A stretch of 63,583 nucleotides of DNA, filler included, from Reticulomyxa filosa (lineage: Eukaryota; Protista; Foraminifera), in the NCBI GenBank assembly GCA_000512085.1. It is 17 parts of 17 records of this genome, joined end to end, with 100 filler letters (N's around TTAATTAATTAA, not from the genome) between each part and the next. Parts side by side here need not be neighbours in the genome. Positions count along the whole stretch, not along the records: positions 39,141 to 46,125 come from ASPP01003602.1; 16 more parts are not named here. One strand, 5' to 3'. Both the position numbers and the translations under genes were made by a program. Under the pieces are notes generated by a model. It saw nothing but the letters and a program-made list of their open reading frames with translations. It did not search any database and was not told the origin of the DNA. Position 1 is the stretch's first letter, and the number at the start of each line of letters is the position of its first letter. Below, in pieces: positions 1-63,583 of the stretch.

Positions 1-12
1 AAAAAAAATATT

Positions 13-493
13 TTGTCGAAACGGCTAGGATCTGAAGTCCATATCCAATGTGCGTTACTATGGGACCAACCAGTAATCGTTTTAGATGATGTATTATACG
101 CTCCTGTTCGCGGCCCAAAGTGTTGTTGTTTGGGCCAAAGGTTTTGTGTTTTTGCATATATGTATGCGCGTATGTGTACATATTACATCGACGGGGGGCA
201 ACATTTTTTTTTTTTTTTTTTTTTTAACCAAAATCGGTAGCATTGCTTGTAGTGGGTAATAAACTAAGCCATGTGGCATCACTTACTCCTGAAATGCCAT
301 AGTCCGGTATGCTCCAATAACAAATAAAACTCGGTGTTGAACTTAAATTCTTACTTACACTAAACTCTAGCATTATAGTACTGGAGGTAGGCACTGATAC
401 AATTAAACTGCTCTTGTTCGGGTAAGTCGCTGAATGTAGAGAAAAAGGTGAAATGATATATGCATAATTCATTGCCGCAAACTCGATATACAC
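13..493 (-). CDS. Internal exons of a hypothetical Ser/Thr-rich protein, possibly secreted or lectin-like (partial)
   Basis: ORF 224-493 runs into a GT plus poly-A intron-like tract. A downstream exon reads ...ITGWSHSNAHWIWTSDPSRF. No confident family assignment. Confidence 0.4.
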
Positions 494-1679
494 ATCTTTA
501 CATTAAACAGAAACAGTATATACAGCATAAACATGCGCGAAGTTGGGAATACAAGCAAATCAACTATATCTACTCGGAGAAACACAGTCGCTTATCAAAA
601 CTTGTTGGGGGCAAACTCGCGACGATTCTACGTATTAAAAACAGAACAACTGAAAATTGCAAAAGCATTGGTATTTCAGATAATAAACTAAGCAAAAGGC
701 AAGGCCTTACAGAATAACGGAGGGTCTCACAGAAATCACTAAATTTTTTTTTACAACTTTACTTACTTTTTCTACAAATGTAGTATTTTCTCGTTTTTTA
801 CTTTAATTGATATGATTTTATATGAATGCCTCCTGATTGTACTACATTAAAAAAAAAAATATTATCAACAAATTATTTTTTTTCTTTGTTTTATGTTAAG
901 TACAAAAATGAACCAAACATAAAGAAATAGCGCTGTAATTTCAACCTGAAAGTATTTGCATGTTTTATTTTGAATTTTTACACTGTTTAATTGTAAAAAG
1001 AAAAAAATAGTCGTGTTGAAAGATCGTATAAGACACTAAAAAAAAACTCGAGATTTGGGAGTTTTCTAAAAAAAATTATCAAATTGCAATATGAAAATGA
1101 TATGTGGACAGTTGTGCTGACTGCGACTGGCGCGATAACGAAATTATTTGTATCAAAAGACCAAGCTTGCACTTACAGTTTCGTATAAACAAGACTGCAC
1201 ACAGATACGTTTAACATAACTACACAAATCAACTTTTAATCATATATTGACTGTTCGATATATGCTTTAATTATTTGTCTTGTTAAATTTTTATTAAGCT
1301 TATATTTTGTGTATAAGAGTGTATTTGAGTCGTACTTAATGAAAGAACTGTGTGCAAAATAGATAGTAGTTGAGTTGATTGAACTGAATGACAATTTTGT
1401 CTGTCAATATACAATAACTATTACAAATGTGATAAATAAATCGAAACTTTTTTCACTTCAACAAAAAGTCTTGTTTATTATTTTCATTGTGTTTTGTAAA
1501 TTATTTTCTTATTTAATTTATTTTTGTTTATTGAAAATCAATTTTGAACGTAGTTCAAAAGATAAAATTTTGATAAGTGCAGTATAATGACTTGCGTTTA
1601 TTTGGTTCAAAAGGTTAGTCATGCAAGATAGACAGTAAATCATTATAAAATTTATAAAAAAAAGATTAAAAATAAAAAA

Positions 1680-1764
1680 TTTTTAAAAATTAGGCTTAGA
1701 TGTTTATTTTTTATGGAGAAAATCGATACTCTTAATAAAGTAGAAGTTTTTCTGCAATTTGCTG
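1680..1764 (+). mobile_element. Diverged Tc1-like terminal inverted repeat fragment
   Basis: aaattaggcttagatgtttattttt-atggagaaaatcga...tgcaatttgctg|TA resembles the ends of the 58651-60040 element. Confidence 0.55.
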
Positions 1765-2795
1765 TATTAGTAAGATAAATATAAAGATATTATTTTAATA
1801 CATCAACAAGAAGTTCAGTAGTTATCAACTCAATATTCCAATTGTGATATTCTATTGTCTGCGAATCGAATAAGCGAACAAATATTTTTATTTGTTTAAT
1901 ATATCTTCAGCCTTTTCCATTTGTGACACTACAATTGCTATCGTCTTGCATTCCATTATTATATTTCAAATCACCTGTTAAAACACAGTTTGACATATTT
2001 TAAAATATAATATGTTTACACTTGTATATAATAATATTTTATAATCAAACTCGTATTTTGAGAATCATCAACATTTTCCATATCTTATTTGCAAGCTACT
2101 AAGAGGTTCATATACCAAGAAAGCTTGAGAAACGAAAAATAAAAAAAGGATAGGCCTAAGTTTTCAAAAAAAAGTGTCCATCATTTTTTCGAGATTTGTA
2201 ATTCTAATTTTTTAAAAATTTATCAAAGATTTTTAAAAGAAGTAAGTTCAAAAGAGCTTTTTGTCGTCTCAATAAAAAAAAGCAAACAATCGGCATTAAT
2301 TATTAATAAGTTTCATTTTGGTCTTTTAGAAAGTAACTTTTTGTTTCAAATAACTTACAGTGTTTGAAATAGAATTTCACATTTTTCTATTTTACTGCGA
2401 AAATAAATCAAGAATCCAACCAGCTTCATCAATGTCAAACCACTTTTTATACTCCTCCACTTTAGTATTATCAATTTCCATAATCTCGACAACTTTTTGA
2501 AAAAAAAAGCATTTTATCAATTTTTTTAGAATTGTGCGAATTGTTATCAATTGAATAACGGAATCGTTGGTCTTCTGGATTTTCAAAATCAGCCATAAGA
2601 GGTACAATGTCTACGTTCTTTGGGTATTTTAATAATTGTTCGAAATCTTTGTAACATACTCCTGGTTTTTCAGCAATTTTTTGCCTTATCCTTTTGGAGT
2701 ATGCAAATGAGATTGAGGAGTAACAGAGAAGATAGAGTTATCAGGTGTCAAATCGTGTATGGTCTTGCTTTCTAGGACTGTACAAAGTTGCACAT

Positions 2796-2895
2796 NNNNN
2801 NNNNNNNNNNNNNNNNNNNNNNNNNNNNNNNNNNNNNNNTTAATTAATTAANNNNNNNNNNNNNNNNNNNNNNNNNNNNNNNNNNNNNNNNNNNN
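2796..2895. other. Artificial contig-joining spacer N44-TTAATTAATTAA-N44 (first of 16)
   Basis: Identical 100-nt spacers with six-frame stops at 2796-2895, 10087-10186, 11249-11348, 16252-16351, 20905-21004, 25835-25934, 29279-29378, 35799-35898, 36899-36998, 39041-39140, 46126-46225, 51333-51432, 55428-55527, 57416-57515, 60354-60453 and 61924-62023. Confidence 0.99.
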
Positions 2896-3047
2896 AGCAA
2901 AAAAAAAAATTTTAATATTTAAAAACTACAAGATTAATATATATTTTTTTAAAAAAAATTATGTTTAAATCTTTATTTTTTATGGGGAAAATCGATTCTC
3001 TTCATATAGTGCCATTTAGGTATATCAGTTTTTTTTGCAATTTACTG
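2896..3047 (+). mobile_element. Tc1-like terminal inverted repeat fragment at contig start
   Basis: atggggaaaatcgattctcttcatatagtgccatttagg...tgcaatttactg|TA matches the same TIR family. Confidence 0.65.
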
Positions 3048-4098
3048 TAATATGTATATTTTTTGTAAAAAAAGATGAAAAAAATTAAACTTGAACATGT
3101 TGTTATTTTCAAATAACAAATAACAGTTAAGATAAATTGAAGTATTTGTACTAATCTTTCTAAAATCAATTGAACTCCTGATTTCATGCTTTTTTTAAAA
3201 AAATAAAAGATATTGCCATTCTATTTTCGGCTCTTCCTTACAATATACTATCTTCTTTTCATAATAAGGATCACCCAAGATTCCAGCAACAATCGAATAT
3301 GTGTATATCTGTGCAAACAATCACAAATATCAAGAATAATACAATTGTGAAACATGTAAAGATTGAGATTACTCAACGTCATCTGGAACATACAACACTT
3401 ATTAACAAGACAGTTAGTCTCACCAAGATCCACTTGCACATCTCCACTTACATACACTCAATGTGCTAACAAAAGTAATGCTCATTGACAGACTTTTTTA
3501 TCATCTTTTTTTGATTTAAAAAAAGGTGTAAAAGTTCAACTAACTAAGTTTTGGGGGTGCTCAAGAAGTGTTTGTGTTTAAATTTGTATGTAATGGATTT
3601 TCTTTCAAAATTTTAATTTTTTCATCTTAAAATCTAATATATAACCCTCTGTGCAGGAAACATAGAAATTATATGCTACAGTATTTTAATTCAAACTTAA
3701 ATGCAAAACGTATAGAAATGATTTATGCATTCACACATTTTAAAACTATTCAGCAAGTATACAGCCCGAAACATAAGCAAAAAAGGACTAATTGCAAAAT
3801 TTCTATTTAAAGTTATCGGTGAAATATAGATATTTGTTAGCACAATGATAGTATAAATCTCTTTCAGTCTCCAAAAGAACATCAATTAGTGCAAGGCGCC
3901 ATTTTCAAAAAAAATTTATTGCATAAATGACTGTATAGAAAATTAAATATACGTAGAATTGTCAATCTTTTTTCATTTTTTACACAAATTCTGTACATTT
4001 TTCGCTCAAAATACTAAAGCAAGTTAATGTTTGTACCAGAAAAACAAAAAAAAGTGGCATAACGTTATGTTAAACTAGGTGAACTTGCCAATAATAAA

Positions 4099-4809
4099 AT
4101 GCGTTCATGGTCACATTTCAATTTGTTTCGTGAATTCTCTATTGCAGATTGGGTCACTCTGCTAAATGCATTTTGTGGCGTATCTGCTATTTTATTTTGT
4201 CTGAATTATCTTGGTACTAGTGTTTTTGTAGTGTTGACTTTTTTTTTTGTACAACTTTCTTTAACAAACCCACGGCAAAAAAAAATATGTCGTTCCATAG
4301 GCAATGATCATAAATTGCCATACCTGGATATGTCATTTTTCATGTTTCCAATTGCACTAATTGCAGACATAATGGACGGCCAAATAGCAAGACAATTGAA
4401 AAAGAAATCGATATACGGCGGGGATTTGGACAGTCTAAGTGATGTCATATCATTTGGTGTAGCGCCTTGTGTGATGGCATTTACATTGGGAGTGACAGGC
4501 ATGTGGGATGGAGTGTGTTTGTGTTTCAATGCCTTGTGTGGAGTGTCTCGATTGGCACGATTTAATGCCACTGCCGAAACAATGCACGACAAAAAATTGG
4601 GGAGAGTGGCACACTTTGAAGGTCTTCCAATTCCAGGAAATTTGTTATTGGTTGTTATGTTAGCCATTGATCATTATTTTTTAAATTATTTTTTGACACA
4701 GAAATTTAAATTTCGAATCTTGGGCAAACACTTTCATCCTATTGTTTCCATTTTGTATGTTGTTTTTGGTTTTTTAATGATTAGTAAAGTCAAAATTCCT
4801 CACTGGTAA
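4099..4809 (+). CDS. CDP-diacylglycerol--serine O-phosphatidyltransferase (PssA/Cho1-type CDP-alcohol phosphotransferase)
   Basis: CDP-alcohol phosphotransferase motif DIMDGQIAR...GGDLDSLSDVISFGVAP, plus RLARFN and FEGLPIP. Probable stop-free 87-nt GT-AG intron at 4214-4300. Confidence 0.92.
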   Translation: MRSWSHFNLFREFSIADWVTLLNAFCGVSAILFCLNYLGTSVFVVLTFFFVQLSLTNPRQKKICRSIGNDHKLPYLDMSFFMFPIALIADIMDGQIARQLKKKSIYGGDLDSLSDVISFGVAPCVMAFTLGVTGMWDGVCLCFNALCGVSRLARFNATAETMHDKKLGRVAHFEGLPIPGNLLLVVMLAIDHYFLNYFLTQKFKFRILGKHFHPIVSILYVVFGFLMISKVKIPHW

Positions 4810-5112
4810 ACTTTTTAAAAAACAAGAAAAAAGAATATTCGCAGTTTTGCATCACTCTTTTGTTAAAAGGTCTATAACCATCATATCAATTATGCGTTTA
4901 ACGCATTGTCAGCTTTCAACTCTTCCAAACTCGCTCAGAATAGGTGAAACCTTCTATAACTGGTTTTTAAAAAGAATACTGAAAAGACTTTATTTTTTCA
5001 TAGGTCTAAAGTTTATCACAAAGAGTAGACAACACTTTTTTTTGGATTGTTGATGACAAAGTTGAGGAAGGATTTGTTACGGTGAACGAACGAATAAAAA
5101 GTTGATGAATGA

Positions 5113-7526
5113 ATGCAGCCAAGCGGGGACATTCGAATCTTGGCAGGAACTTTACTACTTGTATGGCTAATATTAATTGTAGTACCCTTGGTGAGTTATT
5201 ATTTGTATCAATATTATAAATGTCGAAGGCATCCAGCGATCCAAAAACGGTATTCGTACGTCGTTTTCGCCATCAATATAGTAACTCTGTTCTACTTATT
5301 GGTAGGGAAAGTGTTTGAAACTGCAACGCGAATTTTCCTTGATAATGGCAGCTATGGTGGATTTGTTTTCGAAACAGTGGTGAACAACTATTGTCTGTTG
5401 GCAGTGTTTTATCTGTATGCTTTGCGCAGCTATCTCATTTGTTACGACATGCATTACATCGCCAAATCAAGTTACGAGTTCCAAGCGTCAGTTTATACCA
5501 ACGTGTTTTTTTTTGTTTTTTGTTGTTTTTTTTTTTGAAGGTGTATGTAATAGCAGCATATCATTACGTGTAAAAGAGCATACATACACATATATATGTA
5601 TATGTGTACGCGTGCGTTAAAGAAAATTTATCTACAATATATAAAGTGTATGCACACATACATATTTATATATATAAAGGTTCGCAAGAATGGGCGGTGA
5701 AGATCAATCCAGAAGCATACAAAGGAAGTTGGTATTTGAACAATAAGAAGACATACGGGAACGCGCGCTACATGTGTCGCTTTGTCATTCCACTTTACTT
5801 GTTTTCATTTATCGCGTCTACGTAAGTGTCTTGTCTTTCCATTTGTATGTGTTTTTCTTTTTTTTTTTTTTGCGAACACCTGTTATTTCCCCCTTTTTTC
5901 AAGTGATCAAAGATGTACGTATACAAAAAGTGGTATACACAAACATTGAAACAATTTGGCGAGAGAGGAAAAAACAAAACAAAACATCAATTTCTTTTTA
6001 AATGTATGTTTTGTTTTTTTTTTGCAAAAAAAAAAAAAAAACAACAAAGATTTTTACGCTTGATCGAATGGAAGGGCAACGAAAGCTTCGAATTTATCTT
6101 CTGTTTATTTCCAGTGTTTTGCGTATTTTATTACTACGTGCGACGTCCCAAGGTCGTGGACCATTTCAAAGTGCTCGACGAACTTAAATTATCATCACAT
6201 TCTGCCTCCTTTGGTTCTTTTTTTTTTAAAAAAAAAAAGGGGAAATTTTAGTGCACTGCTTCTTTATACAAGTTTTATACAAATGTATTGTGTTTGGTTG
6301 ATTGATAGTGCTAGTGTTGTTTGTAGTGCTCCCATTTGCGACGACAAACGACTTTATTCGCAAGATTATAAACATATGGTTTGGGTCACTGTTTTTTGCG
6401 GTGCTGTCATTATCGTCCACGTTCTGGGTGTTGCGGAACACGAAGGCGCTGCGACAGCATTCGAAGCTGAAGGCAATAATCATGCGACAGCCCACCGACA
6501 TCGGACGGACGTTTTCGAACGTCACCGACGACGACGGCGGCGATCAAGTGCAGAGCAAAACGCAGGCGCAAACCCAAAGCCAAACTCAAAGCCAAAAGAA
6601 GCGCTACAAAAACAGAGACAAGCATAGCAAGGAGCAGACCATCACCGAGACCAATCCCGATTCCAATCTCACTTTGGAGCAAATCATCGCCAGCAAACAA
6701 GGCTTCCATCTTTTTATGCAACACTTGAATTTCGAATTCTCCATGGTATGAGTGTGGCAGTATTCTGGGATGCTAGTTCTCCCTCTTTTTTTTGAGAAGG
6801 GGCGAGAAAAAAAATAAAATCAAAGCACTTTTTTTTTAAAGACATAAAAAAAAAAGTGTCTGAACATGTAGCGTATGTTTTTTTTTTTGGTGGAAAAAAG
6901 GAAAATTTATTGTCAGTGACAGAAATGGTTCAGTTTCAACAGTATTATTCGTTTGATCGCATTCGCGTGACGGCGCCCCCGATGTTATCGTCCTCCTCGA
7001 TGGGAGAATCACTGCGTTTGAATCGTCAGCGAAAACGCAACACTATGTGGCCATCCACGAGTCCTTGATGCTGCCTCCTGACATCCCCCAAAGCGCCATT
7101 GTGTATAATCCAAAATATTCCATGTTGGAAAAGTTGAAGCTACTCACCGAAAAATATATCGTCATTGGAAGTGAATTGGAGCTTAACATTTCCAGTCGGC
7201 TGCGACAGAAAATCGTCGCATTTGTTCAAGTCACCAATGAACAACTTAAAAACGACGACGCGTTGAGACAAGACGCTTTGTATTTACTTGATCCTGTTGT
7301 TGATGAAATTGTCAGTGTTATGATGGATAGTTATTGGAGGTTACTCTCTCTTTCTCTTCTCTTTTTGTATTTCTATTTCTATTTCTTCTTCTTGTTGTCA
7401 GATTGCTTTCCATTACTCCTCTCCTCCTCTTTTTTTTTTTATGTGACTCGTGTGTCGTCGTGTAGATTTCGCAAAACAAAAGCCTTCCAAGGCTTGCATG
7501 AACTCATTGGAAATAAAACTGCATAA
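5113..7526 (+). CDS. Multi-pass membrane protein with C-terminal RGS domain (7TM-RGS-like), multi-exon
   Basis: Several hydrophobic helices, then an RGS domain split over exons: LEQIIASKQGFHLFMQHLNFEFSM|ENLLSVTEM...KYIVIGSELELNISSRLRQKI...MMDSYWR|FRKTKAF. One apparent frameshift at about 6945-7045. Confidence 0.85.
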
Positions 7527-8092
7527 TGTATAATAACCCGAATACAATGCTATTTTTTTAAATATTTCATGTTTCACATTTCTTTTTGTAGTCAGCAAAC
7601 TTGAAAATTTTGAATGTTTCACAACAATTACGGGAGAAAATGAACATAAGCAGAAGAAACCAATGTTGTTTTTTTTGCGCGAGTATTCTCCATTTCATAG
7701 AAGAAAAAGGGAAAACATCTCTTCAGCAACAATATGAAAGAGCACTCTTTGTCAAAAATTTCAAGAGTTTGTCCACAAAAAAGAAATTTGAATACAAGTT
7801 TTTTTGATAAAAAAAAGATTTTGCAGCATAAAACTTGATTAACTCCCACCCCAAAAACGTAGACTTTTAGGACATCGTGTATGCTTTTCACAATATTTTC
7901 GTTAACTGTTTTGGTGTCAGTCCACCATATTTTAACCTGAAAAAACGACGTAAGTCTTGTTTAGACAAAGAAATACTATGAAATGTATTATCGCTTTAAA
8001 AAATCCCCAAATTGTGCAATTTTTGATATTTATTCCATTTCACAAAAATCAATAAAATAAAAATTAAAATGAAAGACCATATTTCAAATTTA

Positions 8093-9279
8093 TTACATAC
8101 TATTGTATTTGATAATCATTTTGTTAAAATAATCAATCCATCCTGATTTTATCTCTAAAACTCGAGCCCAATATTGAATAACAAGTTTCATTTCTTTTTT
8201 TGACTATTGATTTATTTGCAAACATTCATATAATAAAATATCTTTCGTTTAAAAAAAGGATTGTGTTTTAAAATGTAGATTACCAATTGTAAAGCATCCC
8301 ATACACGCACTTTTGTCTTCAAATGTACTGATACTTTGCTGTTATTACCACTCCCTCCGATGATATGTATATAAGTATTATCTTCATTCAATATCCCAAA
8401 ACAATCACATAATGGAATAGGCAAAGTAGGTTTAAATGTAATCCATTCATTTTCTTATATTGAATACTTATGTACTGATTTTGAAATAAATGACTTATTA
8501 ACTTTCCAACCGAAGAAAAAGATAGTATCATTGATACGTTCATATGCATAAGAATTAAATGATACAATATCCTTACAAACAGGTAATTGATGGAATCGAA
8601 AAATATTGCTGTCTTCATTATATTTAATTAATAGCCATATCCTTTTACAAAACACTAACATTTCAAAATCATTATTGTCATTTTTTCCCATTTGATACAA
8701 AGCAATGGTAATGAATAAAATTAATTGGCAAAATATCATGTTTAATAAATTGTAATGTATTCAAATCAAATACGCTAATATTTTTTTTAAATAAGTGATA
8801 AATAACAATTGGTTATTGCTTCCACCGATTATTGCACGCACTCCTTTGTAATTATCTGTATCTCTTCTAATATGAATTGGATGAGCTTGATTATCTGTGA
8901 AAGGAAGCCATTGATTGTAATTATTTGATTTATCCATTTCATTGCTATCAATCCAAACACTTACATATTTAATCACCAATGTATGTTTATTTGTTCCATG
9001 CTACGATGATCCAAAAGACAATAAAGTGATTTCATTGCTAACTTTGTTGTTATTATCAATCAGTTTCACCACGCAGTGTCCATTTAAATAAACATCATTT
9101 GGATACTAACAAATAAACTTGTATTCGTTTTTGATTGTATGATAAGAATAACAAGATCTTTGAAAATCACCTCCACAAATGAGAAGTTCGTGTCTATGTA
9201 GCACACATTGAGTGCCAGAAAGTGGAATGGGCAAGTCCTCCAAACTATCAAATGAAGTTTTTGTAGTTTGATTACCCAT
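8093..9279 (-). pseudogene. Kelch-repeat protein pseudogene with C-terminal GWI-module exon
   Basis: MGNQTTKTSFDSLEDLPIPLSGTQCVLHRHELLICGG...; AIIGGSNN, IFFFGW, IHIIGG. In-frame TAG codons near 9107 and 9002, plus frameshifts. Last exon 8101-8203 reads SKKEMKLVIQYWARVLEIKSGWIDYFNKMIIKY. Confidence 0.88.
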
Positions 9280-9672
9280 GTTGTTAAGATTGAGTTCTTT
9301 TTTTTAAAAGGGGAGACGAAAAGGAAAAATAATTTTTTCTACCAAAAATAAATTATCGTATTAATCTTTTAAATGACTATCTTTTTGAGGCTTCCTTGTT
9401 TAACATAACAACATTCGAGCAAATGAAGGAATAAAATATATAATTTTAATTAAAGCAGAACTGAAGTAAAATCAAGCAAACCTACTTACATTTTTACTTG
9501 ATTTTTTAGCATTAGTCAATAATTTGAAACAATATCAATTTCATGTATCTCATGCATTTTTCATTTGCATCAATTCAATTTTTATTTTTGAATAAAAAAT
9601 AAAAAATATATAAATTTTCATCAAATTTCACATATTTTCTTTAAAAAAAATGAAAAAATTATAAGAAAAAAA

Positions 9673-9768
9673 CGGCGTGTGGTTAGCTCATATAACCACT
9701 GTGGTGGATCATATGAGCAACTGAGACACTAAAAACGACCATCCTAAGATTTGCGCATGCCGACCACA
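9673..9768. other. GC-richer structured element (nested hairpins), unclassified
   Basis: gtt(a)gctcatat/atatgagc-aac and ccac/gtgg stems lie inside an outer cggcgtgtg/cgcatgccg stem. A T-run follows on the minus strand. Confidence 0.35.
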
Positions 9769-9928
9769 ATGACTCTACCGAACTGCAGAAACAACGTTAC
9801 TAGTAGTTGTTATTTAAGCAGTCAGTACATAAGCAGATTATTGTACTATACTACTTGAATTTTGTTGAGTCAAACTTCTTATTTTGTTTTTTTAATTTTT
9901 TATTTAAAAATTCATCAAAAAATATATA

Positions 9929-10086
9929 CATTATGTTGCAAAGAAACTGAAAGCCTAAAACGATATCTTATGATGATAATTGATTTTCTCCATGAAAAAT
10001 CAACATTTAGACCTAATTTTTTTTTTAAATATATACAAATCTTATAGTTTTTAAATATGATATTGATTTTTTAATAACTTTTTTTT
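9929..10086 (-). mobile_element. Tc1-like right-end TIR, truncated by contig end
   Basis: TA|cattatgttgcaaagaaactgaaagcctaaaacgatatcttatgatgataattgattttctccatg is nearly the reverse complement of 59900-60040. Confidence 0.8.
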
Positions 10087-11020
10087 NNNNNNNNNNNNNN
10101 NNNNNNNNNNNNNNNNNNNNNNNNNNNNNNTTAATTAATTAANNNNNNNNNNNNNNNNNNNNNNNNNNNNNNNNNNNNNNNNNNNNTTGAAATTAATAAA
10201 AAATATTACAATCGATGGTCTGACGTGAAGTGTCAAAAAAAAGCGTTCTTTTGTGTAATACAATAAAAGTGAGCGATCAAAGAACTAAATTGAAGAAAAT
10301 ACAGTAAATAAGGTGTTTATCTGATTAAATTTCAACTTTCGAAGAGTGCAGAACTGTGGCAATAACTTTATTACTCTAATATCAATGAGTAAAGTTCAAA
10401 GTTGGGATGGCCAAATTTATATATCAGAGAACAAATTTAGGTGAACGAGATAACTTTGTGTTTCTATCCAAGTTATTGAACTAAGAAAAGCCTTTAGCCT
10501 AAAAAGTTCAACAAAAAAAAAATCGAACAAAGCTCTGTACATAAGTTATTGCATTGTCTTATCGGTAAAAAGTTGATTTCATAGACACAATTGCTTCATT
10601 TCCTATTAATTTGAAAAGTCAAACTGCGACAAATTAATAGCAGAAAAAAAAAAAAAAAACAAGGCAATGAACAAACAAAACAAAAAAGTAAAATCCTATC
10701 AAGAAAAGATTGCTTAGTGCAAATTACGAAATTTTGAAAAAAACCAAAAACAATAATCTGACAAAGAGGAGAATACTGATTGACTTATATTTTTGAAATA
10801 TGTATAACACATTACAAAAATGTCTTATTTTCTTTCATTAAACATTTTGTTTTTGATATTTCCAGTGTTATTGCGTTTGAATAAATCTACTTTAGCATTT
10901 ATTATTTTAATACGTGCAAATAGCATTTTGATATTAGATATGCGTACAACTTTGACTGCTTCATCTAATTACCCAAAAGAAACAAAGCACTCAATAAATT
11001 TTTGTTTCGGAAAAGTGATA

Positions 11021-11248
11021 CTATCCCCAAATACGAATAAGACCCTTTCGTGTACCATAACACAGATTCATATAATAACCACCATTATTATTTTTGCTTT
11101 TCTTTTTGAATTGTAAAAGTTTAAGACAATATATCCCGTAATCTTCTTTCTTATCTCCCTTTATCACATGCAATTGGTTTTTATTTGTTCGAATATCCCA
11201 AAAGCGAATTGTATTATCTTTTGATCCAGAACATATTACATTTGAACT
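11021..11248 (-). CDS. 3' end of a WD40-repeat protein (same subfamily as 16920 and 30308), one frameshift
   Basis: Manual translation: SSNVICSGSKDNTIRFWDIRTNKNQLHVIKG...NLCYGTRKGLIRIWG*. Confidence 0.85.
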   Translation of the reverse strand, partial: SSNVICSGSKDNTIRFWDIRTNKNQLHVIKGDKKEDYGIYCLKLLQFKKKSKNNNGGYYMNLCYGTRKGLIRIWG

Positions 11249-11352
11249 NNNNNNNNNNNNNNNNNNNNNNNNNNNNNNNNNNNNNNNNNNNNTTAATTAA
11301 TTAANNNNNNNNNNNNNNNNNNNNNNNNNNNNNNNNNNNNNNNNNNNNGCTG

Positions 11353-11587
11353 TGTGGATGTCTGCTGATAGTATTGGTGCACTAACTGTAATACGAGAAG
11401 GTGTTTGCTTAAAAGATAGTAGGGACTCTCGTAAAATGAAAGTAATTTAAATAATAAAACAAAAGAACAAAAGAAAAGTAAAGAAAAATAAGAAAGTAAG
11501 AAGTAGGTTTGTTGAGGAAGTTTAACCTAATGGGGATTCCTCCGTTCCCTTAACGTTCAGATACTTATAATAGGGACTTGCCCTACA
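11353..11587. mobile_element. Solo LTR (235 bp) with 4-bp target-site duplication GCTG
   Basis: Ends TGTGG...CTACA, flanked by gctg at 11349-11352 and 11588-11591. Homologous to 11825-12036 (inverted) and 37065-37163. Confidence 0.7.
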
Positions 11588-11824
11588 GCTGTGATTGACG
11601 AATTTTGTCCTTTTTTTTGATTTCATTTCAAATCTTATAAATTTTTCGTACCCCTTTCTGAGTTTTTTTCAATTCTTGTTGATATAATATTCCACAATAA
11701 GTAAAATATTTGATAGAATTTATATAGTTGAGAGAAAACTTGCTTACTTTCTTTTTTTCCAACTTTTTGATTACAGTTGTTAAAAATACGGAATAAAGTG
11801 TAGTGCTCATGATACGTCGTAACA

Positions 11825-12036
11825 TGCAGTTCTCGCTAAGTCCAAGTGAGCTTTGGAACCCCTTTATGCTAACAACACACTACTCACTTTACCGACTTGT
11901 CTTTCCCCTTCCACTCAGTTGAATTTTATCATTTCTTTCTTTTATTAATTAATTGTTCTTTTGTTTTAAATTGCTCAGAAGAGCGAAACCTTCGTATTAC
12001 GTTTTGTGCACCTCTTTCAGCAGCAGAAAACCCACA
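11825..12036. mobile_element. Second, diverged solo LTR of the same family, opposite orientation
   Basis: Ends TGCAG...CCACA. Its reverse complement shares tgtgg..tctgctg..ggtgcac..gtaatacg..aaggt, gggg(a)ttcc and ggactt with 11353-11587. TSD is imperfect. Confidence 0.55.
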
Positions 12037-12374
12037 AAAGAAACGTTGGTAATTAATGAAAAACAGTCCTTACACTGCGTCCAACATCAAAATTTTTTGA
12101 AAGAGTGAAACAAAGAGCGAGATATGTAACAGACTCAGAACTAAAAGAGAGTAATAAATAACTTTGGCCAAAAAAATTATTTTTGCTTGAAAAACTCGTA
12201 AATTTTTATCACAAAACTATTTTTTTGACGATATACCGATAACTGCTTTTTCAATTTTTTTTTTGCAAGCTTTCATTTGAACAAAATTACAATATCGTAC
12301 CTTGACACATGTTGCATCAATCTTTAGTCAAACGAGAAAAAAAAGTTGATATATTTCTATATCACAAATGCGGC

Positions 12375-12575
12375 TGGTGCAAAAAAATTTGGCTGACGCA
12401 CAGAATTGACTAATGCACCAATTTGGCTGACACATAAAATATCTAATGCACAAAAGTTTGACTAGTGCACAAAAATTTTGCTTATGCACAAATATCTAAT
12501 GCACAAAAATTTCTTCTAACTGATCAAATGTTTCGCTCCCGTTTTTTAAGTTAATGCATTAGTCAAAAAATGTTC
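12375..12575 (+). repeat. Degenerate ~17-20 bp tandem array (aaatttgRctaatgcac), about 8 units plus one inverted unit
   Basis: Units tttggctgacgcac, ttgactaatgcac, tttggctgacacat, atctaatgcac, tttgactagtgcac, ttgcttatgcac; inverted tgcattagtcaaa at about 12555. Confidence 0.7.
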
Positions 12576-14443
12576 AAATTTTTATGACTTATTTGTCAAT
12601 TATGGTCCTTGCATAAAAAAAAAAGATTTTTTTAAATTTTCTCAAAATTGCTTACGACTAGCTGTACACATACAACGCCTTTTCCTTTTTATCAAATCTT
12701 CAAAAAAAAAAAGTGTTACCATGACGCATACTTCTTCAACAGAAGCACTTTTCGGGCTTCAAAAAAAAATCTGTACATTTTTGAACTAGTGTACAATAAA
12801 AACTGTCTTAAAAAATATTTTTTGTCGATGATAGAAAACAATTTGCAAAATAATTTTGCAAAGTATGTCTAAAAAAAAATAAATTTGTTTTTTGTCTGGT
12901 CAAGTACTTTAATAAAAAAATAATGTGACAGAAACACGAAAACGATTTACGTATTTACAACTTCTACCAATAATAGGAAAAAGATATACATAAGCACATT
13001 ATGCAAACACAAAAAAAAGATCATGCGGACAAACACGAAAGGCTATACTTGCTTGACTCAAAAAAAGTTTGTAAAAAAAATTTGAGCGAAAGCAGAAAAT
13101 GAATAATTTTTGTGTCAGAATTGGTCAATGTACAATCAACAAAATGCATCCGATCATCAACTCTATTTGATGGAAATACTTGTACATTATCTTTTCTGTA
13201 TGAAATTTTTTTATTACTTTTTCAAATTTGATATGCAGACACTGATGATTTGGTTTTATAAATCATTCTTCACTTGAAGAAAAATAATAATGAAGATTTA
13301 TATACATTTAGGTGACAATATTGTTGTCATTTATCAACGTGTAAAGCTCCAAGGAACATGAGCCAAAACTTAGGGATCGACATTGCCTTGCTTGTAAAGT
13401 TGAATGAGACATAGTCTGTTTTAATCAGACACATTTAACTTGAACCTGCTGTTGTTGAAAATGTACTTTTCCATAAGCAACTTGAACTTGGTATTAGGCA
13501 TGAGCGTGTTATTGAACATGATTTCGGACTGCGTCATGTTGCTAATGGTATAGCAACCGTTTGAGTACTCAAGTGTTGCCAAGCCGATAGTGAAAGATAC
13601 TTGCTTCAGATACTCAAAGATGAAACAGATAAAGTACAAAGCACTTTTGGCAGATATCACCAAAAAAAACAAGAATATTCACTCTTTTTATTGCAAGGAG
13701 CAAACAAATCTGTCATTTTAAACGCAATTTTGGAAAATGATTTGTCAAAAATGATTAAAATGACCTAAGATCAATAAAATAATTGTTCAGTCGTGATTTA
13801 GTTCAAAAGAAATGAATCCAATTAATTTGTTGTGTTTTTATTTTCAAAGAATTTCAATATAAGAATATTTTTACAAAATAGTCGTAATGATTCTCTTTCA
13901 AAAATACCATGAAAAATAATAAAGTAAACCCACAATTTTCTTGGTACAGTTCAAAGTAAGGACCTGTTCTCTCCGGATGTTGTTTGGTTCTGAGCAGGCA
14001 ATGGGTGAAAATACTCAGAGACCACCATAAGAATCCGTAACATGTACCCACAAAGTTCATCTACTCAAAAAGGACGTCTGTGAGGTAGTATAAAACGTTA
14101 CTATTTCTTTGTCATACAAAATTTCGTGACATTTTTTCTTCAAATCATTCTTTGTCGTAGCAATTGTATACATTTTGTATTAAGAGAAATGCCTCCCTTA
14201 CATCAGGTCCAAACAAGCACTAGAATAAGAATCTATACGATTTGTGCTTATAAGCCCCACATTTTACGTTGTGTTGAGAGGTAGAGAGCTACTTGTTAAC
14301 AATTATTTTTGCACATTAGAAATGCCAGAAATTCTTCAAAATGAATATGTTTAAAAGAAATCTGTTTTTTTTTTATGAACAATTTTTAATTTTGATTAAA
14401 AAAGAAAATGCATTTTATGATGATTGCTCATCAAGTGGATATG

Positions 14444-15200
14444 TCAACGTGGATTCAAGCCATAGTAGATTCCATATTTGAATTCAATGACAAAAGTGGA
14501 ACGATGTCTAGATAATACCGGTTTAACGCAATGAGCCGAAGTGATCGGAAAAACGACAAAATCTCCTTTGTGCCAATCCAATGTTTTTCGAAAGGCATAA
14601 AAATCTGAATCTTTGGGAGGAGCATCGCTCATTCCTTGTTCTTGAATTTCAGAATTAAATAAATGTTGAGAATGCATAAATTCAAGTTCTTCTCCAGTAA
14701 AATCAACATTAGGCTCACTTAACATAATTACCATTGTAAGTACAGTTCCTCCAACGTCCACATGCCAACCAAGTGAATTTCCAACAGTATAATTAATAAT
14801 CTCAATTGTTTTTGCATGCAGGCTATCATTCCAATGCAATTAAAATAATTATATTTACATTCAGTCACTTGTTGTACCAAACGTCGAATTGTAGAATACA
14901 AATCTTCACGAATACAATTATTCATATAAAGTACTTTATGTAAAACCTTTTCTGCTTTTCTTCATCTATATTCTTATTTTCTTCTTCTTTTATCTTTTCA
15001 GATATACCATATTCAACACCAAAATATCTACTGTCTTCTAACACTTCTACTTGATTTTGTACCGATTCACTTCGACAAAATTTGGTCGCTAAGTAGGTCT
15101 TTAAACTCCTTTGAAGCAAACACTTCCCTTCCATGAATATAGGTTGGAAAACCAAGGAAGGAAGAGGGTCTTGTGAAGCTGAGACAAAAACAACAGCCAA
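14444..15200 (-). CDS. 2OG-Fe(II) oxygenase (prolyl-hydroxylase-like), possibly frameshifted or pseudogenic
   Basis: INYTVGNSLGWHVD (HxD), KGDFVVFPITSAHCVKPVLSRHR (distal H and 2OG-binding R). Upstream frames at 14728-14925 and 14922-15200 are discontinuous. Confidence 0.8.
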
Positions 15201-16919
15201 AACAAAGAGACCTTTTGCAAAAAAAAAAGGTTGCTTTCATTACAAAATTATCATCAATAATTCACACATCCAAAAATTATATACAGATGGATCCGATGCT
15301 CACACAATTTGTCTCAAAATAAATTCTTTCAATAATTTGTGAGAATTTAGTACTTGGAAAGATAGTAGTATTGAAAACTGTGTTTTTAATTGCCACTGAA
15401 ACTATTAATGATCGACGACAATATTTGGTCTCCATAAAAGGATGTCGAATATCATTTTGCACCACAATATTTTTTGAAAGATTTATAAAAAAGTATATTG
15501 TTATCGCCAACTCTTTTGATATCAAACATGTTATTTTCATAATAGAGCATCATTATATTTATAAACAATTCGTCTGTCTTTTAACCTGTTCGATGGTTGA
15601 ATCCAAATTACTTAAGTTTCTTTAGTTTTATAATTTATACTTTCATTTTCTATTGCGATACCTAAAACAAATACTTTAAATACTAAATCTGACAATATTG
15701 TCGAAATACTTTTTTTAAAAAAATTCTTAATTTTGATAATTCATTTGAAACGTTTTAAACATACTATCAATCTGAATACTTCATACACTTGTATTTTCAA
15801 CGTTTTAGTTTCAATCGGTGTTTTTTCATTAATAATGATATTCATATGTTATCAGAGTGATTTCAGATTAATGTACTTGGCTATTCGTGTCCAAAAAACA
15901 ACAAGATTTTTTTTATTTCGATCTTTCTTGGAAAAAAAAACTTTTTAGAGTCGACAAGAGTTTTTTTGTATTTGTTTAGCGTTTATGAAAAAATTGTTTT
16001 TAAATTCCTGTTTGTGTGGGTACACTAACAAATGAAAACGAAATATTTTCATAATAATGTTATCATATTCAATACATTAACTCTTGTCTAATCGATGAAT
16101 TAACCTTATTGACACCAAAGATAATAATATGTGACGACTCAGTAAATACAGTATCCCCTAAAGCCAATCTTTATAATAATTTTTTTTTTATATAAGATAC
16201 TTATCAAATTAATCAATTGCTCTTCGTTGTTTAATCATCAAATGTTAAATANNNNNNNNNNNNNNNNNNNNNNNNNNNNNNNNNNNNNNNNNNNNTTAAT
16301 TAATTAANNNNNNNNNNNNNNNNNNNNNNNNNNNNNNNNNNNNNNNNNNNNTGGAAGCAACAATCATTTGTTATTTATCACTTTTTTTGATAATGATATT
16401 AGTGTGTTTAATTTGAACACATTTCAAATTTATTAAACATGACAAATTACCAACTGAGGATTTTATTAGCTGTCATTGCTTTGTATCAAAGTCAAAAAAT
16501 AGACAAGAAATAATAAAAATAAATAGAAAATAATCAGATTATATGTTTTGTGCAAAGACGGGATTATCAATAGAATATGTGAAAATAACAACACTTTTCT
16601 TTCGTCAACTACATGTTTGTGGTGTTTGCACCGTTCAATCATTATGCATATGTGCGTCAATAATATCATCTTACTTTTTGATAGATGGAATAATGATGAA
16701 TGCGCTGTTTTAAAATCTGTGCATAAATGGTCAATTAAAGAAGATAAATGGATAATATTTGAAAACATTTAATGAAAAAGTACAATATTCATTTAATTCT
16801 GACAGTTGTGTTTTAAGAAAAGTAATTTATTCTATTGCAAACTGAACGCTTAAAACAAGCATATTAATCAGTAGGGAAAAACACTTCCTCAAAAAGTATC
16901 ACATTTGAAAAAATGGCTA

Positions 16920-18295
16920 TTATCCCCAAATACAAATTGGACCATTATACGAACCATAACACAGCTTAACATCACATCTACGATCATTTTTGTTTTTTGT
17001 ATTCTCTTTTAATTGAAAAAATTTAAGACACATTATTTCGTTGTGAGCTTTAATCACATGAGCTTCACTCTTATTTGATCGAATATCCCAAAATCGAATT
17101 GTACAATCTCTTGATCCAGAACATATCACATTTGAACAACCACCAACTTCGATATTATTTACTACAAATGGTGAGTATTCAACAGCCCATACGTCATTTG
17201 TGTGTCCATCGAACACTTGAATTTGTTGACCAGATCGAGTATCCCACAAACGGACACTTTTATCTTCTGATCCGGATAATATTATATTTGAACCACCATT
17301 AATTCCTAATTCATTTGATCCATATTTTACGCTCATCACTATCATTTCATGTCCTTTAAATACAACCATTTGTTTGGTTGTTTCAATATCCCATATTCGA
17401 ATGGTTTTATCCCATGATCCAGAACAAATAGTATACCCATTACCGCCAATTATGCCAATATTATTCTTTTTATTATTATTGTTATTATTGCTTTGCAGTG
17501 GTGAAATAGCCACACACCAAACACCACTTTTATGTTTATTGAAAGCATGTAATGATTTTGATGTTTCAACATCCCATAAACGAATTGTATCGTCTCCAGA
17601 TCCCGAACACAAATATCTGCCGCCATTAAATGGTGAAAATTCAATACCACCAATCCATCCATTGTGTCCATCGAATACCTGTAATTGTTGATTATTTTTA
17701 AAGTCCCAAAAAAAATAGTTCTATCTTCTGATGAAGAACAAATGACACTACGACGATGATTATAATAATGATACGGTGAAAATTTCACACAATATGCCCA
17801 GTTGAAAAGATGACTGAATTGTTGAATTTGTTTGCTAGTTCCAACATCCCACACACGAATTGTTTTATCAAATGATCCAGAACAAATTACTTGGCTATCA
17901 CCAAATGTCGAAACATCGATACTGTACACAAGATTCATGTGTTCAGTGAATACATTGAGTAGCTTCGATGATTCACGAAATGTATCAAGCATGAAGAAAC
18001 TATTTGTCTGCGAAAACAGTTTTTATGAAATAGCAATAAATAAATACTTATCATCGAATAAACAAAAATAAACTCAACGTATTCAGCAATAAGTCTGTCA
18101 AAATCATGGATCCATCCTAGTTTGATGCTTAATATTCTAACCCAATATCTAATAATTAATTCAATTTCTTCTTCTGGCAGATTTTTCTGAAATTACAATC
18201 AAGTCTTAAAAGATAACTTTTTCTGAAGAACATGTTGAAATGAAACTTACCGCTGGCCGTGTTGTTAGTCCTTTTTTACTGAGAGAAGTTCCCAT
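16920..18295 (-). CDS. WD40-repeat protein with N-terminal GWI-module exon; exons 18251-18295, 18079-18186, 16920-18007
   Basis: MGTSLSKK... start; exon 2 KNLPEEEIELIIRYWVRILSIKLGWIHDFDRLIAEY; WD repeats CSGSxDxTIRxWD. Single frameshift in an 8-nt homopolymer at about 17710. Confidence 0.9.
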
Positions 18296-21099
18296 TTTTT
18301 CAACTTCTATTGTTTTTCTCTTGGAGATTATGTCAATTTTTTTCTGTCCAAAAAGGGGCTTACGATATTATACAACTTTTGCTGTATTATAAATTTTTAT
18401 ATCAAAAGTTAACATTTCGTTTTTATTTCTGAATTATATAAAGTACTATGCAAAAGTTTTTGTTTTCATTTCATTAAGAATTCAAATGTTCAATAGACAT
18501 ACAAAATACTGTGACATGTGTAATAATGAATAATACTTTGATCAATGTATTATCTTAGGCATTTATGTTTTAATTTTAAATTGTAACTCCATATTTTATT
18601 TATCTAAAAAAACGATGATTAATAAATTTTCTTTGGGACTGAGCTATTAAAAAACTTGATTTTGTCAAATGCAAGCTGATTGGCATGAAAGAAATATGTT
18701 ATTTTCATTGGCTGGAAAAAATTATTTCATCCAAGACGTCAAATTATCCACAATATATATGATCCAATGACAACGAAAAAAGTATATCCAAAATAAAATG
18801 CTGGCTTTGTTTGTTTGGTAATGGGTTATTAATATTGGTATGCTCAAATAATAAACGTGCATGAATATTACGTGTGCATTATGTAATTTCTCAGGAAGAT
18901 AATTAAAGTGTGGTTTCAATCCAAGAAAAAAAGAAATTTTTAATGTTCACTTCTTTTTTTAAAAAACACACTTTAAACTTTTCAAACAATTTGAATATCT
19001 ATTCGCAAAGAATAATCAGGATATAGTTTTAAATTTTCATTAATAATTAAAGAAGAATAATTTGGCATGTTTCAATATTGATTCATGATTACTGATCGAT
19101 CCATATGTTAAAGCAATTACATGATCATTCATAATGAAGTTAGATAATGGATATAAATATTCTTTTGGAATATAATGCTCACTTTTGATTTTTACATTCT
19201 AGAGTATATTCTATGCAAAAGATACATAGATTTCCATTGAATATTCACACGCCATTAACTCTTTCTTGTGTAAGACTATTTCATTCTTCAATAAAAAGTG
19301 CAATAATGCAAAGTAAGCAAATTGGTAATCTTTCATATTCAAAACAATATGAATATGCAAATAAAAATGTAGAAAAGAGTTAAAGGGATATACCATAACC
19401 GATCAAAATTTGAAAAAATGAGAATAATTTTGGAAGAGAGATTGTGTAAAGCATCTATTGCTTTTTCCAAAATCCGTGACATAACTGTTGGGCGTTTCAA
19501 TCCTTTTCTTTGAAACATTCACTAATCATCCATACTATATTAAATATGACGTTTAAAATTAAAATGAAAAGAAAAGTTGATGCATCATTGGATGAGTTTA
19601 TAATAATATAGAAGGCATTTTGCTTCCTTTTGTGCCATTCTGGGCTTAGGATATTATTTCATTAAGTGCAATCTAAAAATTTTTTACTTTTTTTGTTTCA
19701 ATTTATCGTTATGCTTTTGTGTGAGAAAGTTCGAAGAAATCTTTATGTTCATAATTAAAGTACGCCAGTTTTCATTTGCAACAACATATAATTGAATGGT
19801 CAATGAAATATTTTGGAATTTCAGTTTGATTTTTTTAGATTAGAATTGACTTGAAAAAGAGTACGAAGGATTAAGTGAAGGCAGTTCAATCAAAACAATA
19901 TCTAATCCTCAAATTTAAATGAGCAAATCTTTGATTTTTCTTGTATGGATGGATTGTCATAATTACTATAAACTATCCTAATGATAACAACCGAAAATGA
20001 TATGTTTTGTTGGAGAAGAGAATTGTTTGTTCTTTTAAAAAACAGCAGTAAATTTTTTAACTCCATTATGCAAAGCAGCCTCAGTTGCCAACATTACTAC
20101 GTATTGCCCAATATGTTAAACTGTTTCAATGCATTTTTTAATAAAAAATCTTAGAAACGCCATAATTTGAAACATTTGTGTATAATGAAAGTATCATTCT
20201 GTGCTATTGTTTGAAAATTTTCATTAATGAATTTTTTGGAAAGATTTTTACTTTAAAAAAATACGTAAAAAGTTTATCAAATATTAATATTGTTATTTAA
20301 AAAAAAGTGTAACTGATAAACAGTAATAAAATCATTACTCTATTTTTAAGTTTCAGATTTAAATGATATTATCACACTAAAAAATATTATCAGTTATAAA
20401 TAAAATTCAATGTACTTTTTGTCAATTAAATTCATGTTTTATGTTAAAAATATCATTTACAAACTTTTATATTTCGATCGATGCTTGAAATTTTTAATTA
20501 ATTAATAAAATTGAGACAAACAATGATTAAATAAATAAATAGTCAATGCACATAAAAAAGCACTTTTTTAATTTAAAAATTCGTTTACAGATAAATGTTT
20601 TTAAAATTAAATGATATTTGCTACAAAGACATTATTGAAGAATACTAAATCCAATAACATTAAAAACTTTTGCTTAATATTCTTTTATCAAATCTCTTTC
20701 AAAAAGAAAATTTGATTTTGTGATATCTGTAATAAATAAGTTTATTGGATATACGTATTTATAACTAGGTGTGACATTTGTTTATTTTAATGTGCTACAA
20801 GACTTTGACATACACTTAATGATATTTTCAACTCAACCTAAAACGGACTCACTACAATAATTGTTTCTTTCTGATCTGTGGATATTTATGCATAATGATG
20901 TTTTNNNNNNNNNNNNNNNNNNNNNNNNNNNNNNNNNNNNNNNNNNNNTTAATTAATTAANNNNNNNNNNNNNNNNNNNNNNNNNNNNNNNNNNNNNNNN
21001 NNNNCAATCCTACACCAATAAGAACAGCAATAAGTAAAAAAAGTTGGTATTTTTTTAGCTATTTTATTTTATTTTATTATTTGTTAAAAAAAAAAAAAC

Positions 21100-21960
21100 T
21101 TTTTGCGCAAATCATCCAGCTTTTGTTGTGCTCCAAAAGCAGCTTTGAAATATCGCATTTGATTGAAGTTCATGTCGGTGAAGTTATCCATGAAGCGGTT
21201 GTCATGGGTCAAACGAGGGAACTAGTACAAGTCGTGTTGGGGCGACATGTAAGACGGGGGCAAATATATTAGGTTGCATTCGATGCATTTGTCCAACTCC
21301 GTCAAAATAGTATTGTTTTTGCCGCTGCAACTGCCCGTGGGATTATGATTTTTGTTTTCATTCGTTTCTCCGTGTTTTCGAGCAAGGTTGATTACTGCTG
21401 CCACCACCACTGCTATTGCCATTTCCACTACCATTCACATTGCTATTACTTTTATCACTGTCCGTCGTTGACGAGTCTGCACCACTTGCTTCATTACTTT
21501 CGTCTGTCAATTGTCCTGCAATGTACGGAAGTTGGCTCTTCGTGTTCACTATCTCTTCATCCTCGATCCTCGCTCTTCTTCTTCTTGTAAATCCGCCACT
21601 CGTGCGCGCTTGTTGGCACAAATGGCTTGCTATTCGAACTCCGTTGTCCGTTGCTCGATCCCATTGTCAAATGCGCGTTCGAATGGTACCATTTCCCGTG
21701 TGATTCACACTCGCTCGGTAAATCGTTTCGTTATTGTAATAATTTAAATATATCAATGGCTCTTTGCCACTTTCACTGTTTCCATTTTTTTTTCCCACAC
21801 CACGCATTACTCAAATCAGCCAAAAAAAATTAGAACCTTACACACAACCCATCTTCACGACATACGCCTTTTTTTGTTTTTAACTTCAGCATATGATCTG
21901 ACATATTTGGCAAAGCCTTCTATGTTTGCTTTCTCGCTTCTTTCTTTTGTTCACTTTTCA
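21100..21960 (-). pseudogene. Disrupted gene for a low-complexity hypothetical protein
   Basis: GC-richer coding-like segments (...DSSTTDSDKSNSNVNGSGNG..., DNRFMDNFTDMNFNQMRYFKAAF) broken by stops and frameshifts. Confidence 0.4.
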
Positions 21961-22711
21961 ATATGATAAAATATAAATAATCAAATTTTTTGTTCAAACA
22001 ACATGATCCAATATCAAAAAAAAAGGAAAATAGCACTGTTAAAACTTTTCCTCCATTTTCTTACGCTTAATCCAAAAAAAGCACGTATTCAGTCTCTTTA
22101 GTTTGAATTCATTTCTTTCTTAAATTTAAAGGTCTTATTTGTAAGGTTATATATTGTTATTTTGAAAATAGACCAAATAAAATAAATTTTTTCTTTAAAG
22201 TATCCCGTCTTGTTTATCACTGCATAGTCGTCTACAATTTTTTGTGTGGCATGTCTTCAATGAAATTGATTAAATTTATCATGACATAAAAAACTTCAAT
22301 TTCTATTAGTAGTATCATTGGCTGTGATAAGCCAAAATGTTCGGAATAGCAACAGTGATCAATCCCACTAAATCTGGGCCTGTCCAATTTTTGAAATCAA
22401 CATAAAGAAGATTGAAAGGCTGTACGAACAGAAAATAACTGACGTTGTGGTTGATTAACTGAAAGAAGAATACTATTTTCTCATCAAGAAACTATACTAA
22501 TTTTTAAGTTTAAAAAAATGACAAAAATAACCAATTTTACATTTGAAAAATGCTATACACTTACCAATTTCTTAATTGTCATTGTTGAGCTTTTTAAAAT
22601 GTACAAAAATGAATTGAAAACTGTGAGAAGATTAATTAATAAATACTTATGTTAAATTCTTGATTATAGTTTCAACAACCCTTTTTGAACAGCTTTTGAA
22701 AAAATAAAAAA

Positions 22712-23884
22712 TTATCCCCATAATCTGATTGTTCCATCAGAAGAAGAAGAAATAATAGTTCTTCCATCTGGTGAAAAATCTAATCCTGTAATACGTCTTG
22801 TATGTCCTTCTAATTTGATAATTTCATCCCCTGATTTTGCATCCCATAATCGAATAGTTTTATCAGTTGAACCTGATGCAATAATATCACTATCTGGTGA
22901 AAATTTTGCAGAAACAACCCAACCAGTATGTCCTTCTAATTTATTAAGTTCTTTTCCAGATTTAATATCCCATATTCGAATAGTTTTATCTGCAGAATAA
23001 GATAAAATAGTTTTTTCATCAGGTGAAAATTCTGCTCCAAGTACACTATTTGAATGTCCAACAAATTGTTGAATTTGTTCATTTAATTGACCATTCCATA
23101 ATTCAATATTTGTATGTAAACATATTAAAATACTTTGTCCATTAGAAGGAATTTTGACATCCATAACTGGATAACTATGTCGTTGAGATCTATTTGTTTC
23201 CAAACCTAATTTGACATCCCATAATCTAACTGTCGTATCATAAGAAGAAGATAAAATATTTTTATTATCAAGAGAGAATTGTATTGCTGTCACTGGATTT
23301 AAATGTCCAGTTAATTTTCTTACATCTCCTGATACTAAATCCCAAATTCGAATTGTTTTATCCCATGAACAAGATGCCATTGAAAAACCATCTGCTGAAA
23401 ATTGTGCTTGTAATACTCTACTTGAATGTCCTCGAAATTTTTGAATTTCAGATTTTGTACTCATATCCCATATTCGAACTGTTTTATCTCCAGAAGATGT
23501 TACAAGTCTACTTCCATCTATTGAAAATTTTACACTTGTCACATTTCCCAAATCTTTTCCAATTATTTTTAATTGTTTGAGAAATTTTGTCTATTTAAAT
23601 TTATTATTCTTATTATTTAAAATGTTATTTTTATTTTTACAAAACAAAAAATTACTTAACATATCGAACAATAAGTTTGTTAAATTCTTCAATCCATCCC
23701 CAATTAATATCTAAATCTCGACGCCAATTTTCTAATATTGCTCTTATCTCATTTTCTGTCTATTTTTTTTTAAAAAAAGGAATTCAAAGTTATTTTGTTA
23801 TTGTTATTTATGTTTTTTATTTTCATTTACCAAATTAATTGAATAAGATGCTACTGCTTCCTTTGAATCCACATCACTGTTCAT
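22712..23884 (-). CDS. 7-bladed WD40-repeat protein with N-terminal GWI-module exon; exons 23831-23884, 23661-23759, 22712-23590
   Basis: GT-AG phase-0 introns; exon 2 TENEIRAILENWRRDLDINWGWIEEFNKLIVRY; GH...FSPD...DKTIRIWD repeats. Confidence 0.93.
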
Positions 23885-24789
23885 TCCTCCACAAATGCCG
23901 ATTTTATGAACAGATATACGATTATTGATATTTGAAGTCCAGCTTAAATCATTACCTTTTTCAAAAAAAAGTTGTAATAAATACTGAAAATTATTTTCAT
24001 AACATCTGTCCATTTTCTGTTTTTGTGTATGTATTGATTGTGAATTTTTATTTGTTAATGTCTTATCAAACACAAACAAAGTAACCTTTGATAACAACCA
24101 ATCTTGGTTTAAGGTCATCTCGGTTTGTTTTCCTTTTGCAATGAGATAATTATTGTTTCAATAAACTTGCCTTTCAATAACTGTATTAACAATGTTTGAA
24201 AAACATTACCGTTTACCACAAACAAAAACTGTTCATGTTCTTTCCCACAAAACACTTTATTTTTGTTATTCTTGAAACAATTGGACCCCATTTGAAGCAA
24301 AAATGATGACATGAACAAAAAAAAAGATACTTGCCTTATTATTAGAAGCTCAAAGGAACGAAAATTTTCTTGGTTCTAATTTTGAGGGAAAGTTCACTTG
24401 TTTTTATTTAACAGATGAAATAAAATAACAATGAGAAAATACAAGAAAGAAGAGGATGTTAAAGATTGTAAATCTTGATTTATTTTTTAAAATTTAATTA
24501 AGTCTTTTTAAAAAGAAACAAGTTTTTTTTTTTGCTTTCAATTCTTTCTAACTTTCTTCACTTTAAAAAAATCATTCCAGATAATTTTAATAACGTAAAT
24601 TTGTTACATTCGTTGCATGTTTGTGAAAAAGTTGTTACTCTTACTTGAGGCTGTTCGAGAAATGGAAAACTCAGAAAGAGAGGAAATTATTCATCAAAAA
24701 AAGCCTCTTTTTCAGAGTATATGTAACTTTTCTAAAGTTTACTTTGATAAGATAGATAGAAAAGAGGACTGAAAGCAAAACAAAAAAAA

Positions 24790-25834
24790 TCAAACTTGGC
24801 CTCCACGCCAGTGAACAGAGATTTCATCAAACTCAGAAGGATGCGTTTGTTGCATTGCTTGAGGATCTTCAGCCCAGCAGACAAAAAGGGCAACAACAGC
24901 ACTGGCAATGACTCCTAACACCAGTGTGCACAACACATAGCCAATCAAGAATCCCAGCAACGCAAATATCCAATTCGTGTCATTGCCACTCCAGAACACC
25001 ACTGCCAATGAAAATGCGACAAATGCCGTGAACAAGCCTGCAACGATTGCTCCACATGCCAGCGCAAATCCAGACTGTTTGATTCAATCAGAAAACAAAC
25101 AAACACAAGCATTATACAAATAAATCTCGATAATAACAATAAAGAATAAATAAATAAATAGACAAAGGCATAGGTATAAATTATGAATTTAACCAAGTCA
25201 TCATTAATCCAAGCAGTTAATCCTTTGCTAGACAACAAATCCATGGTGTCACTGGCAGCAGTATGAAATCCTGATTTGTTTGTTTGTTTGTTTGGTATCA
25301 ACTTGTTTCAACATGCAATTGAAGTGTGACAGACAAATGAAAATAAATAGATGTGACATGGAGTAAAAAATGAAGTGAATGCAAAGAGTACAAACCTTTT
25401 CCATAAATGGCCACTTGAGCAAATGCATACTAAAAAAAAGGGGGGGAACAAAAAAAAAAAAAAGTCATTGCTGACACTATTTTTTTTTTTTTTTAAAAAA
25501 AGATAGCAAAACTGTATTGAAAAATCGAATCAAAGATTCCAAACAACTGAGGAGACACCCCAAAAGACACAAAAGAAGAGCATGTCTCGTGTTTTGTTGA
25601 GCCGACTTGACAAGGGCGCGAAGGGTCTGAATAATGGCCACAAGCAGAGACCCATAGCAAATGGATCCGAGTGATTTGGTCACTGCAAAGCGAAAGGAAA
25701 CCCACGTGGGGTCCTTGAAATGAGGTGAAAAGAACCACACGGCTGTGACGCCACAAGTGGTGACATGGCTAATATTCGACAGCACTTGCAGAGTCCAATA
25801 AAAGGCCAGCAGCAAGCCAATCAGTGCCAGGCCA
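24790..25834 (-). CDS. Choline transporter-like (CTL/SLC44/PNS1) protein, 3' part, multi-exon
   Basis: FYWTLQVLSNISHVTTCG, SLGSICYGSLLVAIIQTLR, YAFAQVAIYGK, INDDL and LFVCWAEDP motifs. Confidence 0.92.
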
Positions 25835-25968
25835 NNNNNNNNNNNNNNNNNNNNNNNNNNNNNNNNNNNNNNNNNNNNTTAATTAATTAANNNNNNNNNN
25901 NNNNNNNNNNNNNNNNNNNNNNNNNNNNNNNNNNAAAAAAAAAAAAAAAAAAAAGGGAGAAAACAAAG

Positions 25969-27189
25969 ACCTCAGAAAGGATCTGGTCGCTCTCGAATGT
26001 GTGATGGCAGAGCTCCTCAATTTACCAAAGGTGGCAAAGCTCATGCAAAACGCCCCAAAGATTGGTCCACACAATTGCCACGCAAAATATACCAACTGGG
26101 ACTGAAAATTGCTCTAACTGCGAGATATCGCGAGGGCGATTTCTTCATTTGGGAAGACTTGCGCTTGCCACGTTTGCGTGTGCCACGAGATGTGTTTCGT
26201 GCACTATTTTTGATTTTAAAAAAAAAAAAAAAAAAAAGAGGAGGGATACACTGCTTGCAATTTGCTCCATACACGTACACATACCTATCTCTCCTCTCTT
26301 TAATAATCTCAATAGCAATTGGAGTGATGTCGACAAACATGTAGAATTGCAAAACTTAGTACCAGTTGAAATGCTGGACTGGAATGAAAGCACAAAGTTG
26401 TATCAAGACGTCGCGCGAACACGGCAAATGCTGAAGAATTGGGGATGGCTCAAACCTTATATACAGGAAAAAGTCAATGACAAACAAACCCACTCCATAA
26501 TCGCCGAAGCCAAAAGGTCGGGCAATATTGTCGACATGCTGGAAGCAATGCCCATTTCACAGTTCGGATGGGAGTTTTTGAAGGTTCAATTCGATTGAGT
26601 TTGTATGCATATATGTATATGTATATCTTTTTAAAAACACTCCCTTGCACATACGGTCGTCCTTTAAAATAATTTATTCCGCCTTTGTATGCGCTTTTTA
26701 TCAGGAAGAAGATGAATTGGAAGACGTTGTTATTCCAAGTGTGTTGATAATTCATCATGGCTATGTCGATCCTGAGTTTGATGAAAATCTGAAAAGAGTT
26801 AAAGGAGTCGATTTAGTTAGTACCGATGAATTACTTGATGTTAAACCTGTCATGGGTATGGCCGTCACAAAATTACTCAAGTTATAATTAAAAATTTTAT
26901 ATTCCCTTTAATTTTTTTTTTGCTTTGATATGTTTTTATCGCGTTGTTTTTTTTTTGCAGATACAAAAAGATCGTTATCACAGTGGAAGCACTTCGACAA
27001 ATTGAAGATATTGTCACAATTGAAAGGGAAGTCGAAAAATGGAATTATTTTGCTGACTTAAATAAACTTGAACAAGATGAAAATTTGCCTGATGCCTTCC
27101 CAGAAGACATTTACGGCCCTCAAGGTCATGAAAACGAGGGGACCATCTTAGCAAATGAAGAAAAGAAATTGAAAATGAAGTCCATGTAG
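25969..27189 (+). CDS. MRPL4: Mitochondrial (bacterial-type) ribosomal protein uL4, 5' truncated, multi-exon
   Basis: PQKGSGRSR...RAPQFTKGGKAHAKRPKDWSTQLPRKIYQLGLKIALTA; C-terminal YKKIVITVEALRQIE. Confidence 0.88.
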
Positions 27190-27926
27190 TTTACTTGATT
27201 GTTATTTGCACTTCAACGAATCTACTTGTTTTTTATTTCACTTCCTTTCTTATTATAAACAAATATTGAAGAGTAATATAAAAATTTCTACCTTTCCCTC
27301 CATTTTTTTCAACACAATTTTTTCAAATTTGTTGCCATGAGACCCTCTTTAATATTCATAAAATATGTTATCATATTTTATTGCATTAATAACTCTCACG
27401 ACGATTTCTTGATTATATTTGCCACAAAAAGAATCATGTATAAAGGACGTTAAAACTCGGCTTTCTTTGGATTAGTGCTTTGCACCACAACTTAACCAAT
27501 TAATTTCAAATGCTTGAATTGTTTTTACAATGCAACATGATATTTTGCAAAGCACACAAACCATAATCATTTTTCACAAATCAGTTTTTTCAATCAGTTT
27601 ATGTTGAGAACATTTCTTCAAGGCCATAGTAATGGAAGATGAGAAAAGGTATTGCATTTTTAAAAAAGAAAGACTAGATGACAAACACATTTTTCGGGAA
27701 AAATTGATAGATATGTCAGGTGAACATTGAAGGGATGATTACAAACCAATCGTTTTTACATACAATAAATGAAAACAAGTAGAGCACAAGCTTCTGGCTA
27801 AGAAATCGCATAGACTTGCTTTGTAAGGAAAACGAATGGAAAACGGTTCTTGTATAAAGTCTAGCACACGACGACGCAAAAAAAAAAAAAAATTTCCAAG
27901 TGACTCGCGCGTGACAAATAACAAAG

Positions 27927-29237
27927 TTAATAATTCTCAATATCTACATGAACAGTGTGATAGCCGTATTTTCGGATTATATTTTTGATATCAGTTTCGA
28001 GTTTGGTTCTTTCAATGGTCAGCCAAGATTGATAGTCAGCGCAGCACTTCATCATCAAGTCATGAAAGTGAGCCTTGTGATCGGCTCCGGCAATGGCTTC
28101 CTGAAACTTGGCAAGCATATCATTAGCATCCATGTGTTTATTGGCAATGCGATCAGCGTTGTAATCTACCTCCACCTTAAGGACACAAGCATCGGGGCCG
28201 ACAATCAAGGACTTGATATCGTGATAGGAGCCGACCATTTCACTTTCCTGAAGGATTTTGAGCACCTGGCCCATGACATCACTGGGCAGCGACCGACCCG
28301 TGAGCAAGCGCATATTTCGCCAAAACAAAGAGGTGCCCACTGCAGTGACAAACAGTCCAATGCTAATGCTTCCAAGCGCGTCAAACAAGGTGAGGCCAGT
28401 CTGATGAGTAGCAATCATACATGAGACGGCCAAGATGGAGCAAACGACGCCTGCGCCATCTTCAGCAAGCACATGCACCGAGGTGGAATCGGTTCCATTT
28501 CTCAAGTAGTCGAAAAACGACGTCTGATGGATTTTGGCTTTGTCTCGGATGAGTCGATATGCCGGAATGAACGAGTACGTATCGAACAAGGCCGACCCAA
28601 CACACATGGCGACTCCCCAGTACAAGTGATGCGGCATGGACGGCGACCACAAATCCTGAATGCCATTGAACAAGGCTGTCATCCCAAACAAGCACACAAT
28701 ACCGCCACTCAAGGCGTTGAATCCCCATTTGCCCGAGCCATAGCCATACGGATGCATGTGATCCGAAGGCAGCGTTGCAAAGCGCAACGATAACAATAAT
28801 GTCATTTGATTGAACAGGTCTCCGCAACTACGCAACACTTCTGCCCAAAGTGTCCACGACTGTGTCACGTACCAAAACCCACACATAAATACCACTTTCA
28901 TGCTGTTTGCTACTATTGCTCGTTGCACCACCAACACTTCACTGCCGTCTTTGCGCGTCCATTTCGACAGCTGGCGCGTGTAGTCCCACAATGACGCACT
29001 GATTGGCGCTTGCGTCTGACGCCAGCCGTACAACGCCTCGTATGACATCGGCTTACCCTTCCACGTCTTGTATTTCTGTTCCACGTACTCCACCCCGTAC
29101 TTTGATGTCGCCTTCTCCCACGCGTCTCGTAAGTAATACCAACGCTTCTCTTGTATGTCGTCATATGGATCATATTTCCTTATGCACCGGATCGTTTTCA
29201 AATCGTTGTCGTCCAATCCAAAAACCTTCGAACATTC
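27927..29237 (-). CDS. SLC30A9: Cation diffusion facilitator, ZnT9/MTP7-like, 5' truncated
   Basis: HPYGYG, VLAEDGAGV, FDALGSISIG, NMRLLTGRSL, KVEVDYN, and a ZnT9-type N-terminal domain (GLDDNDLKTIRCIRKYDPY). Confidence 0.88.
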   Translation of the reverse strand, partial: ECSKVFGLDDNDLKTIRCIRKYDPYDDIQEKRWYYLRDAWEKATSKYGVEYVEQKYKTWKGKPMSYEALYGWRQTQAPISASLWDYTRQLSKWTRKDGSEVLVVQRAIVANSMKVVFMCGFWYVTQSWTLWAEVLRSCGDLFNQMTLLLSLRFATLPSDHMHPYGYGSGKWGFNALSGGIVCLFGMTALFNGIQDLWSPSMPHHLYWGVAMCVGSALFDTYSFIPAYRLIRDKAKIHQTSFFDYLRNGTDSTSVHVLAEDGAGVVCSILAVSCMIATHQTGLTLFDALGSISIGLFVTAVGTSLFWRNMRLLTGRSLPSDVMGQVLKILQESEMVGSYHDIKSLIVGPDACVLKVEVDYNADRIANKHMDANDMLAKFQEAIAGADHKAHFHDLMMKCCADYQSWLTIERTKLETDIKNIIRKYGYHTVHVDIENY

Positions 29238-29240
29238 CTC

Positions 29241-29278
<38 letters not shown>

Positions 29279-29378
29279 NNNNNNNNNNNNNNNNNNNNNN
29301 NNNNNNNNNNNNNNNNNNNNNNTTAATTAATTAANNNNNNNNNNNNNNNNNNNNNNNNNNNNNNNNNNNNNNNNNNNN

Positions 29379-29727
29379 CCTACTTTTTTAAAGCATTTTC
29401 AGAAAGTCATCAAGCGTAAATATTTGTAAAGAAAATATTAGCCATGACGCAACAGCAAGTCTTTTGTTAAAATTCTCAATACTCTAGCAACTTTCAAAAA
29501 AATTAAAAAACTCAAATATCGATACATTCACCTAAAAAAAAAAGAAAAATAAAGGATAAAATATTGAAATAATTAGTAAAAATGTAATAAAAAACCAAAA
29601 TTATTTAAAAAGTACACGATTTGTAGATTTTTTTAAAATTAAGTCTGAATGTTATTTTTTCATGTAGAAAATCAATAATCTCTATAAGGTGCCGTTTTAG
29701 GTGTCAAATTTATTTTGCGTTCTACTG
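29379..29727 (-). mobile_element. Internally deleted (MITE-like) copy of the Tc1-like element
   Basis: The reverse complement matches 58651-58940 and then jumps directly to 59715-59774. Ends ctactg|TA at 29727. Confidence 0.8.
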
Positions 29728-29744
29728 TATTTAAATCAAACAAA

Positions 29745-30055
29745 CTAATATTATATCTATTAGTGATAAATAACAAATTGTTATTCCACATATCACCACA
29801 CGTCCTTGGTAATCATTTTTATCTCTTGAATGTTAATGTGATTATTATGACTGTCTGTAAAGGAATCCATTGATTGCAATTTTTTGATTTCTTTAATTTA
29901 TTTATTTCATTGGCATTATCATTATTACTGTCATTGTTCCAAGCATTTGCATATTTCATCACCAATGTATGTCTACAAAAGACAAAAAAGCGATTTCTTG
30001 TTATTTTTGTTGTTGTGATCTACCAGTTTCACTACAGTATTTTGATTAATCATGT
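29745..30055 (-). pseudogene. Kelch-protein relic
   Basis: Minus-strand fragments CSETGRSQQQK, HTLVMKYANAW, NQWIPLQ and NNLLFIT match the Kelch pseudogene at 8093-9279. Confidence 0.65.
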
Positions 30056-30307
30056 TGTTAATGTTAAAGTTTTAAAAAAAGGGTAACGTGAAAAAATTAA
30101 AACTAAATTTTGTATTGTTAAGATAATATTATGTGAAATTTTTACATATCATTATAATTATCGTCGTAATGTCATTTGTCAAAAGGTAAAATCATCTGTT
30201 TGTGGGGTTTAATTTATTACTTTATTTTTCTCAATAAAAAGGGTTTTATTCAATTAAGTCAAACAAGTTCAATACTATTTTCATCAAATTTTAAAAAAGG
30301 TTCCATA

Positions 30308-31686
30308 TTATCCCCAAATATAAATTGGACCTTTTATTGAACCATAACACAAGTTCAAAGCATAAGTATTATTTTTTGTATTCAATCTCTTTTTCAATGA
30401 TATAAATTTAAGACATAATATTCCATCTTCTTCATCATCATTATCATTATCTCCTTTGATTACAGACAATTCCTTCTTATTTGATCGAATGTCCCAAAAA
30501 CAAATTGTATTATCCATTGATCCAGAACATATCACATTTGAATAACAGCCAATTTCGATATTATTCACTACAAATGGTGAATATTCAACAGTATATACAT
30601 AATCTGTATGTCCATTGAACACTTGAGTTTGTTTACCAGATCGATTATCCCACAAATAAACACTTTTGTCATCTGATCCTGATAATATTGTATTTAATAA
30701 TTCATTTGATCCATATTTTACACTGTTTACTCCACTTTTATGTCCTTTGAATTTAATTAATTCTTTTGTTGTTTCAATATCCCATGTACGAATGGTTTTA
30801 TCAAATGATCCAGAACAAATAGTATATCCATTACCACCAATCACGCCAATACTATTAGTTTTATTGTAGTTGTTATTGCTTTGTAATGGTGAAATATCCA
30901 CACACCAAACACCTCTTTCATGTCCATTGAAAACATGCAATGACTTGGATGTTTCAACATCCCACAAACGAATCGTTTTGTCATCAGATCCAGAACACAA
31001 ATATCTACCACCACCAAATGGTGAAAATTCGATACCATAAACACTTCGAAAGTGTTCATTAAATAAATTTAATTGTCGATTACGTTTGAAATCCCAAAAA
31101 CGGATTGTATTGTCTTTTGATGAAGAGCAAATGACATTAAAACGATAATTTTGATAATAGTATTTTGAAAATTTAACACAGTTCACAGAATATGAATGTC
31201 CATTAAATGATTGCATTTGTTTGTTGTTTTCAATATCCCACACACGAACTGTTTTATCTTGTGATCCGGAGCAAATGTATTGTCCGCTATCAAATGTTGC
31301 ATAATCAATGCTATACACAGTTTCAGTGTGTGCAATGAATGTATTGAGTAATTTGGATGACTGATGAAAGGTGTCAAATATGAAAATGCTCATTTCCTGT
31401 GTTAAATAGTGCTTATAGATAAATGTTTGAATTTTTATTTTTGATATAAAAAAGACATACATAATTGATAACAATCTTGTCAAAATGATGAATCCATCCT
31501 AATTTAATGTTTGATATTCTAATCCAATACTGAATAATGATTTGGATTTCTTTTTCTTCTAACTAACTCAATTACAAATAACATAAAATTATAATAAAAA
31601 AACAAACAGAATTCTGAAAGAATTAAAATAAGGCTTACGAAAGGTAATCGCTTTGATGTCTGTGTCTCAAGAAGAGTGGCAGCCAT
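30308..31686 (-). CDS. WD40-repeat protein with N-terminal GWI-module exon; exons 31639-31686, 31461-31562, 30308-31396
   Basis: Exon 2 LEEKEIQIIIQYWIRISNIKLGWIHHFDKIVINY; intact WD40 ORF with subfamily signature IGVIGGNGYTICSGS. Confidence 0.93.
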
Positions 31687-32452
31687 TCTCTAGACTTGTT
31701 TGCTTGATATCAATAATCAAGATCAAGATTTAAATGGTCCTCAAAAATTTTTTTGAAAAAAACACGATTATGAACGTTCAGTTAAAAGAGAAACACAAAA
31801 CTAAAAGGATATCCTAATACAGTGATAGGGCTGAGCAAAAATACAATGTATACAAATATAATTAACTAATGTTTAAACAATCTCTTTTTGTTTTTGCCTT
31901 ATTGATAATAGATGCATAATATATTCTTTTGTATCACTTAAAGTCATCTAATTGGCTGACCAAAAAGAAGGAATTACGTATTTTAAATTTCTACAATTAA
32001 AGAATGACAGAAAAAAATAATGATAGTAGTGATTATGGTATTCATTTTGTGTTATTATTCAAATAAGAATTCAATTCGTATTGAAAATAATACGATTTTC
32101 CACCAAAAAAAATTTGCTTGAGTTAAATGAAATGATTTTCCTCTCTAATTGTCATATTTTTTATTATTTTCTTCTTGAATCTTCCATTTAAATTTAATGA
32201 AAAGCAAGACATAAAATAAAATGCATAAAATACAAAGAATAAAAAACTTCTTTTATTAGCACTTTTTACAAAATCACTACAATACAAAATAATCCTACGA
32301 CATATGTCAATAAAAGATACTCGTAATTAGTATTGAGTGTCTACAAGTTTATTGCATAAATATGAAAAAATGAATCTTTTTAAAACGAAAAATGAATACA
32401 TTGTTTGCGTTGATACTACTTATTATTAAATGTTTTTTATAATTTCATAATA

Positions 32453-32610
32453 CAGTAAAATGCAAAGTAAAGTTGACCTAAAACCGCACATTATATAGAT
32501 AATTGATTTTCTTCATGAAAAACAACATTTATACCTAATTTTTTAAAATATCTACGAATCGTGTAGTTTTTAAGTATCATTTTAGTTTTTTATTAAATAT
32601 TTCATAATTA
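32453..32610 (+). mobile_element. Tc1-like left-end TIR fragment
   Basis: TA|cagtaaaatgcaaagtaaagttgacc...ttgattttcttcatgaaaaacaacatt matches 58651 onward. Confidence 0.75.
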
Positions 32611-32671
32611 TTCAATATTTGTCACGATAGCTTTAAATGCTTATGTTGAATGTTAAAAGTATATTATCACA

Positions 32672-33824
32672 TTATCTCCATATTCTGATTGTTTTGTCAT
32701 GAGAACTTGACACAATAGTATTACTGTCTGATGAAATATCGATCCTTGAAATCCAACGATAGTGTCCTACTAAAATTTGTGTTGTACACCCTGATTTCGT
32801 ATCCCACAAACGGATAGTTTTGTCTAAAGAACATGATACAATAGTTTGACCGTCTGGAAAATATTGCGCGTCAGTTACAATATCTGAATGTCCTTTCAAT
32901 ATTTTTAATTCTTTTCCTGATCTGACACTCCATATTCGGATTGTATTATCTGCTGAACATGATACAATAAATCTATCATTCGGAGAAAATTTTGCACATC
33001 GTACACTAGCAGTATGTCCTGTTAATTGTTTTAATCTTTCGCCTGTTTTTGCATTCCATAAACCAATTGTTTCATCATAAGACGATGATGCAATCATTTG
33101 CCCATCAGATGAAAAGTATACACTGCCCACACCATTAAGATGACCAACTAATTTTTTAATCTCTTTTCCAAATTCTATATCCCAAACTCTTATTATATTG
33201 TCAGAGGACCCTGATACAATATATTTACCATCTGGAGAGAAGTTGATATGCCATACTGTACCTTCGTCTTCAATTCTCATTACTTCTTTTTGTGTTTGTA
33301 CATCCCATAATCGAATTGTTTCATCTTGTGAACAAGATACAATCACATTTCCATTTGGTGAAAATTCTGCAAAATTAGCATAACTGGAATGTCCATCGAA
33401 GCATTGAATTTGTTTTCCAGACTCAATATCCCATATTCTGACTGTTCTATCGTCTGATGCTGATACGACCTTGCAACCATCTGACGAAAATTTTACGCTA
33501 TTTATTCTTAAGACATGCCCATTTAAAAAGTTCATGAATTTAAAATGTGTGACCTATACATCAAAACTGATTATCAATAAAATATTTCATCCAAATCAAA
33601 AATATAAATAAATATCTTAACGTATTTGACAACTGTTTTATCAAAATCACAGATCCATCCCGATCCAATCGTCAAAATCCGAAGCCAATACTGAATCACT
33701 AGCTTTACTTGTTTTCCTGACTGTTTCACAACAACAGAACCGAATACAACAAATGTATTAGAAACATGTTGAGGCAAAACTTTACCAACTGTGATGTTTC
33801 ATTTTCATTAGTTGCAGTATTCAT
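32672..33824 (-). CDS. 7-bladed WD40-repeat protein with N-terminal GWI-module exon; exons 33786-33824, 33622-33720, 32672-33553
   Basis: Exon 2 SGKQVKLVIQYWLRILTIGSGWICDFDKTVVKY; seven GH..FSPD..TIRxWD repeats. Confidence 0.93.
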
Positions 33825-34249
33825 TTGTATGTCTTGATTTGTATCTATTTCAAATTGTTGAAATTTTGCGGATGCAAAAAATCTCGCTGAAGGAAGCTTG
33901 ACTTAACTCTATTAAGTAAATAATTTTTTATGAGTGAAGTTAATTTCGATTGGTTTGTTTGAAGGAAGACAAATTTAAATGATATCTTGCTTGCAGAACT
34001 GAGCATAAAAGATATTTGGTGTTACAACATAGCTATTTGGTCAAGTAATAGCTTTTGTAATTATACGTGTAACTATCAATAAAAAGAGAGACATACACTG
34101 ATAAAAATGATAAAGTTTATTTGACAGTTGTGCAAAGTAATTGCTTGAGTCGACGGAGTTTCTTCTGGTAAACCCCTAAAAATTTGAACCTATCCATTAT
34201 AAAAAGATTGCGCTTTGTACGCAGTATAGAATCCTGAAAGAAAAAAAAG

Positions 34250-35690
34250 ATGATGGAGGCCACGATGGCATTGGATAATTTGGACAATTTAAGTCTTGAG
34301 CATCATGCAAGTGAGGAAGAGAAGGACACACCCTTAAACTGTGCGTTAGGATACCTATGCGTGGCGGATGGCATCCAACCACATACGAAATATAACCTTG
34401 AGGCATTGGCAAAATTTGAAATAACGAAAACACAGTCTATAATAGGTCGGCATCCAGGAAGTGACATAGTACTTTCACAGCAGAGTGTGTCAGGCCGACA
34501 CGCAAAGATAGGTACGTGTGTTCAACTGTGTTCCGATCAAGTTCTCGAGAACACAAAAACGTGTTGCACAAATTTTTTTTTTTTTCCTCCCTCTTTTGTT
34601 CCCCTCCCTCACCCTCCACCTCCCCAATTGTAAACATGAGTGTTGCAAAATGCAAATAGAATTGGACGTGACGAATATGAATGCTCGAATAACGGATATG
34701 GGGAGTTCGAATTCGACTTTGGTGTACCAAGTCGACCATGCAAAACAAAAATGTCTTAAAGAGGTAAAATAATCTTTTTAATAAAAAAGAACAAGTAATA
34801 GTTACAATACAATACAGCACAAAGAAATAAATATAACACTAAATAAATAAAAAATTAGAAATCTTGTTCTTTGCGTTCCTCAGATTTTCTAACATTTGGT
34901 GGTATATTTATTTATTTAGTGTTATTTAGTTCTATGTATAATTTTTTTTTTTTGCTATTTACAATCATTGGAAGGAGGCGTACCTTTGGCATGAGCGCAT
35001 AGTAAAAAAAAAAAAAAAAAAAAATGCAGCTGCGTGCGTACCATAAGGCAGTTTTGTAAAATGTGGTGGGGATAAAATAGATGTGAAGCTTCAATTTTGG
35101 TTTGCCAAGGATTATCGAGAGGAAGTGCAGAAACAGAAGGAAGAAGAAGAGAAACGTGAACAAAAAGCAGCAGCAGCAACAACAACAGCAACAACAACAG
35201 TAGTCAAACGTAAACATTTGACAACAATGAAAGAAGAACTCACGAATAAATTGGAAGATAATCCGAGTGCTGTCAAACGTCCGAATCGCCACCATGGTCG
35301 CTCTGCTTCGCCCTCTCTCGCTGCCAAGCGAGCGATATTAGAGTCCACTTTACCTTTTGACGATGATTACGAAGATAACAGCTCTCATTCTCATCCTCAT
35401 CCTGTCCCAGACTCTAACTTGTTCTTTTTTTTTTTTTTTTTTTGGTATGTGCAATGTTTGTGTGGAGAGTCCTTTGCAAATGTATGTGTGTGTGTGTGCA
35501 TGATGGAATAAATTAGTGCAAAGAATGGCAACGGTAAGGCGCAAATGAAAACCCCACTGAAACGTAGGACGTCAAATGGGTCTGAAACCTCCTTCCCTTC
35601 GGGCGGAGACGCAACCACAGACAATGCAAATGCAGACACGTCGATGAATGAACTTGCAAGTGGTGATCTTGTCACTCCGATTCATCTCAG
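34250..35690 (+). CDS. FHA-domain protein, multi-exon, 3' truncated
   Basis: IIGRHPGSDIVLSQQSVSGRHAKI|ELD...ITDMGSSNST gives the FHA GR/SxxH/N motifs; low-complexity tail follows. Confidence 0.85.
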
Positions 35691-35898
35691 ACAAAGTTCT
35701 TTTATTATTATTATTATTTTTTTTATTTTTATTATTGCTGTTGTATGGAAGACATCCATTCTTGAAACATAATAACAATAATAATAAATAATAATAATNN
35801 NNNNNNNNNNNNNNNNNNNNNNNNNNNNNNNNNNNNNNNNNNTTAATTAATTAANNNNNNNNNNNNNNNNNNNNNNNNNNNNNNNNNNNNNNNNNNNN

Positions 35899-35936
<38 letters not shown>

Positions 35937-35956
35937 TAACGTGGTGTTGTGACTGT

Positions 35957-36836
35957 TTGATGTGTCAAGACAAAATCAATATAACGTATGTGGACAACAA
36001 AACGGAGGAACACACTGCACTGTGCCCGTCCACGGAGCCCACCTGCACCGGCGACGAACAAACGTCCAATTGGAGTGACGCCACTTGGTACTGCGACGGC
36101 ACTTGGGAAAAGAGTCAGGTGGCGTGGTCGAGCGACAAAGACAGCCGCTTTCGGCCCACACAATTGAAAGATGGACTCACCAACCGCGCCGAACTGCAAA
36201 CGTGGCAAGGCGTCACTTTGCCCGACACCGACGATGTCGATCTGATGGTGTGGATGCGGACCGCCCCTAGCTCCACTTTCACCAAGTTGTATCGCATCAA
36301 TCGCGATGTCAGCTTCAAAAAGGGTGATCGTCTTCTGGTTTGTTTCGTCATCATTCTAGATTGATATTGACATTATTATATACATATATATATATTTGAC
36401 ATTTATATATATGTATATGTGTACATATATATAAATGTCAATGTCAACGATCTTTGCTTTTTTTTTTTTTTTGTTGAACTCATTCGCAAAGGTGAAAATA
36501 AGGAATTATTTTGATGTATCCGATTTCCACGGCTCCAAAGCTCTTGTCATATCTACTGCTGGCTATTTGGGTGGCAAAAGCGATTCCTTGGGATTGATAT
36601 TTTTCGTCATGGCTGGCCTCTCCGCAGCTGCCTTTGGGCTTGTTCACGTTTTTATCCCAGATCTTAGGTGAACCTTGTTTCAATCTAGATTCTGTTTTTT
36701 TTTTTTTTCTCCCTCTCCTTTTTTTCAAACATTTCTAACTTTATGTTTGTGTCGGTTGTTGTGTGATGCTTTGTTTTTGTAATTTGGTTTGACGTGGAAC
36801 AAAAGATATCCTGAAGACGACAAAAATATTAGTTAA
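35957..36836 (+). CDS. CDC50/LEM3 family P4-ATPase (flippase) beta subunit, 3' part
   Basis: DLMVWMRTAPSSTFTKLYRI; YFDVSDFHGSKALVISTAGYLGGKSDSLG followed by a TM helix. Confidence 0.93.
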
Positions 36837-36998
36837 AATGCAATAATCCATTTTTGAGAGTTACGTTAAGATGGGTCGGCATGTGTTGAGTGTACTGTNN
36901 NNNNNNNNNNNNNNNNNNNNNNNNNNNNNNNNNNNNNNNNNNTTAATTAATTAANNNNNNNNNNNNNNNNNNNNNNNNNNNNNNNNNNNNNNNNNNNN

Positions 36999-37062
36999 AT
37001 TGAGAAAATCAATTATCATCATAATATATGTTTTAGGCGTTCGTTTTCTTTGCAACATACTG
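36999..37062 (+). mobile_element. Tc1-like right-end TIR
   Basis: gagaaaatcaattatcatcataa...ttttctttgcaacatactg|TA matches 59980-60040. Confidence 0.8.
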
Positions 37063-37064
37063 TA

Positions 37065-37163
37065 AAGAAAACACAAAAGTGAGTTGTGAAGATTGTTTTA
37101 ACCCACCGGGGGTACAACCGTTCCATTAGTATTTGAGGTTGTATAATATGGACTTACCCTACA
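37065..37163. mobile_element. LTR fragment (family of 11353-11587) adjoining the Tc1 end
   Basis: ttttaacc..gggg..ccgttcc...tataatatggacttaccctaca versus tttaacc..gggg..ccgttcc...tataatagggacttgccctaca. Confidence 0.65.
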
Positions 37164-37755
37164 ACATATATTGTCAAAGTCCAAAAACAATGAATCGGAC
37201 TGCAATATTTTTCATCGCTATCTAAATTAATCAAAAACTTTCAATGGACGTACTGGTACTGTGCTCAGTACTGACTGTTCGATACTCGATAATTGTTGAT
37301 TTATTTGCTTGTGTCAATTGATAAAGCACTTCTGCTGAATATGGATACTAGTTCAGTGGACATTCAGGCTATGTGCATTGTGTAAAATTTTCACCTTATA
37401 TTATCAATATCACCACTGTAATGCCATTTGCCCTTCATTGGAAGATAAAACAAAATATTCATTTTAAGGAAAAACACAAAAGAAAGCATTGAACATGCAA
37501 AACTTTAGTAGTTAAAAACATTAACAAGTGGAAATGATCTAACAAATTTTTAAAAAGTACATCGCACAAAAAACAAATAAACAAAATTAATCTTGAATTT
37601 TTGGAAAAATGTATAATATTCGTAACGTGACATTATTTCGATTTTTGGATGGAAAAGAGAGATATTATAACTCTTTTGTAAAAGAAGTTGTTTTCGAAGA
37701 ACACACGCATGAAGACAACGGGGCACTGTTGATTAAAATAGGATTAAACAAGTGA

Positions 37756-39000
37756 ATGATGTCACCCATGAAGATATTTGGTTTATTATTAATCCAAATA
37801 TTGTTTTGTTCCGTTTTTAGTGACAAAGCGGTGGAGGTTTCCTCAGACGGGTGAGAGAAATAACAGTAAGAAGTGTGTCGTCTAATCAATTCTTTTAAAC
37901 TTAAAAAAAAACGACAGGAAAACACAAGAAACGTACGTTTCCTGTCTTCAACAAAAAAGTTTGATAAACGTGGACATAACACATGAGGAAATAGTACTGA
38001 ATCACAATAAATCATGTGAAGAATCAATTGGAAGGTAAAAGTAGGAAGAGAAAAAAAAAAGATTGAACCAAACAAACAAACAAACAAAAAAAAAAACAAC
38101 GTATACAAATGTACAAAAAGAGGACGGAGTGGAATAACATTGGGATTTCTGACACCACAGAATGCAAAGGGTTATGCATACAGTGTGGAATATGTGTCAA
38201 AATACACACACTTGGCACCCGTATGGTTTCAAATCAAACGATACGGTCACTCGTACCTGCTGCTTGGAGAAAATGTGATGAACAAAGAGTGGATGAAAAC
38301 ACTGCGAGCAAAATCGGCATCCATTCGAATTGTACCGCGCTTTTATTTTGGTGGGGAAGATTGGTCGTTATTGGAGGTTCAAAACTTTTTGCAAGCAAAA
38401 GCGGCACAACGGACCTTGATTGGACAGATTGTTCGGTTCATTCGCTTGCAGCAACTGGACGGATGCGTCATTGAATTCATTGGCTTTTTCAATTGGTTGG
38501 CCAACGTCATTCAAGGCAAACATGCCGCTTTACCAGATCACGAAAAAGTCTCCATCACGCCAGACGTTTATGCTAAAGAGCAGAAACTGTTATTGACTTT
38601 CATTGTTCGTTCTTAGAGACCCACACACACACACATATATATTCATATACATATACATATGTGTACATATATGTATATATATACATACATATATATACAA
38701 ATGTATATGTTGTGTTTTTTTGGGTTGGTAGAAACGATTGGGAACCAGGCTTCTTCAAGAAAACATGGACTTCTTCATGCTTTTGTCACCCTATCATTTG
38801 GAACTATTGGATGCGGATATCATCTGTTTTGTGTGTATAGCCACGCCACTCTTTGCTTTTTATTCTTTAAATCATTTGATTGCCTCTGTTGACCTCTTTT
38901 GAAGATAACTACGTAACTGGAGTCTCATTGATGAGCTATGATTTCAATTTGATCAGTCTGCGTGGAGCTGGCCCTATTGCTCCTTTTGGAGTTTTGTGAT
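37756..39000 (+). CDS. CHID1: Chitinase domain-containing protein 1 (inactive GH18), multi-exon, 3' truncated
   Basis: Signal peptide MMSPMKIFGLLLIQILFCSVFS; TLGFLTPQNAKGY...KYTHLAPVWFQI; LDGCVIE; SLMSYDF...GAGPIAP. Confidence 0.85.
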
Positions 39001-39002
39001 TT

Positions 39003-39040
<38 letters not shown>

Positions 39041-39140
39041 NNNNNNNNNNNNNNNNNNNNNNNNNNNNNNNNNNNNNNNNNNNNTTAATTAATTAANNNN
39101 NNNNNNNNNNNNNNNNNNNNNNNNNNNNNNNNNNNNNNNN

Positions 39141-39380
39141 AAAACATAACATAATTGACAACAAGCTTGTCAAAATCATTAATCCATCCTAATTTAATAT
39201 TTAATACTCGAATCCAATATTTAATAGTTATTTTAACTTCATCTTCTTCTGACGGATATATCTTAAATCACATACAATCAAATCTTAAAAGATAACTGGC
39301 TTTTTGAAGAATAGGTTTGAAATGAAACTTACAACTGGTGTGTATGTTGAAGTCACTTTTTTACTGGGAGAATTGCTCAT
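39141..39380 (-). CDS. 5' exons (39333-39380, 39151-39261) of a GWI-module gene, close paralogue of the WD40 gene starting at 18295
   Basis: MSNSPSKKVTSTYTPV|IYPSEEDEVKITIKYWIRVLNIKLGWINDFDKLVVNY; intron 1 resembles 18187-18250. Confidence 0.85.
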
Positions 39381-39649
39381 TTTTTATTTATTTCTTTTGA
39401 TAATGGTGTAAGATAACTTTTTTTATCGAAAAAGGGCTTGCCAAAACTACGACACGCAGATCAAAATTTATTTTTCAATAAAAGAAAAAATGGGGAAAAC
39501 TCTCAGGAAAAATCCGAACAATCGATAGTAGAAAGAAAAAGAAATTGTATGTCAGCTAACCATCAATTGTCTACGTGGAGTTGAGATTATCAAAAAAAGT
39601 ATGAACTTTGGTTTTCATAAAGTAATAGTACTATATGAAAACAAAATGA

Positions 39650-40853
39650 TTTAGAATGGCAATTGACCATTGTGTGTCCACAGATGAGGTAGAGGAGTGA
39701 CGATCACATTGTTATTTGGAGTAGAGAATTTCAACAGCCATGAGCAGAGAACACAAAGCATAGGAAAGCAAAACAAAATATACTAATTCAAATTGAAAAA
39801 AATGTATCAGAAATGAGCTGTCGAACTTGATCACATACATCCACAAAGCAATTTACGGATTGGTTTTAGCATTGATCTTTTTTGATTTTTTGTGTGTATG
39901 TATCGAAATGCAGCAAAGTCTTGTATTTTCAAATGGCAAAATGGTTTTGTCATATATTTTTTTTTCATTGTAGTCTTTGTCGGCCATGATGTGAGCCGAC
40001 GAACGCAAAGAGGACTCAAATGAATCGTCGATTGGATCGATTGCACTTGCGAAGTGCACACTGTAAAAATGTTTCAATTGTGCAAGTTTGGTTTTGGCGT
40101 GGAGTTGTTGTTAGAACGACAATGTTTGTAAAGGCAAATGACCATCAAACAAACCAATCGTCTCAAAGAAATGACGGTTATTTCTTTAGACTTTGTATCC
40201 ATCGGGTATTGTCCAATTCGATACGCTAGACATGGGGATATCGATCCCTCCGTTTGGAATTTCGTCCACCGGTACATGCGAGAGTATACAAAGATAATAC
40301 ATCACTAGTCATGACTTTAACCGCATTAATATTGATATGGCTTTATTATTACATAATATATGTACATGTATATACTCCATTGTGATGACCACAAAAAAAA
40401 AAAAACTTTCATTCATTCGTTGAAAGCTATATTGATCACATAAACTATGTCCAGACATTCTATTTGCAACATTTGATCCATCAATTGCTTTTGATTCATC
40501 CCTTTTCGATTTTGTTTCATTTTTTATTCAACCATTTCATATAAAAAAAAACAAATGTCCACAACGAAACATCCGATTATTAAGCATCCAAATGTAATTC
40601 TTTGATACAGCTTTTCTTTTAGAAGCTTGATCTTATTTATCATACTGCTCAGTTGGTTGTAGGATTTTTCAAACACTTGTGATTCCTTTCGTAACTTTAG
40701 ATATGCTTCTTCCACAAATAAAAGAGTGTCCGAAGAATATCGAAAAGGTGATTGTTCCAAATTATCATTATTGTTTGGATTCATTATTTCCTCCATGACA
40801 AGATCTTCAAATCCAGATCGCGTTTTTTTTTTTAAAGAAGCCACAGAGTTCAC
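39650..40853 (-). pseudogene. Hypothetical multi-exon gene, apparently disrupted
   Basis: Coding-like ORFs 40524-40853, 40074-40277 and 39853-40077 in shifting frames; no recognised domain. Confidence 0.35.
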
Positions 40854-40935
40854 ACTCTAAAAATAATTTTTTTTTTTGGAGTAAAGCTTTGAATGAAATT
40901 TGTCAGAGAAAAAGATGTTTTCAGAAAAAAATAAT

Positions 40936-42367
40936 AAATTGAATTAAATTGAATAAAATTGTAATTAAACTAAATTGTGATTGAAATTGAATTAAATTGA
41001 AGATTAAACTGAAATTGAACTGAATTGAAGTTAAATTAAAGTTAAATTAAATTAAAGTCAAATTGAGCCAAAATTAAGTCAAAATTGAATTAAACCAAAA
41101 TCAGGTTGAATTAAAAGTCAAATTACAGTTGAATCAAATCAAAGTCAAATTAAGTTAAAGTCAAATCAAGTCAAATCAAATCAAAATTGAATAAAGCCAA
41201 AGTCAAGTCAAATTAATTGAACCAAGCCGAATCAATTTAAATCAAGCTAAATAGAGTGATTGAAGTAAAGAGGCCAGAAATCAGCCAGATCGATCAGAAA
41301 TAGTCAAGTAAGTTGAGTCAAATTAATCCAAGTCAAACTGGTTTGGATCATATTGGAATGTTTTTTATTATTATTTTTATATTATTTTATTATTTTTAAA
41401 ATTACTTTATTAATAATTGGATTGGAATTGGATTAATAATTAAAGTTGGCTTATATGTGGAGTTTACTGGATGATGGACCGTAATATAATATCTCTTGGA
41501 AAGAAGGAGGAGGACACTGGAATCCTTGCTATTTAATAAACCTTAACTTTTGATATCTTGAAACATAGAATTTTCTTTTTTTCATTCTTCTTCTTTTTAC
41601 CTATATTTATATAGAAACATACAATGCAACAAACAAACACAAACACAAATAAAAAAAAAAAAAAATAGACAAACACACAAAATTGTTTGAATTATGTTCT
41701 TAAAACAAACGTAAAAGTATAAATATATAAAAATATAAACATATAAAAATATCAATACATAAAAATAAATCGACTTAAATGGTTGTTTCATTCAAAGATT
41801 TTTTTATCAAGGTTCCAATACCTCTACTCCCTCCATTTCCGTCATTTTAAATAATTTAAACTGGTCCAATCCATCCAGACTCCACGCTACCAACTTAATT
41901 ATTAATACCAATCCAATCCTTTTTTTCATCTTTTATTTTCTTTTTTTTTCCAACACAATCCTCCCCAATCTAACCCAAACCAACCCAACACCCCAAACAC
42001 AACCAAACCAAACCAACCTAGCCGCCCCGGCCCCCCTAAACCAAACAACACATATTTAACCCAACCAAATTAAAACAACTCAATCCAAAAAACCCAACAT
42101 AACACCAACCAATCCAATTTTAACCTAACTTAACCCAACTTAACCCCAACTCAACCCAACACCAACCTAAAACAACTACAATCCAACCCCAACACAACCC
42201 AACTCCAACTTAACACAACCTCAACCCAACAATAACACAATTTGACCCCAACTCAACCCAACCCCAACGTAACTCCAACGCAATCCAACAACAACATAAC
42301 CATCAACCTAACACAACCCCAACTCCAACCTAACCCAACTACAATCAAACACAAATTAACCCAATTT
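40936..42367 (-). ncRNA. Cryptic long inverted repeat; predicted G-U-rich hairpin that can form only on the minus strand (arms 40936-41528 and 41808-42367)
   Basis: Arms align in register, including their irregular 5/6-mer spacing. Differences are directional (left A vs rc-right G, left C vs rc-right T). The repeat is directly seen; an RNA function is inferred. Confidence 0.7.
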
Positions 42368-44260
42368 CCTTCTTTGGTTCAAATGAACCAAATCTTGCAA
42401 AAGTCTGGTTAATAATAACCCAAATCCAATTAAAATTCCAATCCAAATATTTGGCGCAAATCTTTTATCTATGAAATTACTTGTAATTGAATGAAGATAA
42501 TGCATAGCGCCATAATTGTGATATGCGCACCACATGTCATCCACAATGTTTTCCATACAAGAAATCCCACAGAATATAATATAACAAGTTAATAGCATTA
42601 TCAATAGCATTGCCATCCAATTTATGATAAATTCAAATATAGTCTTCTCTGGGACTTGTTCTTGCCGCTGTTTTTGATAATATTCATCTTGGCCCATAAA
42701 TTTCGTTTGATGATATCGCAATCCACGTTTTATTCTTCCTTGTATAGCACCGTTATAAAAAACAGTTGCAACCTTTTCCTCATTTACTACATGTGCTTGC
42801 ACTTCTTTTTCTATAATATCAACAAACACATACAATTATTACAAGCAAATAAATATAAATAAATATAAATTATTCATATACCTTTACGACAATGCAATCC
42901 CATTTTTTCTTGTAATAATTGTTGTCGAATTAATGGGATTTGCCTTGTCGTAATTTGGCGTTTGTATGATGGTGATTGCGACGATGGTGATAATGATAAT
43001 GATTGCGATTGTGATGAACGTATTGAAGAATATGATGTCATTGGTAATTGAGTTGATTTGGATGTGAAAGTTGAATGGATGTGGACGTTGGTGTGGATAT
43101 AGTCATAGGTGACACTGATCTTGATATAGTCTTGTGTGATTCAGTGGATGGTGCCATAATAGTTTGTGTGATCGTTGATTGATACTGGAACGTCGCAAGT
43201 GGACCAACTGGATAATGCATCTGGATTGGTTGTGTTGTATCAACATCACTACTTGATTGATAGGATGTCAATATTTCAGGTGTTGGCGATCTTGTTGATG
43301 CATCTGGAAATGATAGCAATTTCTTTAGTTGGTGTGGCGGTGTAACTGCCACCACCGTTTCCTGAAGCGATAGTCTTGGCGTATGTGATCGAAGCTGTGG
43401 TGATGGTGTTAATGGTGCATTTAGCACTAGATCATCTAAGTATTGGGACTTCAAATGGAAGTTGTCAATGTTATCTCCTACACTTTGTGGAACCTTTATA
43501 ACAAGTGATGATATTAATTGTGGAGATTGCGATTTTGGAGATTTTGGATTTGTTGCATTTGATGACGTTGATGGTGATGATGGTGGATTAGCGACATTAG
43601 ATAATTGCGATTCTGGTGATGATGGTGGATACGCAACATTTGATGATGGAGATGGCGAATTTGCAACATGTTGTGGAGATTCTGTCTTTTCCAAACTGAC
43701 ACCAAAATGTGGTGACACAATATTTAAATTATTTAATAATTTTGTTGTATCGTCCAATGATATAACTGCAACTTCTACTGATTGTGATGCAGCAATATCC
43801 AATCCACTTAATAATTTTGTAGAATCATCTAATAATGATTGTGATGATACCTTTGCTACTGATTGTGATTGTGATTTTGTAATTTCAATTTTCTCTAATT
43901 GTGAAGCGGCAATATCCAATCCACTTAATAATTTTGTAGCATCTTCTAATGATTGTGGTGATGATGACTTTGGCAATTGATGTAATGAGGATTTAGTTGT
44001 TGATTTTGTAATACCCACTGCATCTGATTGTGAATATGCTATATCTAATCCACTTAATAACTTTGTTGCATCATCTAATAATGATTGAGATGATGCTCTT
44101 GCCATTGATGATGGTGATTTTGCTGATGATTCTCGTGAAATAGCAACTGAATCTGGTTGTGATTTGGCAACCCCACTTGTTGTGCTACATCATCTCTAAC
44201 TAACTCTTCATTATAAAGTAATCTCTCCAACTCTATTCGACAATAGGGGTTAAAATCCAT
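42356..44260 (-). CDS. Ser/Pro-rich protein with internal LLDDATKLLSGLDIA repeats and C-terminal TM helices; frameshifted
   Basis: ORFs 44075-44260, 43038-44105 and 42356-42835; intron at about 42820-42886; frameshifts near 44172 (G-run) and at 42950-43070. Confidence 0.6.
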
Positions 44261-45199
44261 AATAAATTTGTTGATGTTGATGTTGACGTTGATGATATGA
44301 TGATTAGATATGAAGACTTTTTTATTTAAAAAAAAAAAGAAAACCCTTTGATTTTTTTTACTTTTAGAATGAAATGTGAAAATGAAAGAATTAACATATG
44401 TTAGAGTTTATTTTATTATTTTAAAACCAAATTCGTTAAATTTGACATAAATGTGATTTTTTCATTTAGTCAATACAAAAAGTTCAAGGAACTCAAAAAG
44501 TTTTTAAGAGAAAAATTATCATCATCTCAAACTAACGCACTGAAATATCTCAAGTGGAGCAATTTCAAAACATTTTAGTACAAATGATGAATGCATTGTT
44601 GTTTTTTGTTAGAAATGTCCAAAAAAAAAAATGCAATCATTACAAAAGTAAAAACATTGTAATTATTGTTACTATTGTTATTATTATTATTTGTGTTGTT
44701 ATTATTGGCATTACTGTTATTTTGATGGCAATTACAAAAAAAGGCATATTAAGAAATTAGTAAGAAGTGGATCGAAGACCATATGAATGCAAACCATGAT
44801 AAAAAGCATAATTGTCACAAGATGCTATTTCAATATATTTTATGTCCTGATAACGTAATTTTATTGTTTGACGACAGCAACAGCAATAAATGAGCTACTA
44901 GTACTGTTGCATTCATCCAGTTTCGAGATTGCAGAGAATATAAATAAAGAGGTACATATTGTTTATTGAAATATATCACCGGTGCTCTTATTCAATACTC
45001 AAGTATATCTCATCAGTGTGCAGGTTTTGCTTTAAATTATGCTAGAATTATATACATTGTTACAAAAATGTACTATATGTTATGTTGTAATAGTAAATAG
45101 CGACAATGACTCAACTATTTGTCAAATTGTTGTAAAAAAAATTTTGGCTTGGACTCTAGTCATCGTCTTGATTATTAGAAAGAATTTGGAATATTGATA

Positions 45200-45911
45200 T
45201 TTTTTGCACAAGCAAAATTGGGTATCTTTTTCGTTGGCAATTTCGATTGCATTTTTGGTCGCCTCGTGCTTGTATTAAATGAGATTATCGTAAACAAGTC
45301 TATTCGCAAGCGATTTGGAATTGTCCAAGATTTTAAATTGCGAGAGAAATGATTTACTATGCTTGGATCAATGTCTATGAAGAATAACCCATCATATCCG
45401 ACTCCATTTCTAGCATGTTAAAGAAAAAAATAATAATAAAGGTTCAATACAAAAAAAGATATCAACAAAATTCACATACCTTAAGTTGTTATCTTGAAAT
45501 TTTTTAATACATTTAATGCAATATTGCGCTTCTCTTCCAAATTGAAATGGGTTATTGATCTTGTTTACATCAATCGTCGGAAGCTTTGATTTGGGAAATA
45601 GATTGTACAAATATCTGTCTGCAGTACATTGAAACGAATCAAATTTGGATGGGATTTCAATGAGGAATGCCATATTTGGATTCACATGGAAATTGTAATG
45701 TCAGTATCAATGTGTCGTAAATACAACAATTGGAATAAAAAATTGTTAATTTCTTTGCCCACACAATGTGATATATATATTCAAATGCTATAAACCACCA
45801 GATCATCTTTGCAATTTCTTTTGAATTATCGTGATTGCTCTTTTTAATATGCTCCAATATCTTTGTGTTTGTAAAAATGAATGAAATCAATATATGGCAT
45901 GTTACACCCAA
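45200..45911 (-). pseudogene. Decayed fragment of a large protein, possibly RNF213/AAA-like
   Basis: FHVNPNMAFLIEIPSKF...LYNLFP...INNPFQFGREAQYCIK; intron-interrupted and broken. The family assignment is tentative. Confidence 0.3.
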
Positions 45912-46479
45912 AAACAGTCATGTAGAATTTTCTTTTAGGAAGAATAATTGTTGTAAACACAAATAAATCAAAAATTAGTTTCTTTCACACGTTTTGACTG
46001 ACAAAGAAAAGTAAGAAACATAGCAGTACATTTTCTTTATTGCTCACCAAATTGCGACAAAATCATTACTACATATTTGTAAAAAAATTAATTTTGAAGA
46101 AACTCTTTGCCATAAAAAATTAAAANNNNNNNNNNNNNNNNNNNNNNNNNNNNNNNNNNNNNNNNNNNNTTAATTAATTAANNNNNNNNNNNNNNNNNNN
46201 NNNNNNNNNNNNNNNNNNNNNNNNNATCAATCATTATTAACATATTTTTTTTTTTTAGTATAGAAAGAGGCTATTCGTTGAGTCCAAAAGAAAATATCAT
46301 AAAATAAGCACAATCACATTTGAATAAAGTACAAAATAATGTAATATTCAAATCTGAGTTAACACGATGCTCAAGATGAACAGAAAGCACAGCCGTATGA
46401 AGAAATAGGAAGGAGTGTGTCTAAAGAAAAAATCAAAAATAATTTTGATAATGATTCCACTTTGTTACCAAAATCTGAA

Positions 46480-49400
46480 ACAAATTATAAGCATTGCTAC
46501 CAATAGCCTTGTTCTATTATCGTTAAAATAGAGTTTAGTTAGGATTGTAAAGAATTTAAAGTGTGCCACAATTCACCGACGTGGTTTACCAACAATGTAT
46601 TTTTCTTTTCAAATAATTTCCAATCTTCTTTTTCAAATTTCATTTTTTCCATCCATTTTGAAAGATGTTCATCCCTGAATTAGATGTGTCACAAACAAAT
46701 GTGTTCTTTTTTTAAATCAACAAAACACAAAATATATTGAAAATCTTAACATATTAAGGTCACTAATATTATGACCCATCATTACAATAATTTGATAAGT
46801 GATTTCAAGTACATGTTGTGCTTGATGTGGATCATCAAAAAATGATTGAACAAATTCTAATTCATTGGAATTGAAAGTGCATTTTTTGAAACTTGGATAA
46901 TAACGATCAAGATTATCCAAAATACTTTGAATGGTTAATTCATTCGCATATTCAAACATTGCAACACTGATGTCGATTTCATGTCTGCCAAATATAGCAC
47001 AGTCATATATTTCATTCTCAATCGATTTAAAATCAATCCATTCATCACGATAATCTTGTCCATATTCCAAAGTTGGGCAATACCATGATCGAATGATATC
47101 ATCAATTTTCTCTTTATCAATACAAATAATATCTTGATTAGTAATATCAAATAAAGACTTTGAAATAACAATAGAAGTTGAATTATTATCATATTTTTGT
47201 TCATTTTTCTTTTTTTTTTTTTCATCGTCATTTGAAGAGGAAGGAGATTTTCTTTTATAAGAACCAATATTTTTCAATAAGTTATTTTGAATATCTTGTA
47301 ACATTTCAACAATTGCAACAATGAATAATCCTGGAGTATTTGTATGTGCAGTACAATGATTAAAGCTCACCTCTTTATTATTTAATAACTCGGGAATTGT
47401 AATTTCTGTCGATCCGACATTAATACGTTCATCCACAAACATATTCCAACATTGTTTGAATCCTTGCCATTCTTGAATAGCTTTTTTGTCATAACAATTG
47501 CTAATGATGGTATTTATTGTTGTATTTTGGCATTCTCGATATGTCAATCTTCCAGAATATTCCACGTAACAATATTTCATCCATTGTCCAATAGAAGGTA
47601 AATATCTTACACATTCTAATTTGTCAATTATTTTCAAAGTATTGAACAATAAAGGATATTTATTAGCCAATTCAGCATTGTTGTATAATTTGAATAACAA
47701 TTCTTCAGATGACATCTTACGAGTTACTAAAAATAAGTTACGAATAAAAGATGTATCAACATCCGGATAAGTCTCTTCTTCACCAATGATTTTCCTGATT
47801 TCACTTTCATAAAAAAGTGTGGATTTCAATATTGCTGGTTTGCCAAAATATGATATATATTTTTTTTCAAATTTTTTTTCAAAATTTTGAATGATACTTG
47901 GAATCACAGTCTGCAATGTCTCCAGACTTGTTTGATTGTACCAATTCCTAAATTTACGGAACCAAAGATGCAGTGCCATAGAAAGTTGTTCTTCGCTCAA
48001 TTCTGTCATTTTGCACAATGTCATAAATTGTTGTTTGGCACGTTTCCATAAAAGTTCAGTTATATTGTCCGAATGTTTCAATAATTTAATGAGAATTGGA
48101 CAACCCTGCAATTCACTCACATCTCTCAATAGCATTGTCAAAGAGTTCAGTAATTGTAACAATTCACAAATCACTGGCGATATATTCTTTTGTTGTCTAA
48201 GATCGAAAATCACATCTAAGTTATGTCTTTTTGAAAAGAAAGGAAAACAACATTGAGAATACAACTTTTAAAAAGAAACAGTACATACAAATCATCAATT
48301 TCAGATTGTATATTGGTTTGCTGTGCAAGAAGTTCTGGTTCTTCAATCTTAGCAGAACACCAAGGATCGGTACATTTGGTAACTCTTCGAACAGTTCCAT
48401 GTTTTTTCATCAACAAAGCGTGTCCATTTCGACAATGATGCAACGAAAAGGCGCTGCTTTTAACATTCTTTGGTGGCTCTCCAAGCATGCGTTGATCTTC
48501 ATATTGATCAGGATTGTTTAACAATATTGTAAAAGGATTAGCTATTCATAGTATATACAAACAAAGTAAAGTAGATAAATAAGTAAATTAAGAAAAAATA
48601 GAATTATTAATTGTTATCTTGAAAAACTTTTGGTGATTAGAAGGGTCACTAGCCAATGAAAACAAAGGTTGACAATAATGAAATGGGTTGTATCTTCGGC
48701 TTTGGATGATCGAAACATTTGTATTTGTGTGTTGGCATCTTGACTAAATAAATTTTTGATACAGTTTTCTTCAGTCTTAGGAAAAACAATATCACACTCG
48801 AACAGGTATGATAACACTATTTATTTGTTTATGAGAGTTCAGCAAGAGAGAAATATTGCAACAAAAGTCGTGTAGTTTATTGTATGATATTGTAAAAACA
48901 CACATGACGTATTTAAGCGTTTGTCAGGGTTAGTTGAAGAAGTCGCGACCGACAGAGCGGCAATGAATAAAGGGATAAGATCTTTTTTTGCGTTGATAAC
49001 GCAGCTTTTGATAGTATTGGCACTTGATAACTTTTGTTTGAAATAATTGTATTTATCCGCAAAGGCTTTGCTGAATGGAGCCCCCAGCCATTCACACATG
49101 TCCCCTGGTTCCAATTCCGAAAACACACAACTCTGCTTTTTGGATGCAAAGATGTGATACTTCTTTCTTATTTCGGATTGAGTGAAGAAGTTTTGTGTCC
49201 AACAGGGACCTTTTAATATACAACACTGTCTTAAAAACCAAATATGCAAGTATTGTTCGTACAAATCTGAAACATCGCCGAATTGCGCTTTGTTGCTTTT
49301 GAAATACGATAATGCCTCACTGATTTTATCCAAAGTTGATTTAAACGTCTCGTAGGCAGAGAGTTCTCCAGTTGTTTCAGATCTACACAAGAAATTTATG

Positions 49401-51332
49401 TATTCTGTTAATTGGATTTTGAGTTTGGTAATAGCTTCAATTTTTTTGATTGAATTTGGATTTGGATTAGGTACTATTTTACAGTCTAAATTTTTTTGGT
49501 TCATCAACATTCGTTCGTAGACACGATTCAGGGAAGCATTTCTGCAACCATATTTTTCAAGAAAGGTTGGATCTATCTCTTTGACTTTGGCAAGAAAGAG
49601 TTCCAATGCTTGTAGCACCAATACATTTACAGAATTCTCTCTGGGTAATTCCTCGATTCTGCATATGATGTATCCAATTACATTTTGAAACATTAATTGA
49701 GTCGTTTGTTCATCCAATGGTTCCATTTGTTGCACAATGTGCAACGAGTCTCGAATGAAATATATAATCTTTCGCATCAACGAAACAGAAAGAGAATGAC
49801 TTTCAATAATCGAATTTATAATTTGTGCAAATGTGTCCTTTGTTGCAAATCCTTGTTTTGCCAAATTCAATGTGTTCATTGTCTCATTGGATGAGATCAA
49901 ATAACAATCGATTGTCCAAAAGTATTTGAGTCCAAAATTTTTCATTTGGAGTTGTCGATATACAGATAAAAATTCTTGATATTCCCCCTCTTTTGAACAT
50001 TGTTGGTGTAGAAAACTTGCAATACTTTGCAAAGCATCACATGCAAGATGGATTTTGCGAGGAATGTTGTCTTTGTTGTCCGTTTGAGATGGATGCCACA
50101 AGAAATATTCGGACAACTTCAATGTTACTTTGATTAATTGGACCAACGGGGAATATTTCCCATTGAACAATTGTTCAATACTAGATCGTATCTGCGTATC
50201 GCACAGTGACAATAATTGCAAATAACTTTCAATCACATCTTTCATTTGGTAAAGAGTCACTTCAATCAATGGAATATTTACTTTGGATCGCTTTTTTTCC
50301 ATTATAATTCCAATCCAAAATATAATGCCTTTGGCAATATTAGGTATATCATCATTTGCCTGGACAGAAATATATCGATGAAACATTCCTCGAATCACAT
50401 CTTTCGTATACATTGCACATTCCCTTTCCTCACAATTATTCAGCAAGGAGAACGGTTCGCCACTGGAATTCATGACTCTCTCCAAGTTGGAAACAGGCTC
50501 ACTCCACCAACTGCAACCTGCTTGAATTTGTTTAACAAACCAAGTATGAAAATTCCAACTAAAAGGAAATTGTGCTTTGTACAACATTTTCACCTTGAAA
50601 AAATGCAAATTTTTGTCTGGGATGTACTCATGATGAGATATTGGGACAAATTGTTTATTTCTTCCACTACTCACAAAAATAGAAAGCAGAAGAGGTTTCT
50701 TCAGACTGTCAAGTGCTGCCTATTTACAACAGTGTAATTACCATTTATCATTAGAATGTTTTCTTTAGGTAGGTAAAAGAGATGTTTTTTTTTTTGGTTA
50801 AACTTCCAAATAGCAATTTTCACAAAGCGCCAACAGAACCTGAATCCACCCGCTGGTGATTAAACTGTCAACAACATGCTTACAATTTTGAATAAAACTA
50901 TATTGTTGCCCATTTTTAGACTGTAATAGCTTTTTGTAAAGTCCTTTTTTTAAAATCTCGTAAAGTGTGTAACCATCGGCCATTTGATTTTTTGCTTGTT
51001 TCAGTCGTTCTATCATCATGCTATGCACAGGTTCTAACAAGACATTAGACTCAGCAAATTCATGTTTGATCTTCGACAAGACATGACGAAAGGAAGGAAA
51101 TATTAAGTAATAAAATGCTCTTTGTAAATTTTCTTTCAACACCTTTTATTATTTTCACAAAGATATTATTTAAACACTCATAAAAACAATAACAGCAATA
51201 AAAATAACTGATATGGAGGATGGATCATTAGTCGTAGTCGATTGGTTATCGTCAAGTAACTTTTGCAGAGAAAGTGAAGATTGGTTTATCAATGAATCCA
51301 CAAATACTGTCTTCCATTTTCTACGTTTCCCC
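46480..51332 (-). CDS. RNF213 (mysterin)-like giant E3 ligase, C-terminal region, multi-exon, partial
   Basis: QFPFSW motif; RZ-finger-like CRNGH-x15-CxxxxC; C-terminal YLPSIGQW...TINTII...FKQCWN...GLFIVAIVEMLQDIQNNLL...LEYGQ...DFKSIENEI pattern typical of the RNF213 CTD. Confidence 0.75.
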
Positions 51333-52289
51333 NNNNNNNNNNNNNNNNNNNNNNNNNNNNNNNNNNNNNNNNNNNNTTAATTAATTAANNNNNNNNNNNN
51401 NNNNNNNNNNNNNNNNNNNNNNNNNNNNNNNNTTGCATATGTAGATAATACACAAAAAGTTGTTTTGTACAAAAATCTTAAGGAAAGTTCATTTGAATTT
51501 TGAGTCTACAAAAGAGCAAGCCCTTTTGTATTGTAGATCACAGTGAAGTTTTGCTCAAGAAATCATCCTAATCAACTGTTTGGATAATTAGTTCCTAATC
51601 TCAGAGATCCGCCAAAAGAAACTAATTCTATACTTGATCTTAGCTTAACGACAAGAACAATCGTCGTGTGAAACAACGTATATACCGCTTAGAGAAAGTT
51701 GCATTATTAATCCACACAAAATATGCTTGAAAATTTTGTGATTGCTTTTCTTATTCTATCAAATTGACCATTTACGACAATTTTACATTGATTGCATAAT
51801 GGTTATGCTCTTGCAATATTTTGATAGTTTGAAAGGTTTTTTAATGTTTTAGATACGAAATATTTGTAACAGTAATTTTGAATTTAAAACCAAAAAAGGC
51901 ACTTTTAACATTTCATAAATTTGACATACAAAACTTAAATTGAGTGTTTGTGTTTGATATTACAATTTTCAACTTTTTCCAAAATGTTGTAAGGAAGCCG
52001 GAGTTTTTTTGGGGAACAGTGTTAAGTTAATGCAGAAACAACATTAAAATATTTAAGTTGCTATGGAAAAATATCTTTTGTTGAGCTTTTTGTGGAAAGT
52101 TGAGCAATCCCAAATAATAACTAATGAAAAGTACTAAGTGTTGTTATTTTTGGGAACATAATTTACATTGGACTCCAAGAAAAGAAATTTTACAAAATTA
52201 TAAAAATTAAAAGCATTAATTTTAATGGATCAAACAAGAACTTCTATTTCCCTTTACAATCTCAGCAAAAGCAAATGCCTGAGACATAA

Positions 52290-55200
52290 AAAAAAATTAA
52301 AATTTCCACCACGCTGTCCCACAAACAATTTCTGCTGTGAAGTCAATCCGTGCACATTTCGCCAAACACTGCCTCTCATTGATAGACCACAGCTTTGAAT
52401 ACCCACTTGCCAAATACATTTAGCCAAGCAAGTTTCAGAAGAAGATGTTGATGACTACTTTTGGTGGGTGTATCTTTGCTGCTTATGGCATCAGAACTGA
52501 CCTCAGATTTCATTGCGTTCAATCCAGATTCAACGTCCCACAAACGAATTGTTTTGTCTCTCGAACATGAAACAACTTTAGAGCCATCTGGAGAGAAACG
52601 GATCCCATTGGTGCACTCAACGTGTCCCTCAATTACAAAGAGATCTCGTCCGAATGGTAAATCCCATATTTTAATAGTTTTGCTACCCGAACAAAAAACA
52701 ACTTTGGAGTTATCTGGAGAAAATTGAGCTCTTTTTACCCAATTTGCCTGCGCTGTTAGCTTTAAAATCTCGTGCCCTGATGAAACATCCCATATACGAA
52801 TCGTATTGTCATTTGAACATGACAAAATTTTGGAACCGTCTGATGAAAATTGAACCCCATTTACCCAACTGAGATGACCTTCCAATAATTGCAATTGTTG
52901 TCCTGATGCTGCTTCCCAGATGCGGATAGTTCCATCAGTTGAACAAGATACAATTTTTAGACCATCTGGTGAAAACTGCACATCATTTACCCAAGAGGAA
53001 TGTCCTTCCAGGACTCGAAGTTCTTGTCCTGACAATACGTCCCATATTCTGGCTGTGTTGTCCCTCGAGCAAGATACAATTTTGGAATCATCCGGTGAAA
53101 ATTGAGATTTACAAACCAAATCAGAATGTCGTTGCATTTTTTGTAATTCCCTTCCTGAAGTGACATCCCATACTCGAACAGTGTTATCTTTCGAACATGA
53201 AACAATTTTTAAACCATCGCTTGAAAACTGTACTCCGTACACAGAGTCGGTATGTCCTTCCATCATTTGCAGCTCTCGTCCTGACGAAGTCTCCCACACT
53301 CGAATGGTTTTATCGCGTGAACATGACACAATTTTGGAGCCATCTCGTGAAAAGTTTACATCATTTACCCAACTTGAATGTCCTTTCGTTGCTTGACGTT
53401 CTCCCCCTACCGACACATCCCAAATGCGAACAGTTTTGTCCCACGAGCAGGATATAATTTTAGAGGCATCCGAAGAAAATTGAGCTGCTTTTATCTCTCC
53501 AGAATGCCCTTCCAACACTTGTAGCTCCACTCCTGATGACACATCCCATATTCGTATCGTTTTGTCTCTTGAGTAAGATACAAGCTTTGAACCATCTAAG
53601 GAAAAGCGAACTCCATTTACCCAGTCCGAATGTTTTTCCAAAGTTTGAATTTGCCTTCCAGACGAGACGTCCCATATGCAAATAGTTTTATCCAATGACG
53701 ATGACACAAGTTTTGATCCATCGGGTGAAAATTGTACTGCTGTCATCCAATCCGAATGTCCTTCCAATTTTTGAATCTGTTGTCCAGATGCCACATCCCA
53801 TATTCGAATTGTTTTCTCCCATGACCTTGAAGCTACTTTGGAGCCATCAGGTGAAAATTGTGCCCCATTTACCGCATCAAAGTGTCCTTTCATTATTTGA
53901 ATTTGCTGCCCTGATAACACATCCCATATTCGAACAGTATTATCTTGTGAGCATGAAAGAATTTTTAAGCCATCTGGAGAAAATTGCGCTTCATACACTC
54001 TCTGTGAATGCCCCTGCAATGTTTGGAGTTCACGTCCTGATGCCACTTCCCATATTCGAATTGTATTGTCAACTGAATAGGATCCAACCTTGGAGCCATC
54101 TGGTGAAAATTGCACTCCATTTACACTATCGGTATGTCCATTTAATACTTGCAGCTGCCGTCCTGATAATACTTCCCATATCCTAATCGTTTTGTCCTCT
54201 GAACATGACACCACTTTGGTACCATCCGGTGAAAATTTTGTTTCATATACTGCGTGTAAATGCCCTTGCAGTTTATGGATTTGCCGTCCTGATAACATAT
54301 CCCAAATCCGAACTGTTTTGTCATGAGAACATGATACGATTTTGGAATTATCCGGAGAAAGTCTTGCTTCATATATTATCCCTGCATGTCCCTCCAAGTA
54401 AGCGTATTCGCCAAAGTAAATTCCATTCATTGAAGCATTTGAAAAGTTGGTGTTGTTCAAGAGGGACTGAAAGAAACTGACGTTGTCCAAGTTGGCATCT
54501 TTAAAGTTTGTTCCATCGAGAAATGCACGATCCAGTATCGCATTTGGAATTTTGATATTTTTCCAATTTTGACGATGCAAGCTTATTCCTCCTGAGTTGA
54601 GTATAGTTACCGCATTTGCCGCAGCAATGCTGACTTTTTCATTTGTCTTAGATGCTTCAATAATCCGAAATAATCGTGACTTCAAATTTGTAAATATCGG
54701 TCCTATATCATAAATTCTATCGGCAATAAATTTAATGACACTCGCTTTTTCATTCAATAGTTTAAAATTGATGCTTAGGTTTGGAACATGCGCTTCGAAT
54801 TGTTGTTGGAATTGTTGATTACTGATGTCCGCAGAATCAAGACTTGGTTTCCATGAAACAATATCAAGCACAATTTTTTGCGCCGCATAATATTCTTGAC
54901 AAGATTTGTGTAAAAATTGATATTTGTTATCACCAATTCTCCTCAATACGTATTTGGCTACACTGTCACCATTGAAATATTTTTCCCAAACATTGCATGT
55001 TTTCGAAGACGAATAATCATTTTCATTTTTTTTTACTTCCGTTTTTGCTCCAATATCTTTTCTTTCCGTTTTCATGTTTGGATCTAATTTGATGATAATC
55101 TCCTCGCTTTCATAACGAATATAATTTTCAGTTGCAATCTGATTTCCTTGAATAAACATCTCAAATGCCAAGTCGTGACATATTGTTGAAATGTTGCTTT

Positions 55201-55427
55201 GATTTTTTTCAAATTCGTTTGAATTCTTAATTCTGCCAATTTATTGGAAATATTTTGTACATGAAGATCGATCCATTGTTCATTGAACGCTTCATACAAT
55301 TGTGCCCTTGATATTTTGGTTCCCACAGGATGTCGCTTCAGTAGCGATGGTAACACAGTCAATATCAGTTGTAGCAAGAATGGCTCTTCCATCATTTTAT
55401 GTAAATTTGGATAATTTTTCAATGTCT
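52290..55427 (-). CDS. NACHT-associated winged-helix / pentapeptide / 15x WD40 protein (NWD/HET-E-like NLR), 5' truncated, two frameshifts
   Basis: PFLLQLI, YQFLHKSCQEYYAA (NLR winged-helix FxHxSxQEY), AAANAVTILN plus pentapeptide repeats, then 15 42-aa WD repeats. Frame breaks at about 55180 and 52445. Confidence 0.88.
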
Positions 55428-55527
55428 NNNNNNNNNNNNNNNNNNNNNNNNNNNNNNNNNNNNNNNNNNNNTTAATTAATTAANNNNNNNNNNNNNNNNN
55501 NNNNNNNNNNNNNNNNNNNNNNNNNNN

Positions 55528-57415
55528 AATATTTTCTTCGACCTTTTCGTCTTCTTTTTTTTCTCCTCATGTCTATTTGCTGCATCAACATCTTGTTGGG
55601 CTGCTGCTGCTGTTGTTGTCGTCGTTGTTGTTGTTGCTGATGATGATGATGATGATGATGATGATACAGCAGTGGATGCAGCGACATTTGACTGCAACGC
55701 AATTTCCTTTTCTTTGAACAAGAAAATCTTAAAGTCATGAGTGGCCACACTTGGAGTGATAACGCTAAAGGTGGACCTATTGTCTTCCGACTTTTCGATG
55801 ACTCCGCCCGACTTTCTGCCGCCAATGGCATGTGACTTGAAGGGCTGCACTCTGGGATCATACTTGGAGATCCACTCGTTGTACTTGGAGCTCCATCCAT
55901 CGTAATTGACTTGGATGCGATCATTGGCGCCATCTAGTTCGATCACCGTGGCCGTGTACCATTTGCGCACTTTATCCAGACAGTCTACGTGACTGCCAAT
56001 GGCAATACCTTCTCTCCACAACTCGTGGTCCTTCGATTTGGTCAGTCTCTGATCCAAATAAAACTCGCTCTTTTCCAAAAACTCGGCGTTGAAGCACTTA
56101 CACTCGGTAATGTTCGCCAACTGGCCCGACCCGCATTCACAAAACATTACTTGTTCCGGCTTTGGCAGAAGCGACGCTTCGATGCTCTTTTTGTAGCCGA
56201 CCGTGGCGGTGCTGCCGTTCGCTTCAGCGTTGTCTCCGCTGCTCACTTCTTCGCTGCTTTGATTGTGCGGGAAACAGTATGTGGCGCACGCCGCACAGAT
56301 GTAATGTTTTTCGTCCTCTTTCAATGTGATTTTGTACCATCGTTGATTCACGCTGCGTTTGCCAGTCACGCAATACGAGCAGATCCCTTGTCTCGTCACG
56401 TCTTTCGTGTAGCAGATTATCGGCGTGTATTGTCCCAGGATGTATTCGCCATTGCTTGTCAGTCGATCGATATCTGCCGCCCAAGTGCCTATCGACCCAT
56501 TTGCAGCTCCTTCCCTCTCTTTTTTTTTTAACATTTCATTTTATTTTATTTTATTTGGTACATTTATTTATTAATAATTTGTTTATTTTGTATTAAAAAA
56601 AAGTAGTTTTGCACGCACGCTGCATGTTCACACATACCAAAGTTAGGCTCGACAGTGAAAATGGTGGAAGGCTTGAATGTGAGAGGATCGAGTTGGACCA
56701 TCAGATGCGACAGCATTTCGGAATGGCGAAAGTACAAGTGGCCTTTGTGATAAAACAAGGTGGAAGCAGTGTCTTTGGATGCAGTCAAGACATTGTTATT
56801 TGGATTATTGAGACCATTCGCAACATTAGGATTGCCACTGCTGCCGCTGCTATTGAGATTGGCGGAACTACTTTTGGAAGATCTGTCCTTGCTTGTTTTA
56901 GCCACGTGGACAGAGTCAACTGTCGACCACGTGAGTTTGTTCATTCCGACTTGAAACGCATGCGTGCCAAATTTGGGATTGTGCGCATACACACGACCTT
57001 CGATGGTGCCATTACAGCCCGTGCCGATTTGGAACAGCCCAAACCAACGATGAAAGGCGTAGAGATAGGTACCGTCGCAGGCCAGATTGCTCATGGTGAT
57101 GTCTTTCACCGTGTCCACGTTTTGCAAGAACAGCGGTTGGTAGTTGGCGCTCTTTTCGTGCTCAAACGAACGCGACACGTTGCAAGGCAAGAAAGGGCAG
57201 CCGTAGCGCTGCCATACTCCCACTTGCGATTCCAGTTTGTTCATTATGCACTTGCAGTCCAAACGGGGTCTTTCCCGCGGCTCGTACTCTTGCCACCACT
57301 GCAATAGCGCGCCAATGGTATCGAACATTTGTGACACTGAACCAGTGTGCACTGACAAGTTTAATAAGCACGAACTTACCATTGCATGCATTTCGTTTTT
57401 GTTTATGTCCAATCG
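55528..57415 (-). CDS. Fragment of a large protein resembling the MYCBP2/HECTD4-type E3 N-terminus, with a degenerate UBR-like Zn finger and an MBT/Tudor-like domain
   Basis: LACDGTYLY...GLFQIGTGCNGTIEGRVY; CSYCVTG..NQRWY..ICAACATYC...FCECGSG; VDCLDKVRKWYTATV...VNYDGWSSKYNEWI. Confidence 0.65.
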
Positions 57416-57515
57416 NNNNNNNNNNNNNNNNNNNNNNNNNNNNNNNNNNNNNNNNNNNNTTAATTAATTAANNNNNNNNNNNNNNNNNNNNNNNNNNNNN
57501 NNNNNNNNNNNNNNN

Positions 57516-57798
57516 TTGTTTTCTCGAATTAAATACTTGTGCACTGATTTTGAAACATCTCATGCATTATTATTCCGTCCACCAAAGAACAAGATGACAT
57601 CATTGATACGCACATATGCATAATGATAGAATGGTTTGATATCATGACAAACATGTAGTTTCTGAAATTGAAGAGTGTTGTTATCTTCATCATATTCAAT
57701 TGATAATCCTGTCTCGAAACAAAACAACAGCATTTGATAATTTTGTTTATATTTTTGATTTGTTTTCATCATTTCTTGTACTTGTCCATTTTCTGATT
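57516..57798 (-). pseudogene. Kelch-protein fragment
   Basis: YQMLLFCFETGLSIEYDEDNNTLQFQKLHVC...YAYVRINDVILFFGG matches the 8093-9279 family; a stop follows. Confidence 0.8.
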
Positions 57799-57799
57799 T

Positions 57800-58270
57800 T
57801 AATAGAGTGGAAAAAAGAAGATACGTAAGCAAATGAAAGTAAAAACAAAAGATGCTATTTGCAAATGCCGATTCACTTTGAATTTTGAAAAAAACGTTGT
57901 TATTTTGCATGAGTGGCATACCAATGACGACATATCCCTTGCCACGTCATCAAAATCTGTTTCAGGTTTATACTCTGCAGCAGCGGAGGAATACCGAAAC
58001 TTACTCAAAATCAAAAGCGCATACTTTTCGAAGCAAATTTGGTATGAGTTTGTTTCAAGTTATGTCCATCAATCTTTGCATTGCACTTTGGCTATCACTC
58101 CAAATCGCCAAAACAAACAAAGCCATGATCAACCTTACAATCTCTTATGCTGTCAATTCACCGAAGTGACAACAGAACAAATCAACTATTTCAAACATGT
58201 ATACTTACAAGACAAAGACTATTCCCCGTCTCCTACGCGCATACTCAACGCGATAAAAATCTTTAATTAA
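57800..58270 (+). mobile_element. Unrelated ORF abutting the Kelch fragment; possible Mutator-type transposase WRKY/FAR1-like N-terminus
   Basis: SGKKKIRKQ...ICKCRFTLNFEKNVVILHEWHT resembles SGK...C..RF.L...V...HxH. Confidence 0.3.
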
Positions 58271-58650
58271 TTATCATCAAATTCTTTTAGACTTATTTTT
58301 TAATTCATCTCTATCAAATTTCATTGAACAATATATTGTACTTCCATTTATGATATTTTCTCTAATGTTCTAAAAAAATATTAATATTGCATTTTTCATC
58401 TTCTTTAGCGTTCATTTCAGTATCACAAGTTTGATCATTAATGCATACTAATTTATTAAAGTTCTCATACAAAATGTGCTTGATGTAGTATAGACTATTG
58501 TGAAGAGGATTTTTGCAACATTAATATGATCATATATATATAATATTTTATCAAATGAAATATTTTTACGAATAACATTTATTATTATCTTTATTGATTT
58601 ATCTCATTTGCAAAGCTTGAGAAATGATTTGATGTTGATTTTTTTTTTTA

Positions 58651-60040
58651 CAGTAGAATGCAAAATAAAGTTGACACATAAAATGGCACCTTATAGAGAT
58701 GATTGATTTTCTACATGAAAAAACAACATTCAGACCTAATTTTTTTTTATTTTAAAAAATATATACAAATTGTGTACTTTTTAAATATCATTTTTATTAA
58801 ATATTTACTAATTATTTCAATATTTTATCCTTCATTTTTCTTTTCTTTTTTTTAGATCAACTTATTTCGATATTTGAGTTTTTTAATTATTTTTTTGAAA
58901 ATTAAGAATTTTAACAAAAGATATACTGTTGAACTGTTGCGTTAGGACTGGAGTTCGCTCAAAGTTGCAAAAAAATTTCGTATAAGTCATGAATGTGTGC
59001 GTAAACGGAAGCTGACGTTCAACATAAAAACATCAAAAACTGACAGTTGAAGAATAATCTTGTAGTCTTGCTTTGGAGTGTTATGATCTGGTTATGCATG
59101 TAACATTAATTGATGTGTCAATTTATATATTTACAAAGAAGTTCTAGGTGATGAAATGCTTAGAAGATAATAAAGATTGGATATTTCAGCAACAGCAATT
59201 ACAGCAAAAGAATAGTTTGAACAAAATGCTATCAACGTATTGAATTTCAATCTAAATTCTCCGGACATGAACTAAATCAAAAAAAAATATGGTGGATAAT
59301 GAAAACAAAAATATCCAAAAATGGACCATTCAGATCAAAAGAAGAATTTTAAAAACAATTAGAATTAGAATTATAAAAAATTGACAAATAGAAATGCACA
59401 AACTTAACAAAGTCAATGCCATATAGAATACAAGCATTACACAAGGCAAAAAGTGATTTAACTAAATGATAATGTTCAATTTTACCACAAAAAAAAATTT
59501 AGTTCTTATGCTTTTGAATTAGCTTGAATTGTTTGTCATTGGACAAAAAAGAAAAAAGAATAATAAGTACAGATAAAGCAAATATTAGTCAAAAACCATT
59601 ATGACTTCACAATGTAAAAATTTTAAAAATAATATTAAATTCTGCAAAAAAAAATATTTTTTGTGAACAAAAAAATTGAGTTGTCTAAAAAACTACGCAA
59701 CATAGAAGACTAATCTTTTTTTTAGAAATATATACGCATTGAAAATTTTCTGAAAATGCTTTAAAAAAAGTTGGCAAGTTTCATGGTTACTATATATGCA
59801 CGATTGTCAACTTTTTCTCAAAAATCTTCAAAAAATCAATAAAATATTCAAATTTTTTAAACAATTAGGAAAGATATAATAAAAAATTAAATTCAAAATG
59901 ATATTTAAAAAGTACACAATTTGTAGATATTTTTTTTAAATAAAAAAAAAATTAAGGTCTAAATGTTGATTTTTCATGGAGAAAATCAATTATCATCATA
60001 AGATATCGTTTTAGGCTTCAGTTTTCTTTGCAACCTACTG
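58651..60040 (+). mobile_element. Decayed Tc1/mariner-superfamily DNA transposon with long imperfect TIRs and TA target duplication
   Basis: TA|CAGTAG...CTACTG|TA ends; ~150-bp imperfect inverted repeats; internal transposase relic. Confidence 0.88.
58961..59469 (+). pseudogene. Tc1-like (DD34E-type) transposase pseudogene
   Basis: Manual translation across frameshifts: KVAKKFRISHECVRKR (HTH) ... IYKEVLGDEML ... WIFQQ ... TAKE*FEQNAINVLNFNLNSPDMN*I ... WWIMKTKI ... LTKSMPYRIQALHKAKSDLTK*. Compare Tc1 FQQDNA, SPDLNPIE, SMPxR..AVI.AKG. Confidence 0.88.
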
Positions 60041-60042
60041 TA

Positions 60043-60112
60043 TGAATGTTGTTTTTTCATGTAGAAAATCAATCATCTCTATAAGGTGTCAATTTTACTT
60101 TGCATTCTGCTG
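60043..60112 (-). mobile_element. Extra left-type TIR in inverted orientation abutting the element's right end
   Basis: The reverse complement cagcagaatgcaaagtaaaattgacaccttatagagatgattgattttctacatg matches 58651-58730 (with a short deletion); followed by TA. Confidence 0.8.
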
Positions 60113-60529
60113 TAGTTTAATTGATTAATAGTTTATTATGTACAATTCAATGTAGAATGCTTGCGTATGATGTATCATTATATACAGAAATTTACAAAAT
60201 ATAAAAATAATATTTTTTATTTTTCTAACCGTTTATAGTTTATATTTTAGTTTTTAAAAAATTGACAGAATTACCAATTGAACAGCATAAAAATAAAAAC
60301 AAAGATGTTGTCAGTCTTACTTATAATGAAAAATTTTCCACTGGTATTAATGTNNNNNNNNNNNNNNNNNNNNNNNNNNNNNNNNNNNNNNNNNNNNTTA
60401 ATTAATTAANNNNNNNNNNNNNNNNNNNNNNNNNNNNNNNNNNNNNNNNNNNNAAAAAAAAAAAAAAAATTATATAAATATAAATATAAATATATATATT
60501 TATATTTATATTTATATAATTTTCACAAC

Positions 60530-60968
60530 TGATTTTATCAAACAATTCTCCACCATCCACCAATTCTAATACGAGATACAATGTTTGTGTACTTTCCAAC
60601 ACTTCCAACAGACGGACCACGTGTCTGTGCTGAGGGAGCATTTTCAACGCTTTAACTTCGGTTCGAACTGTGCTGATTAGATTGCGCTTCTTTATTTCCT
60701 CTTTGTCCATCACTTTTATTGCTACTTTTCGCTTCGTTTTCAAACTTATTCCTTCCTTTACTCTGTTCCCCAAACATTTAAATGACAGCTTTTTTTTTTT
60801 TTTTGCATGTTTGTTTTTGAGAACATTGCACTTCCGACCCTTCCTCTTAATTTTTGTTTTTTTTTTTTTAAGTGGTAAACAAAAAAAACATTTTTTTTAC
60901 TTTCCAAAAGCTCCAATACCCAACGTTCTTCCCAATTTATAACGTCCATTGAGTATCTTACGTCCCAT
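60530..60968 (-). CDS. CAMK-group (CIPK/SNF1-like) Ser/Thr kinase, N-terminal exons
   Basis: MGRKILNGRYKLGRTLGIGAFGK|VKEG...VAIKVMDK...HVVRLLEVL...LELVDGGELFDKI. Confidence 0.92.
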
Positions 60969-61371
60969 TCTTCGAGGTAGCTGCTTTTTTTCTTATCTAC
61001 AAAGAAGATTCCTCACAGGGTCGTATTTAACTTTAAAATTTTAACTGAGCGTTGACAGTGTGACGTACAATTGTTAGCTGGTACTCAAACAAACACAGTA
61101 GGCATGCGTCGACAACAAAAATTATTCTGTTGGAGACAAAGGATATTTCTTAAAGGTGTGCAAGCTCCTTATTCGTCGTTGTGGATAATGATGGGCTTTT
61201 TCAACACAAGACCTTTTCTCATCTTTCTCATTTTATTTATCCATATCTTTTTTTTTGTTGCCAATGGTACATCCATGTATTTGTTCATTTCTTTGTTCTG
61301 CTTAAAAAAAGGGGTATAAATTTTTTAAAAAGTTTAGAATTATTATAAGTATCAAAAACTACAATATAGCA

Positions 61372-61800
61372 ATGTCTAGCTCGAATTTTTCAACTTGCGC
61401 CCCAATAAAAGGTGTAATCTTTGACCTGGGGAACACGTTGACGTTTCGAACGAAAAAATTTCACGAAAAAGAAGCAATGGTTAAAATGGCCAATTTGATA
61501 GCGAAGCATTGTAACTGGACAGACGAGCAAACAGTTGAGTATAGTTATTGTTGGTGATGGGGGGTATGAGAACAGCATTGAATTTTTTTTTTTTTTTAGA
61601 TAAGCGAGGTCTCTCGTGCCCTTTTTTTTTTGCCTCGTATTCTTCCTTCTTAAAAACACATGAACAAATGATAAACAGGAGAAGTTTTACCAAAAATATT
61701 ACGAATACTATGTGAACGTATTCAAACTGGAAAAAGACTACATTGGTACATGGACAATTTTGGACCCCGGAGCGTCGGAAGAAACACCCATGCGTTACTT
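61372..61800 (+). CDS. HAD-superfamily hydrolase, N-terminal exons, divergent from the kinase
   Basis: IKGVIFDLGNTL is HAD motif I. Confidence 0.75.
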
Positions 61801-62079
61801 AACTTTGCAATTTTTATTGGTTCTTTTTTTTTTTTTTTTTTTTGAAAAAAAAAAGGGGGGGAGATGGTGGTTAAAAGTTATTTGAAGATGCAAACTGTAA
61901 CCAAAAAAAAAAAAAAAAAAAAANNNNNNNNNNNNNNNNNNNNNNNNNNNNNNNNNNNNNNNNNNNNTTAATTAATTAANNNNNNNNNNNNNNNNNNNNN
62001 NNNNNNNNNNNNNNNNNNNNNNNTGCATTTGTGTGCAACAGCCAATAAATAATAATAATAAAAAAAAGCACTTATTTTT

Positions 62080-62502
62080 TTGACATATGCATGTGCTACT
62101 AAACTTTGTAAAAAAAACAAAAAAAAACAGCCTCCCAAATGTGAAAAATGCCCAATACAACTGGTGGCGATTGTACCCAAGGATGTAAAACCAAGCAACA
62201 CTCAAAATCCTTTTCATGGGTTCGTTCTTGGAAAACAGACACGTGACGACCCCATTCCTGTTTGTGAGTCGTGTCAACAACGACTGATATTGGAAGATGT
62301 TTACTTTCAATGTCCACAGTGCGGACCTAATGAAATTATTCGAGTTATACGTGGTGGACGCTTGAAAACCATCGTGAAGAAACCGCAGGGCGGAAGTACT
62401 ATATGCGTTGAATGTGTCACACGCATGTATCTTCAACAATGTGAAAAAAAGCAAAAACATGCCGAATCTAATCACCATTCTTCACAGCACACGTCAAAGT
62501 AA
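62080..62502 (+). CDS. Cys-rich zinc-finger protein (ZZ/C1-like), 3' part
   Basis: CEKC, CESC, YFQCPQC and ICVEC pairs. Confidence 0.6.
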   Translation: MTYACATKLCKKNKKKQPPKCEKCPIQLVAIVPKDVKPSNTQNPFHGFVLGKQTRDDPIPVCESCQQRLILEDVYFQCPQCGPNEIIRVIRGGRLKTIVKKPQGGSTICVECVTRMYLQQCEKKQKHAESNHHSSQHTSK

Positions 62503-63583
62503 TGATGCATTACAAATATTCTCATTTTGACACAGTCTTTCATGTCACTCTTCTTGCATTGCATAATCTTCAAATTTTTCTTGATTGTTTTGGTCATGTG
62601 GTCAAAACGTGTTGTAATATTTTTTTTTCACAATCTACAAACACACTGTGATTGCATCCTCCAAAACAATACAGTGATTGTCCTGTTTTTTTTTCTTGTT
62701 TGTTGTGCAACATAACAACGAAAATCCCAAGTACTCTTGGACTTTTTTTTTTAGTTTAGTAAACCAACATCAAAAAAACCGACTTCATATTGTACTTTGC
62801 CAAATTTCTCATATATTTGTGATATCACATGTTAATACCGATGAAAAACTGATTCGGCTCGTCAAATACCTAAGCTAAAATGAATATTGTCAGTTTAAGG
62901 CTAGTAAAAAAAAATAAATTCACTTTGAAAAACTGCAAAAAGAATAAAATCTTTGCTATTCCAGTGGAGGAAGAAAACGAAATTATGATATAATTTCATT
63001 ATAGGTCAATTTTCAGTCATATTCACTTAAGGTCGTCATAACAAATTAAAAACTGATTGTAGTCTAATTTTGTACAACACTGAACTTTTTTCACTGGAAT
63101 TTCACAAATGTGTTGGCAACCTATTTGCATATCGACAAACTTGGTTTGGTCATTTCAAATTTTTTTACATATTTTCATTTTGTTATAAACACTTATGCCA
63201 TTTTATAGTCACTTAGTCATTCAATAATCACTCGTTATAATAATCAAAGACTAAACATCAGATAATCCAACAAAGTAGCGTTTTAGAAAAAGGAGCACTT
63301 GAATTACTCAAACATATTTGTGGATTTGCAAAATTTTCAGCACAATTTCATTATAAACAAATTTTTAGTCATATTTATTTAAGGTCATTATAACTCAACT
63401 TTCTTACTTATTGCTGTTCTTATTGGTGTAGAAACGTCGTAGAAAGACCGGAATTGGTCCTAAAATAATCTACGCTTTTCACACTAAAAGAATATGTCTG
63501 TTTCATTCTTGTATAAAAAATACATATTTTGAAATCCACTAAGAGATATGACGCATCGCTCTCATTTTTGCAAAGCCGTCCAT

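What the first reader, a model, noticed from the sequence alone, without database searches (positions are those of the whole stretch)
40936..42367. Cryptic ~0.5-kb hairpin that can fold on only one strand, held by G-U pairs
Seen: an A-rich pentamer satellite (40936-41358) and a C-rich one (41948-42367) look unrelated, but they are the two arms of one inverted repeat. A more conventional inner stem (41418-41528 vs 41808-41920) continues it around a 279-nt loop. Hand alignment of 41054-41112 to the reverse complement of 42191-42249 is ungapped over 59 nt: 32 identical, 16 A/G, 6 C/T, 5 A/T, and no G/A or T/C. Block 41325-41358 vs 41948-41981 gives 19 identical, 12 directional transitions and 3 other. 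On a minus-strand RNA every transition is a G-U wobble (the A/T columns are U-U); on the plus strand they are A-C mismatches. Inference: a strand-specific long dsRNA (hairpin-RNA/endo-siRNA precursor or 3'-UTR structural element) that keeps RNA pairing while erasing the DNA palindrome. It would be invisible to ordinary repeat finders. I know of no such element described in Rhizaria.
Basis: partly seen in the sequence, partly recalled or inferred. Interest (0 to 1): 0.92.

Follow-up and report, generated by a model that had tools for sequence, protein, structure and literature searches.

The report
One-strand-only long RNA hairpin after gene
Right after the stop codon of a Reticulomyxa filosa membrane-protein gene lies a roughly 540-base-pair hairpin that only the gene's own RNA strand can form, because a third of its pairs are G-U wobbles; paralogous genes carry it too and it evolves as if the RNA pairing is being preserved, but no expression data could be obtained.

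Summary
Window 40928-41358 aligns to the reverse complement of 41948-42375 over 433 columns with 7 gap columns. There are 231 identities, 109 A/G, 40 C/T and 34 A/T columns, and only 1 reverse transition. As RNA the minus strand folds at -514 kcal/mol and the plus strand at -198. As DNA both strands give -101. Shuffling 5- to 40-nt blocks destroys the fold, so the match is base by base, not two satellites that happen to pair.

The piece is the whole contig ASPP01003602.1 of Reticulomyxa filosa. The hairpin starts at the stop codon of an annotated 580-aa gene, on that gene's sense strand. A paralogous contig (L003) carries the same exon, hairpin and asymmetry. A third, more distant paralog (L006) has the stop codon followed by a similar G/T-rich arm with under 2% C.

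Between the two comparable copies, pair-preserving transitions in the outer stem occur at the loop rate (12.9% vs 11.6%). Pair-breaking transitions (3.6%) and transversions (2.8% vs 10.9%) are depleted.

Best reading: an RNA-level-constrained element just downstream of the coding region. Its function is untested; an RNase III/Dicer substrate or a dsRNA-binding-protein platform are the likeliest. The main rival is strand-specific DNA damage acting on a functionless inverted repeat.

The parts
41948..42375 (-). 5' outer arm of the hairpin on the sense (minus) strand. It is G/U-rich and almost free of C (7 C in 408 nt; G 42%, U 44%, A 12%). Its base overlaps the last codons and the stop codon of the upstream gene.
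   Evidence: Alignment; composition; fold.
41921..41947 (-). A-rich strand of the internal loop on the 5' side. It faces another A-rich strand and so cannot pair with it.
   Evidence: Sequence; unpaired in the fold; conserved as A-rich in L003 and L006.
41808..41920 (-). 5' half of the inner stem. This is an ordinary, degenerate Watson-Crick inverted repeat.
   Evidence: about 79% identity to its partner, several indels, no strong directional bias; it evolves like neutral sequence between paralogs (13 changed pairs kept, 16 broken).
41529..41807 (-). Terminal loop of about 279 nt, AT-rich. It contains the motif AACCATTTAAGT, which is shared with both paralogs.
   Evidence: Paralog identity is 77.5%, with transitions and transversions about equal.
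41418..41528 (-). 3' half of the inner stem.
41359..41417 (-). A-rich strand of the internal loop on the 3' side (59 nt).
40928..41358 (-). 3' outer arm on the sense strand (U 48%, A 27%, C 15%, G 10%). It is the most conserved part of the locus between paralogs: 89% identity and only 4 transversions in 192 aligned columns.
41266..41302 (-). A 37-nt island in the 3' arm that is identical in the paralog L003, even though its G+C-rich partner in the 5' arm (about window 42004-42036) is deleted in L003.
   Evidence: Alignment; longest shared word of 37 nt.
42356..42835 (-). Last exon of the annotated 580-aa gene (P0001, gene span window 42356-44260). It encodes two hydrophobic segments and a basic tail, ...NQRRKLG*. 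The stop codon at 42356-42358 lies inside the base of the hairpin.
   Evidence: The paralog L006 ends ...NKRRKNN* at the same place.

Best explanation
This is a conserved, strand-specific RNA hairpin lying directly 3' of the coding region of a small family of R. filosa membrane-protein genes. I infer that it is transcribed with the gene as part of the 3' UTR or of read-through RNA.

On that RNA a G/U-only 5' arm pairs with an A/U/C/G 3' arm to form an outer stem of about 430 bp. The stem has 231 Watson-Crick pairs, 149 G-U pairs and 34 U-U mismatches. It is followed by an A-rich internal loop, a decaying inner stem of about 110 bp, and a 279-nt loop.

Selection acts on RNA pairing only. Under the AT-biased mutation I assume from this 35%-GC genome (assumed, not measured), changes that keep a pair accumulate freely (G-C to G-U, G-U to A-U and so on). 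Changes that would create A-C or other mismatches are removed. The result is a duplex that exists in one RNA strand and in neither DNA strand.

Shown here: the structure, its strand specificity, its position at the stop codon, its recurrence in paralogs, and the substitution pattern.

Inferred: transcription and function. My best guess for function is that the long dsRNA is recognised by an RNase III/Dicer-type enzyme or by dsRNA-binding proteins. That would give small RNAs, or control of 3'-end formation, stability or localisation of the mRNA.

The near absence of C from the 5' arm needs an extra cause. It could be selection for a G/U-only arm, or damage to the displaced non-template DNA strand.
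For: Structure
- The 433-column alignment has 149 directional transitions and 1 reverse.
- RNA folds at -514 vs -198 kcal/mol; DNA folds at -101 vs -101.
- Shuffle and block-shuffle z-scores run from -12 to -24.

Position
- The contig is ASPP01003602.1. The gene P0001 ends at window 42356, on the strand that folds.

Recurrence
- L003 carries a homologous exon and hairpin. Its sense strand folds at -286 and its antisense strand at -161 kcal/mol, although its 3' arm is cut by the contig end.
- L006, whose protein is 38% identical over the shared domain, has a stop codon at the same place followed by a 360-nt G/T arm with 1.9% C.

Constraint, window vs L003
- Allowed transitions: 38/295 = 12.9%, about equal to the loop rate of 30/258 = 11.6%.
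- Pair-breaking transitions: 6/168 = 3.6% (P = 0.0008 against allowed, P = 0.004 against loop).
- Transversions: 13/463 = 2.8% against 10.9% in the loop (P = 2e-5).
- Changed pairs in the outer stem: 25 kept, 7 broken, including one double change from G-C to U-A. In the inner stem: 13 kept, 16 broken (P = 0.009).
- Permuting substitutions among sites with the same base gives 32.2 +/- 2.4 kept, against 38 observed (P = 0.011).

Internal control
- G-C to A-C changes are common in the inner stem of the same locus (6 cases). Such mutations therefore do arise here, yet they are almost absent from the outer stem.

Mismatch types
- The tolerated mismatches are the ones that are mild in RNA: U-U 34 and G-A 6, against A-A 2 and A-C 1.
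Against: - There is no RNA evidence. No run was listed, so transcription of the minus strand through the hairpin is inferred only from gene orientation.
- L003 has lost 33 nt of the 5' arm opposite a perfectly conserved 3' segment. It has two further deletions in the 5' arm and lacks the stop-codon region. At least that copy may be decaying.
- Only two copies could be compared across both arms. The structure was taken from the window copy, which biases kept/broken counts. The site-permutation test is only modestly significant (P = 0.011, or 0.09 when restricted to columns with both arms present).
- A strand-specific mutation process preserves pairing automatically and could explain the 149:1 asymmetry without selection.
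- Loop transversion rates may be inflated by misalignment of low-complexity AT-rich sequence.
- No target with 16 nt or more of complementarity was found on the contig.
Confidence: 0.5

Rival explanations
1. A functionless inverted repeat reshaped by strand-specific DNA damage. The G-rich transcript of the 5' arm forms R-loops, leaving the non-template (sense) DNA strand single-stranded. Cytosine deamination (C to T), adenine deamination (A to G) and depurination (A to T) then enrich that strand in G and T. All three changes happen to leave sense-strand RNA pairing intact, so the one-strand hairpin is a by-product.
For: - If all directional columns are assigned to the 5' arm alone, one process explains them: A to G at 109 of 166 sites, C to T at 40 of 45, A to T at 34. 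The inferred ancestor then has the roughly 25% G+C seen in the left arm.
- C opposite G is much rarer in the 5' arm (5 of 45) than in the 3' arm (61 of 170), P = 0.001. This needs an arm-specific force that pairing selection alone does not give.
- The 5' arm has 1.7-1.9% C in all three paralogs.
- Enrichment of G and T on a strand that is often single-stranded is established for vertebrate mitochondrial heavy strands (my own knowledge, not checked here).
Against: - This does not explain why the 3' arm is the most conserved part of the locus (89% identity, transversions 2.1% against 10.9% in the loop).
- It does not explain why pair-breaking transitions are depleted about 3.5-fold relative to allowed ones.
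- Since the paralogs split, transition rates in the arms are no higher than in the loop, so there is no sign of continuing hypermutation.
- The 3' half of the inner stem lies between the two outer arms on the same strand and still has 28% C on the sense strand.
- It still requires minus-strand transcription.
Confidence: 0.27
2. A sub-case of the best explanation: an endogenous hairpin-RNA (endo-siRNA) gene. Dicer cuts the long G-U-rich stem into small RNAs that act on the paralogous genes or on related satellite transcripts. G-U pairs keep the DNA from being a palindrome, avoiding silencing or instability triggered by inverted-repeat DNA. This would be a natural equivalent of engineered G:U hpRNA transgenes.
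For: - The stem length and architecture fit hairpin-RNA loci.
- In plants, hairpin transgenes in which every C of the sense arm is replaced by T (18-26% G:U pairs) still trigger RNAi and escape the self-silencing that perfect inverted-repeat DNA attracts (PMC9263138). Here the 5' arm is likewise nearly free of C.
- With DNA parameters the outer stem is essentially lost.
Against: - No small-RNA or RNA data are available.
- Whether R. filosa has Dicer, Argonaute or RdRP was not established here (searches gave nothing on this species).
- No complementarity of 16 nt or more outside the hairpin on this contig. The longest word shared with L006 is only 14 nt, so action in trans on distant paralogs is doubtful.
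- With 35% G-U pairs plus 8% U-U mismatches, the stem is well beyond what the plant work tested.
Confidence: 0.2
3. Genome-defence mutagenesis of repeated DNA (RIP-like), or a fossil of A-to-I hyper-editing of a perfect dsRNA that was copied back into DNA.
For: Dense directional transitions are confined to the long, co-linear part of a duplication, with very few indels (7 gap columns in 433). That pattern looks like a burst rather than slow decay.
Against: - RIP changes C to T on both strands, which would give all four column types. Here the count is 149 to 1.
- Read as C to T on the minus strand, the least-mutated context is CpA (12 of 33), the opposite of the Neurospora preference.
- Read as A to G, a 5' G neighbour has the highest rate (13 of 16). 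This is contrary to ADAR preference, and the two arms show different neighbour preferences.
- The 34 A/T columns are unexplained.
- The state is old. It is shared by paralogs whose proteins are only 38-51% identical, and it has been maintained since.
- To my knowledge neither RIP nor ADAR has been reported from Rhizaria.
Confidence: 0.04
4. A foldback-type transposon or MITE whose long terminal inverted repeats are built of short subrepeats.
For: The arms are long and made of degenerate pentamer-like units around a non-repeated middle.
Against: - There is no target-site duplication at the ends.
- The base of the repeat overlaps the gene's last codons and stop codon.
- Homology with L003 runs continuously from the exon into the hairpin, so gene and hairpin were duplicated together.
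- A transposon does not explain the strand asymmetry.
Confidence: 0.03

Closest known systems
Engineered G:U hairpin-RNA transgenes (Zhang et al. 2022, Nat Commun, PMC9263138)
   Same: One arm has its cytosines replaced by thymines. The RNA still folds through G-U wobbles while the DNA is no longer a perfect inverted repeat. The hairpin forms from one transcript strand only.
   Different: Those constructs are synthetic. They have 18-26% G:U pairs in one orientation and no other mismatches, and they are proven to trigger RNAi. This element is natural. It has 35% G-U pairs in both orientations (109 and 40) plus 34 U-U mismatches. Expression and small RNAs are untested.
Natural hairpin-RNA / endo-siRNA loci (Drosophila hpRNA loci, mouse oocyte hairpins, Arabidopsis IR71 and similar); comparison from my own knowledge
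   Same: A long inverted repeat of several hundred base pairs with a loop, thought to be transcribed into an intramolecular dsRNA.
   Different: In those loci the arms are close to Watson-Crick complements at DNA level, so either strand could fold. Here arm identity is only 53% and one strand cannot fold. Dicer dependence and targets are known for those loci and unknown here.
Inverted-repeat Alu elements in human 3' UTRs; comparison from my own knowledge
   Same: Long intramolecular dsRNA in the 3' UTR of protein-coding mRNAs. It is bound by dsRNA-binding proteins and affects mRNA retention, decay or translation.
   Different: Those are derived from transposons and are symmetric at DNA level. 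Their A-to-G changes are made on the RNA by ADAR and are not encoded in the genome.
Repeat-induced point mutation (RIP) of fungi; comparison from my own knowledge
   Same: Dense transitions confined to duplicated DNA.
   Different: RIP acts on both strands and prefers CpA. It inactivates repeats and is known only from fungi. Here the changes have a single polarity, CpA is the least affected context, and pairing in one RNA strand is preserved and conserved.

Membership tests
Hairpin-RNA (endo-siRNA precursor) locus | Inverted repeat able to form a long (over 100 bp) intramolecular RNA duplex | tested here: met
   Outer stem of about 430 bp plus an inner stem of about 110 bp; -514 kcal/mol on the minus strand.
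Hairpin-RNA (endo-siRNA precursor) locus | The foldable strand is transcribed | not testable with these tools
   No sequencing run was listed. The only evidence is orientation: the hairpin begins at the stop codon of a gene on the same strand.
Hairpin-RNA (endo-siRNA precursor) locus | Dicer-dependent small RNAs of about 20-26 nt map to the arms | not testable with these tools
   No small-RNA data. RNAi genes of R. filosa were not assessed.
Hairpin-RNA (endo-siRNA precursor) locus | Complementary target transcripts exist | tested here: inconclusive
   Only this contig and three short paralog contigs could be searched. The longest antisense match outside the hairpin is 15 nt.
Structured cis-regulatory 3'-UTR element | Lies downstream of the stop codon on the sense strand, in a conserved position in related genes | tested here: met
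   Stop codon at 42356-42358 inside the base of the hairpin. L006 has its stop at the same place followed by a G/T-rich arm. L003 has the hairpin after the homologous exon.
Structured cis-regulatory 3'-UTR element | Substitutions between homologues preserve base pairs more than expected | tested here: met
   Allowed transitions 12.9%, forbidden transitions 3.6%, transversions 2.8% against 10.9% in the loop. Changed pairs 25 kept and 7 broken, against 13 and 16 in the inner stem. Permutation P = 0.011. Only two sequences were compared and there was one double compensatory change, so the support is moderate.
Structured cis-regulatory 3'-UTR element | Lies within the mature mRNA, upstream of the poly(A) site | not testable with these tools
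   No transcript data.
RIP-type repeat mutagenesis | C to T changes on both strands of both copies, so both G/A and A/G, and both T/C and C/T, columns appear | tested here: not met
   149 columns of one polarity against 1 of the other.
RIP-type repeat mutagenesis | CpA is the preferred target dinucleotide (Neurospora type) | tested here: not met
   Read as minus-strand C to T in the left arm, a 3' A gives the lowest rate (12 of 33), against 51 of 71 for a 3' C and 17 of 19 for a 3' G.
ADAR-type hyper-editing footprint | A to G with a 5' G neighbour disfavoured, and the same neighbour preferences in both arms | tested here: not met
   A 5' G neighbour has the highest rate in the right arm (13 of 16), and the two arms differ in their preferences.
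Foldback transposon / MITE | Terminal inverted repeats flanked by a target-site duplication, with copies dispersed independently of neighbouring genes | tested here: not met
   No duplication at the flanks. The repeat overlaps the stop codon, and homology with the paralog is continuous from exon into hairpin. Dispersal across the genome could not be tested.

The most novel reading that the evidence does not exclude
Foraminifera keep long dsRNA-forming elements in their genome as 'RNA-only palindromes'. One arm is held free of cytosine, so every transition in the partner arm still pairs. The hairpin therefore exists only in the sense transcript, while neither DNA strand nor the antisense RNA can fold. 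This would be a naturally evolved counterpart of the engineered G:U hairpin design. It is attached to the 3' end of a gene family and maintained by selection, possibly as a source of small RNAs or as a handle for mRNA transport or decay.
Probability: 0.3. Interest if true: 0.8.

Novelty: new variant of a known kind. Interest (0 to 1): 0.66.

Why it matters
Long inverted repeats are usually found through DNA self-complementarity. This element is invisible to that approach: an ordinary repeat finder sees only 35 nt of it. Yet it would form one of the longest stems found for a protein-coding transcript, and on one strand only.

If the constraint on RNA pairing holds up, three things follow:
- Selection can keep a half-kilobase dsRNA while the DNA palindrome decays away. 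That removes the genome-instability and silencing costs of perfect inverted repeats, the principle plant engineers arrived at by design.
- G-U-tolerant, strand-aware scans should be added to genome annotation, since more such elements may be hidden.
- It gives a first concrete handle on post-transcriptional regulation in Foraminifera, where almost nothing is known.

If the asymmetry is instead purely mutational, it is an unusually clean natural record of strand-specific DNA damage at a transcribed repeat.

Tried and rejected
No data or nothing found
- Expression: the look-up of sequencing runs listed no run.
- Rfam: no relevant hit.
- Pfam on six flanking ORFs: nothing.
- Two exact-pattern scans of metagenome contigs with conserved hairpin motifs: no match.
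- The Glöckner 2014 genome paper is not held. Papers searched for RNAi genes in R. filosa gave nothing specific.

Hunting for more copies
- The junk translation of the G/T arm (P0003 residues 86-237) found only itself.
- P0004 and P0005 from the exhaustive protein search lie on an unrelated metagenome contig and look like low-complexity matches. They were dropped.
- An exact-product look-up of the 355-aa ORF failed because the real gene is spliced.

Direction of change (was the ancestor G+C-rich or A+T-rich?)
- Neighbour-context tables were inconclusive.
- Confusion of column states between internal repeat units was also inconclusive. Internal periodicity is weak: class agreement is 0.63 at shift 5.
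- Parsimony on paralog quartets (18 A-to-G, 6 C-to-U) is not independent of the assumption that the repeat began perfect.

Explanations rejected
- Chance pairing of two satellites: rejected by block shuffles and by the absence of any other G-U-compatible inverted repeat in the 7-kb contig.
- Assembly artefact: rejected because an independent paralogous contig has the same architecture and the arms are only 53% identical as DNA.
- An intron reading of the hairpin: rejected because the stop-codon position and the basic tail are conserved between the window gene and L006.

G-quadruplex potential of the 5' arm is low. It has 2 motifs with G3 runs in the window and none in L006, so this is not a conserved feature.
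Full report

Yes.

A gapped local alignment of 40900-41540 against the reverse complement of 41800-42400, in which minus-strand G-U counts as a match, gives one alignment: 40928-41358 against 42375-41948. It has 433 columns, only 7 of them gap columns. The columns, written as left arm / reverse complement of right arm, are:

| Column type | Count |
|---|---|
| Identical | 231 |
| A/G | 109 |
| C/T | 40 |
| A/T | 34 |
| T/G | 6 |
| G/A | 1 |
| T/C | 0 |
| Other | a few |

Left-arm G is matched by G in 61 of 63 cases and left-arm T by T in 108 of 117. With Watson-Crick-only or plus-strand-wobble scoring, only the short inner stem is recovered.

Folded as RNA, 40920-42380 gives -514.3 kcal/mol on the minus strand, as one nearly continuous stem, and -198 on the plus strand.

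For the outer arms alone the minus strand gives -365 kcal/mol. Controls give -173 +/- 8 (dinucleotide shuffles), -186 +/- 9 (5-nt blocks) and -245 +/- 10 (40-nt blocks). The plus strand gives -80 against -71 +/- 5. The pairing is therefore co-linear base by base. It is not a by-product of two pentamer-like arrays with complementary composition.

With DNA energy parameters both strands give -101 kcal/mol and the outer stem is not a stable feature. The structure exists in one RNA strand only. No other such repeat is present in the 7-kb piece.

**2. Anatomy on the sense (minus) strand**

- 5' outer arm, 42375-41948. G 42%, U 44%, A 12%, C 1.7%.
- An A-rich stretch of about 27 nt.
- Inner stem, 5' half, 41920-41808.
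- A 279-nt AT-rich loop.
- Inner stem, 3' half, 41528-41418.
- An A-rich stretch of 59 nt, facing the first A-rich stretch. The two cannot pair.
- 3' outer arm, 41358-40928. U 48%, A 27%, C 15%, G 10%.

Pairs in the outer stem, written 5' arm-3' arm, are listed below.

| Pair or mismatch | Count |
|---|---|
| U-A | 108 |
| A-U | 57 |
| G-C | 61 |
| C-G | 5 |
| G-U | 109 |
| U-G | 40 |
| U-U | 34 |
| G-A | 6 |
| C-U or U-C | 3 |
| A-A | 2 |
| A-C | 1 |

The inner stem is an ordinary, decayed inverted repeat. It is about 79% identical, has several indels, and shows no strong polarity.

**3. Where it lies**

An exhaustive protein search with the ORF that abuts the hairpin found a 580-aa protein, 100% identical over residues 430-580. 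Its gene lies on ASPP01003602.1 of assembly GCA_000512085.1, a 6985-bp contig that is exactly this piece. The paralogs found later are named as Reticulomyxa filosa hypothetical proteins.

In window coordinates the gene spans 42356-44260 on the minus strand. It has no Pfam domain. It ends in two hydrophobic segments and a basic tail...NQRRKLG, with its stop codon at 42356-42358. That is inside the base of the hairpin, on the strand that folds.

There is no target-site duplication at the ends of the repeat.

**4. Paralogs**

Three more family members were found in the same assembly.

- L003 (ASPP01026112.1, 1435 bp). It carries the homologous last exon followed by a homologous 5' arm, A-rich spacer, inner stem, loop, inner stem, spacer, and the first 197 nt or so of the 3' arm before the contig ends. 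Its sense strand folds at -286 and its antisense strand at -161 kcal/mol. The proximal outer stem gives -131 against -87 +/- 5 for shuffles.
- L006 (ASPP01049169.1). This is a more distant paralog. It ends ...NKRRKNN* at the same place and continues with a 360-nt G/T-rich arm, an A/T-rich spacer, and the loop motif AACCATTTAAGT before the contig ends.
- L002 stops just before the stop codon.

The 5' arm has 1.7-1.9% C in all three copies. The asymmetry is therefore older than these duplications and has been kept since.

The annotated proteins P0003 and P0006 read through the G/T arm. These are almost certainly gene-model artefacts.

**5. How it evolves (window vs L003)**

Identity by region is shown below.

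| Region | Identity |
|---|---|
| Exon | 76% |
| Loop | 77.5% |
| Inner stems | 79% |
| 5' outer arm | 85% |
| 3' outer arm | 89% |

Rates at sites that are paired in the window's outer stem are shown below.

| Substitution class | Count | Rate | Comparison |
|---|---|---|---|
| Transitions that keep a pair | 38/295 | 12.9% | Same as the loop transition rate (30/258 = 11.6%, P = 0.70) |
| Transitions that break a pair | 6/168 | 3.6% | P = 0.0008 vs allowed; P = 0.004 vs loop |
| Transversions | 13/463 | 2.8% | Loop 10.9%; P = 2e-5 |

Other tests point the same way.

- Of the outer-stem pairs that changed, 25 are kept and 7 broken. The kept ones include one double change from G-C to U-A. In the inner stem 13 are kept and 16 broken (P = 0.009).
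- The inner stem shows six G-C to A-C changes. Mutations of the forbidden kind do arise at this locus and are simply not retained in the outer stem.
- Re-dealing the observed substitutions among sites with the same base gives 32.2 +/- 2.4 kept, against 38 observed (P = 0.011). Restricted to columns with both L003 arms, P = 0.09.

This is the pattern expected of purifying selection on RNA pairing with G-U tolerated. The caveats are:

- only two copies were compared;
- the structure was taken from one of them;
- the loop alignment is low-complexity;
- L003 carries a 33-nt deletion in its 5' arm opposite a 3' segment that is 100% conserved over 37 nt (window 41266-41302), plus two other 5'-arm deletions and loss of the stop-codon region. 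That copy may be decaying.

**6. Where does the asymmetry come from?**

This holds whether the change is C to T or A to G on the minus strand. It also leaves the minus-strand RNA paired. So the 149:1 polarity is not in itself proof of selection.

I could not fix the direction of change. Neighbour contexts and internal repeats were uninformative.

If the pair classes are read as a flux A-U <-> G-U <-> G-C, the 3' arm behaves as expected for an AT-rich genome under a pairing constraint. Its G:A ratio opposite U is 40:108, and its C:U ratio opposite G is 61:109.

The 5' arm is pushed further towards G and U. Its G:A ratio opposite U is 109:57, and its C:U ratio opposite G is 5:40. The difference in C is significant (P = 0.001).

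That extra push could have either of two causes.

- Selection for a G/U-only arm. Such an arm pairs with either transition state of its partner.
- Damage to the non-template DNA strand while it is displaced by an R-loop. C to T, A to G and A to T all enrich G and T. This is an inference from established ssDNA damage chemistry and was not tested here.

A purely mutational account does not explain three things:

- the low transversion rate and high conservation of the 3' arm;
- the depletion of pair-breaking transitions;
- the sense-strand C retained in the 3' half of the inner stem, which lies between the arms.

RIP-like and ADAR-like footprints fail their own defining features. A foldback transposon is unlikely.

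**7. Most likely mechanism**

I commit, at about 0.5, to an RNA-level-constrained hairpin that is made as part of the gene's 3' UTR or read-through transcript.

Shown: the structure, strand specificity, position, recurrence and substitution pattern.

Inferred: transcription, and the function. The candidate functions are an RNase III/Dicer substrate, or a dsRNA-binding-protein platform acting on 3'-end formation, stability or localisation. The specific endo-siRNA reading is about 0.2. No complementary target outside the hairpin was seen on the sequences available.

**8. Comparison with what is known**

The closest analogue is synthetic: G:U hairpin transgenes. There, every C of one arm is changed to T, so the RNA folds while the inverted-repeat DNA, and the silencing it attracts, is abolished (PMC9263138).

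Natural hairpin-RNA loci and inverted Alu pairs in 3' UTRs share the long intramolecular dsRNA but are symmetric at DNA level (my own knowledge). Two full-text searches for a natural long hairpin with this degree of one-strand G-U pairing returned only the engineered constructs and unrelated work. That is not proof that none has been described.

I rate it a new variant of a known kind.

**9. Limits**

- No RNA data of any kind could be obtained.
- The rest of the R. filosa genome could not be searched by DNA, so the number of such elements is unknown.
- Covariation rests on two copies.

Noticed in passing
window 43773-44162 (minus-strand gene P0001): Tandem DNA repeats of 117-129 bp (about 2 copies each, 76-81% matches) lie inside the coding region. 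They correspond to a repeated protein motif of the type SQSLLDDATKLLSGLDIAASQS in a Ser/Pro-rich N-terminal half.
   Followed up: no
window 40524-40853, minus strand: An unannotated 109-aa ORF lies about 75 nt downstream of the hairpin on the same strand. It ends in a hydrophobic, tail-anchor-like segment and has no Pfam hit. A TTTTTAG just upstream could be a splice acceptor. If this is a real gene, the hairpin sits between two genes in tandem.
   Followed up: partly
L003 65-1028 (P0003, RFI_29901) and L006 10-1129 (P0006, RFI_39924): The deposited gene models read through the G/T-rich 5' arm of the hairpin. This gives Cys/Val/Gly/Leu/Trp-rich C-termini that look like annotation artefacts. 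The window gene and L006 have a stop codon at a conserved position before the arm.
   Followed up: partly
window 42423-42451 vs 41408-41434: The exon segment that encodes the last hydrophobic helix (NIWIGILIGFG) is complementary to the 3' half of the inner stem: 18 nt at 94% and 27 nt at 70%. It also resembles the 5' half of the inner stem and the 5' arm. This could mean alternative pairing, or that the G/T-rich arm arose from the end of the exon.
   Followed up: no
window 41921-41947 and 41359-41417; L003 about 690-715 and 1205-1240: The two strands of the internal loop between the outer and inner stems are both A-rich on the sense strand (T-rich on the plus strand). They cannot pair with each other. 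This A-against-A arrangement is kept in L003, and an A/T-rich spacer is also present in L006.
   Followed up: no
L003 about 575-580 (A1 alignment columns 476-508); window 42004-42036 and 41266-41302: L003 has lost the G+C-rich island of the 5' arm (33 nt). Its partner in the 3' arm is nevertheless the longest perfectly conserved stretch between the paralogs (37 nt). That stretch may therefore have a role of its own.
   Followed up: partly
L004, L005 (ENA ERZ26222911 contig ctg1015660_15x_l): The weak protein hits P0004 and P0005 (E = 2.8e-5, several short matched stretches) lie on an unrelated 88-kb metagenome contig with densely packed same-strand genes. They are probably low-complexity matches and not relatives.
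   Followed up: partly
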